Below, in pieces: positions 1 to 64,000 of a stretch of 64,000 nt of DNA. Each line of letters starts with the position of its first letter. The stretch's first letter is position 1. This DNA comes from Bacilli bacterium. GTDB lineage: Bacteria; Bacillota_I; Bacilli_A; RF39; UBA660. The stretch lies in the NCBI GenBank assembly GCA_017512495.1, contig JAFWGF010000041.1, forward strand, positions 5,773-69,772, in the 5' to 3' direction. Under the pieces are notes generated by a model. It saw only the letters and a list, made by a program, of their open reading frames with translations. It was not told the DNA's origin and did not search any database. The position numbers and the translations under genes are program-made.

Positions 1-190
1 CTAATGTATCCAACTTTATTAATTCAAGTGATTCTCCCTTTGCTAACATGTAACCCATAGTTGTTTCTAATAAAAAATGCAATTTATCAAAGTTTTCGAT
101 TTTCTTTACTCCGGTTATTACTAATGTTTTTCTTTCTAACAAATTAACACTATGATTATAAGTACTAATACTAGAATTATCTCTATCCAT
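1..190 (-). CDS. yabP: Sporulation protein YabP (5' part only, gene runs off the window edge)
   Basis: Not in the ORF track. Reverse-strand translation from ATG at 190-188 gives MDRDNSSISTYNHSVNLLERKTLVITGVKKIENFDKLHFLLETTMGYMLAKGESLELIKLDTL. This fits the YabP pattern (R..L.ItGV..ie.Fd...f.LeT..G.l.ikGe.L....L). AGGAGG lies 6 nt upstream (198-203 on the plus strand). Confidence 0.6.
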   Translation of the reverse strand, partial: MDRDNSSISTYNHSVNLLERKTLVITGVKKIENFDKLHFLLETTMGYMLAKGESLELIKLDTL

Positions 191-232
191 ATTATTCCTC
201 CTAATAAAATATATGAACTAGAAAAAATAATA

Positions 233-271
233 TGCAAAAAAAAAGATGCTTTAGTTTCAAAACTAGCATCT
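233..271 (-). terminator. Rho-independent terminator after spoVG
   Basis: Inverted repeat agatgct...agcatct (244-250 / 265-271) with an inner tagttt/aaacta pairing. It is followed on the minus strand by a U-run (plus-strand A-run 234-244). Confidence 0.5.
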
Positions 272-545
272 ACTCTTCTGTTTGAACATCTTCTGCTTCT
301 TCGTAAGCAGTTAAAATTGCTTTTTCAAACATAGCACGTACTTCTGGATTAATTGGATGAGCTATATCACGGTATCCTCCAGTAGCTGTTTTTCGGCTTG
401 GCATAGCTATGAATAAACCGTTGTCTCCTTCAATTATTCTGATATCATGTACTGCAAAACTATCATCTAATAAAATAGATGCGATTCCTTTCATACGAGA
501 ACCTTCTTTTTCAATCTTACGTACATTTACAGATGTAATTTCCAT
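270..545 (-). CDS. spoVG: Septation/regulatory protein SpoVG
   Basis: The 91-aa [55 protein letters not shown]...[11 protein letters not shown] is a near-textbook SpoVG sequence. Confidence 0.9.
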
Positions 546-628
546 ATGAATATTCCTCCCTCATAAAGTAAAATAACTTTATATAAAATATTTTATAATA
601 TTCTTTTTGAAAAAGCAACAAAATTTAA

Positions 629-841
629 CTATGATATTATTCTTATAGTCCTTATGACATAATCACTATACGTAAAACTTTTTATCATTCCATTATCAAG
701 TTCTATTAAAAATATAGCCGGATATAATTCAATTATTTTTCCATCAAATTCTTCTATTTGATTTCTACTACCAATATATACAAAATGATGTTCTTTTCCC
801 TTTTGTTCAAAAACAAGTTTTTTTGCAGTATCTAAATTCAT
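629..841 (-). CDS. veg: Veg family protein
   Basis: 70-aa ORF with the Veg-like core (GKIIELYPAIFLIELDNG...SFTYSDY). It lies directly downstream of yabG, as in the Bacillus ksgA-yabG-veg order. Confidence 0.75.
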   Translation of the reverse strand: MNLDTAKKLVFEQKGKEHHFVYIGSRNQIEEFDGKIIELYPAIFLIELDNGMIKSFTYSDYVIRTIRIIS

Positions 842-1617
842 CTAGGATACCCCACATACATAGTTCCATTTGTAATTATTCCACCTATTCCAGCACTACC
901 ATATTTTGTTTTTTCAATCGTTTTTATTAAATCAATACTTTGATTTTTGTCAGATAATGCTATTGATGTAGCGATAATAGCAGGATCTAGTGCATGAATG
1001 TTTATTCTCTTAGGGCTTGAAGCGAAATTTGCTCCAGCCATAATTAGTTCTTCATAGTTAGACTGACAAGCACCAGCTATTATTATTAATTTATCCTGAC
1101 TTTTTTCATATTTACGAGCTTCCTTTATAGCAGATATAAAATTATCACTATTTTCATAATTACTAGAATCTAATTTATTATCACTTTTAGATACAAATGA
1201 ATCATGACCAGTAATAACTATAATATCCGGTTTATATTTATTTATTAGTTCAATTATCTTTTTAGAAATATCCGATTCTTTCAATACAATCCCATTAGCT
1301 TTTATACCCATCTTTTTATAAAAATTCATGCATCTTTTTAAATAGTTATTATCACTATCAACATGAAGTATTTTCCCCGGGAGATAAAAATATTGATCCC
1401 TATCAAAATTCAAAAATTCAAGATTTTTTTCAATTATTTCTCTATCATCAATTATTGCTTTTTCTACTTTAGTAAGATCACTAATATTGGCATCAGCACA
1501 TAATCTAACATTATAACCAGATAAATAAACAATATCATTAACAATGTTATTTATTTTAAAAACAATGTCATTATTATGAGATTTTCTACTGACTAAATCT
1601 CCTATTTTAAAATTCAA
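838..1617 (-). CDS. yabG: Sporulation-specific protease YabG (peptidase U57)
   Basis: 259 aa with full-length resemblance to B. subtilis YabG: MNFKIGDLVSRKS, PGKILHVDSD..YLKRC, KPDIIVITGHD, IIAGACQSNYEELIMAGANFASSPKRINIHALDP. Confidence 0.85.
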   Translation of the reverse strand: MNFKIGDLVSRKSHNNDIVFKINNIVNDIVYLSGYNVRLCADANISDLTKVEKAIIDDREIIEKNLEFLNFDRDQYFYLPGKILHVDSDNNYLKRCMNFYKKMGIKANGIVLKESDISKKIIELINKYKPDIIVITGHDSFVSKSDNKLDSSNYENSDNFISAIKEARKYEKSQDKLIIIAGACQSNYEELIMAGANFASSPKRINIHALDPAIIATSIALSDKNQSIDLIKTIEKTKYGSAGIGGIITNGTMYVGYPR

Positions 1618-1677
1618 TTAATCATCACCCAATGAATTTTATGCAAAAAAAAAAGAAAGTAGAAACACTTCTTTTTA

Positions 1678-1890
1678 TTATTCAAAAAAATTTTTGTACT
1701 CTTCTTCTAATTTTTGTAATATTTCATCACTAACAGGAAGTAAATCATTATTATTTTCTTCTCCAACATAAACATCTTCTACAGTTAAGTTATCTTTTTT
1801 ATAGCTATAGAACAAATATTTTTTATCATCTATTTCTACTTGAAACAAGGGATATATTATTTCGTTATTATTTAATTTGTAATTATCCAT
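1678..1890 (-). CDS. Small acidic protein, DUF1292-like (hypothetical)
   Basis: The ORF-track frame is 1678..1905. I prefer the ATG at 1890 (MDNYKL...) because GGAGG lies 8 nt upstream, inside the end of the preceding gene. The pattern (...IIYPLFQVEIDDKKYLFY...EDVYVGEE...LLPVSDEILQKLEEEY) resembles the DUF1292/YrzB family. Confidence 0.4.
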   Translation of the reverse strand: MDNYKLNNNEIIYPLFQVEIDDKKYLFYSYKKDNLTVEDVYVGEENNNDLLPVSDEILQKLEEEYKNFFE

Positions 1891-1891
1891 T

Positions 1892-2479
1892 CTACTTACC
1901 TCCATATTTTTCCCTATATTCTAATTTTGTTTTTTGTTCTGCAACTAAATCAACTGTTTGATAATGCTTTTCACCATCCCAATTAGCTATAATATTCAAA
2001 TAATTAGGAGATAAAATGACATCTTCATCTTTTATAATACCAGCTACATATAGTTGATAAAATACACTAGATTCTTTAAATGGAATTGCTTTTGTTTTTT
2101 TAGCTTTTATGCTCTCATTAGTCAACAAATCAATATTTCTATTATTACTATCTACTAGATGTGCTTTTCCATCATCATAAGAAATTATATATATAGAAGA
2201 TCCAGAATACGTATTATTGTTATATGAAAAAGTTACATTTCTGTATATTTCATCAAATCTTAAATCATAATCTTTTTGATTTATTTGATTTAAATTTTCT
2301 AAATAATGTGTACTATAAAAACCATATTCATCACTATCCAACATTTCTGGTCCAAGTTTATCAATTGTAACAAATGTTGCGGCTAATGAAAAAATAATTA
2401 CTCCTCCACCAATTACTTTTTTTAATGGAACATCTCTATTAATAATCAATTTTGGTTCGCTTGTATTTTTCAATTTCAT
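1892..2479 (-). CDS. Hypothetical N-terminally membrane-anchored protein
   Basis: 195-aa ORF with a single hydrophobic segment (VIGGGVIIFSLAATFVTI) near the N-terminus. It is tightly packed between the flanking cassette genes. I recognise no family. Confidence 0.5.
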   Translation of the reverse strand: MKLKNTSEPKLIINRDVPLKKVIGGGVIIFSLAATFVTIDKLGPEMLDSDEYGFYSTHYLENLNQINQKDYDLRFDEIYRNVTFSYNNNTYSGSSIYIISYDDGKAHLVDSNNRNIDLLTNESIKAKKTKAIPFKESSVFYQLYVAGIIKDEDVILSPNYLNIIANWDGEKHYQTVDLVAEQKTKLEYREKYGGK

Positions 2480-2489
2480 AGTAACCCTC

Positions 2490-4118
2490 CTAATTTAATA
2501 CATAATCCATATATTCATATAATGTCTCGTATTTTTTTCCATCTACATCTATATTAATTTCTACATTCTTCAATCGATCTGGTTGATGAAAATAATAATC
2601 TGTTGAATCAGCAAACAATTCATATTTATTAGATAAGGAATATTCCCTTAATGTTTCTTTATTAACTTCATAAACGTCTTTACTAGTTACTTGATCATAA
2701 ATACTTTTCCATGTAGCATTAGTATCCCTATCTTTAAAAATCCTCTTATTATTTGCATAAGCATGTCCATTTTCATGAGTATATGCTTCCAACATATAAT
2801 CATATTGCCATTGGTGATTATTATAACTATTTTTATCATCAAAATTCAAAAATTCATCTGAATAAATAACAATATCAGAACGATTGCTATATCCGTTTGT
2901 TTTAGAACAGTATGCTGCAGATTGGTCAGCTGCTTGGATATTTTCGCGTGAATCTGGATCAATATAAACCATTGTTACTGATTCAACTCTTTTACCAGTC
3001 TCCTCTTTAAATTTATCTGAATAAAGTTTCTTATTATCCATGACGTCATTATAATATTGGGTAACCTTATTAATATATTTTTTCTTTTGATTTTCTGTCA
3101 TCGGAACATAGACAATTTCTCCATCCACATATTTAGCTATAGCTAAAGGAGCTCTTACCTTTATACCATCTTCATTATAATATTCTATATATTCACCTTC
3201 ATATTTAACAGTAGCAAATATTGTCTTACCATCATTTTTAGTTAATTGTGTATCTATCTTACCAGTCTTAATTTCAGGTTTATATTTTACATTCACAACA
3301 TATTTTTGATACATAGCTTTTAAATAATCTTGATATGATTTATAACCTTTTGGTTTACGTTCTTCAAATTCTTCTGGGGTCATTATAGTATATCCTTCAT
3401 TAGCAGCATCTTCATAACTTTCCCAACCCGTATTTGCATTCATGTCATCAGCTGTATTAGGGGTAATTGGTTTCTCACTTGAAGATAAATTTCCCCACTT
3501 CACTTTATACCTATTTGCCTCTTCAGGTTTTGGATACATTTCTTCTACTTTAGATAAAGCCTCTGATACAGCTGAGTAATATTTATTTCTTGAATCTCTT
3601 TTTCCAGAAATAATAACTTTTTGGTAATTATCATCTTCTCCATTTATTAGTTTTATCTTAGATAAAGTTTCTTTTAAAACATTACCATTTTCATCTTTTT
3701 TACCGCTTTTAACAGGAACTTGCAAATTACTATTATAATTATCTACAGCTTCTCTCAATACGTCTTTTCTCTTATTATACTCTTTCATTACTTTATCATA
3801 ATAAGTTTCTACTTCTTCCACCGTATGATTATTTCCAGCAGATATTATTTCATTACCAACACTATCTAAATCAGTACTAGTAATTTCAAGTCTTTTCAAC
3901 ATTTCTTGAGCTATTTCATTTAATGGTGCTCTTCCTTCAATACTTAAAGCATCTACAGATAACCCTTTATCCATATCACTATTAATCTGATTAGATATAT
4001 CTCCAGTAATCTTAGTTAATTTGCCACTAGTAAAAGATTGAGCTAGTTGCTTAGTCTTTTCAGGATTTAAAAATTCGCTAGGATTAGTTTCCCACTCTAT
4101 ATTTTTAATTTTTGCCAT
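2490..4118 (-). CDS. Putative zinc metalloprotease with an anthrax-lethal-factor-like (ATLF/gluzincin) C-terminal domain and no signal peptide
   Basis: 542-aa ORF with a hydrophilic N-terminus (MAKIKNIEWETNPSEF...). The C-terminus carries HExxH (AYTHENGHAYANN). About 50 aa downstream is NKYELFADSTDYYF, which resembles the E-x-F-A-E third zinc-ligand motif of lethal-factor/PPEP-like domains. Confidence 0.55.
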   Translation of the reverse strand: MAKIKNIEWETNPSEFLNPEKTKQLAQSFTSGKLTKITGDISNQINSDMDKGLSVDALSIEGRAPLNEIAQEMLKRLEITSTDLDSVGNEIISAGNNHTVEEVETYYDKVMKEYNKRKDVLREAVDNYNSNLQVPVKSGKKDENGNVLKETLSKIKLINGEDDNYQKVIISGKRDSRNKYYSAVSEALSKVEEMYPKPEEANRYKVKWGNLSSSEKPITPNTADDMNANTGWESYEDAANEGYTIMTPEEFEERKPKGYKSYQDYLKAMYQKYVVNVKYKPEIKTGKIDTQLTKNDGKTIFATVKYEGEYIEYYNEDGIKVRAPLAIAKYVDGEIVYVPMTENQKKKYINKVTQYYNDVMDNKKLYSDKFKEETGKRVESVTMVYIDPDSRENIQAADQSAAYCSKTNGYSNRSDIVIYSDEFLNFDDKNSYNNHQWQYDYMLEAYTHENGHAYANNKRIFKDRDTNATWKSIYDQVTSKDVYEVNKETLREYSLSNKYELFADSTDYYFHQPDRLKNVEINIDVDGKKYETLYEYMDYVLN

Positions 4119-4230
4119 CTTTATCTACCTCTGTTATATCAGCCTATATTATAATTTTACAATACTATCATTTTATATACAAGGAAAGCATAATAAAAAC
4201 AGCCAATTTGACTGTTTTAAATTCTTTCAA

Positions 4231-5039
4231 TCAACAATTACTATCATATAATTCATTAGCTAAATCAACAAATGTTTCAACACTTAGCATCTCTGCGCGT
4301 GCATTTAAATCAAAATTATATCTATTAAGAACTTTTTCAACTATTTCCAAATTGTATTTTTTCAAATTATTTCTAATATTTTTTCTTTTATATTGAAATG
4401 CTTCTTTTAATAATTTTTCAAAATAATCAAAATCTTTTAATGGTAATTTTTCTTCTTTTTCTGTAAAGGAAACTACTACACTATCAACCTTTGGTACTGG
4501 AATAAATTCTTTCTTTGAAACAAATATTTCTTTTTTTATATTATAAAAATAATTTAAAAGAACAGTTATTGAACCATATTCTCTACTTCCTGGAGCTGTT
4601 GAAAATCTATTTCCTACTTCTTTTTGAACCATCATAACAATTTTATTGAATTTTAAATTTGAATTCATTAATTTTAAAATAATTGGCGTTGTTATATAAT
4701 AAGGAACATTACTTACAAAAAAAAGTTTTTCATATTCATATTTAGAAACATCCTCTTTTAAATCAGATACTAAAAAGTCCTTAAAATAATATCAACATTA
4801 GAATATGAATTTAGTTTTATTGCTAATTCATTTTCTAAATCTTTATCTATTTCATAAGCTATTACTTTTTTAGCTCTAGTAGCTAATTCTTTTGTCATTA
4901 TAGCTCCGCCTGGACCAACTTCAATTACCAAAGAATTATTATCAATATCGCAAATATCTACTATTCTTTTTACTATTCGATTATCTTTCAAAAAATTTTG
5001 CCCAAACTTTTTTTTAAAACTTACATTATACTTTTCCAT
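4231..5039 (-). pseudogene. rsmA: 16S rRNA (adenine1518/1519-N6)-dimethyltransferase RsmA/KsgA, split by a 1-nt frameshift
   Basis: Two adjacent ORFs cover the N-terminal and C-terminal parts of KsgA. The first (4770..5039) reads FGQNFL...EVGPGGAIMT...YEIDKDL...NVDIIL and then stops. The second (4231..4668) reads MMVQKEVGNRF.... The second frame is open back to 4791 and reads ...KDFLVSDLKEDVSKYEYEKLFFVSNVPYYITTPIILKLMNS.... The two frames join if one base is added in the T4/A2 run at 4781-4786. Confidence 0.8.
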
Positions 5040-5089
5040 ATTATCACCAACAAACTTATTATAAATTAAAGAGTAATAAAAAGAAAGCG

Positions 5090-5683
5090 TTACGCTTTTC
5101 TTTTTGACATTATAAATAGTATTCTACTTAATTCATAAATTAATAATATCATAGCTGGAATCAACAAACTTAAAGAGAAACGAGCAGGGCTTGAAACTAA
5201 TGCTTGCATTTTTCCTACTGCAGGAATTTTAAATAATACTTTTCCATAAATGTCTTCTGTTTTTACTAAAGCTTTATCAACTTGCATATTATTATCCCCT
5301 TTAGTTGTATAAATAGATTCATCAACTGAAGCATTCTTTTTATTAACAATTCTATGAGTCACTAATTTCCCAGAATAATTAACATCTGATGAAGAAAAAG
5401 TAATAATATCTCCTATATTATATTTATCATGATCAATTCTTTTAATAATTATTGCATCATTTATTTTTATTGTTGGAACCATGCTTGGAGAAACGATTAA
5501 ATAAGCTCCAAATAAAGGATTTTTATAATTACCTTTACTAGTAGATAATAACAAATCTCCGAAATATAATAAAAATGCAAAACACAATAGAGAGATAAAA
5601 CAAAAGACAGTTATCAAAAATGAACGTACAACAAAGTAAACTAAATAATGAATTTGTTTAGTTTTCGTACTAAAACTACTCAT
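5090..5683 (-). CDS. sipW: Signal peptidase I, SipW (ER/archaeal) type
   Basis: Motifs: LIVSPSMVPTIKINDAIIIKRID, GDIITF, LVTHRIV, TKGDNN, plus a C-terminal TM segment as in SipW. I prefer the start at ATG 5683 (MSSFSTKTK...) with AGGAGGG 6 nt upstream. The ORF-track start at 5767 has no RBS. Confidence 0.8.
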   Translation of the reverse strand: MSSFSTKTKQIHYLVYFVVRSFLITVFCFISLLCFAFLLYFGDLLLSTSKGNYKNPLFGAYLIVSPSMVPTIKINDAIIIKRIDHDKYNIGDIITFSSSDVNYSGKLVTHRIVNKKNASVDESIYTTKGDNNMQVDKALVKTEDIYGKVLFKIPAVGKMQALVSSPARFSLSLLIPAMILLIYELSRILFIMSKRKA

Positions 5684-5769
5684 GATATCCCTCCTATCTA
5701 AATATATTATAATACCCTCATCTATAAAAATGCTATATTTGATAAAAAAAAGAAGTGTACTTGACACTT

Positions 5770-6372
5770 CTAATTAGCTTTTCCGTTAATTACTACTTCA
5801 ACACTATAATTTCCTGTTTGAACAACACTACTACTTGATAACCATAGTCTTAATCTATAATTATCTTTTAAAGATTTAGTTGTCTTTTCCTTTACTAGAA
5901 CCATACTTCCTTCAGGAGAACCTAATTTTGTATCTTTCTTTAAAGACTTATATACAGATGGTCCAAAAACCTTATTGTAAGTTCCACTTTCTTCTTTCTC
6001 TAAATAAATTTTCATATCATCATCACTAAGTGTTGATATTCTTTCGTTTTTTATTACAGCTATTTCATATTCAATTGAATTAGCTTCATCAACATCAATA
6101 TCAACTGAAAAATCAAAGTATTGTCCTTCTTTATCATTTTTCATACCAACAGAATCTTCAGTTGGAGTAATCTGGGTTAAATTCAAACCAGTAATATTAT
6201 TAGTATAATTTAATACTATATTTCCACCCTTTACCTTTTTCTCTATAACTTCTTCTTCTCTATTAGCAAACAAGAAAAAGATAATTCCTACAAAAACAAT
6301 TAAAACTAGACATACTCCAAGAAGTACATACCAAAATTTTCTAGATAATTCCCCACTCTTTTTATTCTCCAT
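5770..6372 (-). CDS. Hypothetical secreted or membrane-anchored protein, paralog of 6381..6974
   Basis: 200 aa. An N-terminal TM/signal-anchor (FWYVLLGVCLVLIVFVGIIFFLF) is followed by a beta-rich domain. It shares blocks with its neighbour: SIEYEIAVIKN vs TVEYEIYINK, and NYRLRLWLSSSSVV vs KLILRSWLSDSYVV. Confidence 0.6.
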   Translation of the reverse strand: MENKKSGELSRKFWYVLLGVCLVLIVFVGIIFFLFANREEEVIEKKVKGGNIVLNYTNNITGLNLTQITPTEDSVGMKNDKEGQYFDFSVDIDVDEANSIEYEIAVIKNERISTLSDDDMKIYLEKEESGTYNKVFGPSVYKSLKKDTKLGSPEGSMVLVKEKTTKSLKDNYRLRLWLSSSSVVQTGNYSVEVVINGKAN

Positions 6373-6380
6373 ATTTCCTC

Positions 6381-6974
6381 CTATTTAGTCCTTACATATA
6401 CATCATAATTAAAGCTATGTTGCTCATTGGATACTACATAACTATCTGATAACCATGAGCGTAATATTAATTTTTGTTTTTCCTTTTCTTTTATTGTTCC
6501 TCTATATAAAAGATTACTACTAGGTAAATCCATTAAAACTGGTAAATCATTATAAGTAGGAATTGCATTTTTTTCAAACCCTTTCAAAGGATTATCTGCT
6601 TCATCAGTTAAATAATATTTAATATAATTTCCTCTTATTTCATCTGATAATTGGATTTTATTGATATATATTTCATATTCAACTGTCCTTGATAAATTAT
6701 TAGTAATACTAATTTCCATATATCCTTGTATACCTGTATCAGTTCCCTTACCATCGATTTTCTTGCCTAATTCATCAGAAATTGGTAAATCACTCGTAAT
6801 TATTATATTTTTAGATTTATCAAATTTTACCGTAATATCATCTGATGAGTTTGATTGCTTATGACTATTAAAATAAAAAATACTAAAAACAAATGAAAGA
6901 ACGAATAAAATTAATACTATAGATATTGCTGTTACAACTTGTTTTTTATTCTTTTTTAACATAGCATCACTCAC
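6381..6974 (-). CDS. Hypothetical secreted or membrane-anchored protein, paralog of 5770..6372
   Basis: 197 aa with an N-terminal TM/signal-anchor (VVTAISIVLILFVLSFVFSIFYF). Architecture and conserved blocks match the downstream gene, and it is co-directional with sipW. Confidence 0.6.
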   Translation of the reverse strand: MSDAMLKKNKKQVVTAISIVLILFVLSFVFSIFYFNSHKQSNSSDDITVKFDKSKNIIITSDLPISDELGKKIDGKGTDTGIQGYMEISITNNLSRTVEYEIYINKIQLSDEIRGNYIKYYLTDEADNPLKGFEKNAIPTYNDLPVLMDLPSSNLLYRGTIKEKEKQKLILRSWLSDSYVVSNEQHSFNYDVYVRTK

Positions 6975-7004
6975 CCTATTATTAATAATACGATATCATA
7001 AAAA

Positions 7005-7763
7005 CTACTTCAAGTCAAACAAAGTAATAGCATTTTCAGTAGTGATTTTAGCTACTTTTTCAACAGAAATACTTAATATTTCAGAAATCTTTTCAGCTAT
7101 ATATGGAATATACTTAGATGAGTTTTGTTTTCCTCTTACAGGTACTGGAGCTAAGTATGGAGCATCTGTTTCTAAAATTATGTTTTCTACTCCTATTTCT
7201 TCTACTACTTTGTATAAATTACTATTCTTAAATGTTACTACTCCACCAATTCCTATTTTATATCCCATAGAAATATATATTTTTGCTGTTTCAAGGCTAC
7301 CACTAAAACAATGAATATCACCTATTACATTAGGAAACTCTTTTAAAATACCAATAGTATCTTCTGTTGCATCTCTACTGTGAATTACTACTGGTAAATG
7401 TAGCTTTTCTGCTAAAGCCATTTGCTTTCTAAACAATTCTTTTTGAAGTTCTATATCTTCTTTACCATAATGATAATCTAGTCCTATTTCTCCTACTCCT
7501 ACTATTCTAGAATTAGATTTTATTTGTTCTTCTAATAATTCTAAGTCTTTATCTGTTATTTCATTAACTTCACTAGGATGATAACCAATAGTTAAGTAAA
7601 TACCTTCATATTTATTAGTTAAATCAATGGATTCAATAATACTATCTTTGGTACATCCAGAAATAATAATTCTATTTACTTTGTTTTCTTTATTCTCTTT
7701 TATTACTAAATCTATATCATCATAATCTTCAACAGACAAATGACAATGAGTATCTATATACAT
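7005..7763 (-). CDS. tatD: TatD family metal-dependent hydrolase (YabD-like)
   Basis: MYIDTHCHL start, GEIGLDYHY, PVVIHSRDA, HCFSG and ETDAPYL motifs. It lies downstream of metG, as in Bacillus. Confidence 0.85.
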   Translation of the reverse strand: MYIDTHCHLSVEDYDDIDLVIKENKENKVNRIIISGCTKDSIIESIDLTNKYEGIYLTIGYHPSEVNEITDKDLELLEEQIKSNSRIVGVGEIGLDYHYGKEDIELQKELFRKQMALAEKLHLPVVIHSRDATEDTIGILKEFPNVIGDIHCFSGSLETAKIYISMGYKIGIGGVVTFKNSNLYKVVEEIGVENIILETDAPYLAPVPVRGKQNSSKYIPYIAEKISEILSISVEKVAKITTENAITLFDLK

Positions 7764-7788
7764 ATAATCACCTAGAAATATTATAGTA

Positions 7789-7815
7789 CAAAAAAAAGAA
7801 GATTGGTATCTTCTA
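7789..7815 (-). terminator. Rho-independent terminator after metG
   Basis: Hairpin agaagat/atcttct (7797-7803 / 7808-7814) overlaps the metG stop codon. It is followed on the minus strand by a U-run (plus-strand A-run 7790-7797). Confidence 0.5.
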
Positions 7816-9348
7816 TTTTTCTTGAATTCTTAAGAAGATTGGTTTTGGATCATTAAGTTCATATTTATTATCTTCTACAAAATTTAATTCTTGATTATCA
7901 ATATTAATTTGTCTTAATATTTCCTCACTTGTCTCAGGTAAGAATGGTTCTAAAAGACTGGCACATACCCTTATTGATTCCAACAAGTGATATAAAACTG
8001 TTTCTAACTCATCTTTTTTGCTTTCATCCTTAGCTAAAACCCATGGAGTAGTTTCATCAATGTATTTATTACTTGCTCTTAGAACTTCAAATATTTCACT
8101 AATAGCATCACTTATTTGTAATTCATCCATCTTAGCAGTTACTTTTTCATCTAAGTTATTTATATTTTTAATAAACTTCTCAGAAAATTCATTACTTACT
8201 TTCTTATTAGCAACTTTTCCATCAAAATACTTTTTACCCATTGAAATAGTTCTTTGAACTAAGTTACCTAAAACATTAGCTAAGTCTCCATTAATTCTTT
8301 CTATCAATAAATCTCTAGTAAATATTCCATCATTAGCAAATGGGATTTCATGTAGAAAATAATATCTAACAGCATCTACACCAAATTCTTCTACTAAATC
8401 ATCAGCATAAACTACATTACCTATTGATTTAGACATTTTTCCATCTGCCATAATTAACCATGGATGTCCAAATACTTGTTTTGGTAATGGCACATCCAGA
8501 CTCATTAAGAAGCATGGCCAATAGATAGTATGGAATCTAATAATATCTTTACCTATTAAATGAAGATCACATGGCCATTTATACTTAAATTCTTCATTAC
8601 CACCATCAGTATCATAACCAATATTAGTAATATAGTTACTTAAAGCATCTAACCATACATAAACTACATGCTTATCATCGAAGTCTACTGGAATTCCCCA
8701 TTTAAATGAAGTTCTTGATACACATAAATCTTGTAAGCCTGGCTTAATGAAGTTATTCATCATTTCATTCTTACGCGATTCAGGTTGAATAAATTCTGGA
8801 TGTTTTTCAATATGTTCTTCTAATTGTTTTTGATATTTACTAAGTTTAAAGAAATATGCTTCTTCACTCTTTTTTTCTACTTCTCTACCACATTCAGGAC
8901 AAACTAATTTACCATCTTCATTTTCTACAACTTGACTATCAGTCCAAAATGCTTCATCAGGAGTACAATACCATCCTTCATATTTACCTAAATAGATATC
9001 TCCTTTGTCATACATATACTTAAAAATATGTTGAATTACTTTTTCGTGTGCTGGATCAGTAGTTCTAACAAAGCGATCATAGCTAGTATTCATAATATCC
9101 CAAATACGTTTAATTTCAGCAGCTACTTCATCCACAAATTCCTGTGGAGTTTTACCTGCTTCTTTTGCTTTTAATTCAATCTTTTCTCCATGTTCATCAG
9201 TACCAGTTTGAAAATAAACATCATAGCCTTTTAATCTTTTAAATCTAGCTATCGCATCAGCTAAAACAATCTCATAAGTATTACCAATATGAGGTTTTCC
9301 TGAAGTATATGCAATTGCAGTTGAAATGTAGTATTTTTCTTTTTCCAT
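7813..9348 (-). CDS. metG: Methionine--tRNA ligase
   Basis: YISTAIAYTSGKPHIGN (HIGH-type motif), KMSKS, and a CPECG zinc knuckle. I place the start at ATG 9348 (MEKEKYY) with GGAGGGA upstream. The 21-aa extension in the ORF track translates the T-box terminator region. Confidence 0.9.
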   Translation of the reverse strand: MEKEKYYISTAIAYTSGKPHIGNTYEIVLADAIARFKRLKGYDVYFQTGTDEHGEKIELKAKEAGKTPQEFVDEVAAEIKRIWDIMNTSYDRFVRTTDPAHEKVIQHIFKYMYDKGDIYLGKYEGWYCTPDEAFWTDSQVVENEDGKLVCPECGREVEKKSEEAYFFKLSKYQKQLEEHIEKHPEFIQPESRKNEMMNNFIKPGLQDLCVSRTSFKWGIPVDFDDKHVVYVWLDALSNYITNIGYDTDGGNEEFKYKWPCDLHLIGKDIIRFHTIYWPCFLMSLDVPLPKQVFGHPWLIMADGKMSKSIGNVVYADDLVEEFGVDAVRYYFLHEIPFANDGIFTRDLLIERINGDLANVLGNLVQRTISMGKKYFDGKVANKKVSNEFSEKFIKNINNLDEKVTAKMDELQISDAISEIFEVLRASNKYIDETTPWVLAKDESKKDELETVLYHLLESIRVCASLLEPFLPETSEEILRQINIDNQELNFVEDNKYELNDPKPIFLRIQEK

Positions 9349-9361
9349 TTTTATCCCTCCT

Positions 9362-9592
9362 AAAATAAAAAAAGTTATTATAAACATAAGGACGATTATT
9401 CGCGGTACCACCTTATTTTATAATAACTCGTATTATACACTCAAATAGTTAACGCCTATCTACGTCCATACCTACATATCGATATAGAAGTTCAGAAGCC
9501 ATACTTATGTACTAATTTAATACTCTTTTTCACCAACCGAGTTCTCTAAAATTAAATATTTTATACATAAGCTCTTCATCAACACATTTCAA
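9362..9592 (-). promoter_or_regulatory. T-box leader (Met specifier) upstream of metG
   Basis: The minus strand carries the conserved T-box core GGTGGTACCGCG (9412-9401). It also has a Stem-I-like GATGAAGAG...AGAGAACTCGGTTGGTGAAAAAGAG, an AGTATGG segment with AUG in the expected specifier position, and a long helix GTTATTATAAAATAAGG...CCTTATGTTTATAATAAC followed by a T-run just before the RBS. Confidence 0.8.
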
Positions 9593-9634
9593 ATATGCCC
9601 TATAGTATCATATTTTTTATTAATAAACAAGTTT

Positions 9635-10294
9635 TCAATCTAATTCATTAAGTAATCTCGAATTATTTAAAGTAAATAAATATCTTTCTGCTTGTTCCTT
9701 AGAATTATTTATTAAAGTTGTATCTTTAACAAGAATCTTAATATCAATATTCTCCATTAATTGGCTAAGATAGTTCTTTTTTAAATATTTAGTCATATCT
9801 TTAATTATCTTATCTTTTGTTTTTGGATCAATATTTTTAGCAAAAACTGAATCAATATGCTTTAATATTTCTTTTTCTATTGAAAGAGATACTTGCTCCT
9901 TAATAATTTTCTTAATGTCTTTATTTATTTGAATAAAATCTTTCTTATTAATTTTTATTATTTCGTTATCTTTCAATTTAGTAGAAGTTATCTTTTTGGA
10001 CAAATCAGTAATTCTAATTTTTTTAATCTTACTACTAATTTCTAAAACTCTACTACGATAATTATTAAGTATTTTACTTAATTCATCACTATTTAGAATT
10101 ATCTTATTCTTTTTTGACATTGATAAGAATTTACTTTGAATTAAATCCATTGAATCTAATGGTGGTTTTCTTATTAATGACATAATATCATCATCAACTA
10201 AAGAGTTTGTATTATTCTTAATCATCTCAATAATAGTATTTTTATAACTATCAATATGATGAGTTTTCATCTCCTCTTTTGTCTTATTTTTCAT
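9635..10294 (-). CDS. Hypothetical lysine-rich, probably helical protein
   Basis: Long ORF co-directional with mfd and metG. I prefer ATG 10294 (MKNKTKEE...) with AGGAG 8 nt upstream. I recognise no family. Confidence 0.45.
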   Translation of the reverse strand: MKNKTKEEMKTHHIDSYKNTIIEMIKNNTNSLVDDDIMSLIRKPPLDSMDLIQSKFLSMSKKNKIILNSDELSKILNNYRSRVLEISSKIKKIRITDLSKKITSTKLKDNEIIKINKKDFIQINKDIKKIIKEQVSLSIEKEILKHIDSVFAKNIDPKTKDKIIKDMTKYLKKNYLSQLMENIDIKILVKDTTLINNSKEQAERYLFTLNNSRLLNELD

Positions 10295-10331
10295 GTTATC
10301 AACTCCTAGCATATTAAATATACCAATTCAC

Positions 10332-13300
10332 TTAATTTTTATCAATATTATTTCCAAATTTGACATTAATTTTATTAAGTAATTCAACAAGGTAGAATAT
10401 CGGATGTTTTTCTAATTTTATAATATCAAGGATAATAATTAAATTAGTTCCTTTACTTTTAAATCTAAACATATTAGAAACTTCAAAAGCATCCATGAAT
10501 ACCTCTTCAGTATCTAATTTAGAAACAAATTCATCTGGAAATACTAATTCAATAGAATTCTTATTTTGATGAATATTACTGATTTTTAATTTCTTAGCTA
10601 GTTTTTCAAACCATTCTTCATACATATAAACTATTAAATCTTCATCTAATTTACCAAAACGATCTTCTAATTCTAATTTTATTTCGTTAAATTTGCTTTC
10701 ACTATCTATTGAATTAATCTTCTTATGAATCTCAATCTTCAATTCTTCATCAGATACATAATTATCATCAATATGAGTTGTTACTTCTATCAAAGGTTTG
10801 AAACTATCGGTTTCTTCTTCCTCTTCTTCGATTTTTCCTGTATTAATTTTTTCTACTTCTTCATTTAAAATTTTTAAATATAAATCAATTCCAACACTAT
10901 CAATGAATCCTGCTTGTTCACTACCTAAAATATCACCTGCTCCTCTAATAGATAAATCACGAGTTGCGATAGAGAATCCACTTCCTAATTCAGTAAATTC
11001 TTTAATTACATTTAATCTCTTAACAGCTGTTTCTGTAAGACTTTTAAATGGTTGATACATAAGATATGCATAAGCAAACTTATCGCTTCTACCTACTCTT
11101 CCTCTAATTTGATATAACTGGCTAAGACCAAATCTATCAGCATCCATAACAATTAAAGTATTAACATTAGGTATATCAATACCTGTTTCTATGATAGTTG
11201 TACAAATTAAAATATCATATTCATAATTTATAAAATTATAAATAGTATCTTCTAATTCTGTTTTATTCATTTGGCCGTGAGCAATACATATTCTAGCATC
11301 AGGTACTATATCATGAATTCTTGCGGCAAATTCTTTAATTGATTGAACACGATTATATAAGATAAATACTTGTCCATCTCTAGATAATTCTTTATATATT
11401 GCTTCTCTTAGAATTTGTTTATTCTCTTCTACTACATAAGTTTGAATAGGATAACGATTAATTGGAGGTGTTTCTATTAAGGATAAACTTCTTATTCCAA
11501 CCAAAGACATTTGAAGAGTTCTAGGAATAGGAGTAGCTGTAAGAGTTAAGACGTCTACATTAGTCTTATACTCCTTTATCTTTTCTTTATGAGCAACTCC
11601 AAACCTTTGTTCTTCATCTATTATTAATAATCCTAAATCTTTTAATTTAATATCATCACTTAATAGTCTATGAGTACCAATAACCATATCAATAGTACCT
11701 TCTTTTAAACCAGTAACAATTCTTTTTACTTCTTTAGGAGTAGTAAATCTATTTAATAAAGCTATATTAACTGGAAAATTTTGGAATCTAGTTAAAGCGT
11801 TATCATAATGTTGCTTAGAAAGAATTGTTGTTGGACATAAGAACAAAACTTGTTTAGAATCTAAAATTGATTTAAATGCCGCAACAAAAGCTACTTCTGT
11901 CTTACCAAATCCAACATCACCACATAATAATCTATCCATTGGAACAGGAGACTCCATATCTTCTTTTATTTGAGTAATTGCTCGCTTTTGATCAATTGTT
12001 AAATCATATTGGAAATCATTTTCAAAATCTATTGATAAATCACAATCAGGTGAAAAGGCAAAGCCTTTACGAGTCTCTCTTTCAGCATATAATTTTATTA
12101 ATCTTTCAGCTATATCAGTAACTTTAGTACGTATACGAGCCTTAGTTTTTTGCCATTCTGTACCACCTAACTTATTAATTTTAGGCTTTACTCCTTCTCT
12201 ACCAGAAAATTTAGTTAAATAATCTATCTTTTCTACTGGAATATAAATTTTATCAGTACCTTGATATAAAATTTCTAAATAATCTTTAGTTATATCATTC
12301 AAAGTAAGTGTTTTAATACCATTATAGATACCAATACCATGAATATTATGAACTACATAATCACCTACAGACAACTTGTTTAAATCATCAATTGTAGCAG
12401 AATATTTATACTTAGTAGTATATTTATTCTTTTTTTCTGTGTTTTTAAATAGTTCATTCGCAGTTAAAACAACAAAATCACCATATATAAAACCTTTTGA
12501 TAGCTCATTTTCAACAATATTTACTTGATTTAGTTTAATATCAGCAAAAGAACTATCTACTAATTTCATATTTAGATGTTTTCTAATACTTCTAATTTGA
12601 TATTTCTTCAAACATATTAAAACTGTTTTATTATCTTTTATTTGCTTATTGATAAATTCATTAATTCTTTCACTATTTTCATTAAAATTATTAATTGTTT
12701 TGACATTCAAATCATACATTTTAGATACATTGTCATTAGCACTTAAATTATTTAAAGAATAGTAATAAATTGGATATTCTACATCTAATTTATTAAATTC
12801 ATGCATATAATTACCTTTAAATTCAGTATCTTTTTCTTTTTTAAATTCAAGAGTTTCTTCAAGTATATTTAAATAACTAGTTTCTAATTGTTCATAATCT
12901 TTGAAGACTGTTATACAATTTTCAAGATAATTACTAATATTTAAAATTTTTTCATAATTTGGAAGGTACTTTTGTTTATTAAAATGTTCTTCTGATACAT
13001 TTTTAGTTGTTAAAAACTCTGAAAAAGGCTTAATTATTATCTCCTTTGTTTCAGAAATAGATTTTTGATTATCTGGATCAAAATATCTAATAGATTCTAT
13101 TTCATCATCAAAAAATTCAATTCTTATTGGATTATCTTCATCAATTGGAAAAATATCTACAATATAACCTCTACTCGCAAATTCTCCAGTCTTATTAACA
13201 ATAGTATCTCTAGTATATCCAATTGATACCAATTTACTTACTAATTCTTTTGGTTCAATTATATTACCTGCTTCTAATCTAATAATACTTTTCTGATAAT

Positions 13301-13658
13301 CTTCTTTTAGAGGTAAAAATCTTAAATATCCCATTAAATTAGTAATAACTATATTATTATCATTTTCTAAAACTTCATTTATTGTTTCTAACCTATTAAT
13401 CATTAAATCAGGTGAAATAGCTAGTGCTTCACTTGTTAAAAAGTCATCCATTGGGAATAAATATGTATTTGAATGATAATCTATTAAAGAATTATATAGT
13501 TTATTAGCTTCATAAATACTATTTACTACCATCAAAATATTCTTATTTGTTTCTCTGCTAATCTTGTTTAAAAACAAACAAAAAAATTCATCGGTAGTAT
13601 TATATATACCCATGTTTTTTTTGATTTCAATATTCATAAGTTGATCAAAAAAATTCAT
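10332..13658 (-). CDS. mfd: Transcription-repair coupling factor Mfd
   Basis: 1108 aa. Superfamily-2 helicase motifs (GDVGFGKTEVA, DEEQRFGV, TATPIPRT, QIRGRVGRS), a CarD-like segment (GDYVVHNIHGIGIY), and the expected position after pth. Confidence 0.95.
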   Translation of the reverse strand: MNFFDQLMNIEIKKNMGIYNTTDEFFCLFLNKISRETNKNILMVVNSIYEANKLYNSLIDYHSNTYLFPMDDFLTSEALAISPDLMINRLETINEVLENDNNIVITNLMGYLRFLPLKEDYQKSIIRLEAGNIIEPKELVSKLVSIGYTRDTIVNKTGEFASRGYIVDIFPIDEDNPIRIEFFDDEIESIRYFDPDNQKSISETKEIIIKPFSEFLTTKNVSEEHFNKQKYLPNYEKILNISNYLENCITVFKDYEQLETSYLNILEETLEFKKEKDTEFKGNYMHEFNKLDVEYPIYYYSLNNLSANDNVSKMYDLNVKTINNFNENSERINEFINKQIKDNKTVLICLKKYQIRSIRKHLNMKLVDSSFADIKLNQVNIVENELSKGFIYGDFVVLTANELFKNTEKKNKYTTKYKYSATIDDLNKLSVGDYVVHNIHGIGIYNGIKTLTLNDITKDYLEILYQGTDKIYIPVEKIDYLTKFSGREGVKPKINKLGGTEWQKTKARIRTKVTDIAERLIKLYAERETRKGFAFSPDCDLSIDFENDFQYDLTIDQKRAITQIKEDMESPVPMDRLLCGDVGFGKTEVAFVAAFKSILDSKQVLFLCPTTILSKQHYDNALTRFQNFPVNIALLNRFTTPKEVKRIVTGLKEGTIDMVIGTHRLLSDDIKLKDLGLLIIDEEQRFGVAHKEKIKEYKTNVDVLTLTATPIPRTLQMSLVGIRSLSLIETPPINRYPIQTYVVEENKQILREAIYKELSRDGQVFILYNRVQSIKEFAARIHDIVPDARICIAHGQMNKTELEDTIYNFINYEYDILICTTIIETGIDIPNVNTLIVMDADRFGLSQLYQIRGRVGRSDKFAYAYLMYQPFKSLTETAVKRLNVIKEFTELGSGFSIATRDLSIRGAGDILGSEQAGFIDSVGIDLYLKILNEEVEKINTGKIEEEEEETDSFKPLIEVTTHIDDNYVSDEELKIEIHKKINSIDSESKFNEIKLELEDRFGKLDEDLIVYMYEEWFEKLAKKLKISNIHQNKNSIELVFPDEFVSKLDTEEVFMDAFEVSNMFRFKSKGTNLIIILDIIKLEKHPIFYLVELLNKINVKFGNNIDKN

Positions 13659-13662
13659 ACTA

Positions 13663-14232
13663 TCACCTATTCTTATGATTGTATTTATTCATTAAATCAG
13701 TGAAATTCATATCAAAATAATCATCTATAACAGGACATAAGTCTTTATAAAGATTATCAATTATATTTTTATCTTCTTTAGATAATTTACCTAAAACATA
13801 ATCTTTAGTATCTTTGTCTTTATCATTTGAAATACCTATTTTTAAACGTTTATATTCAGTAGTACCAATCTTACTCTCAATATCTCTTAAACCGTTATGT
13901 CCTCCACATGAACCCTTACTCTTTAGTTTATAGTTACCTATTGATAAATCAAGGTCATCAGAAATAACTAATATATCATTAACATCAATATCATAATAAT
14001 CCATTACTTTTCTAACAGAATTACCTGATAAATTCATATAAGTTTGTGGCTTTAAAAGAATAACACTTTCTCCATCAATGTTAACTTTCATATATAATCC
14101 ATCAAATTTCTTAGTCCAGTCATTACCTAAATTCTTATAATCTACATAACAATCTAAGAAATTAAAACCTATATTATGACGAGTATTTTGATACTCTTTA
14201 CCTGGATTACCTAATCCTACTATTAATTTCAT
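13663..14232 (-). CDS. pth: Peptidyl-tRNA hydrolase
   Basis: MKLIVGLGNPGKEYQNTRHNIGF and GGHNGLRDI motifs; 189 aa. Confidence 0.95.
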   Translation of the reverse strand: MKLIVGLGNPGKEYQNTRHNIGFNFLDCYVDYKNLGNDWTKKFDGLYMKVNIDGESVILLKPQTYMNLSGNSVRKVMDYYDIDVNDILVISDDLDLSIGNYKLKSKGSCGGHNGLRDIESKIGTTEYKRLKIGISNDKDKDTKDYVLGKLSKEDKNIIDNLYKDLCPVIDDYFDMNFTDLMNKYNHKNR

Positions 14233-14236
14233 AACA

Positions 14237-15076
14237 TCACTTCCTATTATGATATTCGTTATATATAACTGATTTTGCTACATTTCTTTCTTTAGCAACT
14301 AATTTTATTGCTTCTTTTTCACTCATACCATCTTCAGTATATAGTTTAACATGTTCAACTACATCTAAATTATTATAATCTACTTTTTCTTTATTTCCTT
14401 CCACTACTATAACAAATTCACCTTTCATAGAAGAAATTAAAGGTATCACATTACTAATTTTATCTCTACATATTTCTTCATGCAATTTAGATATTTCTCT
14501 ACAAATAGCTATATTTCTATCACCTAAAATTTCTAGCATATTTTTAAGAGTTTTCTCTATTCTATGAACTGATTCATAAAATATTAGTGTATATTTCAAA
14601 TCTTTTAAACTCATTAATTCACTTTTTTGCTTACTATCCTTAGCATTTAAAAATCCATAGAATAAGAATGGATAAGGTTCTATCCCAGACATTGAAAGAG
14701 CTGGGACAAAAGCAGTAGCTCCTGGTAAACTAATAACATTATATCCTGCATCTATTACAGCTCGTGAAATAATGTATCCAGGATCACTAATAATAGGACT
14801 GCCTTGATCTGTTACCAATCCTACATTTTTTCCTTTTTCTAAATATCCTATTACTTTATCTATTATTTTATCTTCATTATATTCGTGACAACTAACGAGA
14901 TTTTGCTTAATATCATACTTTTTTAATAATAAACCTGTATCTCTTGTATCTTCACACAATAATACATCTACTTGCTTCAAAGTATTAAGTGCTCTTACGG
15001 TTATATCATCAAGATTACCTATTGGAGTTGGGATTAAATATAGGCTTTTACTATCATCATAACTATGTTGAATCAT
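14237..15076 (-). CDS. rsmI: 16S rRNA (cytidine1402-2'-O)-methyltransferase RsmI
   Basis: LYLIPTPIGNLDDITVRAL, CEDTR and DAGTP-like (DQGSPIISDPG) motifs of the tetrapyrrole-methylase-fold RsmI family. Confidence 0.9.
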   Translation of the reverse strand: MIQHSYDDSKSLYLIPTPIGNLDDITVRALNTLKQVDVLLCEDTRDTGLLLKKYDIKQNLVSCHEYNEDKIIDKVIGYLEKGKNVGLVTDQGSPIISDPGYIISRAVIDAGYNVISLPGATAFVPALSMSGIEPYPFLFYGFLNAKDSKQKSELMSLKDLKYTLIFYESVHRIEKTLKNMLEILGDRNIAICREISKLHEEICRDKISNVIPLISSMKGEFVIVVEGNKEKVDYNNLDVVEHVKLYTEDGMSEKEAIKLVAKERNVAKSVIYNEYHNRK

Positions 15077-15801
15077 CCTAAAACCTCCTTTTGTAATCTA
15101 CCATATTCTTCAGTTAATTTTCCATCTAATTCATATAAAATTAATGGTTTATCTACTTTTAAACCTACTTTTCCTAATTTTTGAGCTTCTATTAAAACTA
15201 AAGTTGATTCTTTATTAATATTTTCATAAACAAATTTTATTTTTTTAGGCTCTAGATTATTTTTTCTTAATACTTCTAAAATTTCCATCAGTCTATCACT
15301 TCTATGAACAAGACATAGATTACCATTATCTTTTAATACTTTTTTTGCACAATCACATACATCTTGAAGATTAATTGCTATTTCATGTCGAGCAATTTTC
15401 TTTTCATATGATTCATTTAAACTACTTCTTTCATTTATTTTAAAGTACGGTGGATTACACAAAACAAGATCAAATTTAGAAATATATTTCTTTGAAAAAT
15501 CTTTTATATCTTCATTAACTATTTCTATTTGATCATTTAATTTGTTATATTCTACTGATTTTCTAGCTAATTCAGCTAATTTGTTTTGAATTTCAATACC
15601 ATAAATTTTTGCTTTAGTTCTTCTAGATAAAATTAAGGGAATAACTGCATTACCAGTACAAAAATCAACTATTTGTTTATCTCTTAATCTAACATTAGCA
15701 TAATTAGCTAAAATGATACTATCTAAAGAAAAAGAAAAATAATCAGAGTTTTGATATATTTTTAAATTTTTATAGCCTAAAACATCATTTAATCTTTCCA
15801 T
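15073..15801 (-). CDS. SAM-dependent methyltransferase, tRNA1(Val) adenine37-N6 (YabB/TrmN6-like)
   Basis: NPPY motif (LCNPPYF), a DFCTGNAVIPL SAM-binding loop, and the Bacillus yabB position between yaaT and rsmI. Confidence 0.75.
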   Translation of the reverse strand: MERLNDVLGYKNLKIYQNSDYFSFSLDSIILANYANVRLRDKQIVDFCTGNAVIPLILSRRTKAKIYGIEIQNKLAELARKSVEYNKLNDQIEIVNEDIKDFSKKYISKFDLVLCNPPYFKINERSSLNESYEKKIARHEIAINLQDVCDCAKKVLKDNGNLCLVHRSDRLMEILEVLRKNNLEPKKIKFVYENINKESTLVLIEAQKLGKVGLKVDKPLILYELDGKLTEEYGRLQKEVLG

Positions 15802-16592
15802 TATTCTTTCGTATCCTTATCAAAAGTAACTATTCCCTTTTCTTTTAAATCAACAGAATAGGTCTTTTTAAATATATCAACAGATACTACTTTTCCCATT
15901 CCTAATGGAGTATCAGCAACTAAACCAATTTTTGGTAAATCTTTTTTCATTTCTGTATAAGTATCATTCTCATACCCTAAACAGCATAATAATCTTCCAC
16001 ATAATCCATTAATTTTAGATGGATTCAATGCCAACATCTGATTTTTAGCCATATTAATTGAAACACTATTAAAATCAGCTAAAAAAGCATTACAACATAG
16101 GAACAACCCACATGGACCTAAACCACCAACTCTTTTTGCTTTATCTCTTACACCAACTTGTCTTAATTCAATACGAGTTTTATATTTTGCAGCTAATTTT
16201 TTAGCTAATTCTCTAAAATCCACTCTATTTTCTGATAAAAACAAGAAAACTAACTGTGATTTATCCAAATTATAATAGCAATCAACAAAATTCATATCTA
16301 AATCCATACTTTTACTTGTTTTTTTTGCTTCTATTAAAGCTTTATCAGACTCAACGGTATTTTTCTTATATTTGTCATAATCCTTCTTATCTGCTTTTCT
16401 TAAAACTTTTGATAATGGCAAAACCAAATTCTTTTTTTTCTCTTTATATACTTCTTTACATACAGTACCTAATAACATACCATTATCAGTTTCAAAAACA
16501 ACATCATCACCATTTTTTACTTCTATTGTATTTGGTGATAAATAATAAATACCATTTGTTTGTAAAGATCTTACTACAACCACTTCTATCAT
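15801..16592 (-). CDS. ricT: PSP1-domain protein RicT/YaaT
   Basis: Cys-rich PSP1 core GLGPCGLFLCCNAFLADF...CGRLLCCLGYE. I prefer the start at ATG 16592 (MIEVVVV) with GGAGG 8 nt upstream. The ORF-track start at 16607 is a TTG. Confidence 0.85.
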   Translation of the reverse strand: MIEVVVVRSLQTNGIYYLSPNTIEVKNGDDVVFETDNGMLLGTVCKEVYKEKKKNLVLPLSKVLRKADKKDYDKYKKNTVESDKALIEAKKTSKSMDLDMNFVDCYYNLDKSQLVFLFLSENRVDFRELAKKLAAKYKTRIELRQVGVRDKAKRVGGLGPCGLFLCCNAFLADFNSVSINMAKNQMLALNPSKINGLCGRLLCCLGYENDTYTEMKKDLPKIGLVADTPLGMGKVVSVDIFKKTYSVDLKEKGIVTFDKDTKE

Positions 16593-16596
16593 GATT

Positions 16597-17445
16597 TTAA
16601 CCTCCAATTATTAATTTCGAGAATAAAGAATCTATCCACATTTTATAATTAATATTATACTCTAATTTTGGTAATTCTCCTTCTATTGTTGATAAATAAT
16701 CAAGTAATTTTTTTTCTTCTATCTGATCTAAAATATCACTTATTTTATCATTAAATTCTTCACCAAAATATTGATTATTTAAGTACTGAATAATCGTACT
16801 TTCTACTTGAGTTAATTTAGATTTAGCAATATTTTTATCAGTAATATAGTTATTAATAAAATAATTATATTTTTTAAAAAACTCTTTAGGATTTACTACA
16901 AATTTCAAAAATTCTAAAAATTGTTCTTCTTCTTCATCCATCAAATCTGCTTCTTTTAATGATAAAACCTGACATCTAGATAAAACCGTTTCCAATACAT
17001 TATAGCGATTATCAGTCAATAGTAATGCTACTATATTATCTTCAGGTTCTTCTAAAAACTTCAAAATTGTATTACCAGAAGCTTGATTCATTTTTTCTGC
17101 ATTTTTAATTATATAAATACGCTTATTATTCAATAAAGATGTATTACTATATTCTTTTTGTAATTCTAACAATTGCTTTTTTCTAATATTATTGCCATCT
17201 GGTTCTATTAATTTTATATCAGGATACATATTATTATCAATAAATTTTATTATTCCATCGTTAATTCGATCTAGATCATCATGTTTTTTATTAAAAATAA
17301 TCATTTTAACAAAATCATATATATCTATCATATCTGAATCATAATCATCAATTTCTATAATGTATGCATGAGAAATCTTGTTATTTTCTACAATATGATC
17401 AACATAATCAAAAAACTTTTTCTTAACAATAGATAGATTTCTCAT
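16597..17445 (-). CDS. holB: DNA polymerase III subunit delta'
   Basis: ISHAYII, NTILKFLEEPEDNIVALLLT and LSRCQ motifs, in the Bacillus holB position upstream of yaaT. Confidence 0.8.
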   Translation of the reverse strand: MRNLSIVKKKFFDYVDHIVENNKISHAYIIEIDDYDSDMIDIYDFVKMIIFNKKHDDLDRINDGIIKFIDNNMYPDIKLIEPDGNNIRKKQLLELQKEYSNTSLLNNKRIYIIKNAEKMNQASGNTILKFLEEPEDNIVALLLTDNRYNVLETVLSRCQVLSLKEADLMDEEEEQFLEFLKFVVNPKEFFKKYNYFINNYITDKNIAKSKLTQVESTIIQYLNNQYFGEEFNDKISDILDQIEEKKLLDYLSTIEGELPKLEYNINYKMWIDSLFSKLIIGG

Positions 17446-17455
17446 ATATCAAACC

Positions 17456-17638
17456 TCACAAAAAATAATAAAAAATAATTAATCCAACTAAACCAAATAT
17501 ATCAAAAATAGATACTATTAGTATATTAATTATATTAATTGGAATAATAGGAAATTTATTAAACAGAAAATAATTATAAGTATAAAGAGCAAATGCTACT
17601 AATATACTTCTTTTTATAAAATCAACAAGTATTTTCAT
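17456..17638 (-). CDS. bofA: BofA-like small membrane protein (pro-sigma-K processing inhibitor family), short form
   Basis: 60 aa with two hydrophobic segments. FPIIPINIINILIVSIFDIFGLVGLIIFYYF resembles the BofA C-terminal region (HIPINLVTA..SGILGIPG...). It sits after recR, as in Bacillus recR-yaaL-bofA. Confidence 0.5.
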   Translation of the reverse strand: MKILVDFIKRSILVAFALYTYNYFLFNKFPIIPINIINILIVSIFDIFGLVGLIIFYYFL

Positions 17639-17676
17639 ATAATCACCTATATAAAAATATGTTGCTTTAAAAAGAA

Positions 17677-18276
17677 CTATTCTATTACTTTACGATCACT
17701 AAGTGCTCTTTCTAATGTTAAACTATCAACATATTCCATATCTGCACCAATTGGTACACCACTAGCTAATTTAGTTACCTTAATATCTAAACCTTCTAAT
17801 ATTTTCTTTATATATAAAGATGTTGTTTCACCCTCAATACTTGGTTTAAATGCAAAAATTATTTCTTCAAATTTATCATTCTTAATTCGATCAAGGAGCT
17901 TATCTAATCCTATATCTTCTGGATTAATACCATCTAATGGTGAAATTAAACCATCTAAAACATGATATTTACCATGAAACATATCTAATTTTTCAAATAG
18001 AAACACACTTTTAGGATCTTCTACTACACATAAAACTTTTGATTCTTTTCTTGAAATATCATTACATATAAAACACAAATCCATATCTGTCATCATATTA
18101 CAATTTTTACATCGGTGAATCTTTTCTTTAGCATCCTGCATACTAGCTGAAAATACAGAGATTTGTTCATCTTCTAATTCCAACACAGAAAAAGCCAATC
18201 TTTCAGCAGTTTTTGAACCTATTCCAGGCAAACATTTAAATGAATCAATTAAATTTTGTAAACTTTCCGGATACAT
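17677..18276 (-). CDS. recR: Recombination protein RecR
   Basis: LPGIGSKTAERLAF helix-hairpin-helix, a C4 zinc finger (CKNC...CFIC), and a Toprim domain. Confidence 0.95.
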   Translation of the reverse strand: MYPESLQNLIDSFKCLPGIGSKTAERLAFSVLELEDEQISVFSASMQDAKEKIHRCKNCNMMTDMDLCFICNDISRKESKVLCVVEDPKSVFLFEKLDMFHGKYHVLDGLISPLDGINPEDIGLDKLLDRIKNDKFEEIIFAFKPSIEGETTSLYIKKILEGLDIKVTKLASGVPIGADMEYVDSLTLERALSDRKVIE

Positions 18277-18284
18277 TTCACACC

Positions 18285-18578
18285 TTAAAATAATCCTGGT
18301 ATATTAGAAAATTTACCCATTTTTTTATCTGTTAAATCATCTATTTTCTTATTTGCCTCATTTATAGCTACTAAAATCATATCTTCTAATGCTTCAACAT
18401 CATCTGAATCAAGTTCTTTTGCATTTATTTCTACTTTTACTACCTCTTTTGTTCCTTTTAAAGTTACCTTTACTAAAGAACTTTCACCAACAAATTCAGT
18501 ATTATCAATCTCTTCTTTTGCTTTTAACATATCTTTTTGTAAAGCTTGTGCTTGCTTTAACATTGCTTGCATATTCAT
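18285..18578 (-). CDS. ybaB: Nucleoid-associated protein YbaB/EbfC
   Basis: 97 aa (MLKQAQALQKDM...GLF), in the conserved position between dnaX and recR. Confidence 0.9.
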   Translation of the reverse strand: MNMQAMLKQAQALQKDMLKAKEEIDNTEFVGESSLVKVTLKGTKEVVKVEINAKELDSDDVEALEDMILVAINEANKKIDDLTDKKMGKFSNIPGLF

Positions 18579-18595
18579 ATTATTATCTCCTTTTC

Positions 18596-20257
18596 TTATT
18601 CAAATTCCACAATATCACCAAACAGTTCTACTGCATCATTAACAATTATATCATTTTTATCAGATTCTTCATAGATAGCTGCTGGTTCCTGCAATACTTC
18701 ATAATTATAATTATTTTTTAAATTAATAATATATTCATTTTTGATTTTTTCCCATTCTTCTGATGTCACTATTATTATTTTTTTCTTATTTTTTAAAATT
18801 TTATTATAAGCAGCATTTAATTTATCAAGTATTAATAAATTTTGTTCAACTGCTGACGAATATTCAAATAATAATAAAACAAAATCTTGACTAGCTACTC
18901 TTATTTTTGAATCTAACAAATTACAAACAAGATAACCTATTTCTTGATCAAAAGTATAATTTTTTAATTTTTCAAAATTTTGTTCTTCTTTTTCTTTTTC
19001 TTTCTTATCTGCCAACGCCAAAACATTATTTATTCTAACTTTCATTATTTGATCTATATTTACAATTTTTTTATCTTTTAAATGCATTTCTGGTGTTTTC
19101 TTATTTCCTCTTGTATCGTTACTACTTTCTTCTTTATTTTTTACATTTTTTTCTTTTATTTCAACATCTTCTTCTTTTTTAACAACATTTGTTGTTTTTT
19201 TATTAATATCCGTTATCAAATAATCATTTATAAACTTTAAAATAAACATTTCTATAAATATTTTAGAATTAGAACTTCTTCTAATATCTAATATTTTTTC
19301 ATTTAATAAATTAGTAAATTCCTGAAGATCATCAATCGACCATTTACTTTGCTCATTTTTTAAATAATATTCAACTATTGCATTTCTAGAAAAATGTAGT
19401 ACTTGATTAATAATTTGATTTAAATTTTTACCATTTTTATCAAAAAAATCTATCATTTTTAACACTTCTGGTATATTTGAATCAAAAATATAAGTTAAAA
19501 ATTCCTCTATTTGGTTATTTGAAACAATATCATTAACCTCAACAAAATCTTCAATAGTTATTTTATCAGAGGTATACGAAGTTAATTTATCTAACATTCC
19601 AAGCGCATCACGTAAACCTCCATCTGAAAGTATAGAAATATTTTCCAACACTTCGTCATCAATAGAGATTTTTTCTTTTTTACAAACATATTTCAATCTT
19701 TCATTAATTACATCTTTTGATATTCTTTTAAATGAAAAGCATTGACATCTAGAAACAACAGTTTCCGGAACTTTTTGAGGATCTGTAGTTGCTAAAATAA
19801 AAATCGCATGTTCTGGAGGTTCTTCCAATGTTTTCAACAATGCATTAAAAGCACCTACTGATAACATATGTACTTCATCAATAATATAAACTTTATATTT
19901 CAAACTATTTGGAACTAGAGTTATTTTATTTTTTAATTCTCTTATTTCATCAACACCATTATTAGAAGCAGCATCAATTTCTATAATATCAACGCATTCT
20001 TTAGAAAACGAAAATTTACAAGCATCACATTTTCCACAAGCTTCTCCATCTTTACTATTTAAACAATTTATATTCCTTGCAAATATTTTTGAAACAGTAG
20101 TTTTACCAGTACCACGAGGTCCGTAAAACATATAAGCATGCGTAAAATTATGATTTACAATTGAATTTTTTAAAGTTTTAATAATAGAATTTTGTCCAAC
20201 TACAGTTTCAAAATCAATTGGTCTATATTTTCTATATAAAGCTTGATACATATACAA
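18596..20257 (-). CDS. dnaX: DNA polymerase III subunit gamma/tau
   Basis: YRKYRP, GPRGTGKTT, a zinc module (CGKCDACK), DEVHMLS, LKTLEEPP and SRCQ motifs. Confidence 0.95.
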   Translation of the reverse strand: MYMYQALYRKYRPIDFETVVGQNSIIKTLKNSIVNHNFTHAYMFYGPRGTGKTTVSKIFARNINCLNSKDGEACGKCDACKFSFSKECVDIIEIDAASNNGVDEIRELKNKITLVPNSLKYKVYIIDEVHMLSVGAFNALLKTLEEPPEHAIFILATTDPQKVPETVVSRCQCFSFKRISKDVINERLKYVCKKEKISIDDEVLENISILSDGGLRDALGMLDKLTSYTSDKITIEDFVEVNDIVSNNQIEEFLTYIFDSNIPEVLKMIDFFDKNGKNLNQIINQVLHFSRNAIVEYYLKNEQSKWSIDDLQEFTNLLNEKILDIRRSSNSKIFIEMFILKFINDYLITDINKKTTNVVKKEEDVEIKEKNVKNKEESSNDTRGNKKTPEMHLKDKKIVNIDQIMKVRINNVLALADKKEKEKEEQNFEKLKNYTFDQEIGYLVCNLLDSKIRVASQDFVLLLFEYSSAVEQNLLILDKLNAAYNKILKNKKKIIIVTSEEWEKIKNEYIINLKNNYNYEVLQEPAAIYEESDKNDIIVNDAVELFGDIVEFE

Positions 20258-20287
20258 ACCTCCTCAACGTTATTATAACACAAAATA

Positions 20288-20737
20288 TTAATTATTTCGC
20301 TGATTTTTAAAGAAAGTATTAAGCATTTTTTTAACAGGTTCTGGATTTATATTAGATATAAAATTAACTTCTGGATTAGTTTTATCTTTCATAAATATTT
20401 CTTTTATAATCATTGAATTATTTTCATCAGAATTATTTAGTGCAGAATAAACATTTTTGATTCGCGCTTGCTTTATAGCACTTGCACACATAGGGCACGG
20501 ATCTAAGGAAATATAAATATCACAATCAGTTAATCTCCAATTATTATTATTTTTGGATGCCATTTCTATTGCTAATAACTCAGCATGATTTAATACAGAA
20601 TTACCTTTTTCTTTTTGATTATATCCATAACCAATTATTTCATTATTTTTTACAATTACAGCTCCTACAGGAACTTCATTTAATTCAAAAGCTTTATTTG
20701 CATAATCAATTGCAATTTGTAAAAATTCTTTTTTCAT
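20288..20737 (-). CDS. tadA: tRNA adenosine(34) deaminase TadA
   Basis: Deaminase motifs HAELLAIE and PCPMCASAI. The start is at ATG 20737 (MKKEFLQ...) with GGAGGA 3-4 nt upstream. The extra 28 aa in the ORF track are a translation of the SRP RNA gene. Confidence 0.9.
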   Translation of the reverse strand: MKKEFLQIAIDYANKAFELNEVPVGAVIVKNNEIIGYGYNQKEKGNSVLNHAELLAIEMASKNNNNWRLTDCDIYISLDPCPMCASAIKQARIKNVYSALNNSDENNSMIIKEIFMKDKTNPEVNFISNINPEPVKKMLNTFFKNQRNN

Positions 20738-20750
20738 ATTTCCTCCAAAC

Positions 20751-20828
20751 AAAAAGTGCACATGGAAGTTGAATCTTAAGGCTGCTATCTTCCGATCCTG
20801 ACCTGGTTCAATTGCTTCCATTGCACGT
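20751..20828 (-). ncRNA. ffs: Small (4.5S-type) signal recognition particle RNA
   Basis: The minus strand reads GUGCAAUGGAAGCAAUUGAACCAGGUCAGGAUCGGAAGAUAGCAGCCUUAAGAUUCAACUUCCAUGUGCAC-UUUUU. This is a single long hairpin containing the conserved domain IV core CCAGGUCAGG...GGAA...AGCAGCC. A TTTACT-17nt-TACAAT promoter lies just upstream. Confidence 0.8.
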
Positions 20829-20892
20829 ATATATTGTAATATAAAGAATTAAAAAAGTAAACTTTTATATTTATTTTGTCCTTTTTTATCTA

Positions 20893-20908
20893 TGTTTCAC
20901 GTGAAACA
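20893..20908. promoter_or_regulatory. parS-type site 1 (TGTTTCACGTGAAACA, perfect palindrome)
   Basis: 16/16 match to the B. subtilis Spo0J/ParB parS consensus TGTTNCACGTGAAACA. The palindrome extends to 22 bp (CTATGTTTCACGTGAAACATAG, 20890-20911). Confidence 0.85.
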
Positions 20909-20917
20909 TAGATAAAT

Positions 20918-20933
20918 TATTTCCTGGGAAATA
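20918..20933. promoter_or_regulatory. NBS-type site 1 (TATTTCCTGGGAAATA)
   Basis: One central mismatch to the B. subtilis Noc-binding-site consensus (T)ATTTCCCGGGAAAT(A). Confidence 0.7.
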
Positions 20934-20955
20934 TTTTTTTATTCTATTTTAATTA

Positions 20956-20971
20956 TGTTTCACGTGAAACG
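20956..20971. promoter_or_regulatory. parS-type site 2 (TGTTTCACGTGAAACG)
   Basis: 15/16 match to the parS consensus; the only difference is the last base. Confidence 0.8.
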
Positions 20972-20980
20972 TTATCATTT

Positions 20981-20996
20981 TATTTCCCAAGAAATA
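20981..20996. promoter_or_regulatory. NBS-type site 2 (TATTTCCCAAGAAATA)
   Basis: Two central mismatches to the NBS consensus; the outer arms TATTTCC/GAAATA are intact. Confidence 0.6.
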
Positions 20997-21018
20997 TTTT
21001 TTTATTCTATTTTAATTA

Positions 21019-21034
21019 TGTTTCACGTGAAACG
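21019..21034. promoter_or_regulatory. parS-type site 3 (TGTTTCACGTGAAACG)
   Basis: 15/16 match to the parS consensus. Confidence 0.8.
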
Positions 21035-21043
21035 TTATCATTT

Positions 21044-21059
21044 TATTTCCCGGGAAATA
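21044..21059. promoter_or_regulatory. NBS-type site 3 (TATTTCCCGGGAAATA, perfect)
   Basis: Exact match to the palindromic Noc-binding-site consensus. Confidence 0.8.
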
Positions 21060-21081
21060 TTTTTTTATTCTATTTTAATTA

Positions 21082-21097
21082 TGTTTCACGTGAAACG
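21082..21097. promoter_or_regulatory. parS-type site 4 (TGTTTCACGTGAAACG)
   Basis: 15/16 match to the parS consensus. Confidence 0.8.
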
Positions 21098-21106
21098 TTA
21101 TCATTT

Positions 21107-21122
21107 TATTTCCCAAGAAATA
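21107..21122. promoter_or_regulatory. NBS-type site 4 (TATTTCCCAAGAAATA)
   Basis: Same variant as NBS-type site 2. Confidence 0.6.
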
Positions 21123-21143
21123 TTTTTTTATTCTTCTTATCTA

Positions 21144-21159
21144 TGTTTCACGTGAAACA
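21144..21159. promoter_or_regulatory. parS-type site 5 (TGTTTCACGTGAAACA, perfect palindrome)
   Basis: 16/16 match to the parS consensus, with the same CTATG flank as site 1. Confidence 0.85.
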
Positions 21160-21167
21160 CCATCAAT

Positions 21168-21183
21168 TATTTCCTGGGAAATA
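21168..21183. promoter_or_regulatory. NBS-type site 5 (TATTTCCTGGGAAATA)
   Basis: Same variant as NBS-type site 1. Confidence 0.7.
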
Positions 21184-21189
21184 ATTTTA

Positions 21190-21222
21190 AAAAATAAAAA
21201 GATACAATTTTGTATCTTTTTA
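21190..21222 (-). terminator. Rho-independent terminator after gyrA
   Basis: Hairpin aaaagataca/tgtatctttt (21197-21206 / 21211-21220) overlaps the gyrA stop codon. T-runs follow on both strands. Confidence 0.6.
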
Positions 21223-23664
21223 TTGATTTTCTACAATATTATCTGATTCTTCCTCTTTTTCTACTAAAGCAACTGTAGAAACTTTTTGGTCTTCTTTAAG
21301 ATTAATCAATCTAACTCCTTGGGTTGCACGTTTTAATGTAGATACTTGATCTAGAGGTAATTTGATAATAATACCGCTATTAGTCATAATCATTAAATCT
21401 AATGGAGCATCGACCTTTAAACACTTTAATGATGACATCATACCATTCTTTTCTGTAACATTAAGAGCTTTAACTCCTTTGCTACCTCTATGAGTTAATC
21501 GATATTCATCAACTACAGTTTGTTTTCCATAACCATTTTCAGTAACAATTAATACCATATCACCAGAAGATACAACCTCTGCTCCAACTACTATAGATCC
21601 ATCAAGTTCTATTCCTTTAACACCAGAACTACTTCTACCCATGCATCTAACTTCGTTTTCATTAAATCTTACTAATCTACCATTGCTGGCACCAATAACT
21701 ATTTCCCTATTTCCATCAGTACTCTTAACGCTAATTAATTCATCATCTTCTTTTAGAACAATAGCAATTTTTCCACTCTTTCTAATATTATCAAATTCGT
21801 TGATACTAGTACGTTTTACAATACCTTTCTTAGTTGCAAACATTAAGTATTTAGTAAAATCATCATCTTGCTTTATATTTATTATCGAACTAATGTTCTC
21901 ATCTTTTTCTAGTGGTAATAGATTAATTATTGGTAAACCTTTAGATTGTCTAGAGAATTCTGGAATCTCATAACCTTTCATTCTATATACTTTTCCTTTA
22001 TTTGAGAAGAATAAGATATAGTCATGTGTAGATGATGAAATTAAATGTTCTACAAAGTCTTCTTCATTAGTTGCCATACCTTTAATTCCTACACCACCAC
22101 GGTTTTGAGTTCTATAAGTATCACTCTTTAATCTCTTAATATAACCTTTGTTAGTTAAATTAATTACAATATCCTCTTCTGGGATTAAAGATTCATCTTC
22201 AATATATTCGATAGCTGTCATATCAATACTTGTACGTCTTTCATCACCGTATTTTTGTTTAATTTCAAGTAATTCATTCTTAATTACTTCTAAAATTCTT
22301 GCTTCACTAGCTAAGATTGCTTTTAATTCTTCAATTGTTTTCATTAAATCAGCAAGTTCATTTTCAATTTTTTCACGCTCTAAACCAGTTAATCTACGTA
22401 ATTTCATCTCTAAAATTGCATTTGATTGTACTTCAGTTAGTTTAAATCTACTCATTAATGTATCTTTAGCTATTTCATCAGTTTTAGATCCACGAATTAC
22501 TTTAATAACTTCATCAATATTATCTAAAGCTATTTTTAAGCCTTCTAAGATATGTACTCTTTTTTCAGCAACATCTAAATCAAATCTAGTTCTTCTAATA
22601 ATTACTTCTTTTTGATAATCAATATATTTTACAATTATATCTTTTAATCCAAGAGTTTTAGGAACTCCTTGATCTAACATTAAGAAGATAATTCCATATG
22701 ATGTTTGAAAAGATGTGTGTTTATATAACTTATTTAATACTACTTGAGCATTAGCATCTCTCTTTAAAGTAATTGTTATCTTAATACCATTCTTTAAATC
22801 AGAATGATAATCAGAAATACCTTCAATAATCTTATTATGAACTAATTCAGCTACTTTATTCTTTAAATCCAAAGTATTTATACCGTAAGGTACTTCATCA
22901 ATAATAATTTGTTGTTTTCCATTACTTTCTTCGATAGTAGCCCTACTTCTAACTGTAATAGTTCCCCTACCAGTTTCATAAGCCTTTCTAATACCACTAT
23001 TTCCAAGGATAATTGCTCCTGTAGGAAAATCAGGTCCCTTAATATATTTCATTAATTCATCTAATTCAATATCAGGATTATCAATATACGCAACACATCC
23101 ATCAATAACTTCACTTAAGTTATGAGGTGGAATATTTGTTGCCATACCAACAGCTATACCTGTAGTTCCATTTACTAAAATATTAGGGAATCTAGATGGT
23201 AAAACAACTGGTTCCTTTTCACTTTCATCAAAATTTGGTACAAAATCAACAGTATTTTTATTGATATTTCTTAATAATTCCAATGATATTTTTGATAAAC
23301 GAGATTCTGTGTAACGCATTGCGGCTGCACCATAACCTTCAATATTACCAAAGTTACCATGTCCATCTATTAACATATATCTATAAGAGAAATCTTGAGC
23401 CATACGAACCATAGCTTCATAGATTGAAGAATCTCCATGTGGATGGAAATTACCCATAACTTCTCCGACTGTTTTAGCACTCTTTCTATGAGGTTTATCA
23501 GGTGTATATCCAGAAGAATACATAGAATATAATATTCTTCTATGAACAGGCTTTAAACCATCTCTTAAGTCTGGAATAGCACGCGCTGTGATAACACTCA
23601 TTGAATAGTCTAAAAATGAATCTTGTACTTCTTTTACTATATTGTTATTTTCTAACCTATCCAT
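21220..23664 (-). CDS. gyrA: DNA gyrase subunit A
   Basis: 814 aa. [18 protein letters not shown], the quinolone-resistance-region-type [17 protein letters not shown], and a C-terminal beta-pinwheel. It follows gyrB. Confidence 0.97.
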
Positions 23665-23673
23665 ACAAACCTC

Positions 23674-25599
23674 CTAAACATCCAAATTCGCATAAGTTGC
23701 ATTTTCTTCTATAAACTCACGTCTTGGACCTACTTCTTCACCCATAAGCTTAGCAAAAACTTCATCTGCAGCTTGAATATCTTCAACAGTTATCTTTCGT
23801 AAAATACGTTGATTTATATCCATAGTAGTCTCATTCAACTCATCTGCATCCATTTCTCCTAAACCTTTCATACGAGCAATTTCATATTTAGTATTTGAAT
23901 CTAAACTTGCTAGATATTCATCTCTTTCAGCCTCATCTAGGACATATTTACGTGTTTTACCATGGGTAATTCTATATAGTGGTGGTTGAGCAGCATAAAC
24001 ATGACCAGCTTCAACAATTGGTCTAAAGAAACGATAGAATAAAGTTAATAATAATACTCTTATATGACTACCATCAACATCAGCATCAGTCATGATGATA
24101 ATTTTGTGATATCTAAGTTTACTTAGATCAAATTCATCACCAATTCCAGTACCAAAAGCTGTAATAATAGTACGAATTTCTTCATTACTCAATGCTTTAT
24201 CTAATCTAGCTTTCTCAACATTTAGAATTTTACCTCTAAGTGGAAGAATTGCTTGTGTCATAGCGTCTCTACCTTTAATAGCAGATCCTCCAGCAGAATC
24301 ACCCTCGACTAAGAAAATTTCACTGATTGTAGCATCTTTGCTCTTACAATCATTAAGTTTTCCAAAGAAATTAGTAATATCTAAATCACCTTTACGACGA
24401 GTTAATTCACGTGCTTTTTTAGCAGCTACTCTTGCCCTACTCGCAGTCATAGATTTTTCTAAGATAATACGAGCTTGATCAGGGTTTTCTAATAAGAATC
24501 TTTCAAATGACTCTGAAAATATCTTATCAGCTATACCTCTAACCTCACTATTTCCTAATTTTGTCTTAGTTTGACCTTCAAATTGTGGATTAGGATGCTT
24601 AATAGAAATTATTAATGTAATTCCTTCTCTTACATCATCACCTGTTAAAGGTTCATCTTTATCTTTTAACAAGTTATTATTAGTAGCATATTTATTTAAT
24701 ATTCTAGTTAAAGCTCTTCTTACTCCATCTTCATGAGTTCCACCTTCAGGTGTAGTGATATTATTTACAAATGAATAAATACTTGAATTATAAGTTTCAT
24801 TATATTGAAGAGCTACCTCTACTTTAATATCTTTTTCTTCACCTTCAATATAAACTACTGTTTCATGTAGTGGATTCTTATTTTTATTAAGCATATTAAC
24901 ATATTCAATTAATCCACCTTCATAGTGGAAAGAATCTTTTTTATCTACTTCTCTATCATCATATAATGATATTCTTAAACCTTTATTTAAGAAAGCTAAT
25001 TCTCTTAATCTAGTCCTTAAAATATCATAATCATATACAGTAGTTTCATCAAAAATCTTAGGATCTGGTAAGAAATGAACACTTGTTCCTGTACGATCTT
25101 TATCACATTTATCAATAATTTTTAAATCTTCTTCAGGATGTCCACCATTGTTAAAACGTTGATAATAAACGTTTCCATCACGATATACCTTTACTTCTAA
25201 CCATTCACTTAAAGCATTAACAACACTAGCACCAACTCCGTGAAGTCCACCAGATACCTTGTATCCTCCTCCACCAAATTTACCACCAGCATGTAATACT
25301 GTATAAACTGTTTCAACAGTACTTTTACCCGTTTTTGGATGTATTTCTACCGGAATACCACGTCCATCATCTTTAACGATAATACTATTATCTTTGCAAA
25401 TAGTAACCTCAATATGAGAACAATATCCAGCTAATGCTTCATCTATCGCATTATCTACTATTTCCCATACTAAATGATGTAATCCTCTAGAACTAGTAGT
25501 TCCTATATACATTCCAGGACGCTTACGTACAGCTTCCAATCCTTCCAATACTTGAATTGAGGATGAATCATACTCTTTTTTTACTTTTTCTTCTGCCAT
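23674..25599 (-). CDS. gyrB: DNA gyrase subunit B
   Basis: 641 aa. GHKL ATPase motifs ([38 protein letters not shown]), Toprim ([24 protein letters not shown]), and the C-terminal ...YANLDV. Confidence 0.97.
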
Positions 25600-25608
25600 T
25601 CTTTCAAC

Positions 25609-26721
25609 CTACTTTCTTTCCACAAGACCATTTTCTACTTTATAGATAAATGCATCTTCTAAATACTTCTTGTTTATATTTTTTAAATCTGTTGTTGTGA
25701 TAATACTTTGAATATCACCTTTATTAACTATTTCTAACAATTTATTTCTCTTTTTTATATCTAATTCACTAAATATATCATCTAACAATAAAACTGGCTC
25801 AGTTCCACATATTTCTTTAAATATAGGTATTTCAGAAATTTTGAATGATAAAATAGCTAACTTTTGTTGTCCTTGAGATCCAAAATACTTTAAATCATGA
25901 TTATCATATTCAAAAATAAAATCATCTCTATGAGGACCATATATAGTCATACCATAATTTAATTCTTTTAGATAATTCTTCTTAAAAGTATGTTTTAACT
26001 TTTTACGAATACTTTCAGAATCATAATTAATTATTTCAATATTAGGAATATATTTTACTTTTAAACCAGAATCTCCTGATATAAAATTATAATATTTATC
26101 AATATTTTGATTAACTAAATCAAGGTATTCCTTTCTTTTTTGATAAATAAATACAGCTTTTTCAATTAATTTATTAGTAATAATATCAAGATATTTTTCA
26201 TCAGCTATATTATTGTTGAATAATACTTTTAAATATTCATTACGAGTTTTTAATAATTTATTATACTCATTGTAGTATTTAATATATTGTTTTGATATTT
26301 GAGATAACTCTATATTTAATAAGTTTCTTCTTACACTTGGAGATCCTTTAACTATTTCCAAGTCATCAGGTGTAAAAACTATTACATTTAAATAAGAAAT
26401 ATAATCCATTACTTTATTAATATTTTTCTTATTTACTTTTAATTTCTTACTGTCTTCTGTTATTTCTATTTCTAAATTAGAAATTATTTTATTTTTTTTA
26501 ACAGTTCCACTAAGCTTACATTTCTTTTTATTAAACATAATAATGTTAGGATTTACCCCTATTCTATGAGATTTTGTAAGGGCTAAAATGGTTATTCCTT
26601 CTAAAATATTAGTCTTTCCTTGAGCATTATTCCCAACAAAAATATTCATTTTACTACCTAAACTAATAGCAGTATTATAATAATTTCTAAAATTTACTAA
26701 GTTTATTTTAGTAATTTTCAT
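25609..26721 (-). CDS. recF: DNA replication and repair protein RecF
   Basis: 370 aa. Walker A GNNAQGKTNILE, the signature region SQGQQKLAIL, and Walker B LLLDDIFSELD. Confidence 0.93.
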   Translation of the reverse strand: MKITKINLVNFRNYYNTAISLGSKMNIFVGNNAQGKTNILEGITILALTKSHRIGVNPNIIMFNKKKCKLSGTVKKNKIISNLEIEITEDSKKLKVNKKNINKVMDYISYLNVIVFTPDDLEIVKGSPSVRRNLLNIELSQISKQYIKYYNEYNKLLKTRNEYLKVLFNNNIADEKYLDIITNKLIEKAVFIYQKRKEYLDLVNQNIDKYYNFISGDSGLKVKYIPNIEIINYDSESIRKKLKHTFKKNYLKELNYGMTIYGPHRDDFIFEYDNHDLKYFGSQGQQKLAILSFKISEIPIFKEICGTEPVLLLDDIFSELDIKKRNKLLEIVNKGDIQSIITTTDLKNINKKYLEDAFIYKVENGLVERK

Positions 26722-26818
26722 TTATTCACCTTTATAAGCCCCATATAATCACCTATCCCCTAATTAAGTATTCCTATACACCTACATATATATTATACCA
26801 TATATCGCGTAAAAAAGC

Positions 26819-26846
26819 ACAAAAAAATAGTTTTTCAACTATTTTT
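26819..26846 (-). terminator. Possible terminator after the comK-like gene
   Basis: Short hairpin atagtt/aactat around the stop codon, followed on the minus strand by a U-run. The stem is weak and AT-rich. Confidence 0.35.
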
Positions 26847-27281
26847 ATGATTTCTTAATATAATATCTAATCTTGATGCCCTAGATAATTGATTTTCTAT
26901 AGTTCGATATGAGCAATTAACAATTAATTCTTTATCATTATCAAAGATTATTTTAGCGTTATTATAATTGTATTTTTCTATCTTTTTTACCCTTTTTAAA
27001 GATATCCAAACACAATCTTCTGATTGTGGTGATGTTGTTGGAAAAACTATTAGATTATCACTATCTTCAATAACTATAGGTACTTTATACTCTGCGCCTA
27101 AAATATTTCTAGCACCTTCTTTTCTACCTTCATAAGTACTACCAAAGTATTTGCAACTTTCTTCCATAATACTAAATGGACTTTGATCAATAACATAATT
27201 ATCATTATCCTCATAAACTAAACTACTCTTTTCACCTTTAGGTACTAATGCTAAAGTACCCCTATTAATTTCATATTTCAT
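26835..27281 (-). CDS. comK: ComK family competence transcription factor
   Basis: 148 aa. SCKYFGSTYEGRKEGARNILG..YKVPIVIE...IVFPTTSPQSEDCVWISL aligns block for block with B. subtilis ComK (SCRFFGSSYAGRK...KPPIMVD...FLFPTLS...QCGWIS). Confidence 0.8.
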   Translation of the reverse strand: MKYEINRGTLALVPKGEKSSLVYEDNDNYVIDQSPFSIMEESCKYFGSTYEGRKEGARNILGAEYKVPIVIEDSDNLIVFPTTSPQSEDCVWISLKRVKKIEKYNYNNAKIIFDNDKELIVNCSYRTIENQLSRASRLDIILRNHKNS

Positions 27282-27336
27282 AATATCCCCCTTTTGAAAA
27301 CAATTTCTCGTTTTCAGTGCATAATATATTATATTT

Positions 27337-27366
27337 TTTTGTAGAAATTTGTCGAATTTTGTAGAA
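27337..27366. promoter_or_regulatory. Direct repeat TTTTGTAGAA x2 (20-bp spacing) overlapping the predicted comK promoter
   Basis: Repeats are at 27337-27346 and 27357-27366. On the minus strand they bracket a TCGACA-16nt-TATAAT promoter upstream of comK. Confidence 0.4.
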
Positions 27367-27411
27367 TAATAACATTTTTATCTATATATATCTTACTCAA
27401 AAATATTTTTT

Positions 27412-27445
27412 TCAACAAAAAAAGAGAAATTTTTCTCTTTTTTTT
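27412..27445 (-). terminator. Rho-independent terminator after dnaN
   Basis: Hairpin agagaaa/tttctct (27423-27429 / 27432-27438) is flanked by A/T runs immediately 3' of the dnaN stop. Confidence 0.55.
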
Positions 27446-27449
27446 ATTT

Positions 27450-28577
27450 TTAATAAGTTCTTATTGGTAAAACTAATTGAGTTAAAGTTTCATCATCTTC
27501 TGATTTTATTAATATTGGTTTTATCTCTCCTACAAAGTGTAATTCAATATTTTCTGTTTGAAAACTTTTTAATGCTTCCATCATATATTTAGAACTGAAA
27601 GAAATTTTAATATTTTCATCATTATTTTTAGAAATCATCATCTTCTCTTCTACTCTACCTATTTCCATTGAACTACTCTTTAATATTAAAGTATTACCTT
27701 CTGTTTCTAAAGTAACAATATTTTTTTCTTTATCACTAGTTAAGATACTAACACGATCAATTACATTATATAAATCATTTAAATTAGTACTTACTACTAA
27801 TAAAGAATCATTTGGTAATAAATTAGAAGTATTTGGATATGTACCATTTATAAGTCTAGACTCAAATTTTAAATTTCCTGTTTTAAATAATATTTTATTA
27901 TTAAATATATGTAATTCAACATTTTCATCATCACTACCTATTATTTTAGTAAACTCTACTAAATTATGACTAGGAATTACTATATTATAGTTTTCATCAC
28001 TACTTTTTGATAATTTTATTACTTTTCTTGCTAATCGATAAGAATCTGTAGAATTACATTCTAATATATCCCCTACTATATTAAAATTAATACCTGTAAG
28101 AACTGGTTTACTTTCTTCATTAGATGAAGCAAAAGCTGTTTGAAAAACAATACTTTTTAATGTAGCAGCAGACATTTCTATTTTTTTCTTACTTTCTTCT
28201 AAATTTATATTAGGATATTCACTATCACTTATACCATTTAAATTAAATTCACTGTTTTCTGTGTAAATTAGTATTTTTAAATCATCAATTACTTCAATAT
28301 TTATATATTCAGCAGGTAATTTTCTTACTATATCTAATATATATCTGCCTTGAATAATAATACTTCCTTCGTTTTCAATCTTAAAATCTTCATCATTTGT
28401 AGATTCTATAATAGATTGAATAGTAATGTCATTATCACTAGCAGTTAAAGTAAGTTTTTTCTTTTTTAATTCAAATTTTATACCTGCTAATACTGGTATT
28501 AAGTTCTTTGTTGAAATAGCTTTTGAAACTTTTAATAACGAGTCTAACAATAATTCTTTTTTAATTGAAAATTTCAT
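27450..28577 (-). CDS. dnaN: DNA polymerase III subunit beta (sliding clamp)
   Basis: 375 aa, MKFSIKKELLLDSLLKVSKAISTKNLIPVLAGIKFEL... and C-terminal ...LVLPIRTY. It lies directly downstream of dnaA. Confidence 0.95.
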   Translation of the reverse strand: MKFSIKKELLLDSLLKVSKAISTKNLIPVLAGIKFELKKKKLTLTASDNDITIQSIIESTNDEDFKIENEGSIIIQGRYILDIVRKLPAEYINIEVIDDLKILIYTENSEFNLNGISDSEYPNINLEESKKKIEMSAATLKSIVFQTAFASSNEESKPVLTGINFNIVGDILECNSTDSYRLARKVIKLSKSSDENYNIVIPSHNLVEFTKIIGSDDENVELHIFNNKILFKTGNLKFESRLINGTYPNTSNLLPNDSLLVVSTNLNDLYNVIDRVSILTSDKEKNIVTLETEGNTLILKSSSMEIGRVEEKMMISKNNDENIKISFSSKYMMEALKSFQTENIELHFVGEIKPILIKSEDDETLTQLVLPIRTY

Positions 28578-28708
28578 ATTTATATTCCTTCTTTCTTAAC
28601 ATATTTCTATTATTAAAGTGGAAAAAGTTAAAAACTAACTAATTTCCTTATTTTATAAAGATTTAACTATTTTTTATTTGTGGAAAAATTTATTAATTAT
28701 TTTTATTT
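28578..28708. promoter_or_regulatory. oriC part 2: dnaA-dnaN intergenic DnaA boxes plus an AT-rich candidate unwinding region
   Basis: TGTGGAAAA at 28679-28687 is the reverse complement of TTTTCCACA (8/9 to TTATCCACA). AGTGGAAAA at 28617-28625 scores 7/9. The spacer between them is almost pure A/T. Confidence 0.6.
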
Positions 28709-30079
28709 TTACACAATACCAATATCTTTTTTTAATTTTTCTATAATATTAGCTAAATCTTTATTTACTTTTATCTCATTTTCTATTTTTTCAACAGAAT
28801 ACATTACTGTAGTATGATCTTTACCCCCAAATTCTATTGCTATCTTTGGAAATGATTCACTTGTCATATTTCTACAGAGATACATAGCAATTTGTCTAGG
28901 AAAAGATATATTTGCACTTCTTTTTTTACTTCTAATATCTTCCATAGATATTTGAAAGTATTCAGAAACTATTCTCTGAATTCTTTGAATATCATTTTTC
29001 TCCCCTATTCCCTTACTAATATTATCTTTTAGAGCTTCTATTGCTAAATCCAAAGTTATTTTTTCTCCACCCATTATTGTGGAATAAGCTACTAAACGAG
29101 TAACAGCTCCTTCTAATTTTCTTACATCAGGACCTATATTATTAGCCATATACTCAATTACATCATCAGGAATATCATGTTCAAAATCATTAGCTATAAT
29201 TTTTTTCTTCAGGATTTCTTTTCTTAAAGCTAATTCAGGAGGATATATATTTGCTTGTAATCCCCAAGTAAACCTAGTTCTAAGACGTTCTTCTAATATT
29301 TTTAAATCTTCAGGAGAACGATCTGATGAAATAATTATTTGTTTACTATCATTATATAAATTATTAAAGGTATGAAAGAACTCTTCTTGAGATTTAGAAG
29401 CACCACCTAAGAATTGAATGTCATCTATAAGTAATACATCTATATTACGATATTTATCTTTAAAAAAATCAACATAATTAAAATTAGTTCCCTCATCATC
29501 TTTTCTATTAGCTTTAACAAAATCTTGTCGAAATTGTTCACTAGTAACATATAAAACACGTTTATTTGTATGTTCTACAATATAATTACCAATTGCATGC
29601 ATTAAATGTGTTTTGCCTAACCCACTATTTCCATATAAAAATAAGGGGTTATAAAGTAATCCAGGATTTTCAGCAACACTTAGTGCAGATGCTTGGGCAA
29701 ATTTATTACTGTTCCCTACTATAAAATTTTCAAAAGTATAACGACTATTTAAATTATTATTTATATTTTCATGTTTTATTTTATTATTATCTTGAATTAA
29801 AATATCTTCAATTTTAGGTTCTTCTTCTTCAATTTCTTCATTTAATATAAATATAAGTTCATAATTTGTACCGGTTAAAGAATTTAATTTTTCTTTCAAA
29901 TTATCAGAATAATTATTTAATAAAGTCTTCTTATGAATAGGCATTGGTACTATTATATATGCTTTTCCATTATCTAATTTATATAAATTAGTTTCAGAAA
30001 ACCAAGTATCATAAGAGAGAGAAGTTAATTCTGATTTTAGTTGTTCTAATATTTTAGACCATAAAACATCTACATTCAT
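28709..30079 (-). CDS. dnaA: Chromosomal replication initiator DnaA
   Basis: AAA+ motifs GNSGLGKTHLMHAIGN and LLIDDIQFL, plus the domain IV HTTV helix (GGKDHTTVMYSVEKI). I prefer the start at ATG 30079 (MNVDVLWSKILEQLK) with GGGGAG upstream. Confidence 0.95.
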   Translation of the reverse strand: MNVDVLWSKILEQLKSELTSLSYDTWFSETNLYKLDNGKAYIIVPMPIHKKTLLNNYSDNLKEKLNSLTGTNYELIFILNEEIEEEEPKIEDILIQDNNKIKHENINNNLNSRYTFENFIVGNSNKFAQASALSVAENPGLLYNPLFLYGNSGLGKTHLMHAIGNYIVEHTNKRVLYVTSEQFRQDFVKANRKDDEGTNFNYVDFFKDKYRNIDVLLIDDIQFLGGASKSQEEFFHTFNNLYNDSKQIIISSDRSPEDLKILEERLRTRFTWGLQANIYPPELALRKEILKKKIIANDFEHDIPDDVIEYMANNIGPDVRKLEGAVTRLVAYSTIMGGEKITLDLAIEALKDNISKGIGEKNDIQRIQRIVSEYFQISMEDIRSKKRSANISFPRQIAMYLCRNMTSESFPKIAIEFGGKDHTTVMYSVEKIENEIKVNKDLANIIEKLKKDIGIV

Positions 30080-30097
30080 TCGACCATCTCCCCACAA

Positions 30098-30340
30098 GAC
30101 TCATTAACAATTTTTATTCTACATTAAATTATTGAAAAAATAAACGTTTTTTGCTTAAAAAAAACAATTCACAGACTATCCACAAAATAATTCACAAACA
30201 AAATAATTGAATTATAATAAAAAAATGAATTTTCCACATTTTCCACAAATTTATAATAAACAAGTTAAAAAGAATTATTAACAGACCTGTGAATATGTTA
30301 AAAACAACTTTTAATTGACAAAACAACAAGAATATTATTA
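30098..30340. promoter_or_regulatory. oriC part 1: DnaA-box cluster between dnaA and rpmH
   Basis: CTATCCACA at 30176-30184 (8/9). Two abutting TTTTCCACA boxes at 30230-30238 and 30239-30247 (8/9 each). TAATTCACA at 30188-30196 (7/9). TGTGAATAT at 30288-30296 (reverse orientation, 7/9). Confidence 0.75.
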
Positions 30341-30373
30341 TAATAATGTAGATTTATGTTTGGAGGTGGAAAA

Positions 30374-30496
30374 ATGAAAAGAACATATCAACCAAATAAT
30401 CGTAAAAAATCTAAAAGACTTGGTTTTTTCGCACGTAAAAAAACAAATATCTTAAATCGTCGTCGTCGTAAAGGACGCAAAGTACTATGTAAATAA
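30374..30496 (+). CDS. rpmH: 50S ribosomal protein L34
   Basis: Not in the ORF track because it is under 60 aa. Translation is [40 protein letters not shown] with GGAGGTGGA upstream. Confidence 0.93.
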
Positions 30497-30499
30497 AAT

Positions 30500-30524
30500 A
30501 CCGCTGCAAAACAGTGGTTTTTTA
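30500..30524 (+). terminator. Hairpin plus T-run between rpmH and rnpA (attenuating terminator)
   Basis: ACCGCTG-caaaa-CAGTGGT followed by TTTTTT. Confidence 0.55.
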
Positions 30525-30546
30525 CTCTGGTGAGGGGTGATTAATC

Positions 30547-30882
30547 ATAAAAAAGCTATATATTGTAAAAACAACAAGAGATTTTGATGATATTATAAAA
30601 ACTGGTCAATTTATAAAGAATAAATATTTTTCTATATATTATAAGGATAATAATTTGCCATATGATAGATTTGGAATATCTGTTAGTAAGAAATTAGGAA
30701 ATGCTGTATTTAGAAATAAATATAAGAGAAAAATACGTTCTATTGTAGATAATTACAAAAAAAAGTATATTAATAGTAGAGATTATATTATAATATTAAG
30801 AAAAGAAGCCATAACAAGAGAATTTGTTGAATTAAATCAAGAATTTTTGAATTTGATTTTGCAAATTCAGAAAGGAAAGTAA
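30547..30882 (+). CDS. rnpA: Ribonuclease P protein component (start codon uncertain and apparently non-canonical)
   Basis: The frame is open from 30541. It encodes LIIKKLYIVKTTRDFDDIIKTGQFIKNKYFSIYYKDNN-LPYDRFGISVSKKLGNAVFRNKYKRKIR..., the typical RnpA fold including the N-terminal part. There is no ATG/GTG/TTG before 30655. The SD GGTGAGGGGTGA ends at 30540, which favours ATC 30544 or ATA 30547. Confidence 0.7.
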   Translation: MKKLYIVKTTRDFDDIIKTGQFIKNKYFSIYYKDNNLPYDRFGISVSKKLGNAVFRNKYKRKIRSIVDNYKKKYINSRDYIIILRKEAITREFVELNQEFLNLILQIQKGK

Positions 30883-30883
30883 T

Positions 30884-31825
30884 ATGCAAAAAAATAACAA
30901 AAGAACAAAGATAATCATAATAATTTTGTTGTTATTACTAACAACTGGATGTACTAAAACGTTGACTGATAGTGATAAAAAAGCAGTAAAGAATCCAACA
31001 ACAGGTCAAACATTAACAGCTAATATAATTTGTCAGCCAACTAATAAAGAAACAATAGAAATATATAAAGAGAATAAAGTAAATATTGATAAATTACCAA
31101 AATGTAGTGAATTTAAAATAAATTCCGGTAAATATGAAGGTTTATGGACATCTATTTTTGTAAAAACTTTAGCTTATTTCTTATTATTACTAGGGGGAAT
31201 AGTTAAGAACTATGGAGTTTCAGTAATAATAATCAGTTTAATTATAAGATTTATAGCTTATCCAATTACTAAGAAAACAGCTATGCAATCAGAAATAATG
31301 AAAAAAGCTCAGCCAGAAATAAATAGAATTCAAAAGAAATATGCTAATAAAAAAGATCAAGAATCAATGATTAAACAAAATCAAGAGACAATGGCAGTTT
31401 ATAAAAAATACAATATAAATCCAATGTCTGGTTGCTTATTTGCAATGATTCAATTACCAATATTTATTGCATTCTTCGAAGCAGTACAAAGAACTCCAGT
31501 AATTTTTGAAGATAGATTTTTAGGATTACAATTAGGAACAACACCTTCAGTTGGAATTACAAATGCAACATTTTATTCATATATAATATTAATGTTATTA
31601 ATAGCAGCAACAACATATTTCTCATTTAAAATGAGTGGAATGAGTAATAATGATGATCCTACGATGAAAATGATGCCAACTATGATGACATTAATGATTA
31701 TTGTAACAGCAATGTTCATGCCAACAGGTTTAGGAATATATTGGATAACATCAAATGTATTCACAATTGCTCAAAATTATATGGTTAGAAGGAGTAGGGA
31801 AGTAAATGGAAAAAAGAAGATTTAG
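30884..31825 (+). CDS. yidC: Membrane protein insertase YidC/OxaA (lipoprotein type)
   Basis: Lipobox LLLTTGC, plus PITKKTAMQSEIMKKAQPEINRIQKKY and GLGIYWITSNVFTIAQ motifs. Confidence 0.9.
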   Translation: MQKNNKRTKIIIIILLLLLTTGCTKTLTDSDKKAVKNPTTGQTLTANIICQPTNKETIEIYKENKVNIDKLPKCSEFKINSGKYEGLWTSIFVKTLAYFLLLLGGIVKNYGVSVIIISLIIRFIAYPITKKTAMQSEIMKKAQPEINRIQKKYANKKDQESMIKQNQETMAVYKKYNINPMSGCLFAMIQLPIFIAFFEAVQRTPVIFEDRFLGLQLGTTPSVGITNATFYSYIILMLLIAATTYFSFKMSGMSNNDDPTMKMMPTMMTLMIIVTAMFMPTGLGIYWITSNVFTIAQNYMVRRSREVNGKKKI

Positions 31826-32423
31826 TGGAAAAACAAAAGAAGAAGCTATTCAAGTAGCAAAAGAAGAATTACAAGAGGTTGAAGAGAATTTATTTATAAA
31901 AGAAGTTGAAACAACAAAAGGTGGATTATTCAAAAGCAAAAAAGTAGAAATAGAAGTAATTGAAAAAAGAGAAGTAGTAAAAGATATTAAAGATTACTTA
32001 ATAAAATTACTTAAGAACATGGGATATTCAGTAAATATTGAAGTAAAAAATAAAGAAGATGTTCCAAAGTATATTATTTTCTCTGATAATGATGCTCTAT
32101 TAATTGGAAAAAATGGTAAAAATTTAAAAGCTTTATCTTTAGTAGTAAGTGGTTATTTAAATAAAGAATTGGGAAGAAACTACAAATTTGTTATAGATGT
32201 TAATGAATACAAAGAAAAAAGAGAACAATCTCTTGAAAGACTTGCTAAAAGAATTGCTAGAGAAGTAGGGCAAACTAAAGTGGAAGCAAAATTAGATCCT
32301 ATGAATTCATATGAAAGAAGAATAATTCATAATGCATTAGGTAACAGCAAAAGAGTATATACAGAAAGTGAAGGAGAAGAACCAAATCGTTATGTTGTAA
32401 TAAAACCAAAAGAAGAAGCTTAA
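31806..32423 (+). CDS. jag: RNA-binding protein Jag/KhpB (Jag_N, KH, R3H)
   Basis: FSGKTKEEAIQVAKEEL N-terminal domain and R3H motif (SYERRIIHNAL). It follows yidC. Confidence 0.88.
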   Translation: MEKRRFSGKTKEEAIQVAKEELQEVEENLFIKEVETTKGGLFKSKKVEIEVIEKREVVKDIKDYLIKLLKNMGYSVNIEVKNKEDVPKYIIFSDNDALLIGKNGKNLKALSLVVSGYLNKELGRNYKFVIDVNEYKEKREQSLERLAKRIAREVGQTKVEAKLDPMNSYERRIIHNALGNSKRVYTESEGEEPNRYVVIKPKEEA

Positions 32424-32424
32424 T

Positions 32425-32470
32425 TCTTCTTTTTTTATTAATATTATGCTATAATACTACCAGTAAAAGG
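32425..32470 (+). repeat. Direct repeat copy 1 (terminator tail plus extended -10 promoter TGCTATAAT)
   Basis: TCTTCTTTTTTTATTAATATTATGCTATAATACTACCAGTAAAAGG. The 30-nt core TAATATTATGCTATAATACTACCAGTAAAA (32439-32468) is identical to 33219-33248. Confidence 0.9.
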
Positions 32471-32478
32471 GAGAAAAA

Positions 32479-33198
32479 ATGAAAAAGATATATTTAATAA
32501 TTTTAATTTTAATAATTGGTATAACAACAAATGTAAAAGCATCAACACCACCTTATATATGGACTATTGATAATGGTAATAGTAATTTAAGAGAAGATGT
32601 TACAAAAATAACAGATACAGCATTTTTAGAAAAAAAAGAAGATCCTGAAAGTGGTGAATTTAAGATTTATGTTTTAAAATTAAACAATTATCATGGATCA
32701 GGTATTGAATTAGAGTGTCGTGGAACAGGACAAAGCGGAATGCATTTTATTATTGAATTAACCGGAAAAAATGTAATTAATGATAACAACATTGGAATTA
32801 ATTATGATTATAGTCCTGATTTTGAATTCACTGGAAATGGATCACTAATTATAAATGCACCTATACCAATATCGAATAAAGAATATAAAAATCTTTTTAC
32901 AATCGGGAATGTAACACCGGAAGAAATAGAAAAAAGTGTGAATGATGTAAATTCTAAAGAAGAATCATCAATTGTTGAAAATGTTACAGAAGAAACTGAA
33001 CAAAATACTGTAAAAGATAAAGAAGAAGATGAAGAGAACTTAAATGCTGAACAAAGAGAAGCAAGAGATTCAGAAAAAAAAGATAAAATAATAATTTATA
33101 CTTGTTTAGGGGCTTTTGTAGTTTTAATATTATTTATTGTTCTACATATTTTAAAACAAAATAAAATAAAAAAGAAAAAAGAATTAAAAGAAGATTAA
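32479..33198 (+). CDS. Hypothetical surface protein (signal peptide, acidic linker, C-terminal TM anchor)
   Basis: 239 aa. The N-terminal signal peptide MKKIYLIILILIIGITTNVKA is followed by an E/D/K-rich stretch, a hydrophobic IIIYTCLGAFVVLILFIVLHIL segment and a KKKK tail. I recognise no family. Confidence 0.55.
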   Translation: MKKIYLIILILIIGITTNVKASTPPYIWTIDNGNSNLREDVTKITDTAFLEKKEDPESGEFKIYVLKLNNYHGSGIELECRGTGQSGMHFIIELTGKNVINDNNIGINYDYSPDFEFTGNGSLIINAPIPISNKEYKNLFTIGNVTPEEIEKSVNDVNSKEESSIVENVTEETEQNTVKDKEEDEENLNAEQREARDSEKKDKIIIYTCLGAFVVLILFIVLHILKQNKIKKKKELKED

Positions 33199-33202
33199 CA
33201 GT

Positions 33203-33251
33203 CTTCTTTTTTTTATAATAATATTATGCTATAATACTACCAGTAAAAAGG
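33203..33251 (+). repeat. Direct repeat copy 2 (terminator tail plus promoter, in front of mnmE)
   Basis: CTTCTTTTTTTTATAATAATATTATGCTATAATACTACCAGTAAAAAGG lies exactly 780 bp downstream of copy 1. Confidence 0.9.
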
Positions 33252-33260
33252 AGGAATACC

Positions 33261-34625
33261 ATGAATGATACAATTTGTGCTATTTCAACAGCCCAAGGTC
33301 TAGGTGCAATTGCTATAGTTAGAGCTAGCGGAGAAGAGGCTATTGAAATAGTAAATAAGATCTTTAAAGGTAAAGATTTAACTAAAGTAAAGACTCAAAC
33401 TATTAATTATGGTCATATTGTAGATGAAAATAATAATATTGTAGATGAAGTATTAGTCTCAGTGATGAAAGCACCACATACATTTACTACAGAAAACGTT
33501 GTTGAGATAAATACTCATGGAGGTATTGCTCCTACTAATAAAGTATTAGAATTATTATTAGAAAATGGATGTCGCTTAGCAGAACCAGGAGAATTTACTA
33601 AAAGAGCTTTCTTAAATGGTAGAATAGATCTTCTAGAGGCAGAAGCTGTAATGGATATGATTGATGCTAAGACTGATGTTCAAAGAAAGATGGCCATTAA
33701 TGGAATAGATGGAAAAACATCAGATTTAATTAATAAATTAAGAAGTGATATGGTTCAAATTATTAGTAATATCAATGTAAATATAGATTATCCAGAGTAT
33801 GATGATGTAGATATTATTACAAATGACATATTAATTCCCAAGATTAATAATTTAAAAGAAAAAATCAACAAGATCTTAAAAGAATCAGAAAATGGAAAAA
33901 TAATTAAAGAAGGTATAAAAACTTCAATAATTGGAAGACCAAATGTAGGTAAAAGTTCTCTTTTAAATGCATTATTACAAGAAGATAAAGCTATTGTTAC
34001 TGATATAGCTGGTACTACTAGAGATATTGTAGAAGGAGAAATAAGTATTAATGGTATTTTACTTCATATGATAGATACTGCAGGTATTAGAGAAACAGAA
34101 GATATAATTGAGTCAATAGGAGTAGAAAAAAGTTTAAAAATAATGGAAGATTCTGATCTAATTTTATTTATGATTAATAATAATGAAGAACTAACTGATG
34201 ATATAAAAGAGTTATTAAGTAAGTTAAAAAATAAACATTATTTGGTCTTAATTAACAAAAATGATTTAAAATCAAAGTTCGATAGAGGAGAATTAATGAT
34301 TGATGAAGACAAAATTATTAACTTAAGTATTACAAATAATCAAGGAATAGATGAATTAAAGAATAAGATTATTGAACTGTTTAATATTGCAGAAATTGAG
34401 TCTAAAGATCCAACTTATTTAAGTAATGTTAGAAGTATTAGTATTCTAAAGAATTGCTTAAAAAGAGTAGAAGAAATAGAGAAGTCTTTAAAAGATAATT
34501 TACCAATTGATATGATTGAATTAGATATAAAAAGTATTTGGGAAGAATTAGGTAAAATAAATGGTTCAACATATGAAGAAGAATTACTAGATGAAATGTT
34601 TTCTAGATTTTGTCTTGGAAAATAA
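33261..34625 (+). CDS. mnmE: tRNA modification GTPase MnmE
   Basis: 454 aa. DTICAISTAQG, G-domain GRPNVGKSSLLN / DTAGIR / NKND, and the C-terminal FCLGK. Confidence 0.95.
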   Translation: MNDTICAISTAQGLGAIAIVRASGEEAIEIVNKIFKGKDLTKVKTQTINYGHIVDENNNIVDEVLVSVMKAPHTFTTENVVEINTHGGIAPTNKVLELLLENGCRLAEPGEFTKRAFLNGRIDLLEAEAVMDMIDAKTDVQRKMAINGIDGKTSDLINKLRSDMVQIISNINVNIDYPEYDDVDIITNDILIPKINNLKEKINKILKESENGKIIKEGIKTSIIGRPNVGKSSLLNALLQEDKAIVTDIAGTTRDIVEGEISINGILLHMIDTAGIRETEDIIESIGVEKSLKIMEDSDLILFMINNNEELTDDIKELLSKLKNKHYLVLINKNDLKSKFDRGELMIDEDKIINLSITNNQGIDELKNKIIELFNIAEIESKDPTYLSNVRSISILKNCLKRVEEIEKSLKDNLPIDMIELDIKSIWEELGKINGSTYEEELLDEMFSRFCLGK

Positions 34626-34639
34626 AAGAAGGTGAGAAA

Positions 34640-36508
34640 ATGTATGAAATTATTGTAGTAGGTGGAGGACATGCTGGAATTGAAGCTGCTCATGCTGCAT
34701 CTATAAAAGGTCATAAAACCCTTTTAATTACTGCAAATGTTAAAAATATAGCTGATATGCCTTGTAATCCCCATATAGGAGGAAGTGCCAAAGGTATCGT
34801 AGTTAGAGAAATAGACGCTTTAGGTGGAATTATGGGTAAAGTAGCAGATAAAACTCATCTTCAAATAAAGATGCTAAATAAAGCAAAAGGACCTGCAGTT
34901 CAATCTTTAAGAGCACAAGCAGATAAAATTACTTATCCACAAGAAATGTTAAAAGAATTAGAATCATTAGAAAATCTCACTATTAAAGAAGCTATGGTAG
35001 AAGATTTAATAGTAAAAAACAATAAAGTAAATGGTGTAATTCTTGAAAATGGAGAAAAAATTGAATCAAAAATAGTAATTTTAACTACAGGAACATATTT
35101 AAAAGCAGATATTTTAGTGGGAGATACTAGAACTAGACAAGGTCCTCATGGAGAAAAACCTTCATTACACTTAAGTGATAAATTAAAAGAATATGGTTTT
35201 AAAATAATTAGATTAAAGACTGGTACTCCACAAAGAATTGATAGAAAAAGTATTGATTTTTCAAAGGTTAGAGTAGAACCAGGAGATGACGAATACTTAA
35301 CATTTAGTTATGATTTAGAACCTCAATATAAAATTGAAGATCAAATTCCATGTCATTTAACATATACAACTGCTGAAACTCATAAAATAATCATGGATAA
35401 TTTAAATAAATCAAGTATGTATGGGGCTTTAGATGATATTGAAGGTATTGGTCCTAGATATTGCCCATCAATTGAAGATAAAGTAGTAAGATTTAAAGAT
35501 AAAGAAAGGCATCAATTATTTATAGAACCAGAAAGTAGATATTATGATGATATGTATCTACAAGGATTTTCAACATCTATGCCACCTGAAGTACAAGAAA
35601 AAATGGTTCATAGCTTACCAGGTTTTGAAAATGCTAAAATATTAAAATATGGTTATGCTATTGAATATGATGCAATTTATCCAACTCAGTTACATGCATC
35701 TTTAGAGACAAAAGTAATAAAAAACTTATATACTGCTGGTCAAATTAATGGAACAAGTGGTTATGAGGAAGCAGCATGCCAAGGATTAATTGCTGGAATT
35801 AATGCTAGTTTAAAATTAGAAGGAAAAGATCCGTTAGTATTAAAAAGAAATGAAGCTTATATCGGGGTTTTAATAGATGACTTAATCACAAAAGGTATTA
35901 GAGACCCATATAGATTATTAACAAGTAGGGCAGAATTCAGATTATTACTTAGAAGTGATAATGCTGACTTAAGACTTAGAAAATATGGTTATGAAGTAGG
36001 TCTTATTGATGAAGAAAGAATGAATAAGCTAAGAGATAAAGAAAATAAAATAAATGAAATTATTGAATGGAGTAGAGAAAATAAAATAAAAATAACTAAA
36101 GATATTGAAAAAATCTTTATTGAAAACAATAAAACTATTCCAAATAGTACTATGTCAGTAGAAAATCTATTAAAAAGACCTGAAATAACTATTGAATTCT
36201 TAGAAAAAATAATAGAAATACCATTTGATAAGGAAATAAAAGAGCAATTAGAAATCAAATTAAAGTATGATGGATATATTAAAAAAGCCTATAAAGAAGC
36301 AGAAAAAATGTTGAAATTAGAGAAAAAACAAATACCTGCAGATATTGATTATAATAAAATTAAAAATATTGCGAGTGAAGCAAGACAAAAACTAAATGAA
36401 GTAAGGCCAACTACAATAGCTCAAGCAATAAGAATAAGTGGTGTTAATCCCTCTGATATTTCAATATTATCTGTATATTTAAAGAAAGAGTATGGAAAAG
36501 ATGAATAG
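34640..36508 (+). CDS. mnmG: tRNA uridine 5-carboxymethylaminomethyl modification enzyme MnmG (GidA)
   Basis: MYEIIVVGGGHAGIEAA FAD motif, GPRYCPSIEDK and GQINGTSGYEEAA. I take the start at ATG 34640 with AAGGTGAG upstream; the ORF-track TTG at 34610 is less likely. Confidence 0.95.
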   Translation: MYEIIVVGGGHAGIEAAHAASIKGHKTLLITANVKNIADMPCNPHIGGSAKGIVVREIDALGGIMGKVADKTHLQIKMLNKAKGPAVQSLRAQADKITYPQEMLKELESLENLTIKEAMVEDLIVKNNKVNGVILENGEKIESKIVILTTGTYLKADILVGDTRTRQGPHGEKPSLHLSDKLKEYGFKIIRLKTGTPQRIDRKSIDFSKVRVEPGDDEYLTFSYDLEPQYKIEDQIPCHLTYTTAETHKIIMDNLNKSSMYGALDDIEGIGPRYCPSIEDKVVRFKDKERHQLFIEPESRYYDDMYLQGFSTSMPPEVQEKMVHSLPGFENAKILKYGYAIEYDAIYPTQLHASLETKVIKNLYTAGQINGTSGYEEAACQGLIAGINASLKLEGKDPLVLKRNEAYIGVLIDDLITKGIRDPYRLLTSRAEFRLLLRSDNADLRLRKYGYEVGLIDEERMNKLRDKENKINEIIEWSRENKIKITKDIEKIFIENNKTIPNSTMSVENLLKRPEITIEFLEKIIEIPFDKEIKEQLEIKLKYDGYIKKAYKEAEKMLKLEKKQIPADIDYNKIKNIASEARQKLNEVRPTTIAQAIRISGVNPSDISILSVYLKKEYGKDE

Positions 36509-37136
36509 AGAAGAATTTATAAAAGAATTAAAAAAAATCAATATATCATTATCAAATAAACAGTTAGATCAATTAGAAAAATTCTATAATTTATTAGTAG
36601 AATGGAATCAAAAGATTAATTTAACTAGAATAATCGAAAAAGAAGAAGTATATTTAAAACACTTCTATGATAGTCTTACTTTAAATAGGGTAGTAGATTT
36701 AAAAAATGTTGATACACTATGTGATATAGGTACAGGAGCAGGTTTTCCAGGAATTGTATTAAAAATAGCTTTTCCTAATTTAAAAGTAACTTTAGTTGAT
36801 TCACTACAAAAAAGAGTTAATTATTTAAATGAAGTAATTAAAGAATTGGAGTTAGACAATATAGAAGCAATTCACGTTAGAGGAGAAGAATTTAAGGGAA
36901 GTTTTGATGTAGTTACTTCTCGAGCAGTCGCCAATATAGAAAAATTAGTTAACTACACAATGCATTTAATATCTAAAGACGGAGTGTTTGTTGCTATGAA
37001 AGGTGATATTGATAATGAATTAACATCAGAAATAGAAAAGAAACTTAATAAAAAATATAGAATTATTCAAATAGAAAAATTTCTATTACCATACGAAGAT
37101 AGTAATAGAAGTCTAATTGTAATGAAAAACAAATAA
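36492..37136 (+). CDS. rsmG: 16S rRNA (guanine527-N7)-methyltransferase RsmG
   Basis: WNQKINLT, DIGTGAGFPGI and SRAVA motifs; 214 aa. An alternative start is at ATG 36501. Confidence 0.9.
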   Translation: MEKMNREEFIKELKKINISLSNKQLDQLEKFYNLLVEWNQKINLTRIIEKEEVYLKHFYDSLTLNRVVDLKNVDTLCDIGTGAGFPGIVLKIAFPNLKVTLVDSLQKRVNYLNEVIKELELDNIEAIHVRGEEFKGSFDVVTSRAVANIEKLVNYTMHLISKDGVFVAMKGDIDNELTSEIEKKLNKKYRIIQIEKFLLPYEDSNRSLIVMKNK

Positions 37137-37146
37137 TTAATTCATA

Positions 37147-37180
37147 AAAGTAACTTTAAATGTTACTTCTTTTTTTGTTT
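37147..37180 (+). terminator. Rho-independent terminator after rsmG
   Basis: aaagtaac-tttaaat-gttacttc followed by TTTTTTTG. Confidence 0.6.
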
Positions 37181-37256
37181 TTTAGTTGAAATAAAAAGTA
37201 AAATCAAGTATAATGCTAATATAGGGTAAATAAGAGAATAAAGAAAGGGGAATAAC

Positions 37257-38525
37257 ATGTATCCAGATACTAAAGATGAAGTAGTACAATTATATTTAGA
37301 TGATATTATTCCAAATAGGTTTCAACCAAGAGAAGTATTTGATGAAAAAGCCTTAAAGGAATTAGCTGTATCTATTAAAGAACATGGTGTAATTCAACCA
37401 ATAATTGTACGAAGTGTTAATGGCAAGTATGAAATAATAGCTGGTGAAAGAAGATATAAAGCTTCAGCTTTAGCTGGTCTTACTAAAATTCCCGCTATTG
37501 TAAGAGATTTAGATGATAAAGAAAGTTCAAAAGTAGCATTACTTGAAAACTTACAGAGAAGAAATTTAAACCCTGTAGAAGAAGCTAGAACATATCAAAA
37601 AATCTTAGAAATAGATCAAATGACTCAAGAAGAACTAGCTAGAACAATGGGAAAAAGTCAATCAGCTGTTGCTAATAAAATAAGATTACTTTCTTTACCA
37701 GATGAAATACAAGAATACTTATTAAAAGAAGAATTATCAGAAAGACATGCTAGAGCATTACTTAATATAGAAGATCCTGAAAAGCAAAAAGAAATGGCTA
37801 AGAAAGTCATTGAAAATAAAATGAGTGTTAGAAGCTTGGAAGATGAAATAAAAGTAATGTTAGGAAAAGCTCCAAAAGAAGAAAAAAAAGAAGAAGAAGT
37901 ACCTGAAGTAATAGCGTCAACGAGTGCTTTTGTTAATGATAATCCCTTGAGTATAACAGCTAAATTAGAAGAAGAAAAATCTAATTATGGAAAAGTAACT
38001 ATTGCTCCACCAGAAGGAGAAGAAAATACGATGGGGAAATTTATTAATTATGGAGAAATAGACAAAGAAGAAGAAAAGGAACCATTACCTATTCCTAATG
38101 AAACTACATCAATTAATGTTAATGAGATAAAAGAAAATACTAATGATGTTAAAAATGTAGATAGTAATAATGCTTTAGATAGCTTATTAAACTTAGGAAA
38201 TCCAACATCTTCGGTACCATCAACAGAATTTATAACTCCAGCAGAAAAAATAGTAAAAACAGATTCAATTGATGATGTAGACGATAAGTCATCTGATTAC
38301 TTTAATACTTCAGATTTATCTTCAATAGAATTACCACAAAATGTAATAAATCCTGTAGAAGAAGAGATTTCAGAAAAATACACTGTTGAAGAATCTGTTA
38401 CAAAAATAAAAGATTTGATTGATGATTTAAAAAATCATGGAATAAATGTTAATGCAGATGAAATGGATTTTGAAAAATCATATCAAATAATCATAAAAAT
38501 AGATAAACCAGAAAACAAAGAGTAG
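37257..38525 (+). CDS. noc: Noc-like ParB-family protein with a long acidic low-complexity insertion
   Basis: ParB N-domain IIPNRFQPR...GVIQPIIVR...IIAGERRYKAS. The HTH region GKSQSAVANKIRLLSLP...ELSERHARALL carries Noc-type residues (KSQ, ANK, ERHAR), as in B. subtilis Noc. The C-terminal block ...GINVNADEMDFEKSYQIIIKIDK resembles the Noc C-terminus. The gene sits between rsmG and soj, as in Bacillus. Confidence 0.8.
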   Translation: MYPDTKDEVVQLYLDDIIPNRFQPREVFDEKALKELAVSIKEHGVIQPIIVRSVNGKYEIIAGERRYKASALAGLTKIPAIVRDLDDKESSKVALLENLQRRNLNPVEEARTYQKILEIDQMTQEELARTMGKSQSAVANKIRLLSLPDEIQEYLLKEELSERHARALLNIEDPEKQKEMAKKVIENKMSVRSLEDEIKVMLGKAPKEEKKEEEVPEVIASTSAFVNDNPLSITAKLEEEKSNYGKVTIAPPEGEENTMGKFINYGEIDKEEEKEPLPIPNETTSINVNEIKENTNDVKNVDSNNALDSLLNLGNPTSSVPSTEFITPAEKIVKTDSIDDVDDKSSDYFNTSDLSSIELPQNVINPVEEEISEKYTVEESVTKIKDLIDDLKNHGINVNADEMDFEKSYQIIIKIDKPENKE

Positions 38526-38548
38526 ATTGATAAAAATCTACTTTTTTT
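38522..38548 (+). terminator. Rho-independent terminator after noc
   Basis: GTAGAT-tgataaaa-ATCTAC followed by TTTTTTT; it overlaps the stop codon. Confidence 0.6.
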
Positions 38549-38617
38549 AATAAAAACATTTAAAAAAAAGCCAATATTTGATACAATAAAAAAGTAAATT
38601 GGAAAATGGGTGATTAG

Positions 38618-39406
38618 ATGGGAAAGATTATATCATTAGTAAATCAAAAAGGTGGGGTTGGTAAGACAACTACTAGTATCAATCTTTCTGCTTCATTGGC
38701 AGTATTAGGTAAAAAAACACTTTTAATAGATCTAGATCCTCAAGGAAATACAACAACAGGAGTAGGTATTAATAAAGGAGAAATTAATAAGAGTATTTAT
38801 GAGGTCCTAACTGGAGAATGTAATATTAATGAAGCAATAGTAAAAACAAAATATAAAGATTTTTATGTTATACCATCAACAATTAATTTAGCAGGATTAA
38901 ATGCTGAATTTTTAGAAAAAAGTAGAACTCAAGCAGGCTATAAAAAAGGAGAACAATTAAAGAACAGCTTAGCAGATATTAAAGATAGTTTTGACTATAT
39001 TATCTTAGATTGTCCACCAGCACTTGATGTTATTACTACAAATGCTTTAACAGCATCAAATTCTGTAATAATACCTGTACAATGTGAATTCTTTGCTTTA
39101 GAAGGAATCACTCAATTATTAAAAACAATTATGTTAGCTCAAAAAACATTAAATCCTAATCTAGATATTGAAGGAGTTTTATTAACAATGTTGGATTCTA
39201 GAACTAATTTAGGATTTGAAGTAGTAGAGGATATAAGAAGTTTCTTTAAAGAAAAGGTATATAATACAATTATTCCAAGATTAGTAAAGCTAACAGAAGC
39301 TCCATCACATGGAGAACCAATAATAACCTATGAACCAAAAAGTAGAGGTGCAGAAGCTTATCTAAATTTAGCAAAGGAAGTGATTGAAAGAAATGGAAAC
39401 AACTAA
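38618..39406 (+). CDS. soj: Chromosome partitioning ATPase Soj/ParA
   Basis: Deviant Walker A NQKGGVGKTTT, DLDPQGN and DCPP motifs; 262 aa. Confidence 0.95.
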   Translation: MGKIISLVNQKGGVGKTTTSINLSASLAVLGKKTLLIDLDPQGNTTTGVGINKGEINKSIYEVLTGECNINEAIVKTKYKDFYVIPSTINLAGLNAEFLEKSRTQAGYKKGEQLKNSLADIKDSFDYIILDCPPALDVITTNALTASNSVIIPVQCEFFALEGITQLLKTIMLAQKTLNPNLDIEGVLLTMLDSRTNLGFEVVEDIRSFFKEKVYNTIIPRLVKLTEAPSHGEPIITYEPKSRGAEAYLNLAKEVIERNGNN

Positions 39407-40304
39407 TATTTCTGAAAGTGGAATTCCTAAAAGAAGAGCTTTAGGAAAAGGTTTAGAAGAATTATTTAATAATGAAGTAATAGACTACAGTGCTGTAGAA
39501 GAAAAAATTGTTAATGAAACACCAAGAGAAGAAGTAGTAATGCTAAAATTAGATGAATTAAGAAGTAATCCATATCAGCCAAGAAAAATATTTGATCAAC
39601 AAGCTTTAAATGAATTAGCTGAATCTATCAAAGAACACGGTGTAATTCAACCAATAATTGCAAAGAAATCAATAAAAGGTTACGAAATAATAGCTGGAGA
39701 AAGAAGAGTAAAAGCATCTATAATAGCAGGATTAACAGAAATACCAGCAATCGTAAAAGACTTTAATGATACTCAAATGATGGAATTGGCTTTACTAGAA
39801 AATCTTCAAAGAGAAGATTTATCTGCTATTGAAGAAGCTACAGCTTATAAAAAATTACAGGAAACATTAGGATTAACTCAAGAAGAATTAGCAAAGAGAT
39901 TAGGTAAAAGTAGAAGCCATATAACAAATATGTTAGGATTATTATCTTTACCATCAGCTATACAAGAAAAAATAACAAATAAAGAATTATCAATGGGACA
40001 TGCTAGAGTATTAAGCAAATTACAAAGTGAAGAACAACAATTATCACTTGCAGAAAGAGTTATTTCAGAAGATTTAAGTGTAAGAGAATTAGAAAGAATA
40101 ACTATGGAACCAACTATAATAAAAACTAATCCTCAAAAGAAAAAAGAATCTAAGAATAATGAATATTCATATCTTCAATCAGAATTAAGTGAAAAATTAG
40201 GGACAAAAGTAGTGATAAAGAAAAATAAAATAGAAATTAGTTTTGTTAATGATAATGATCTAAATAGATTATTAGATTATATGAATATAGAGGTAGAAAA
40301 GTAA
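39393..40304 (+). CDS. spo0J: Chromosome partitioning protein ParB/Spo0J
   Basis: NPYQPRK, GVIQPIIAK and IIAGERRVKAS. The HTH GKSRSHITNMLGLLSLP...LSMGHARVL carries ParB-type residues (KSR, GHAR). I prefer the ATG at 39393; the ORF-track TTG is at 39384. Confidence 0.93.
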   Translation: METTNISESGIPKRRALGKGLEELFNNEVIDYSAVEEKIVNETPREEVVMLKLDELRSNPYQPRKIFDQQALNELAESIKEHGVIQPIIAKKSIKGYEIIAGERRVKASIIAGLTEIPAIVKDFNDTQMMELALLENLQREDLSAIEEATAYKKLQETLGLTQEELAKRLGKSRSHITNMLGLLSLPSAIQEKITNKELSMGHARVLSKLQSEEQQLSLAERVISEDLSVRELERITMEPTIIKTNPQKKKESKNNEYSYLQSELSEKLGTKVVIKKNKIEISFVNDNDLNRLLDYMNIEVEK

Positions 40305-40305
40305 T

Positions 40306-41115
40306 ATGATTACAGTATTAGGTTTAGAAATTGAATTAAAATTAATTATTGTTCCAATTATATACATAATTATAGGTATTATTTCTTTTAAAATACTAAA
40401 AAAAATAGTATCTAACCTAGTAAAAAGAAGAAATTTAAGAGTATCTCAAAAACAAAGAATTGAGACTTTAATTACATTAATTATTAATATTGTTAAGTAT
40501 ATGATAATTATATTCATAATATTAGCTATATTATCATTATATGGAGTTAATGTTAAATCAATTGTAGCTGGTTTAGGAATAGGAACAGCTGTAATAGGAT
40601 TAGCTTTTAAAGATTTAGCAACAGACCTTATTGCAGGATTTTCAATTATAACTGAAGGTGAATATGAAATAGGAGATACTATTGAAGTAGATGGCTTTAT
40701 GGGTGAAGTAGTATTCATTGGATTAAGAACAACTAGAGTTAGAGATTTTAAAGGAGCAACAAAGATAATTGCAAATCACTACATGGACAATATTATTAAT
40801 TATAGTGTACATAATTCATTGGCATTAATAGATGTATCAATAGCTTATGAATGTGATGAAGAAGCTATTGAGAAAGCTTTTGATAATCTAAAGAAGAATT
40901 TAAATGGAAAAATACCAAATGCTACTGGAGATTTGGAAGTATGGGGAGTACAATCATTAGCAGATTCTTCAGTAGTATATAGAGTAGTAGTTGAAACTAA
41001 GCCAATGAAACAATTTGAAACAGAAAGATTCTTAAGAAAAGAAATAAAGAAAGAGTTTGATAAATCAAAAATAAAAATACCATATCAACAAATAGAGGTG
41101 CATAATGGAAAATAA
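40306..41115 (+). CDS. Mechanosensitive ion channel (MscS family)
   Basis: Three N-terminal TM segments followed by the MscS beta-domain (IGDTIEVDGFMGEVVFIGLRTTRVRDFKG..KIIANH). Confidence 0.8.
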   Translation: MITVLGLEIELKLIIVPIIYIIIGIISFKILKKIVSNLVKRRNLRVSQKQRIETLITLIINIVKYMIIIFIILAILSLYGVNVKSIVAGLGIGTAVIGLAFKDLATDLIAGFSIITEGEYEIGDTIEVDGFMGEVVFIGLRTTRVRDFKGATKIIANHYMDNIINYSVHNSLALIDVSIAYECDEEAIEKAFDNLKKNLNGKIPNATGDLEVWGVQSLADSSVVYRVVVETKPMKQFETERFLRKEIKKEFDKSKIKIPYQQIEVHNGK

Positions 41116-41290
41116 GAATTACGATGTAGGATCAAAGGTTATAATGAAAAAACAACATCCTTGTGGTAGTAATAATTGGGAAATTGTTAGAGTAGGAGCA
41201 GATATAAAAATAAAATGTATTAATTGTGGAAGAACTGTTCTTATTCCTAGAATAGATTTTAATAAGAAATTAAAAAAAATAGTTGAATAG
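41105..41290 (+). CDS. DUF951 family protein (YyzM-like)
   Basis: 61 aa. VGSKVIMKKQHPCGSNNWEIVRVGADIKIKCINCGRTVLIPR is typical of DUF951. The family is usually found near ychF in Firmicutes. Confidence 0.75.
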   Translation: MENKNYDVGSKVIMKKQHPCGSNNWEIVRVGADIKIKCINCGRTVLIPRIDFNKKLKKIVE

Positions 41291-41303
41291 AAAGGATGTA
41301 AAA

Positions 41304-42899
41304 ATGAAAGATAAAAGAAGATTAAAATTAAAAAAGTTTTATTTTCATCCAATTACAGTATTTATATTTTTAACATTTTTAGTAGTAATATTAAGTGGAT
41401 TATTATCATTACTAGAAGTTCAAGCTACATACAGTACTGTTAATGTAAATACAAAAGAGCTTGATACAACATTAATAACTGTAGAAAACTTATTCTCATT
41501 TGATGGAATAAAATTTATAATTAGTAATGCAGCGAAGAATTTTCTAAGTTTTGGACCATTGGGAATGCTTTTATTATCATTAATTGGTATAAATGTAGCT
41601 GAAGGAACAGGATTTATAGAAACATTTACTAAAAGGCATTTAAGTAAGGTACCAAAATCAGTAATGACTTTCTTAGTAATATTTATTGCGATTACTTCAT
41701 CATTAATAAATGAAGTAGGATACGCAATTTTAATACCTTTAATGGCTTTAGTATATTTTATTAATAATAGAAATCCAATATTAGGTATTGTTACAGCTTT
41801 CTGTGGAGTATCATTTGGATATGGCGTATCTATATTTGTAGGATCTATGGAAGTAGCATTAATGGATTACACAAAATCAGCTGCTATGTTAATAGATGAA
41901 TCTACTCATATAGCTTTAACCTCAAATTTAATATTTATAATTGTAACAACAATAATTTTATCAATAGTAGGAACATTTATTATTGAAAAAATAATTGCTC
42001 CTAGAATTGGTAAATATAAGAAAGATGATGAGTTCTCTAAGACTGAGACATATAAAGCTATTAATATTGAAGAAGAAGAACAAAGATTAATAGAAAAAGA
42101 TAAATTAGAGAAAAAAGGATTAAGATCAGCTTTAATAGTATCAATATTAGTATTATTATTGTTTATCTATTCATTAATACCTAATTTACCTTTCTCAGGT
42201 ATGTTACTAGATATGAAAGAAACTATATATGTTAATCAATTATTTGGAGAAAATTCATATTTCCAAGATGGATTTACATATTTAGTATCATTAGTATTTA
42301 TCTTAGCAGGTATTGCTTATGGAATAGGAAGTAAGACAGTAAAGAATGATAAAGAAATAATAGAAAATGCTAGTAAGAAATTTGCTAATTTAGGAAGTAT
42401 CTTCATGTTAATTTTCGTTGTTGCACAATTCATTGCTGTATTTAGAAAAAGTAATATTGGTATGATAGTAGCTGCATGGTTAGCTAGTTTATTAGAACAC
42501 ATGAGTTTAAGTGGAATACCACTAATAGTAATCTCATTATTCTTAATAGCTCTATCTAACTTCTTATTAACTTCTCCAGCTAGTAAATGGATGATATTTT
42601 CACCAATAATGGTACCAATGTTTATGCAATCAAATATATCTCCACAATTTGCTCAAATAGTATTAAGAGCAGGAGATTCTATGACTAAAGGATTTACTCC
42701 TTTACTAGCTTCATTTGTAATTTATATAGGATATTTAAATATTTATAATTTACATAAAGATAAACCATTCACAATAAGAAAATCATTAAGTATGATAGCT
42801 CCATATTTTGTAATTATTTCAATAACATGGATACTTATCATAGTAGGATGGTATATTATTGGAATACCTATAGGACCAGGAGTTGGGCCTACTATATAA
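41304..42899 (+). CDS. AbgT family transporter (p-aminobenzoyl-glutamate transporter-like)
   Basis: Polytopic membrane protein with the AbgT-like N-terminal region (NFLSFGPLGMLLLSLIGINVAEGTGFIETFTKR). I prefer the start at ATG 41304. Confidence 0.65.
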   Translation: MKDKRRLKLKKFYFHPITVFIFLTFLVVILSGLLSLLEVQATYSTVNVNTKELDTTLITVENLFSFDGIKFIISNAAKNFLSFGPLGMLLLSLIGINVAEGTGFIETFTKRHLSKVPKSVMTFLVIFIAITSSLINEVGYAILIPLMALVYFINNRNPILGIVTAFCGVSFGYGVSIFVGSMEVALMDYTKSAAMLIDESTHIALTSNLIFIIVTTIILSIVGTFIIEKIIAPRIGKYKKDDEFSKTETYKAINIEEEEQRLIEKDKLEKKGLRSALIVSILVLLLFIYSLIPNLPFSGMLLDMKETIYVNQLFGENSYFQDGFTYLVSLVFILAGIAYGIGSKTVKNDKEIIENASKKFANLGSIFMLIFVVAQFIAVFRKSNIGMIVAAWLASLLEHMSLSGIPLIVISLFLIALSNFLLTSPASKWMIFSPIMVPMFMQSNISPQFAQIVLRAGDSMTKGFTPLLASFVIYIGYLNIYNLHKDKPFTIRKSLSMIAPYFVIISITWILIIVGWYIIGIPIGPGVGPTI

Positions 42900-42903
42900 A
42901 AAT

Positions 42904-42926
42904 AACCACACTTTGTGTGGTTTTTA
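42904..42926 (+). terminator. Rho-independent terminator after abgT
   Basis: AACCACAC-ttt-GTGTGGTT followed by TTT. Confidence 0.6.
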
Positions 42927-42977
42927 ATTGTTAGAAAAAGAAATAATTGATATAATAATTACAATAGGAGGGATAAT

Positions 42978-44678
42978 ATGAGAAGAAGAAATTTCGCTAG
43001 AAGAAAAAAACAAAGCGTAGTATCAATCATATTAGATTTAATTCTCATACTAGGAATAGGATATGCCGTTATCCAAAGTAATTTAAATATCAATGGAACA
43101 GCTAATATGGGTAATCCAAGATGGAATATTCATTGGGAAAATGTCCAAGTAAAAGAAGGATCAGTAAGTGCATCAACCCCAACAATTAATAGTGCTCAGA
43201 CTACGGTAACATATTCAGTAGTATTAAATATACCAGGAGACTATTATGAATTTACTGTGGATGCAGTTAACTCAGGTACAATAGATGGAATGATAGATAG
43301 TATTACATCAAAGCTAAATGGAGTAACAATAACCAATCTACCAAATTATTTAGAATATAAAGTAAGTTATGAAGATGGTGCTACTTTAGCAGTAAACCAA
43401 TTACTCGCAGCAAATTCTACAGAAACATACAAAGTAAGAATAAAATATCGTGATGATATAGAATTAAATCAAATACCCGCAACTAATCAGAGTTTACCAT
43501 TTCAATTCACAGTTAAGTATAAGCAAGCAGATGAAAATGCAACAAATATAAATAGATTATATAATGTCATAAAAACAGCAGCATCTCAAGGAACATATGC
43601 TAGAAAATATACAGGAGATCATCATGATTCTTTCACAGAGGAACCATCAAAGGATATCTATTATTGGTATGGAATTAATGATACAGGTGGAGCAGCAATA
43701 CTAGATAAAAACAATGTTATATTTGCTGGATTTTGTTGGCAAATGATTCGTACTACTGATACTGGAGGAGTAAAACTAATCTATAATGGTTTACCAAATA
43801 GTGGGCAGTGTAATAATAGTGGAACTGCTCAACAAATAGGAACATCAACATTTAATACTAATTATAATTCACCAGCTTATGTAGGATATATGTATAACCC
43901 AAGTACTTTGATAACATATAAAGAAAACAGTGCTGCAACAAGTGGAAGTCTATTTGGAACAGGAGTAACATATAACGGAGGGAACTATACTTTAACCAAT
44001 ACATCAACAACTTATGATGAGACCCATCACTATACATGTAACAATACAACAGGAATATGTGGCACAGTGCGATATTATTACTATTACAATTACTATACAG
44101 AAATAAGTAATGGGCGAACAATTGACCAATGCTTAACAGATATGTTAAGTGCAGACAATGTAAATCAAACTAATTCAACCATAAAAACAAATGTGGATAA
44201 TTGGTATGCAAACAACATGGTAAGTTACACATCTAAGTTAGAAGACACAATCTTTTGTAATGACCGAGGTATAAGGGATCTAGGAGGATGGAATCCAAAC
44301 GGAGGTAGTAAAGCATCATATTTACTATTTAAACATGGTAGTGCAAATAGTGATTTAAGTTGCACTAACATAACAGATCAATTTAGTTTAACAAATACAA
44401 AAGCCAAGTTAACATATCCAGTAGGATTACTAACATCCCCAGAAACAAACTTATTAAGTAATTCTAACGCAATAAAAACAGAGCAAGTTTACTGGCTCAT
44501 TTCACCAAGCAGTTTCTACAACGATAATGCTCTTGAACGTAGTGTCAAAACAACAGGTATCGTTACTAACTACATTATCAATTCTACTTATGGTGTTCGT
44601 CCTGCAATATCCCTAAAACCAGGAACTCTATACACAAGTGGTGATGGAAGTAAGAATAATCCATATATTGTAGAATAA
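42978..44678 (+). CDS. Hypothetical secreted protein; its N-terminal ~190-aa domain is paralogous to 48636..49643
   Basis: 566 aa. A basic N-terminus plus TM (SVVSIILDLILILGIGYAVIQSNLNINGTA) is followed by a domain sharing long identical strings with the 335-aa paralog (YEFTVDAVNSGTIDGM, TETYKVR). The C-terminal part is N/T/Y-rich and ends YGVRPAISLKPG...GDGSKNNPYIVE. Confidence 0.6.
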   Translation: MRRRNFARRKKQSVVSIILDLILILGIGYAVIQSNLNINGTANMGNPRWNIHWENVQVKEGSVSASTPTINSAQTTVTYSVVLNIPGDYYEFTVDAVNSGTIDGMIDSITSKLNGVTITNLPNYLEYKVSYEDGATLAVNQLLAANSTETYKVRIKYRDDIELNQIPATNQSLPFQFTVKYKQADENATNINRLYNVIKTAASQGTYARKYTGDHHDSFTEEPSKDIYYWYGINDTGGAAILDKNNVIFAGFCWQMIRTTDTGGVKLIYNGLPNSGQCNNSGTAQQIGTSTFNTNYNSPAYVGYMYNPSTLITYKENSAATSGSLFGTGVTYNGGNYTLTNTSTTYDETHHYTCNNTTGICGTVRYYYYYNYYTEISNGRTIDQCLTDMLSADNVNQTNSTIKTNVDNWYANNMVSYTSKLEDTIFCNDRGIRDLGGWNPNGGSKASYLLFKHGSANSDLSCTNITDQFSLTNTKAKLTYPVGLLTSPETNLLSNSNAIKTEQVYWLISPSSFYNDNALERSVKTTGIVTNYIINSTYGVRPAISLKPGTLYTSGDGSKNNPYIVE

Positions 44679-44687
44679 AGTAATGAA

Positions 44688-44712
44688 AATAATACCTTTA
44701 GGTATTTTTTTC
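44688..44712 (+). terminator. Rho-independent terminator after the 566-aa gene
   Basis: AATACC-ttta-GGTATT followed by TTTTTTT. Confidence 0.55.
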
Positions 44713-44747
44713 TTTGTGTTATAATAATTCCAGAAAAGAGGGATATT

Positions 44748-45848
44748 ATGAGTTTAACAGCAGGAATAGTAGGATTACCTAATGTAGGTAAATCAACTTT
44801 ATTTAATGCAATAACTAATCAAAAAATACTAGCAGAGAATTATCCTTTTGCTACTATAGAACCAAATGTAGGGGTAGTAACAGTACCCGATGAAAGAATG
44901 GATAGATTAAAAGAAATGTATGATCCAAATAGATTTATTCCAACAGCTTATGAGTTTACTGATATTGCAGGATTAGTAAAAGGAGCATCAAAAGGTGAAG
45001 GATTAGGTAATAAATTCTTAGCTCATATTAGAGAGACAGATGCTATTGTTGAAGTTGTTAGATGTTTTGATGATGGAAAAATTATTCACGTAGAGGGTGG
45101 AATAGATCCAATTAGAGATATAGAAACAATTAATCTAGAATTAGCAATTGCTGATTTAGATATTATCAATAGTAGACTAGAACGTGTTGCAAAAAAAGCT
45201 AGAACTACAAAAGATAAAGACGATATTTTAGAAACAGAAGTATTAGAAAAATGTAAAAAGGCTCTTGAAGAAGAAAAACCACTTCGTCAAATAGAATTAT
45301 CAGATGAGGAAAAGAAAATTATTAAATCATATAGTTTTTTAACTTTAAAACCAATTATCTATCTAGCAAATATAAAAGAAAGTGAACTAGGTAATCCTGA
45401 TAATGAATATGTAAAAATGGTAAAAGAATATGCATCTAAAGAGAATGCTAGAGTAGTTAGTTTATGTGCTAAAGTAGAAGAAGAATTAAGTGAATTAGAC
45501 CCTGAGGATAAAGAAGAAATGCTAGAAGGGTTAGGATTAGATGGTAGTGGTTTAGATAAACTTATTAAAGCTACTTATGATATTTTAGGACTTGCAACTT
45601 ATTTCACAGTAGGAAAAGATGAAGTAAGAGCATGGACATTCAAGAAAGGTATGAATGCTAAAGAATGTGCTGGTATTATTCATACTGACTTTGAAAAAGG
45701 TTTTATACGTGCAGAGGTAATATCATATGAAGACTTAATACAATATGGTAGTGAATTAAAAGTAAGAGAAGCAGGAAAGGCTAGAGTAGAAGGAAAAGAT
45801 TATTTAATGCAAGATGGAGATATCTGCCACTTTAGATTCAATGTTTAA
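44748..45848 (+). CDS. ychF: Redox-regulated ATPase YchF
   Basis: GIVGLPNVGKSTLFNA, DIAGLVKGAS and a C-terminal TGS-like domain ending ...GDICHFRFNV. Confidence 0.95.
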   Translation: MSLTAGIVGLPNVGKSTLFNAITNQKILAENYPFATIEPNVGVVTVPDERMDRLKEMYDPNRFIPTAYEFTDIAGLVKGASKGEGLGNKFLAHIRETDAIVEVVRCFDDGKIIHVEGGIDPIRDIETINLELAIADLDIINSRLERVAKKARTTKDKDDILETEVLEKCKKALEEEKPLRQIELSDEEKKIIKSYSFLTLKPIIYLANIKESELGNPDNEYVKMVKEYASKENARVVSLCAKVEEELSELDPEDKEEMLEGLGLDGSGLDKLIKATYDILGLATYFTVGKDEVRAWTFKKGMNAKECAGIIHTDFEKGFIRAEVISYEDLIQYGSELKVREAGKARVEGKDYLMQDGDICHFRFNV

Positions 45849-45849
45849 T

Positions 45850-46620
45850 ATGGAAAGTAAGATAGTAATATTTGAAAGTAATAAATTAGATGGTAAAATG
45901 TCTAAGAATCCTAAGTTTTATAACAAAGAAGTCAGCGAAAAAGAAAGATATGAAAGATTTCATAAAGACCGATTAAATTTAGGTAAAAAACTAGGAATAG
46001 ATGGTAATCATATTTTTAGATCTAGACAAAAGGGATTAAGTAAAGTAAATTATCCTGATGGTAAGTATATTTTAATAGATGATTCTTATATGACTAAAGA
46101 AGATTACTTTTATGAGGATTTACCAGCAGATATTTTAGTTATATCTAGTAAATATCCTAAAGTAGCAATAGCTAATCCAATGGCTGATTGTCCAGTACTT
46201 ATATGTGAAGATAGAAGAAAAGGATATACAGCTTTATCTCATTGTGGAGCAGTATATATTGATAGAAAATTACCAATAGATACCATAAAAGCCTTATTTG
46301 ATAGCTGTAACAGTGATGTAGAAGACATATATGTATATATAGGAAGTAGTATAAAAAAAGAATCATATGTCTATGATTCATATCCTAAATGGGCTAAATC
46401 TAAAGAAGTGTGGGATAATTATATTTTAAAAGAAGAAAATAATTACTATATAGATTTAGTAGGAGCAATATTAAAACAATTAAAAGATATTGGTATAAAA
46501 CATATTCAAGTATCTCCAATTAATACTGTTACTGATCCTAATTACTATTCCCATGTAGAAGAAGTAAAAGGAAAACAAACTGATGGAGGACAAAACTTAG
46601 TAGGTTTCTATTATAAATAA
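45850..46620 (+). CDS. DUF152/YfiH (PgeF-like) family protein
   Basis: ADILVISS...PMADCPVLICED...ALSHCGAVY...YYSH resembles the His-Cys-His arrangement of the purine nucleoside phosphorylase/laccase-domain family. I take the start at ATG 45850. Confidence 0.55.
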   Translation: MESKIVIFESNKLDGKMSKNPKFYNKEVSEKERYERFHKDRLNLGKKLGIDGNHIFRSRQKGLSKVNYPDGKYILIDDSYMTKEDYFYEDLPADILVISSKYPKVAIANPMADCPVLICEDRRKGYTALSHCGAVYIDRKLPIDTIKALFDSCNSDVEDIYVYIGSSIKKESYVYDSYPKWAKSKEVWDNYILKEENNYYIDLVGAILKQLKDIGIKHIQVSPINTVTDPNYYSHVEEVKGKQTDGGQNLVGFYYK

Positions 46621-46647
46621 AAAAGAGCATTGCTCTTTTATTTTTTT
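46621..46647. terminator. Bidirectional terminator between convergent genes
   Basis: AAAAGAGCA-t-TGCTCTTTT is flanked by A-runs and T-runs. Confidence 0.6.
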
Positions 46648-47408
46648 GTTACTTTATAATCATTTTCCAATGGTTTAACTGCTGCATTATAAGCTTCATC
46701 TAAACTACTATAACCATATACCCATGAATCTTGTTCAGGAGTGAAATAATACTTAGGAGCATCTATATTAGCAGAACTAAATGCTATATTGTTTTCTTTA
46801 ACATTTTCATAGATAAGAGGGATATATACAGTATATGTATTTTCTTGATGAAAGAAGTCATGATAAGTACCTGATACAATAGCAATAATCTTATTTGAAT
46901 TGTCTTTATATGCTACATAAACAGATTCTCTTTGAAGTTTTGAATTAAGTGAATAAGAATGATTTGTATCACTTTTTCCTTCTCCAGTATGAACAACCTT
47001 TACAGTAGCATCATTCATAATATGATCATAATCTTCATTTGTTAAGTCATTAACATCTTTTATTATTTCTTTCTTATTAACAATACTAGATCCTGATTCT
47101 TTCATAGAATTACTATGATCTTTAAATCCAAAGAATATCATTCCAAAGATAAAACAAAATATTACCAAAGCAATAACAAAGGTTATAATATAACTTCCTA
47201 AAAAAAATGTGGAAAAAGCTTTAAGAGGACCTTTCAACTCATTTAAATTAAATTGTTCAGCTAAATCATTAACATCTAAAGAATTATCTCTTTCTATTTC
47301 AAAAGCTCTATGACAATACTCACATTTACAAGATTTAGCAGTTTCATCAAATTCTAAACTAGCTCCACAATTAGGACATTTTTTTTCTATTAATTTCACT
47401 TTCATCAC
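46638..47408 (-). CDS. Hypothetical zinc-ribbon membrane protein
   Basis: N-terminal CPNCG...CKCEYC zinc ribbon, one TM segment (FFLGSYIITFVIALVIFCFIFGMIFFGF), and a ~150-aa extracytoplasmic domain. I recognise no family. Confidence 0.5.
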   Translation of the reverse strand: MMKVKLIEKKCPNCGASLEFDETAKSCKCEYCHRAFEIERDNSLDVNDLAEQFNLNELKGPLKAFSTFFLGSYIITFVIALVIFCFIFGMIFFGFKDHSNSMKESGSSIVNKKEIIKDVNDLTNEDYDHIMNDATVKVVHTGEGKSDTNHSYSLNSKLQRESVYVAYKDNSNKIIAIVSGTYHDFFHQENTYTVYIPLIYENVKENNIAFSSANIDAPKYYFTPEQDSWVYGYSSLDEAYNAAVKPLENDYKVTKK

Positions 47409-47444
47409 CTTAACTGAATTATATCATTAAATGATAGATAAAAC

Positions 47445-47473
47445 TAGACAATTTTAAATATTATTGTTATAAT
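47445..47473 (+). promoter_or_regulatory. Sigma-A type promoter of the rpsF-ssb-rpsR operon
   Basis: -35 TAGACA (47445-47450), a 17-nt spacer, and an extended -10 TGTTATAAT (47465-47473). Confidence 0.6.
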
Positions 47474-47540
47474 ACATACGAGTATTTTAAATACTCCTTG
47501 CTATCGTTGATAGCCGATTAGTCCAAAAGGAGGTGCAAGA

Positions 47541-47828
47541 ATGAATAAATATGAAATTATGTTCATTGTAAGACCAGATATGGAGGAAGCTGAAATTAAG
47601 AATACAGCTGAAAGTATGAAAAAGGTCTTAACAGATGCTAAAGCAAAGGTTTTAGATGAAAAAGCAATGGGACAAAAAGAATTAGCTTATGAAATTAATA
47701 AGTATACTACTGGATATTATTATTTATTAGTAGTAGAAGCTTCTAAAGAAGCAGAGCAAGAATTTAATCGTGTTGCTAGAATCAATGAAAATCTACTTCG
47801 TCATTTAATCGTTAAAGTAGAAGAATAA
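47541..47828 (+). CDS. rpsF: 30S ribosomal protein S6
   Basis: MNKYEIMFIVRPD...; 95 aa; first gene of the rpsF-ssb-rpsR operon. Confidence 0.95.
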   Translation: MNKYEIMFIVRPDMEEAEIKNTAESMKKVLTDAKAKVLDEKAMGQKELAYEINKYTTGYYYLLVVEASKEAEQEFNRVARINENLLRHLIVKVEE

Positions 47829-47847
47829 TAAATAAAGAGGTAAAGTT

Positions 47848-48318
47848 ATGAATAAAGTATTTTTAATAGGAAGATTAACTAGAGATCCAGAATTGAGATA
47901 TACAGGTAATAATACTCCTGTTGCAAGTTTTTCTCTTGCAGTAAATAGAAATTTTACTAATCAACAAGGAGAAAGAGAAGCTGATTTCTTCAATATTACT
48001 GTTTGGAGAAAACAAGCTGAAAATGTTAAAAATTATCTAAGCCAAGGTAGTCAAGTAGCTGTAGAAGGAAGACTTCAAACAAGAAGTTATGATGACAAAG
48101 ATGGTCAAAAGAGATATGTAACAGAAGTAGTAGCTGATAATGTTGAATTTTTAGGATCAAAGAATTCCTCAAATAATAGTTCAAATGGATCACGTAATGA
48201 TGAACCTACACCATATGACTTTGGTGATAAAGAACCAAAAGGCACTGATGTAGATAGTAATCCATTTGCAGATTTTGGTTCAAGTATCGAAATCAGTGAT
48301 GATGAATTACCATTCTAA
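47848..48318 (+). CDS. ssb: Single-stranded DNA-binding protein
   Basis: [21 protein letters not shown]-fold start and the acidic tail ...DDELPF. Confidence 0.95.
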
Positions 48319-48332
48319 AAAGGAGGGAAATT

Positions 48333-48548
48333 ATGGCAGAATTCAATCGTAAAAAGAAAAAAGTATGTGCAATGTGTACTGGAAAAACAGTTGATTATAA
48401 AGATCCAGAAACATTAAAGAGATATACAAACGAAAAAGGAAAAATCGTTCCAAGACGTGTTACAGGAAACTGTGCTTTACATCAAAGATATATTTCTAAG
48501 CAAATCAAAAGAGCACGTGCAATTGCATTAATGCCTTATTCAAGATAA
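48333..48548 (+). CDS. rpsR: 30S ribosomal protein S18
   Basis: 71 aa. ...[49 protein letters not shown]. Confidence 0.95.
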
Positions 48549-48573
48549 AATCAAGTATTTTATCTTTTTTTTT
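48543..48573 (+). terminator. Rho-independent terminator after rpsR
   Basis: AGATAAAA-tcaagta-TTTTATCT followed by a T-run; the stem is AT-rich. Confidence 0.45.
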
Positions 48574-48635
48574 ATTAAAAAACATTGAAAAAACTTGCAT
48601 GAATTAGTATACTTTATTATATAGGAGAGTATAGT

Positions 48636-49643
48636 ATGAGTAAGAAAAAGAGAACTATAACTATGGTAGTGGTACTACTATTAGTTTTATTATTAGGAAT
48701 AAGTGTAGGATATGCTTTTCTACAAAGTACGTTAAGTATATCAGGATCATCAGCTATTAATAATTCTACATGGGATATTCATTGGAATAATGTTCAAATT
48801 ACAGATGGAAGTATAGGTGGGGCATTGGTTACAAAAAATGCAACAATCGATTCTTCTAGAACAACAGTAGATTATCAAATAAAATTAAATCAACCTGGAG
48901 ATTTCTATGAATTTACAGTAGATGCAGTAAATTCAGGAACTATTGATGGTATGGTTGGTTCAGTAGTTTCAAAGGTAAATGGATCAGAAATAACTGCATT
49001 GCCAAGCGCATTACAGTACTCTGTAAAATATGCTGATGGATTACCTATTAATCCAAAACAAAAGCTTGTTGCAGGGGCAACTGAAACATATAAAGTAAGA
49101 GTAGAGTTTAAAAGAGATATAGAACCATCTCAATTACCAAGTACAGAGGAAATATATAATTTGAATTTCTCAGTAGCTTATCAACAAGCTGATTCAACTG
49201 CAGTAGATATCAGAGATTATGTATATCGCTCTGGTACAGAAGTAGTAAATTTTGGATCTCCTTCATCAGCATTAGGAGCAACTTATACCAATGCTGAAGA
49301 TATGATAAGTAATACTGGAAAAACAGTATTCTTAAGACATAAGATTAAAAATGGAGTAATTACTGTTTCAGAAGTAGGATTTATTTATGAAGGTAACGAA
49401 TACTACCTAATTGGAGGTGTAAATGAATCTTCAGATGAGCAGAAGCCAATATTTACAGCAAATGTAGAAACTATGAATTCAACAACAGCAGTTACTTGTA
49501 ACGCAGGAGCTACTAATCGATGCATGTTTAGTAGAAATGGAGTCAGTGCTTTTGCAACTAATGTTGGTCAAGTATATGCATTTAATAATGACTGGCGTTG
49601 TGATGTTCTAACTGATGGAACAGCATCTTGTAGGTCAAGATAA
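48636..49643 (+). CDS. Hypothetical secreted protein, paralog of the N-terminal domain of 42978..44678
   Basis: 335 aa. Signal/anchor VVVLLLVLLLGISVGYAFLQSTLSISGSSA, the shared domain (WDIHWNNVQI..., GDFYEFTVDAVNSGTIDGM, ATETYKVRVEF), and a distinct Cys-containing C-terminal domain. Confidence 0.6.
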   Translation: MSKKKRTITMVVVLLLVLLLGISVGYAFLQSTLSISGSSAINNSTWDIHWNNVQITDGSIGGALVTKNATIDSSRTTVDYQIKLNQPGDFYEFTVDAVNSGTIDGMVGSVVSKVNGSEITALPSALQYSVKYADGLPINPKQKLVAGATETYKVRVEFKRDIEPSQLPSTEEIYNLNFSVAYQQADSTAVDIRDYVYRSGTEVVNFGSPSSALGATYTNAEDMISNTGKTVFLRHKIKNGVITVSEVGFIYEGNEYYLIGGVNESSDEQKPIFTANVETMNSTTAVTCNAGATNRCMFSRNGVSAFATNVGQVYAFNNDWRCDVLTDGTASCRSR

Positions 49644-49654
49644 TAATGAAAATA

Positions 49655-49686
49655 AAATACTAGAAGAGGGTTCTAGTATTTTTTTC
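49655..49686 (+). terminator. Rho-independent terminator after the 335-aa gene
   Basis: AATACTAGAA-gaggg-TTCTAGTATT followed by TTTTT. Confidence 0.65.
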
Positions 49687-49747
49687 TTTTATTAGACAAA
49701 TATAGTAATATATTATATAATAATAGTAAGTTCTTATAGGAGGAATT

Positions 49748-50734
49748 ATGAGTATAATTAATGAAAGAAGAAAGATAAATAAAGCGATAAGTAAAGCCAA
49801 AAATGTATTTTTAATGGCTCATAAAAACCTAGATTTAGATGCTCTAGGAAGTTCTATTGGAATGTATATGGTTTTAAAACGTCGCAAAAAGAAATGTTAT
49901 ATAATAATTGATGATAAAGTTCATGAACCTGGAGTAGAAAAGGTATTAAGAGAATTAGATGGCGTAATAGAAGTAATAAAGAGTGAAGATATTGATGAAT
50001 ATCTATATCCTAATGAAAATAAGAATTTATTAATAATATTAGATACAAATAAATCAGAATTAGTTCAAAATCCTGAAATGTTGAAGAAATTTGATAATAA
50101 ATTAGTAATAGATCATCATGATTTAGGAAAAACATCTATTAAAGATTGTATTATGATTAATGATAATAAAGTATCTAGTACTTGTGAAATGATTACTAAT
50201 CTAATTGAATATTATGATGTTGAAATAGATTCATATTATGCAACTATTTTACTATCAGGAATAGTATTGGATACTAATAACTACACATTAAATACTACAG
50301 CAGAAACATTTTATACATCATACTATTTGACTTCATTAGGAGCAAGCGCTAAGAAAGTTCAATATTTATTGAAACAGGATATTGAAGAGTATACAGAGCG
50401 TCAAAAGCTAATGGCTGGAATTGAAACATTAGAAGGGAATGTAGCTTTTACTAAGGCTACACAAAATACTATTTATCGAAGAGAAGATTTAGCTAAAGTA
50501 GCAGAAACGTTATTATTCTTTAATAATATAGAAGCTTCATTTGTAGTAGGAAGAATAGGAAAAGATGTAATAGGGGTTAGTGCAAGAAGTTTAGGTAATT
50601 ATGATATTGAAAAAATACTAATTAAACTAGGCGGCGGTGGCGATACATTCAGTGGAGCTGCAAAGTTTGAAGGAAGTACAGTTAATAAAGTAGCTCAAGA
50701 ACTAAAAGCATTAATAAAAGAAGAAGGCGAATAA
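49748..50734 (+). CDS. DHH/DHHA1 family phosphoesterase (catalytic module only, GdpP-like position)
   Basis: [17 protein letters not shown] and GGGGD..SGAAKF motifs. 328 aa with no TM, PAS or GGDEF-like N-terminal region. It lies immediately upstream of rplI. Confidence 0.75.
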
Positions 50735-50735
50735 A

Positions 50736-51176
50736 ATGGAAGTTATTTTTATTAAAGACTTAAAAAATCAAGGTAAAAAAGGTCAAATTAAAAATGTAAA
50801 AGATGGCTATGCAGAAAACTTTTTAATAAAGAATGGTTATGCCGTAAAAAAAACAAAAGAGAATTTATCTAAATTAGAACATGAAAAAGCTAAAAAAGCA
50901 AAAGAGGATGAAATAAATAAGGAAAATGCTATAAAAACTAAGGAGAAGCTAGCTAAAGAAGTATTAGAATTCCAGGTTAAAACAGGTGCCGGAGATAAAG
51001 TTTTTGGAAGTATTAGTGTTAAGCAAATAAAAGATGAATTAGATAAAAAGGGATATAAAATTGAAAAGAATATGATTGATACTGATGGATCGATTAGTAC
51101 TTTAGGATTTCATAATGTAAAAATACAGCTTCATCAAGATATTCTCGCAACAGTTAAAGTACACGTAATAAAATAG
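50736..51176 (+). CDS. rplI: 50S ribosomal protein L9
   Basis: [37 protein letters not shown]...; 146 aa. Confidence 0.95.
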
Positions 51177-51186
51177 AGGTGATATA

Positions 51187-52554
51187 ATGCCAGCAAAGGT
51201 TTTACCGCACAATTTAGAGGCAGAACAAGCAGTTTTAGGATCTTGTTTTTTATCAAAATATGCTATTCAAAAAGCTGCTGAAAGCTTAATGCCTGAATCA
51301 TTCTATAATGAAAAGAATGGTAAGATTTTCTCTGCAATGGCAACTTTGTTGGATGAAAACACACCTATTGATATTACCACTGTAACTAGCGAATTACAAA
51401 AGAAAAATGAATTAAATGCAGTAGGTGGAGTAGAGTATTTAACAGAAATACTTAATTATGTTCCAACAGCTGCTAATGTAGATTTTTATCTTCAAGCTGT
51501 TGAAGAATCTGCAATATTAAGAAATTTAATTGAGACAGCTACTGAAATAGCTTCTGATGGATATCGTACTGATGAAACAGTTAATGAGATATTAGATAGT
51601 TCTGAAAAAAAGATTTTAAATATAGTTAAAAAGAGAACAAGTGGTGAATTTAGACCAATCAAAGATGTAGTAGCAAAAGTTCAAGAAGACTTAGAAACTT
51701 TATCAGAACAAAAAGGAGAAATAACAGGATTAGCTACTGGTTGGTATGATTTTGATAGAATTACAACAGGATTACATGAAAATGAGTTAATTATTTTAGC
51801 AGCTAGACCTGCTGTTGGAAAAACAGCCTTTGCACTAAATATTGCTACTCATGTAGCTATGTCACAAGATAAAACAGTTGCTTTGTTCAACTTAGAGATG
51901 AGTGCTGAACAATTAGCAATGCGTATTTTATCTTCGTTAGGACAAATAGATGGATTTAAGCTTAGAACAGGTAAATTGCTAAATCAAGATTGGAAGAGAC
52001 TTAATGAAGCAGCAACACAACTTTCAACTTCTAATTTAGTAATAGAAGATACAGCAGGTATAACAATCGGTGAATTAAGGGCTAAATGTAGAAGATTAGC
52101 TAGTAGTGAAAAAGGATTAGCTCTAATAGTAATCGATTATCTACAATTATTATCTGGAGGAAAAAATTATGGATCTAACAGACAACAAGAAGTATCAGAT
52201 ATTTCCAGAAGTTTAAAAACATTAGCACTAGAATTAGGAGTACCAATACTAGCTCTTTCTCAATTATCTCGTGGTGTAGATCAAAGAGAAGATAAGAGAC
52301 CGGTATTAAGTGACTTAAGAGATTCTGGTTCAATTGAACAAGATGCAGATATAGTAACATTCTTATATCGTGATGACTATTATAAAAGATCAGATATTAA
52401 TGATAATGATGATAATAGTATTATTGAAGTTAATATAGCTAAGCATCGTAGTGGACCAACTGCTAAAATTGAATTGTTATTTAAGAAGAACACATCTACC
52501 TTCTTAAATTTAAGAAAAGATATGAAAAATATGGAGGAAAAGTCAAGTGAGTAA
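51187..52554 (+). CDS. dnaB: Replicative DNA helicase (DnaB family; called DnaC in B. subtilis)
   Basis: LPHNLEAEQAVLGS, Walker A ARPAVGKTAFALN, IDYLQLL, and SQLSRGVDQREDKRPVLSDLRDSGSIEQDAD. Confidence 0.95.
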   Translation: MPAKVLPHNLEAEQAVLGSCFLSKYAIQKAAESLMPESFYNEKNGKIFSAMATLLDENTPIDITTVTSELQKKNELNAVGGVEYLTEILNYVPTAANVDFYLQAVEESAILRNLIETATEIASDGYRTDETVNEILDSSEKKILNIVKKRTSGEFRPIKDVVAKVQEDLETLSEQKGEITGLATGWYDFDRITTGLHENELIILAARPAVGKTAFALNIATHVAMSQDKTVALFNLEMSAEQLAMRILSSLGQIDGFKLRTGKLLNQDWKRLNEAATQLSTSNLVIEDTAGITIGELRAKCRRLASSEKGLALIVIDYLQLLSGGKNYGSNRQQEVSDISRSLKTLALELGVPILALSQLSRGVDQREDKRPVLSDLRDSGSIEQDADIVTFLYRDDYYKRSDINDNDDNSIIEVNIAKHRSGPTAKIELLFKKNTSTFLNLRKDMKNMEEKSSE

Positions 52555-54049
52555 AAATATTAAAATTATAATGACAATACTTTTATTATTTTCACTAGTA
52601 TTTACGACAGGATTTACAAATATTAATAATGAACCTCAAACAGTATACAGAGTTTATTTGAAAGGAAAATCTTTAGGTATAATAAAATCTAAAAAATCAT
52701 TTGAAGAGTATATTGATAAACAACAAGAAGAAATAAAGAAAAAGTATAATGTTAATAAGGTATATGCCCCTACAGATTTAGATATAGTAAAAGAAACAAC
52801 CTTTAGTAATGAATTAAAAACAAATAAACAAATATATGATGAAATAAAAGATGTTTCACCATTTACTATCGATGGATATGTTGTTAAAATTAGAGGTTTA
52901 GATACAAAGAATGATAAAGGGACAGTTATAAAAGGAAAAGCACAAAATATATATGTATTAAAGAAAGCAATTTTTACAAATTCAATAGAAAAAACCGCTA
53001 AATCTTTTATTTCAGAAGAAGATTACAATAATTATGCTAATGGTACTCAAAATGAAATTAAGGATACTGGTAAATTAATAGAGGCAATCTATATTAAAAA
53101 TAAAATAACAATCAAGAAGGCTAAAATACCAGTAGATAAAGAAATATATGAATCAGAAGATATGCTAAGTAAATACTTATTATTTGGAACAACAGAAGAT
53201 CAAGCTAAATATATAATTCAAGATGGAGATACTATTAGTGATGTAGCATTTAATAATAAGATATCTGTAGAAGAATTCTTGATTGCTAATCCTGATTTAC
53301 AAGATGAAAATAGTTTGTTATCTCCAGGACAAGAAGTAACTTTAGGTATTTTAAGACCACAATTTAGTTTAGTTGAAGAAGATCATGTAGTGAAAAGAGA
53401 ACAAAAACAATATACTACAGAAACTAGATATGATAATGATCAATTAGTTGGTTATGAAAAGGTACTTCAACCGGGAGTTGCCGGAGAAAATAAAGTAACT
53501 CAAAAGGTTCAAAAGATTAATGGTGAAACAGTAAATGCTGTTACTACCGCAACAGAAATTATTAAAGAACCTATAACTGAAATTGTCGTAAAAGGTGGTA
53601 AAAAATCATATTATTCTGAATACTATGGTGGAGGATACGGAACTGTAATCGCAACTAGAGGTCAATGGGGATGGCCAGCTTCATGTTCAAGTATCTCAAG
53701 TCCATTTGGTTGGCGTTGGGGAGTTCTACATGATGGAACTGATATTAATGGTTGTGGTTATGGATCTAACATTTTCGCAGCTCAATCAGGAACAGTAGTA
53801 GCATCTTCTTCCAAATATGATAATGGACAATATATTATTATTGATCACCATAATGGATATTATTCAATGTATGCTCATTTATGTAACGGATGTCGTTATG
53901 TAAAAGAAGGAGACTATGTTGAAAAAGGACAAGTTATTGGTGGAATGGGTCAAACTGGATTCGCAACAGGAGTTCACTTACATTTCGCTATTTGGCAAGG
54001 TTATCCATATCGTGGAGGAGTAGCACTAAATGCAATGCAATTCTATTAA
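52547..54049 (+). CDS. Secreted M23 family metallopeptidase with LysM and G5 domains
   Basis: GTG start and a signal/anchor. LysM (YIIQDGDTISDVAFNNKISVEEFLIANPDL), a G5-like block (TETRYDNDQLVGYEKVLQPGVAGENKVTQKV), and M23 motifs (HDGTDING, HLHFAI). Confidence 0.8.
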   Translation: MSKNIKIIMTILLLFSLVFTTGFTNINNEPQTVYRVYLKGKSLGIIKSKKSFEEYIDKQQEEIKKKYNVNKVYAPTDLDIVKETTFSNELKTNKQIYDEIKDVSPFTIDGYVVKIRGLDTKNDKGTVIKGKAQNIYVLKKAIFTNSIEKTAKSFISEEDYNNYANGTQNEIKDTGKLIEAIYIKNKITIKKAKIPVDKEIYESEDMLSKYLLFGTTEDQAKYIIQDGDTISDVAFNNKISVEEFLIANPDLQDENSLLSPGQEVTLGILRPQFSLVEEDHVVKREQKQYTTETRYDNDQLVGYEKVLQPGVAGENKVTQKVQKINGETVNAVTTATEIIKEPITEIVVKGGKKSYYSEYYGGGYGTVIATRGQWGWPASCSSISSPFGWRWGVLHDGTDINGCGYGSNIFAAQSGTVVASSSKYDNGQYIIIDHHNGYYSMYAHLCNGCRYVKEGDYVEKGQVIGGMGQTGFATGVHLHFAIWQGYPYRGGVALNAMQFY

Positions 54050-54050
54050 A

Positions 54051-54806
54051 ATGAAGTTTAAAGTCCTTGCAAGTGGATCAAAGGGCAATTGCACAATTGT
54101 GTTATGTAATAATACTAATTTGATAATAGATATGGGAATTTCTTACCTAACTTTAAAAAGAAGCTTAGAAGAGAATTCCCTTTCTTTTTCTGATTTTTCA
54201 GGTGTTTTAATAACACATTGCCATAATGATCACATAAAAGGTTTAACATCACTTTTGAAACATACTAAATTAAATGTTTTTATCCCCAAGGAGATGTATG
54301 AAAGTTTAAAAGAATATGTAGAATTGGAAAGATGTATATTTGTTGATGATAAATTCAATATTAATGATGTTAGTATTGAATTAATTCATACTTCACATGA
54401 TGCTCCATATTCAGTAGGGTATATTATAGAAAACTTAGGTAAAAGCTTAGTATATGTCACTGATACAGGTTATATAAACAGGAAATATTTAAATAAGATG
54501 ATTGATAAAAGTGCTTATATAATTGAGAGTAATCATGATGAAATAATGTTAATGGATGGACCATATCCAAGATTTTTAAAAGATAGAGTTATTAGTGATG
54601 AAGGACATTTGTCAAATAAAACTACCGCCAAATATCTAAAAAAGATAATAGGTAAAAGTACAAAAAATGTTGTTTTAGCACATTTAAGTGAAAAAAACAA
54701 CACTGAAGAAAAAGCTTTAGAAGCAATGAAAGAAGAAAATATTGATAAATTAGTCACTATTACAATAGCTAAACAATATGAAGAGACTATAATGATAGAG
54801 GTATAA
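54051..54806 (+). CDS. MBL-fold metallo-hydrolase (YycJ/WalJ-like)
   Basis: MKFKVLASGSKGNCT and the HxHxDH motif (HCHNDHIKG). The start is at ATG 54051, directly after the upstream stop. Confidence 0.8.
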   Translation: MKFKVLASGSKGNCTIVLCNNTNLIIDMGISYLTLKRSLEENSLSFSDFSGVLITHCHNDHIKGLTSLLKHTKLNVFIPKEMYESLKEYVELERCIFVDDKFNINDVSIELIHTSHDAPYSVGYIIENLGKSLVYVTDTGYINRKYLNKMIDKSAYIIESNHDEIMLMDGPYPRFLKDRVISDEGHLSNKTTAKYLKKIIGKSTKNVVLAHLSEKNNTEEKALEAMKEENIDKLVTITIAKQYEETIMIEV

Positions 54807-54807
54807 T

Positions 54808-55617
54808 ATGAAAAAAATAACAATTGACGATTTACCAGAGAATAGTTTTTTTCATTTCACGCATATAAGTAATTTAGATGATATTAAAAAGAATGGTTTA
54901 AAATCCACAATAGGAGCAAATGCTGCGGGTATAGAAAATACACCAAAAGTATTTTTTAGTGTTGGAGAAAAAGGAATCATTGAAATAATGGAAGTCTGGT
55001 TAAGAATTTTAATAAATAAAATATATGGATCTAACGATATATTGAATCTTTATAAGAGTGAAAATGAAGAAGAAAAGCAAAATAGAATGAGTTCTTGGAT
55101 AGAAGAATTTATATCTCATAAGTATTTAGATGATTCTTTAAAAAAGGAATTATTATTTGAATACTTTTATAAATATTTAAAAGAAAGAGTTTATCTGGTA
55201 TTAGATATAGAAGAAGGAAAAGATTATTTGCTAGATGATCTAGATGAATATAAAGTTAGTTTGAATGAAGAGAAGAATTCTCTAGATTATTTGCTTGCTA
55301 AAGAACAATATGGACCATTTAGTAATTTTGATAGTAATCAAGTAGATAAATGGAATATGCATACAAAGATTAATACATCAATTGATAATAATAGAATAAA
55401 ACAGGTAATTACTAATGATGGAGAAGAAGATGTTTTATCAATATTAAAGCTTGTTTATAATAGAAATAGAAAATATTTTCATTCTCAACTCTTATTAGAT
55501 GATTTTATAGAATATACAAAGAAAATAGAAATGAATAAAGAAGAAGGTCGAGAATATGATCAAAATAATATCAGTAGGATTTATAAAAGAAAAGTACTTA
55601 AAAGAAGCACTTGCTGA
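54808..55617 (+). CDS. Hypothetical protein (orphan), 3' end overlaps rlmH by 62 nt
   Basis: 269-aa ORF packed 1 nt after the preceding gene. I recognise no family. The N-terminal FFHFTHISNLDDIKKNGLKS motif is only loosely reminiscent of ART-fold/DarT-like N-termini. Confidence 0.45.
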   Translation: MKKITIDDLPENSFFHFTHISNLDDIKKNGLKSTIGANAAGIENTPKVFFSVGEKGIIEIMEVWLRILINKIYGSNDILNLYKSENEEEKQNRMSSWIEEFISHKYLDDSLKKELLFEYFYKYLKERVYLVLDIEEGKDYLLDDLDEYKVSLNEEKNSLDYLLAKEQYGPFSNFDSNQVDKWNMHTKINTSIDNNRIKQVITNDGEEDVLSILKLVYNRNRKYFHSQLLLDDFIEYTKKIEMNKEEGREYDQNNISRIYKRKVLKRSTC

Positions 55618-56011
55618 ATATAAAAAAAGAATTTCTAAATATACAAATTTAGAAATAATAGAAATAAAAGATGAAGGTTTAGTAGAAGAGAAGAAAGCTA
55701 TTGAATTAGAAGCCTCTAAGATAGAAAAACATATTAGTGATAAAGATTATATAATCACTTTAGAAATAGAGGGAAAAGAGTATTCTTCACCAGAATTTGC
55801 TGAAAAAATAAGAAATATTTTAATTGAAAATAGTAATATTACTTTTATAATTGGTGGTAGTTATGGATTATCTGATTCAATAAAGAATAAATCTAATCTA
55901 CATTTATCTTTTTCAAAGTTAACTTTTCCTCATCAATTATTTAGAGTAATTCTCTTAGAACAAATATATAGAGCATATAAAATAAATAATAATGAAAGTT
56001 ATCATAAATAG
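55556..56011 (+). CDS. rlmH: 23S rRNA (pseudouridine1915-N3)-methyltransferase RlmH
   Basis: MIKIISVGFIKEKYLKEALAEYKKRI, FIIGGSYGLS and SKLTFPHQLFRVILLEQIYRAY; 151 aa. AGAAGG lies 8 nt upstream. Confidence 0.93.
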   Translation: MIKIISVGFIKEKYLKEALAEYKKRISKYTNLEIIEIKDEGLVEEKKAIELEASKIEKHISDKDYIITLEIEGKEYSSPEFAEKIRNILIENSNITFIIGGSYGLSDSIKNKSNLHLSFSKLTFPHQLFRVILLEQIYRAYKINNNESYHK

Positions 56012-56025
56012 AAAAGAGTGATAAA

Positions 56026-56688
56026 ATGATTGGAAATGATTGGGATGTCTTATTAAAAGATGAATATAATAAAGAATATTTTCAGAATTTATTAGAGTTC
56101 ATAAAGAAAGAATATCAAGAAAAAACTATTTATCCTAAGCAAAACGAAGTATTTAATGCTTTTAGATATACTTCTTTTGATAATGTAAAAGTAGTAATTC
56201 TAGGACAAGATCCTTATCATGGTCCTAATCAGGCTGAAGGGTTATCTTTTTCAGTAAGTAATGAAGTTCTAAAACCACCTTCATTGCAAAATATATTTAA
56301 GGAATTAGAAACTGACTTAGGAATACCTTTTCCTAAGAGTAATTCTTTAAAACCATGGGCTAGACAAGGTGTTTTATTATTAAATGCAGTATTGACAGTA
56401 GAGGAACATAAACCTACATCTCATAAAGATAAAGGATGGGAAATATTTACTGATGATGTAATAAAGATGCTTAATAAAAAAGAAGAACCAGTAGTATTTA
56501 TACTTTGGGGAGCTTATGCAAGAAATAAAAAAGCACTAATTACTAATCCAAAACATTTAATTATAGAATCAGCTCATCCATCACCTTTTTCTGCTAGAAA
56601 TGGATTCTTTGGTAGTAAACCATTTTCTAAGACTAATGAGTTTTTAAAAGATAATAATATTAAAGAGATAGATTGGAGAGTTGAGTAG
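56026..56688 (+). CDS. ung: Uracil-DNA glycosylase (family 1)
   Basis: VILGQDPYHGPNQAEGLSFS, GVLLLN and ESAHPSPFSA motifs. Confidence 0.95.
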   Translation: MIGNDWDVLLKDEYNKEYFQNLLEFIKKEYQEKTIYPKQNEVFNAFRYTSFDNVKVVILGQDPYHGPNQAEGLSFSVSNEVLKPPSLQNIFKELETDLGIPFPKSNSLKPWARQGVLLLNAVLTVEEHKPTSHKDKGWEIFTDDVIKMLNKKEEPVVFILWGAYARNKKALITNPKHLIIESAHPSPFSARNGFFGSKPFSKTNEFLKDNNIKEIDWRVE

Positions 56689-57434
56689 TGAAAAAGATAT
56701 TAAATAAGTTTTCAGATTATTACATTATATTTTGTGTGTATGCTTTAATAGGTTGGTTATATGAAGTATTCTGGATGTGGTTTGTAGTACCTCCTTATCA
56801 TTTTACAAATAGAGGTGTGTTATTCGGACCTTTTCTTCCAATTTATGGATTTGGATTACTAATATTGTTAGTTATGTTGCATAAATTTATGCAAAAAAAG
56901 CATAAAGCAACTAATTTTTTATACTTATCAATTTCAGTTATTACAGTAGTTACATTCATATATACTACTATTATTGAATATACAACACCTAAGATTCATC
57001 ATGTAAGTGATTATTTAAGTAGATACGGAATAGGTTTAGTAATTACAAATTTAATTGTTTTAGTAATTGCATACTATATTGTAAAAAACACTAAATCTAA
57101 AAAACTTAAAAATTTAGATTTAACAGTTATATTAGTTTTTTTACTTATCTGGATTATAACTACTTTAATAGAATATGTATCACATTTTGTAATGGATAAG
57201 TGTTTTCATATTATGTTATGGGATTATACAAAAGATTTTTTAAACATAAATGCTAGAGTAAATTGGGATGCTTCTAGAAACTTTGCAATTGGTGGAACAG
57301 TATTACTCTATACAGTACAACCATTATTAGAAAAAATGTTAAAAAGGATACCAAAAAACAGAAAGATATATATCACATTAATAATTGGAATCCCAATGTT
57401 AATAGATTTTATAGTCAATGTAATATTAAAATAG
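56688..57434 (+). CDS. Polytopic membrane protein, CmpB/DUF1113-like (putative ABC-transporter type IV family)
   Basis: YALIGWLYEVFWMWF...NRGVLFGPFLPIYGFG matches my recollection of the PF06541-type N-terminal signature. Confidence 0.5.
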   Translation: MKKILNKFSDYYIIFCVYALIGWLYEVFWMWFVVPPYHFTNRGVLFGPFLPIYGFGLLILLVMLHKFMQKKHKATNFLYLSISVITVVTFIYTTIIEYTTPKIHHVSDYLSRYGIGLVITNLIVLVIAYYIVKNTKSKKLKNLDLTVILVFLLIWIITTLIEYVSHFVMDKCFHIMLWDYTKDFLNINARVNWDASRNFAIGGTVLLYTVQPLLEKMLKRIPKNRKIYITLIIGIPMLIDFIVNVILK

Positions 57435-57444
57435 GGGAGTTATT

Positions 57445-57849
57445 ATGAAGAAATTAAAAATGCTTGGATTAATATTTATACTATTAGATATTATTCTTGT
57501 AGTACTTCAAACTTTTATGGAAATGGAAATTTCGTTAATATCATGTATAGTATTAGCTAGTTTATTTATAATTGGAGTATTTATGATTGAATTTCCATCA
57601 TTAAATTTTAAAGAAAACAAAAAAGGCTCAATAATAGCAATATTATTAGAACTTCCATTATTAGTATCAATATCATTTTGTATATATTGTGGTATTATAG
57701 GTATAGATTTTTGGGGACCAGCTTATGGTATTAGTGGTTTTCTTGTAATTGCTCTTGCTTATGGAGGAGAGTTTTATCCAATTACTATAATGTTTGTTAT
57801 TGGTTTTATTGCTAGTATAATAATGATAATAAGAATGAGAAAAAAATAA
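57445..57849 (+). CDS. Hypothetical small polytopic membrane protein
   Basis: 134 aa with four hydrophobic segments, co-directional and adjacent to the previous gene. I recognise no family. Confidence 0.45.
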   Translation: MKKLKMLGLIFILLDIILVVLQTFMEMEISLISCIVLASLFIIGVFMIEFPSLNFKENKKGSIIAILLELPLLVSISFCIYCGIIGIDFWGPAYGISGFLVIALAYGGEFYPITIMFVIGFIASIIMIIRMRKK

Positions 57850-57850
57850 A

Positions 57851-57875
57851 AATATCCACAAATTTTGTGGATATT
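57851..57875. terminator. Bidirectional terminator between convergent genes (membrane protein / pta)
   Basis: AATATCCACAA-att-TTGTGGATATT is flanked by A-runs and T-runs. Confidence 0.65.
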
Positions 57876-58863
57876 ATTTTTTGTTTTGTGCTTGAACAGC
57901 TGTTATGGCAACTACGCCAACTATATCTTCGGGACTACAGCCTCTAGACAAATCATTTACTGGAGCTGCAATACCTTGCGTTATTGGACCATAAGCTTCA
58001 GCTTTAGCTAATCTCTGAACTAATTTATAACCAATATTACCAGCATCTAAATCTGGGAAAATAAGAACATTTGCATGTCCAGCAATATCACTATCAGGGG
58101 CTTTGCTTTTAGCAACATCAGGAACAATTGCAGCATCTAATTGTAATTCTCCATCAATCTTATATTGTGGAAATCTTTCCTTAGCTATTTTAGTTGCTTC
58201 AACAACTTTATCAACATCAGCATGACTAGCGCTACCTTTAGTTGAATGAGAAAGCATTGCTACAATAGGTTCTTCTTCTACTAGTAGTTTAAAGCTTTCA
58301 GCACTACTAGCAGCAATAGAAGCAAGTTTTTCACTATTAGGATTTTGTTCAAGACCACTATCAGCAAAGATAAAAGTACCATTAGAACCATATTCACAAT
58401 TAGGAACAACCATTAAAAAGAAAGCAGATACTAAATCAACATTAGGAGCAGTTTTGATAATTTGTAATGCTGGTCTTAGAGTATTAGAAGTAGAATGACA
58501 TGCACCAGATACAGCACCATCAGCTCTACCATCTTTTATTAACATACAAGCAAAATACATATAATCTTCTAACATCAATTTTCTAGCTTCTTCTAAAGTC
58601 ATACCTTTTTCTTTACGAAGTTCAAATAATTTATTAGTAAGCTCTTCAGTTAATTCAGAAGTATTAGGATCAATAATAGTTGCTTTTTCTAGATTGAATC
58701 CTTTAGTTTTAATATCATCTGAACCAATAATAATTAAATTAGCTATATCTTCTTGTAATACTATTTCAGCAGCTTTTAATACTCTATCATCCATTGATTC
58801 AGGAAGAACAATGGTTTTCAAATCAGTTTTTGCACGTTCCTTTATATTTTCAATAAAATTCAT
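57874..58863 (-). CDS. pta: Phosphate acetyltransferase
   Basis: 329 aa. ...IVLPESMDDRVLKAAEI..., DGAVSGACHSTSNTLRPALQIIK, and PDLDAGNIGYKLVQRLA. Confidence 0.93.
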   Translation of the reverse strand: MNFIENIKERAKTDLKTIVLPESMDDRVLKAAEIVLQEDIANLIIIGSDDIKTKGFNLEKATIIDPNTSELTEELTNKLFELRKEKGMTLEEARKLMLEDYMYFACMLIKDGRADGAVSGACHSTSNTLRPALQIIKTAPNVDLVSAFFLMVVPNCEYGSNGTFIFADSGLEQNPNSEKLASIAASSAESFKLLVEEEPIVAMLSHSTKGSASHADVDKVVEATKIAKERFPQYKIDGELQLDAAIVPDVAKSKAPDSDIAGHANVLIFPDLDAGNIGYKLVQRLAKAEAYGPITQGIAAPVNDLSRGCSPEDIVGVVAITAVQAQNKK

Positions 58864-58877
58864 CGTCTCATCTCTTT

Positions 58878-59405
58878 CTATTTTTGATTTAAGATTTCAA
58901 ATATTTCTCTTTTTTCATTATTATAAAACTCTAATTTCTTATATCTTTTAAATAAAGCAATAATACTTGCTGGAAAAGATACTATTAGTTGATTAAAACT
59001 AACAACAGAATCATTATAAAATTTAATTGCTCCAATAATATTTTCTTCATTATCGTTTAGTTCTTCTAATATTTTAACTAAGGAATCACTCTTTAGTAAT
59101 TTTTCATTTTCATCAAGAATTTTAAATAATTCATTATAAATAATTTTTAATTGATTATGTTTTTCAAAATTATTAAGAGTATCATCAAAATTATCTAAAT
59201 CTTCTAAAAATTCTTTTATTTTTAATTCTTTTTTTACAATTGGTCTAGTTCTGATAAGTAAATCTTTCTTTTTATCAAGGTAAATATCAATATCTTCTTC
59301 AGCTTTATCAATTTTAATAATAGTTAATTGAAATCTATTATTAATAATTACAAAAATAAAAGCTAAAAATGAAATAATTACGATTATAAGTAAAATGGTT
59401 TCCAT
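58878..59405 (-). CDS. LemA family protein
   Basis: N-terminal TM, then the LemA C-terminal signature (ENIIGAIKFYNDSVVSFNQLIVSFPASIIALF). Confidence 0.7.
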   Translation of the reverse strand: METILLIIVIISFLAFIFVIINNRFQLTIIKIDKAEEDIDIYLDKKKDLLIRTRPIVKKELKIKEFLEDLDNFDDTLNNFEKHNQLKIIYNELFKILDENEKLLKSDSLVKILEELNDNEENIIGAIKFYNDSVVSFNQLIVSFPASIIALFKRYKKLEFYNNEKREIFEILNQK

Positions 59406-59456
59406 ATAATACCTCCATACTATTTAAATTATAACAAACTAACTAATATTATACAA

Positions 59457-59478
59457 TAAAAAGAGTCCTAAGACTCTC
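59457..59478 (-). terminator. Rho-independent terminator after the PBP gene
   Basis: AGAGTC-ttag-GACTCT on the minus strand, followed by a U-run; it overlaps the stop codon. Confidence 0.5.
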
Positions 59479-61432
59479 TATTTTTAGCATTAATTTCATC
59501 AAAAGTTGGATCACTATCTTGAGGTTCTGTTCCTTTTAAAAAATAGACTAATTTAGTATTTTTATTAATATCACTTGATACTTTACCAGAAATAGGATCA
59601 ACTAATATTCCAACTACATTATTAGGTTTTTCATACCAAGCATCTTTTTTGTCTTTTTCAATTTCTTCAACAGTCTTATACCAAATATTTTGTGCATATT
59701 TATAATCTGATTTAATTAATTCTTCATTTTTATCATGACCTACCCAAACTGCGCATACTAAATCTTTATTAAATCCTATATTCCAGTTATCACTTTTAGT
59801 AGTACCACTTTTTAAAGCATATTTATGTTGAAGTTTAGATTCTAAAGATATAGCTGTAGGATAATTGTAATCAATATAGGAAGAATCATAAGTAGCTGTT
59901 AAGATATTATTTAAAATAAAGACTAAACTAGGATTTAATACTAATTCTTTTTCATCTTGAGCTTTGTATAAAGTGTTTCCATTACCATCAATTACTTTAT
60001 TAATAAAATGAGGCTTTACTTTATAACCGCTATTGGCAAAAGCAGCATATCCAGCAGTCATACTTATTATGTTTATTTCGTTAGTACCTAAAGGTAAAGA
60101 AGCAACACTATCTAATTTTTCTTTTATTCCAACTCTTCTTGCTACATTAATTAAGGCATCATATCCTAAGAACATATGCGTCTTTATTGCATAAATATTT
60201 TCACTATAAGCAATAGCAGTAGCCATAGAAATAGGTTTATTACCATATTTATTATTATAATTATTAGGAGTATATGTTTTATTATTTTCGATAGGAAAAG
60301 TAGTTGGCTCACTAGTAAATTGAGAACTAGCAGTAAAACCGTTTTCTAAAGCAGCATAGTATAAATAAGGTTTCATAGTAGAACCAACCTGTCTTTTAGA
60401 ATCAGTTGCTCTATTAAAAGTAGATTTATTATAATCTCTACCTCCAACTAAAGCCATAATTCCTCCAGTATTAGGATTCATAATTACACTAGCTGTTTCT
60501 AATGGAGATTCCTCAGGAAAAGATTCTTTTATATTCTTTTCCAATATACTTTGAGCATTATAATCCATTGTTGTATATACTTTTAAGCCTTTTACTTCAC
60601 TATAGTTACTAGGAATAGCTGGAATACTCTTCAATTCTTCTAAAACAGCATCTTGATAATAGTTAATACTGGATAAATTATCTTTATCATCTTCTCCGAC
60701 TAAATTAATTTTTTCATTATAAGCATCATCTTTTTCTTGCTTACTAATTACTCCATTTTTTACTAAATTATTAAGTATTTGTAACTGTCTTTCTTTACAA
60801 GCATCATAATTAATAAAAGGTGAATAATTACTAGGAGCTTTAGGAATAGCAGTTAACATAGTAGCTTCTGCAAGATCTAATTTATTAGCAGATTTACCAA
60901 AATAGTATTTACTAGCATTCTCAATACCATATTTACCATGCCCATAATTAATAGTATTTAAATAACCTTCTAATATTTCTTTCTTACTATAATTAGCTTC
61001 TATTCTCATTGTATACCACATTTCATCCCATTTTCTTTTCCATGTTTTATCAAAATCTAAAAACAAGTTTTTAGCATACTGTTGAGTAATAGTAGATGCT
61101 CCTTGATTATTACTTTTATTAATAATATTAGTATATAAAGCTTTACCAATTCTTAAAAAATCAAAACCAAAATGTTTATAAAAATGCTTATCTTCAGTAT
61201 TAATAGTAGCTTTGATTAAATTATCACTAATATGATCTAAACCAACCCATTCTTTAGATTCACTACCTTTAAAGAAAGATTTATTATTTTTATCGTATAA
61301 AATAATATTATTGGCACTATTAATAACTATTTTAGGAGACATTTTAACATAGATAAAACAACCTATCACAGTAAGTACAATTAATAATATAGTTATTTTA
61401 AATAATTTGAGTATCCGTCCAAACCTTTTCAT
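59468..61432 (-). CDS. Class A penicillin-binding protein (glycosyltransferase 51 plus transpeptidase)
   Basis: GT51 motifs EDKHFYKHFGFD, GASTITQQYAKN and KKEILEGYLN. Transpeptidase motifs STMKP, SEN and KSGTT. N-terminal TM anchor. Confidence 0.9.
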   Translation of the reverse strand: MKRFGRILKLFKITILLIVLTVIGCFIYVKMSPKIVINSANNIILYDKNNKSFFKGSESKEWVGLDHISDNLIKATINTEDKHFYKHFGFDFLRIGKALYTNIINKSNNQGASTITQQYAKNLFLDFDKTWKRKWDEMWYTMRIEANYSKKEILEGYLNTINYGHGKYGIENASKYYFGKSANKLDLAEATMLTAIPKAPSNYSPFINYDACKERQLQILNNLVKNGVISKQEKDDAYNEKINLVGEDDKDNLSSINYYQDAVLEELKSIPAIPSNYSEVKGLKVYTTMDYNAQSILEKNIKESFPEESPLETASVIMNPNTGGIMALVGGRDYNKSTFNRATDSKRQVGSTMKPYLYYAALENGFTASSQFTSEPTTFPIENNKTYTPNNYNNKYGNKPISMATAIAYSENIYAIKTHMFLGYDALINVARRVGIKEKLDSVASLPLGTNEINIISMTAGYAAFANSGYKVKPHFINKVIDGNGNTLYKAQDEKELVLNPSLVFILNNILTATYDSSYIDYNYPTAISLESKLQHKYALKSGTTKSDNWNIGFNKDLVCAVWVGHDKNEELIKSDYKYAQNIWYKTVEEIEKDKKDAWYEKPNNVVGILVDPISGKVSSDINKNTKLVYFLKGTEPQDSDPTFDEINAKNRES

Positions 61433-61539
61433 AATAATCCTCCAGTCATTATTAGTATTAAAATAATACGGAAAATTATGTATAAAAAAAGATAATATTA
61501 TGTTATAATCATTACATTGAATTTGAAGTGGGTGATACT

Positions 61540-61890
61540 ATGTCAAAAATAGATATAGAAGTAACTATAAAAAATAGTGAAACTACTGATTCTTATAAAG
61601 TAAAAGCTATTGTCCAAGATAATAGTATTAAGTATAAAGAACCTGATGATACAACTGTTATATTTGATTATGTTGAAAATAAATTAATAAGAGAAAATGA
61701 TTTGATGAAAATGATTTATTATTTTAATGAGAAGAGTAGTGAAGATAGTATTATCTTAATAAAAGATTATAATCGGCATATAAATCTAAACATTATAACT
61801 GATAGAATAAGACGGAAAGATAATGATTTAGAAATAGAATTTGAAATAGATAAAGAAAAATTTTTATATAGAATAGAGGAAATAAAATGA
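61540..61890 (+). CDS. DUF1934 (YwiB-like) family protein
   Basis: Small beta-rich protein overlapping the start of argS by 4 nt, which is the usual context of DUF1934 in Firmicutes. The call rests mainly on context and size. Confidence 0.5.
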   Translation: MSKIDIEVTIKNSETTDSYKVKAIVQDNSIKYKEPDDTTVIFDYVENKLIRENDLMKMIYYFNEKSSEDSIILIKDYNRHINLNIITDRIRRKDNDLEIEFEIDKEKFLYRIEEIK

Positions 61891-63635
61891 GTATAATTAA
61901 AAAATTAGAGAAAGATATAAAAGATATTGTAAAAAAAGCAGGTTATGAAGTAGATAAATTACTATTAGAACCATCAAATAGAAGAGATTTAGGAGAATAT
62001 CAAATTAATAATGCGATGCAGTTAGCTAAGATTTATCATGAAAATCCTAGAGAAATAGCTGAAAAAATAGTTAAAGAATTAGAAAAAGATTCTAGATTTA
62101 TTAATTTAAATATTGCAGGACCAGGATTTATTAATATTACTTTAAGTGATGAATATACTTATGACTTTTTAAATGAAGTACATGAAGATATTCATAATAA
62201 TGTTGATAAAAAAGAACCTAAAAAGTTAATTGTTGATTATGGAGGAGCAAATGTAGCTAAAGCTTTACATGTAGGACATTTAAGAACTGGTAATATTGGA
62301 GAAGCACTAAAGAGATTAGCTTTATTATTAGGTTATGATGCATTAGGAGATGCTCACTTAGGTGACTATGGAAGACCATTAGGTTTAGTATTAAGAGAAA
62401 TAAAAGAAAGATATCCAGATTTAGCTTATTTTGATGAAAACTATACTGGAGATTATAGTGAAATAGAATTACCTATTACTAATAAAGATTTAGAGGAGAT
62501 ATATCCAGTAGCTTCTAATAAAGCAAAAGAAGATGAACAATACTTAGAAGAAGCTAGAGATATTACTGCTAGAATTCAAAGTCATGAAAGAGGTTACTAT
62601 GATTTATGGAAAAGAGTAGTAGATATTTCTAAAGAAGATATTAAAAAAACATATGATTCATTAAACGTTTCATTTGAAATTTGGAATGGTGAGGCCGATG
62701 AAATGGAATATTTTGATGAACTAAAAAAGATTTATGAAGATAAAAACTTATTAAAAGAAAGTGAAGGAGCCTTAGTAGTAGAAGTGGAAACTCCTGAAGA
62801 TAAAGCTCCTATGCCACCATTGTTATTCCTTAGAAGTAACGGAACAGCTTCATATGAAACGACAGATTTAGCAGCTATTTTAGAAAGAAAAATAAATTAT
62901 AATCCTGATGAAATATGGTATGTAGTAGATGCTAGACAAGCACTTCATTTTGAACAAACATTTAGAGCAGCCAGAAAAGCAGAATTAGTAAGTGATGATG
63001 TAGTTTTAGAACATGTAGGTAATGGAACTATGAATGGTAAAGATGGAAAACCATTTAAAACTAGAGATGGTGGAGTAATGAGTTTAAAAGCTTTAATGGA
63101 TTTAGTTTATGATGAAACATATAAAAAGATAAATAATGAATCTATTAAAGATTCTGAAAAAGAAGAAATTGCTAAAACAGTAGCAGTTGCTGCAGTAAAA
63201 TATGCAGATTTATTACCATATAGAGGAACAGATTATATCTTTGAATTAGAAAAATTCACTGATTTAGAAGGTAAAACAGGACCTTATCTATTATATTCAA
63301 CAATTAGAATGAGATCTTTGTTAAATAAAGCTAAGGAATTTAATGCAAAAAAGATAACTAAATTAAAAGGTAATTTTGAGAAAGATATTGCTTTAACAAT
63401 ATTAAATTTACCATTGGTATTAACTAGAGCAGTAGAAGCAAAAACACTAAATGAAATAGCAGAATACCTTTATAAATTAACATCTATATATAATTCTTTT
63501 TATGCTGAAAACAAGATAATTACTGAAGAAGATACTGAATTAAGAGATTCTTGGATAGTTCTAACAGAAACTGTTTATAATATAAACATGTTGCTTTTAG
63601 ATATCTTAGGAATAAAAGTACCTGAAAAAATGTAA
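61887..63635 (+). CDS. argS: Arginine--tRNA ligase
   Basis: 582 aa. HIGH-type motif (KALHVGHLRTGNIGEA), a DALR anticodon-binding region, and a terminal methionine (...VPEKM) typical of ArgS. Confidence 0.93.
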   Translation: MSIIKKLEKDIKDIVKKAGYEVDKLLLEPSNRRDLGEYQINNAMQLAKIYHENPREIAEKIVKELEKDSRFINLNIAGPGFINITLSDEYTYDFLNEVHEDIHNNVDKKEPKKLIVDYGGANVAKALHVGHLRTGNIGEALKRLALLLGYDALGDAHLGDYGRPLGLVLREIKERYPDLAYFDENYTGDYSEIELPITNKDLEEIYPVASNKAKEDEQYLEEARDITARIQSHERGYYDLWKRVVDISKEDIKKTYDSLNVSFEIWNGEADEMEYFDELKKIYEDKNLLKESEGALVVEVETPEDKAPMPPLLFLRSNGTASYETTDLAAILERKINYNPDEIWYVVDARQALHFEQTFRAARKAELVSDDVVLEHVGNGTMNGKDGKPFKTRDGGVMSLKALMDLVYDETYKKINNESIKDSEKEEIAKTVAVAAVKYADLLPYRGTDYIFELEKFTDLEGKTGPYLLYSTIRMRSLLNKAKEFNAKKITKLKGNFEKDIALTILNLPLVLTRAVEAKTLNEIAEYLYKLTSIYNSFYAENKIITEEDTELRDSWIVLTETVYNINMLLLDILGIKVPEKM

Positions 63636-63742
63636 AAAAGTGTTGCCAAGAAATAATATATATGTTATAAAAGTTATTGGATTTTATAAATACACGAAAA
63701 AAACTATAAAACATATAATGTTTTGACATAGGAGGTCTTTGT

Positions 63743-64000
63743 ATGAGCTTAAAAGCATTAAAAAAAGAGGAACTTGAATCACTATCTAGTAAAGATGTTG
63801 CATATATGATATTAGAGAATAGTAAGAGAAAGTTAAATACTGCAGATTTATTCAAGAAAGTAATTACTTTAATGGAATTACCTGAAAGTACTTTTGAAAA
63901 GAAAGTAGCAGATTTTTATACTTCTTTATCAACTGATAAAAGATTTATCTTATTAGAAAACGGTAAATGGGATTTAAGAAATAATCATACTTCAGATAAA
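63743..64000 (+). CDS. rpoE: DNA-directed RNA polymerase subunit delta (5' part, runs off the window)
   Basis: Not in the ORF track. ATG at 63743 with GGAGG 6 nt upstream gives MSLKALKKEELESLSSKDVAYMILENSKRKLNTADLFKKVITLMELPESTFEKKVADFYTSLSTDKRFILLENGKWDLRNNHTSDK. This matches the RpoE N-terminal domain pattern (...FYT.L..DgRFi.l..g.W.LR). Confidence 0.8.
   Translation, partial: MSLKALKKEELESLSSKDVAYMILENSKRKLNTADLFKKVITLMELPESTFEKKVADFYTSLSTDKRFILLENGKWDLRNNHTSDK

Follow-up and report, generated by a model that had tools for sequence, protein, structure and literature searches.

ParB/parS and Noc/NBS are the textbook illustration of how a DNA-binding protein, after duplication, acquired another site and another function. 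Their sets of sites have been described as spatially separate, with parS near oriC and NBS scattered. In B. subtilis and S. aureus, the 16-bp NBS TATTTCCCGGGAAATA indeed occurs as scattered single copies (Wu 2009; Adams 2015; Pang 2017, PMC5540599; Jalal 2020/2021, PMC7383237, PMC8429893). Specificity for NBS as opposed to parS is set by four positions of the protein, among which Q and R are the switching residues (Jalal et al. 2020, PMC7383237), and a basic residue (K or R) is present at position 179 or at position 184 in about 91% of NBS-specific variants (PMC7383237). Noc of S. aureus also acts as a regulator of replication initiation; it keeps the membrane helix and scattered sites, and no origin-adjacent NBS array was reported for it (PMC5540599). 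The chromosomal ParABS centromeres of B. subtilis, Caulobacter, Streptomyces and Corynebacterium combine consensus, origin-proximal parS sites, dispersed over kilobases, with parA and a ParB bearing a ParA-binding motif. Tandem organization is found in sopC of plasmid F, made of 12 direct repeats of 43 bp, each with an inverted repeat bound by SopB.

We describe here a locus in which both kinds of site are juxtaposed. In the 64-kb window (the whole stretch of DNA analysed), Tandem Repeats Finder detects a single array with 87% matches (Table 1), each unit of which contains one parS and one NBS-type palindrome. The locus has the attributes of chromosomal ParABS centromeres listed above, but its parS sites are arranged head-to-tail about every 63 bp in one gap, and each has as its partner a site for another protein of the ParB family. 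It shares with sopC direct repeats of variable copy number that contain a palindromic site of the ParB family; it differs in being chromosomal, syntenic in 76 species, and in that every unit combines two types of site, each for a different protein. [quoted passage not shown] In a literature search, with most subscription journals outside it, neither interleaved parS/NBS nor a Noc devoid of its membrane helix was found described; the initial annotation likewise gave the parS and NBS of well-studied chromosomes as dispersed single sites.

That annotation assigned the palindromes to two known types, five parS and five NBS, and the consensus scans bear this out for the most part. The parS consensus TGTTNCACGTGAAACA is matched at all five positions with no or one mismatch, and nowhere else in the 64-kb window with up to two mismatches, where shuffled sequences give an expectation of 0.04. 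Scanning with ATTTCCCGGGAAAT yields starts at 21045 (no mismatch), 20919 and 21169 (one mismatch), and 20982 and 21108 (two mismatches), and again nothing further in the window (0.17 expected from shuffles). The sites thus greatly exceed chance expectation, and within the window they are restricted to this one locus. All five NBS-type palindromes match ATTTCCCGGGAAAT with 0 to 2 mismatches, but those of units 2 and 4 read TATTTCCCAAGAAATA and do not fit TATTTCCNNGGAAATA. Because the base by which NBS and parS differ is changed in one of their half-sites, they are probably weak sites or half sites. The spacing of 25 bp between the centres of parS and NBS, claimed for every unit, is found in units 1 to 4, the fifth having 24 bp.

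Table 1. Features of the parS/NBS array and of its surroundings, in window coordinates
Feature	Position	Strand	Description
ffs (small SRP RNA)	20740..20834	-	Rfam RF00169, 56.1 bits; borders the array on the side away from gyrA
ffs promoter-like site	20833..20861	-	TTTACT, 17-nt spacer, TACAAT; consensus match only
Tandem array	20867..21188	.	63-bp period, 5.1 copies; one parS and one NBS-type palindrome per unit
parS 1	20893..20908	.	TGTTTCACGTGAAACA, 16/16; within a longer 32-bp palindrome (20885-20916)
NBS 1	20918..20933	.	TATTTCCTGGGAAATA, 1 central mismatch; central variant common in relatives
parS 2	20956..20971	.	TGTTTCACGTGAAACG, 15/16
NBS 2	20981..20996	.	TATTTCCCAAGAAATA, 2 mismatches, both in one half-site
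parS 3	21019..21034	.	TGTTTCACGTGAAACG, 15/16
NBS 3	21044..21059	.	TATTTCCCGGGAAATA, perfect 16-bp Noc-binding-site consensus
parS 4	21082..21097	.	TGTTTCACGTGAAACG, 15/16
NBS 4	21107..21122	.	TATTTCCCAAGAAATA, same sequence as NBS 2
parS 5	21144..21159	.	TGTTTCACGTGAAACA, 16/16
NBS 5	21168..21183	.	TATTTCCTGGGAAATA, 1 central mismatch
gyrA terminator-like hairpin	21189..21218	-	AGATACAA..TTGTATCT, then a T run on the minus strand; borders the array on the gyrA side; read from the sequence
gyrA	21220-23664	-	Neighbour of the array
Probable oriC	30098..30883	.	Intergenic, upstream of dnaA; DnaA-box-like sites and GC-skew switch
Noc-lineage ParB paralog	37257..38525	+	422 aa; ParB_N and HTH_ParB domains
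parA (soj)	38618..39406	+	Adjoins parB
parB (spo0J)	39393..40304	+	303 aa from ATG; a 303-aa gene is also called in relatives

The array was placed by the initial annotation in the gap between the gyrA terminator and the ffs promoter, about 9 kb from oriC, and gene annotation, GC skew and DnaA boxes all agree with this. A simple hairpin scan omitted the gyrA hairpin, which has too few G-C pairs; on the other side, 32 bp separate parS 1 from the -35 element of the promoter-like site for ffs. GC skew switches sign at ~30 kb and DnaA-box-like sites are found at 30176-30752; the array therefore lies about 9 kb from oriC.

Tandem repeats in assemblies of this kind call for caution. The array might be explained as a misassembly, or as a repeat of a mobile or dispersed, REP-like kind, since short-read assemblers have trouble at this locus: two scaffolds contain N gaps within the array, the sequence of one strain of the same species (L127) begins inside it, and two other sequences (L053 and L077) stop within or just past their clusters. 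Against this, an identical array of five units was recovered in two independent assemblies from different samples (L124 and L125), each sampled region has a single such locus, in the same syntenic place throughout 76 species, and 2.9 million viral contigs gave no match to the parS-NBS pair pattern. A mobile or viral origin was dropped on this last ground, and we regard artefact or dispersed repeat as extremely improbable. The copy number of the unit varies between strains of the window's species, a variation that the initial annotation had proposed to look for in related genomes: two of them (L123 and L126) have three units, and L127 has at least three consecutive units with a perfect NBS. As independent assemblies agree and copy number varies, the assembly of the array is trustworthy.

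Beyond the window's own species, parS and NBS form clusters in 76 or more species-level genomes of uncultured gut Bacilli with low GC content, whose GyrA is 57-99% identical to that of the window. The clusters occupy the same slot, gyrA-[cluster]-(ffs)/tadA-dnaX, and this conservation of synteny across species indicates that the arrangement is under selection, as judged from sequence comparison. The sampled loci of relatives (564 kb in total) contain 211 perfect parS and 160 perfect 16-bp NBS, counts that apply to loci picked by a pattern requiring one close parS-NBS pair and give no frequency among all relatives. Within these arrays the palindromes are intact while the spacers between them diverge. 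The recurrent feature is a close parS-NBS pair, 23-29 bp from centre to centre; after one selected pair per locus was dropped, 46 of 117 NBS still lay at 19-31 bp from a parS, as compared to 20.4 +/- 3.9 under random placement. A metagenome scan made with DnaA, which returned mostly distant taxa, yielded one clade locus without NBS (L129), whose sequence ends just before the noc position. In the separate genome scan, hits outside the clade, mostly from high-GC (largely actinobacterial) genomes and some candidate-phyla genomes, were dropped as parS-NBS pairs, being parS-parS pairs with a degenerate second parS such as GTTTCCCGTGAAAC.

The period of the array and the symmetry of its units are not conserved. 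The initial annotation saw helical phasing in the 63-bp period; as a selected feature, we abandoned it: the periods of the relatives' arrays are 56, 62, 63, 72, 76, ~79 (L053, taken from site coordinates) and 172 bp, that is, from 5.3 to 16.4 helical turns. Similarly, the A-B-C-B-A symmetry of the units is seen in the window and in L124 and L125, but not in strains L123, L126 and L127 of the same species, whose units differ in number or make-up, and it was rejected as a design. Since neither feature is conserved, phasing and symmetry are probably by-products of duplication.

The nature of the second palindrome deserves consideration, since the array stands directly upstream of the ffs promoter-like site. 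It could conceivably be the operator of an unrelated transcription factor for ffs or gyrA, its identity to NBS being a coincidence. We find this very hard to accept: the identity to the experimentally defined NBS extends over 16 bp, variation is limited to the two central bases, with 14 of 16 positions invariant over 213 sites, the palindrome also occurs inside the dnaX coding region, far from promoters, and among the genes of this origin region is one for a protein whose residues are of the NBS type.

Two proteins that fit the two site types are encoded in the window, as the initial annotation had proposed from their HTH residues. ParB has R, M, S and G at the specificity positions, i.e., the RxxG type expected for parS, and carries the ParA-binding motif LGKGL at its N-terminus. 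With consensus sites, an origin-proximal position, this cognate ParB and a ParA all present, the parS of the array agree with chromosomal parS in sequence and setting. The second protein is encoded in the order rsmG-noc-parA-parB and shares with the Noc of B. subtilis and S. aureus this position, its lineage, the switching residues Q and R, CTP motifs and a Noc-like C-terminal domain. Indeed, its best matches in the PDB are Noc structures (2e-62 and 2e-57), with Spo0J behind, and in a neighbour-joining tree of six sequences it groups with Noc (95% bootstrap), the window's ParB grouping with Spo0J. Its specificity residues are Q135, K141, S146 and R163, which fit NBS. QK[S/T/A/G]R is found in 119 of 119 homologs; both switching residues and one of the two permissive lysines are present in 114 of them, with close variants in addition. 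The residues of Noc are Q-K-K-R, with K almost always at the position where the paralog has S. The CTP motifs of the ParB N-terminal domain (PNRFQPR, GERRYKA and ENLQR) are invariant in the paralog, GERR and ENLQR being common to it and ParB.

The paralog departs from Noc of B. subtilis and S. aureus in other respects. Against the NCBIfam Noc model TIGR04285 it scores 291.3 bits, below the 315-bit cut-off (240.3 for the window's ParB). About 21 N-terminal residues, including the amphipathic membrane-targeting helix, are missing in 120 of 120 family members: PNRFQPR is preceded by only 18 residues (39 in Noc of B. subtilis), the protein begins with the acidic stretch MYPDTKDE, and there is no in-frame start further upstream. 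It has no ParA-binding peptide. It contains instead an insert of about 170 residues (~205-375), which AlphaFold2 with 48 homologs predicts to be disordered except for two short helices, and which carries the conserved short motifs AFVNxNPLIPTA, NYGKVTIAPPEGE, KFINYGEI, LDSLLNLG, FITPAEKIVKTD and DYF.

One could still suppose that this is ordinary nucleoid occlusion, carried out by a standard Noc on NBS scattered near the origin, those of the array being just the ones that happen to lie near parS. The lineage, synteny and NBS-type residues of the paralog agree with this, the organism has a cell wall, judging from genes for a class A PBP and an M23 hydrolase, and some NBS stand alone, away from the clusters. 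In relatives such NBS lie downstream of the cluster, 22 of them at more than 1 kb; seven NBS outside clusters were counted in ~453 kb (sequence more than 2 kb downstream or more than 1 kb upstream of clusters, the rest of the window and the noc sides of two relatives), a density similar to that of B. subtilis. It may be, then, that NBS form a broader set, of which the cluster is just the densest portion. However, about 80% of the NBS in the sampled loci are inside parS clusters, and no NBS was found in the 195 kb of sampled loci on the gyrA-dnaA side. The other 63.7 kb of the window contain neither NBS nor parS, and the noc-parAB region is free of both in the window and in 42 kb of relatives, so that no loading site apart from the array is seen there. 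The absence, throughout the family, of the helix that Noc needs for nucleoid occlusion speaks against this explanation, which we consider quite unlikely, and for the same reason an origin centromere with built-in division control, as the initial annotation had envisaged, is unsupported.

We think it probable that the array is a composite centromere near the origin, from which clamps of two kinds, both CTP-dependent, are loaded on the same DNA. ParB would nucleate on the five parS, and the Noc-lineage paralog, whose gene lies 16 kb away beside parA-parB, on the interleaved NBS. As with ParB and Noc in B. subtilis, each dimer, having bound CTP at its own site, would close into a clamp and slide to the flanking DNA, so that one stretch of DNA would become coated by two species of clamp. 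This stretch would include oriC, 9 kb away, if spreading equals that of S. aureus Noc, reported to be 8-10 kb. The ParA-binding peptide of ParB would serve as the handle for segregation, and the long disordered linker of the paralog, through its conserved motifs, might recruit a partner to the origin region. The tandem form could arise by unequal duplication, raising loading capacity. Points that count against this reading are the altered half-site in two of the window's five NBS, the score of the paralog below the Noc cut-off, its S in place of K, and the solo NBS of relatives.

The same two proteins might work against each other. ParB-family clamps are blocked by DNA-bound proteins, and the 16-mers of the array are densely packed, with ~10 bp between them. 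Dimers or clamps of the paralog on NBS might thus obstruct ParB, as roadblocks or by competition, and so restrict how it loads or spreads, or the reverse might hold, making the array a tuning device. The ratio of intact parS to intact NBS indeed varies between species, one relative (L002) having kept seven perfect NBS with decayed parS copies, the opposite of the window. These data fit cooperation equally well, and that 77 or more species (the window's own and 76 relatives) have long kept sites of both types fits either relationship; on balance, antagonism seems to us unlikely.

The Noc-lineage protein of this clade might be a second centromere clamp and not a nucleoid-occlusion factor, loaded beside ParB so that two orthogonal CTP switches operate on one stretch next to oriC. 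We put this forward tentatively, as a reading with somewhat less than even chances. The role of S. aureus Noc in replication initiation offers a possible parallel, that of a Noc-lineage protein acting at or near the origin beyond membrane tethering. The arrangement may preserve an early stage in the evolution of Noc from ParB, in which new sites had appeared among clustered parS and the protein had a single permissive lysine but still no membrane helix; or else Noc may have been re-purposed secondarily, its conserved linker motifs serving a function linked to the origin. The array is a compact sequence (63 bp x n), directly testable in vitro or in a heterologous host, and provides a natural system in which two ParB-family sliding clamps may be studied on shared DNA. 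A whole clade thus juxtaposes what has been described as separate, making it a candidate intermediate in, or alternative outcome of, the neofunctionalisation that led from ParB to Noc.

The array between gyrA and ffs consists of five parS sites, which depart from the consensus TGTTNCACGTGAAACA by 0, 1, 1, 1 and 0 mismatches in array order, interleaved with five NBS-type palindromes, which depart from ATTTCCCGGGAAAT by 1, 2, 0, 2 and 1. Shuffled sequence is expected to give 0.04 and 0.17 matches, respectively, and the five-plus-five composition read in the initial annotation is thus borne out. Its 25-bp centre-to-centre spacing between parS and NBS holds for units 1-4, but is 24 bp in unit 5; likewise, the NBS element that it assigned to every 63-bp unit fits units 1, 3 and 5, whereas units 2 and 4 read TATTTCCCAAGAAATA, in which the changed half-site base is the one distinguishing NBS from parS. 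These two copies are therefore probably weak sites. No other credible parS or NBS was found in the 64 kb, even allowing 4 mismatches; the sole other NBS-like sequence is probably due to chance. The GC skew switches sign near 30 kb and DnaA-box-like sites are grouped upstream of dnaA, which places the array about 9 kb from oriC, as initially estimated.

Coordinates and periods of the features discussed
Locus	Feature	Position or period	Remarks
Window	tandem array	20867-21188	period 63, 5.1 copies, 87% matches
Window	gyrA stop	21220	one border of array
Window	gyrA terminator hairpin	about 21189-21218	between gyrA stop and array; read from sequence
Window	ffs (SRP RNA gene)	20740-20834 (-)	other border; Rfam RF00169
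Window	parS starts	20893, 20956, 21019, 21082, 21144
Window	32-bp perfect palindrome	20885-20916	contains first parS: TTTATCTA-parS-TAGATAAA
Window	NBS-like sequence	1371-1386	TTTTCCCCGGGAGATA, 3 mismatches
Window	DnaA-box-like sites	30176-30752
Window	422-aa ParB-family gene	37257-38525
Window	ComK-family gene	26835-27281 (-)	Pfam ComK, 5.5e-46; between dnaN and recF
Window	T-box leader	9385-9591 (-)	Rfam, 109 bits; upstream of methionyl-tRNA synthetase gene, 7813-9411
L106	phased array	56 bp	7.4 copies
L075	phased array	62 bp	4.1 copies
L075	96-aa ORF, TfoX N-terminal domain	6680-6970	Pfam 2.1e-07; splits one parS-NBS pair from remaining array
L089	phased array	62 bp	3.9 copies
L081	phased array	72 bp	2.8 copies
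L024	phased array	76 bp	3.1 copies
L039	phased array	172 bp	8.7 copies
L002	phased array	about 62-63 bp	7 NBS; site coordinates
L053	phased array	about 79 bp	13 NBS; site coordinates
Relatives	NBS within dnaX	L008:2700, L016:1620, L048:5891 and 5936, L061:3685, L066:6386, L071:1849, L086:2277, L100:6981, L111:5756	and others
L092 (Lactobacillus sp. YT155)	parS-NBS pair	about 4861-4900	TATTTCCTGGGAAATA 9 bp from parS core
L033 (Synergistaceae MAG)	parS-NBS-like close pair	about 5813-5857	doubtful

That the array is an artefact is poorly supported. The TadA encoded beside it has an identical protein sequence on ten public contigs, and their comparison, including the same five units in two independent samples (L124, L125), shows that the array is genuine. 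Three units are present in L123 and L126, L127 begins inside the array with at least three consecutive units bearing a perfect NBS, and two scaffolds of the same species (L121, L122) carry an N run of ~100 nt within it. Copy number and composition differ among strains, or short-read assemblers sometimes collapse units. The symmetric A-B-C-B-A order of unit variants, although reproduced in L124 and L125, does not hold in the three-unit contigs or in the different mix of L127, and is thus not conserved. These centromere repeats are a systematic breakpoint in short-read assemblies, so that copy numbers in MAGs are unreliable; the contigs of two relatives (L053, L077) stop within or just past their clusters.

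One genome per species was scanned for a parS core followed by TTTCCNNNGAAA within 6-16 bp, and at least 120 stretches matched. At least 76 of them, together with the window, are low-GC (23-34%) loci of uncultured gut or rumen 'Bacilli' that share the gene order dnaA-dnaN-comK-like-recF-gyrB-gyrA-[cluster]-tadA-dnaX-ybaB-recR, with GyrA 57-99% identical to that of the window (the clade-like L109 was omitted from the 76 by the filter). Looked for in related genomes, parS-NBS clusters recur at the same locus in at least 76 species, and copy number and period vary among those that form arrays. The 564 kb from the 76 loci listed hold 308 parS (211 perfect) and, when up to 2 mismatches are allowed, 213 NBS (of which 160 are perfect 16-mers), NBS changes being confined to the two central bases; the palindromes are kept across species while the spacers between them diverge. 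A TAGATA flank beside parS, present in the window, is seen again in several relatives (L002, L089, L106). The ComK-family gene also occupies the equivalent position in many relatives (tblastn matches; also called in L208).

True phased arrays, with a parS and an NBS in the repeat unit, occur in several species; in others the clusters are irregular. The helical phasing read from the 63-bp period (six turns) is not kept in this comparison: the periods range from 56 to 172 bp, or 5.3 to 16.4 when divided by 10.5, so that phasing is not the conserved trait. The recurring element is a parS with an NBS close by, at a centre-to-centre distance of 23-29 bp (mode 26-27 bp). Once the pair selected by the search pattern is set aside at each locus, 117 NBS remain, and 46 of these are 19-31 bp away from a parS, against 20.4 +/- 3.9 expected from random placement, these counts being non-independent owing to tandem duplication.

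Non-clade matches are parS-parS pairs in which a degenerate parS, for example GTTTCCCGTGAAAC, takes the second position, in mostly high-GC, largely actinobacterial hosts and some candidate-phyla genomes. In the high-GC, mostly actinobacterial loci, the variant follows a consensus parS by 13-16 bp, usually just upstream of parA (close pairs in L019, L026, L029, L034, L049, L065, L073, L090 and L094), a spacing that resembles that of the parS-NBS pairs. Among the matches listed outside the low-GC clade, only one Lactobacillus has a real parS-NBS pair and one Synergistaceae locus a doubtful one; viral contigs gave zero matches to the pattern.

The surroundings of noc-parAB contain neither site, both in the window and in the two relatives examined, and no NBS lies in the 195 kb on the gyrA-to-dnaA side of the 76 loci. 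In about 13 related species, a perfect or near-perfect 16-bp NBS lies in frame in the variable low-complexity linker of dnaX, 1.1-1.8 kb from the parS cluster, reading (I/N)IS(R/Q)EI in codons rare for a 26% GC genome; it is absent from the window's own dnaX. Seven more solo NBS were found in the 152 kb further downstream. Given these sites, NBS may be scattered at a B. subtilis-like density. A rival explanation is classical nucleoid occlusion in which the local NBS cluster happens to be unusually dense. In the introductions of key papers (including PMC7383237), parS is said to be confined to the oriC region and NBS to be widely dispersed; the unusual feature here is the strong concentration of NBS at the parS cluster.

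Nucleoid occlusion by Noc requires a membrane-targeting amphipathic helix. The 422-aa ParB-family paralog has only 18 residues ahead of PNRFQPR, a motif that 39 residues precede in B. subtilis Noc; its N-terminus (MYPDTKDE) is acidic and there is no in-frame start further upstream. The helix is therefore absent from the whole paralog family. Instead, about 170 aa, disordered in the AlphaFold2 prediction, are inserted between the HTH and the Noc-like C-terminal domains and hold strongly conserved short motifs, near-invariant at residues about 220-350: AFVNxNPLIPTA, NYGKVTIAPPEGE, KFINYGEI, LDSLLNLG, FITPAEKIVKTD and DYF. LDSLLNLG contains no basic residue and is thus unlike a membrane anchor.

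The paralog gene stands in the order rsmG, paralog, parA, parB. Its closest solved relatives are Noc of Geobacillus (2e-62) and of B. subtilis (2e-57), ahead of Spo0J (8e-53), whereas the window's ParB, which carries the LGKGL ParA-binding motif, ranks Spo0J (8.5e-61) above Noc (about 1e-46). A small neighbour-joining tree, in which the Spo0J sequence may be inexact, joins the paralog to the two Nocs in 95% and ParB to Spo0J in 99.7% of bootstraps. The paralog scores 291 bits with the NCBIfam Noc model, under its 315-bit cut-off. Specificity is set by four residues, R-x-x-G in ParB and Q-K-K-R in Noc, with Q and R as the switching residues of Noc and K or R at either middle position in about 91% of NBS-specific variants (Jalal et al. 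2020, PMC7383237). The paralog has Q135, K141, S146 and R163, with QK[S/T/A/G]R in 119 of 119 database homologs, and ParB has R, M, S and G. The HTH types first assigned to the two proteins are in line with this, the paralog having both switching residues and one of the two middle lysines. That the cluster is an unrelated operator is poorly supported.

The reading best supported by these data is that of a composite centromere, on which two paralogous clamps, both CTP-dependent, would be nucleated next to each other, with spreading zones overlapping next to oriC. ParB would supply the ParA handle, and the paralog, lacking membrane helix and ParA motif, probably recruits another partner through its linker motifs; we infer site binding, clamping and partner recruitment from family knowledge. 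A rival is antagonism, one protein acting as a roadblock to the other. Whereas parS, NBS, ParB and Noc are each already known, our literature search found no conserved, interleaved, often tandem parS/NBS arrangement at a fixed origin-proximal locus, in keeping with the initial impression that the array was undescribed, and no Noc lineage lacking the membrane helix and bearing a motif-carrying disordered linker. Such an arrangement and such a Noc lineage are of substantial interest for the ParB/Noc field.
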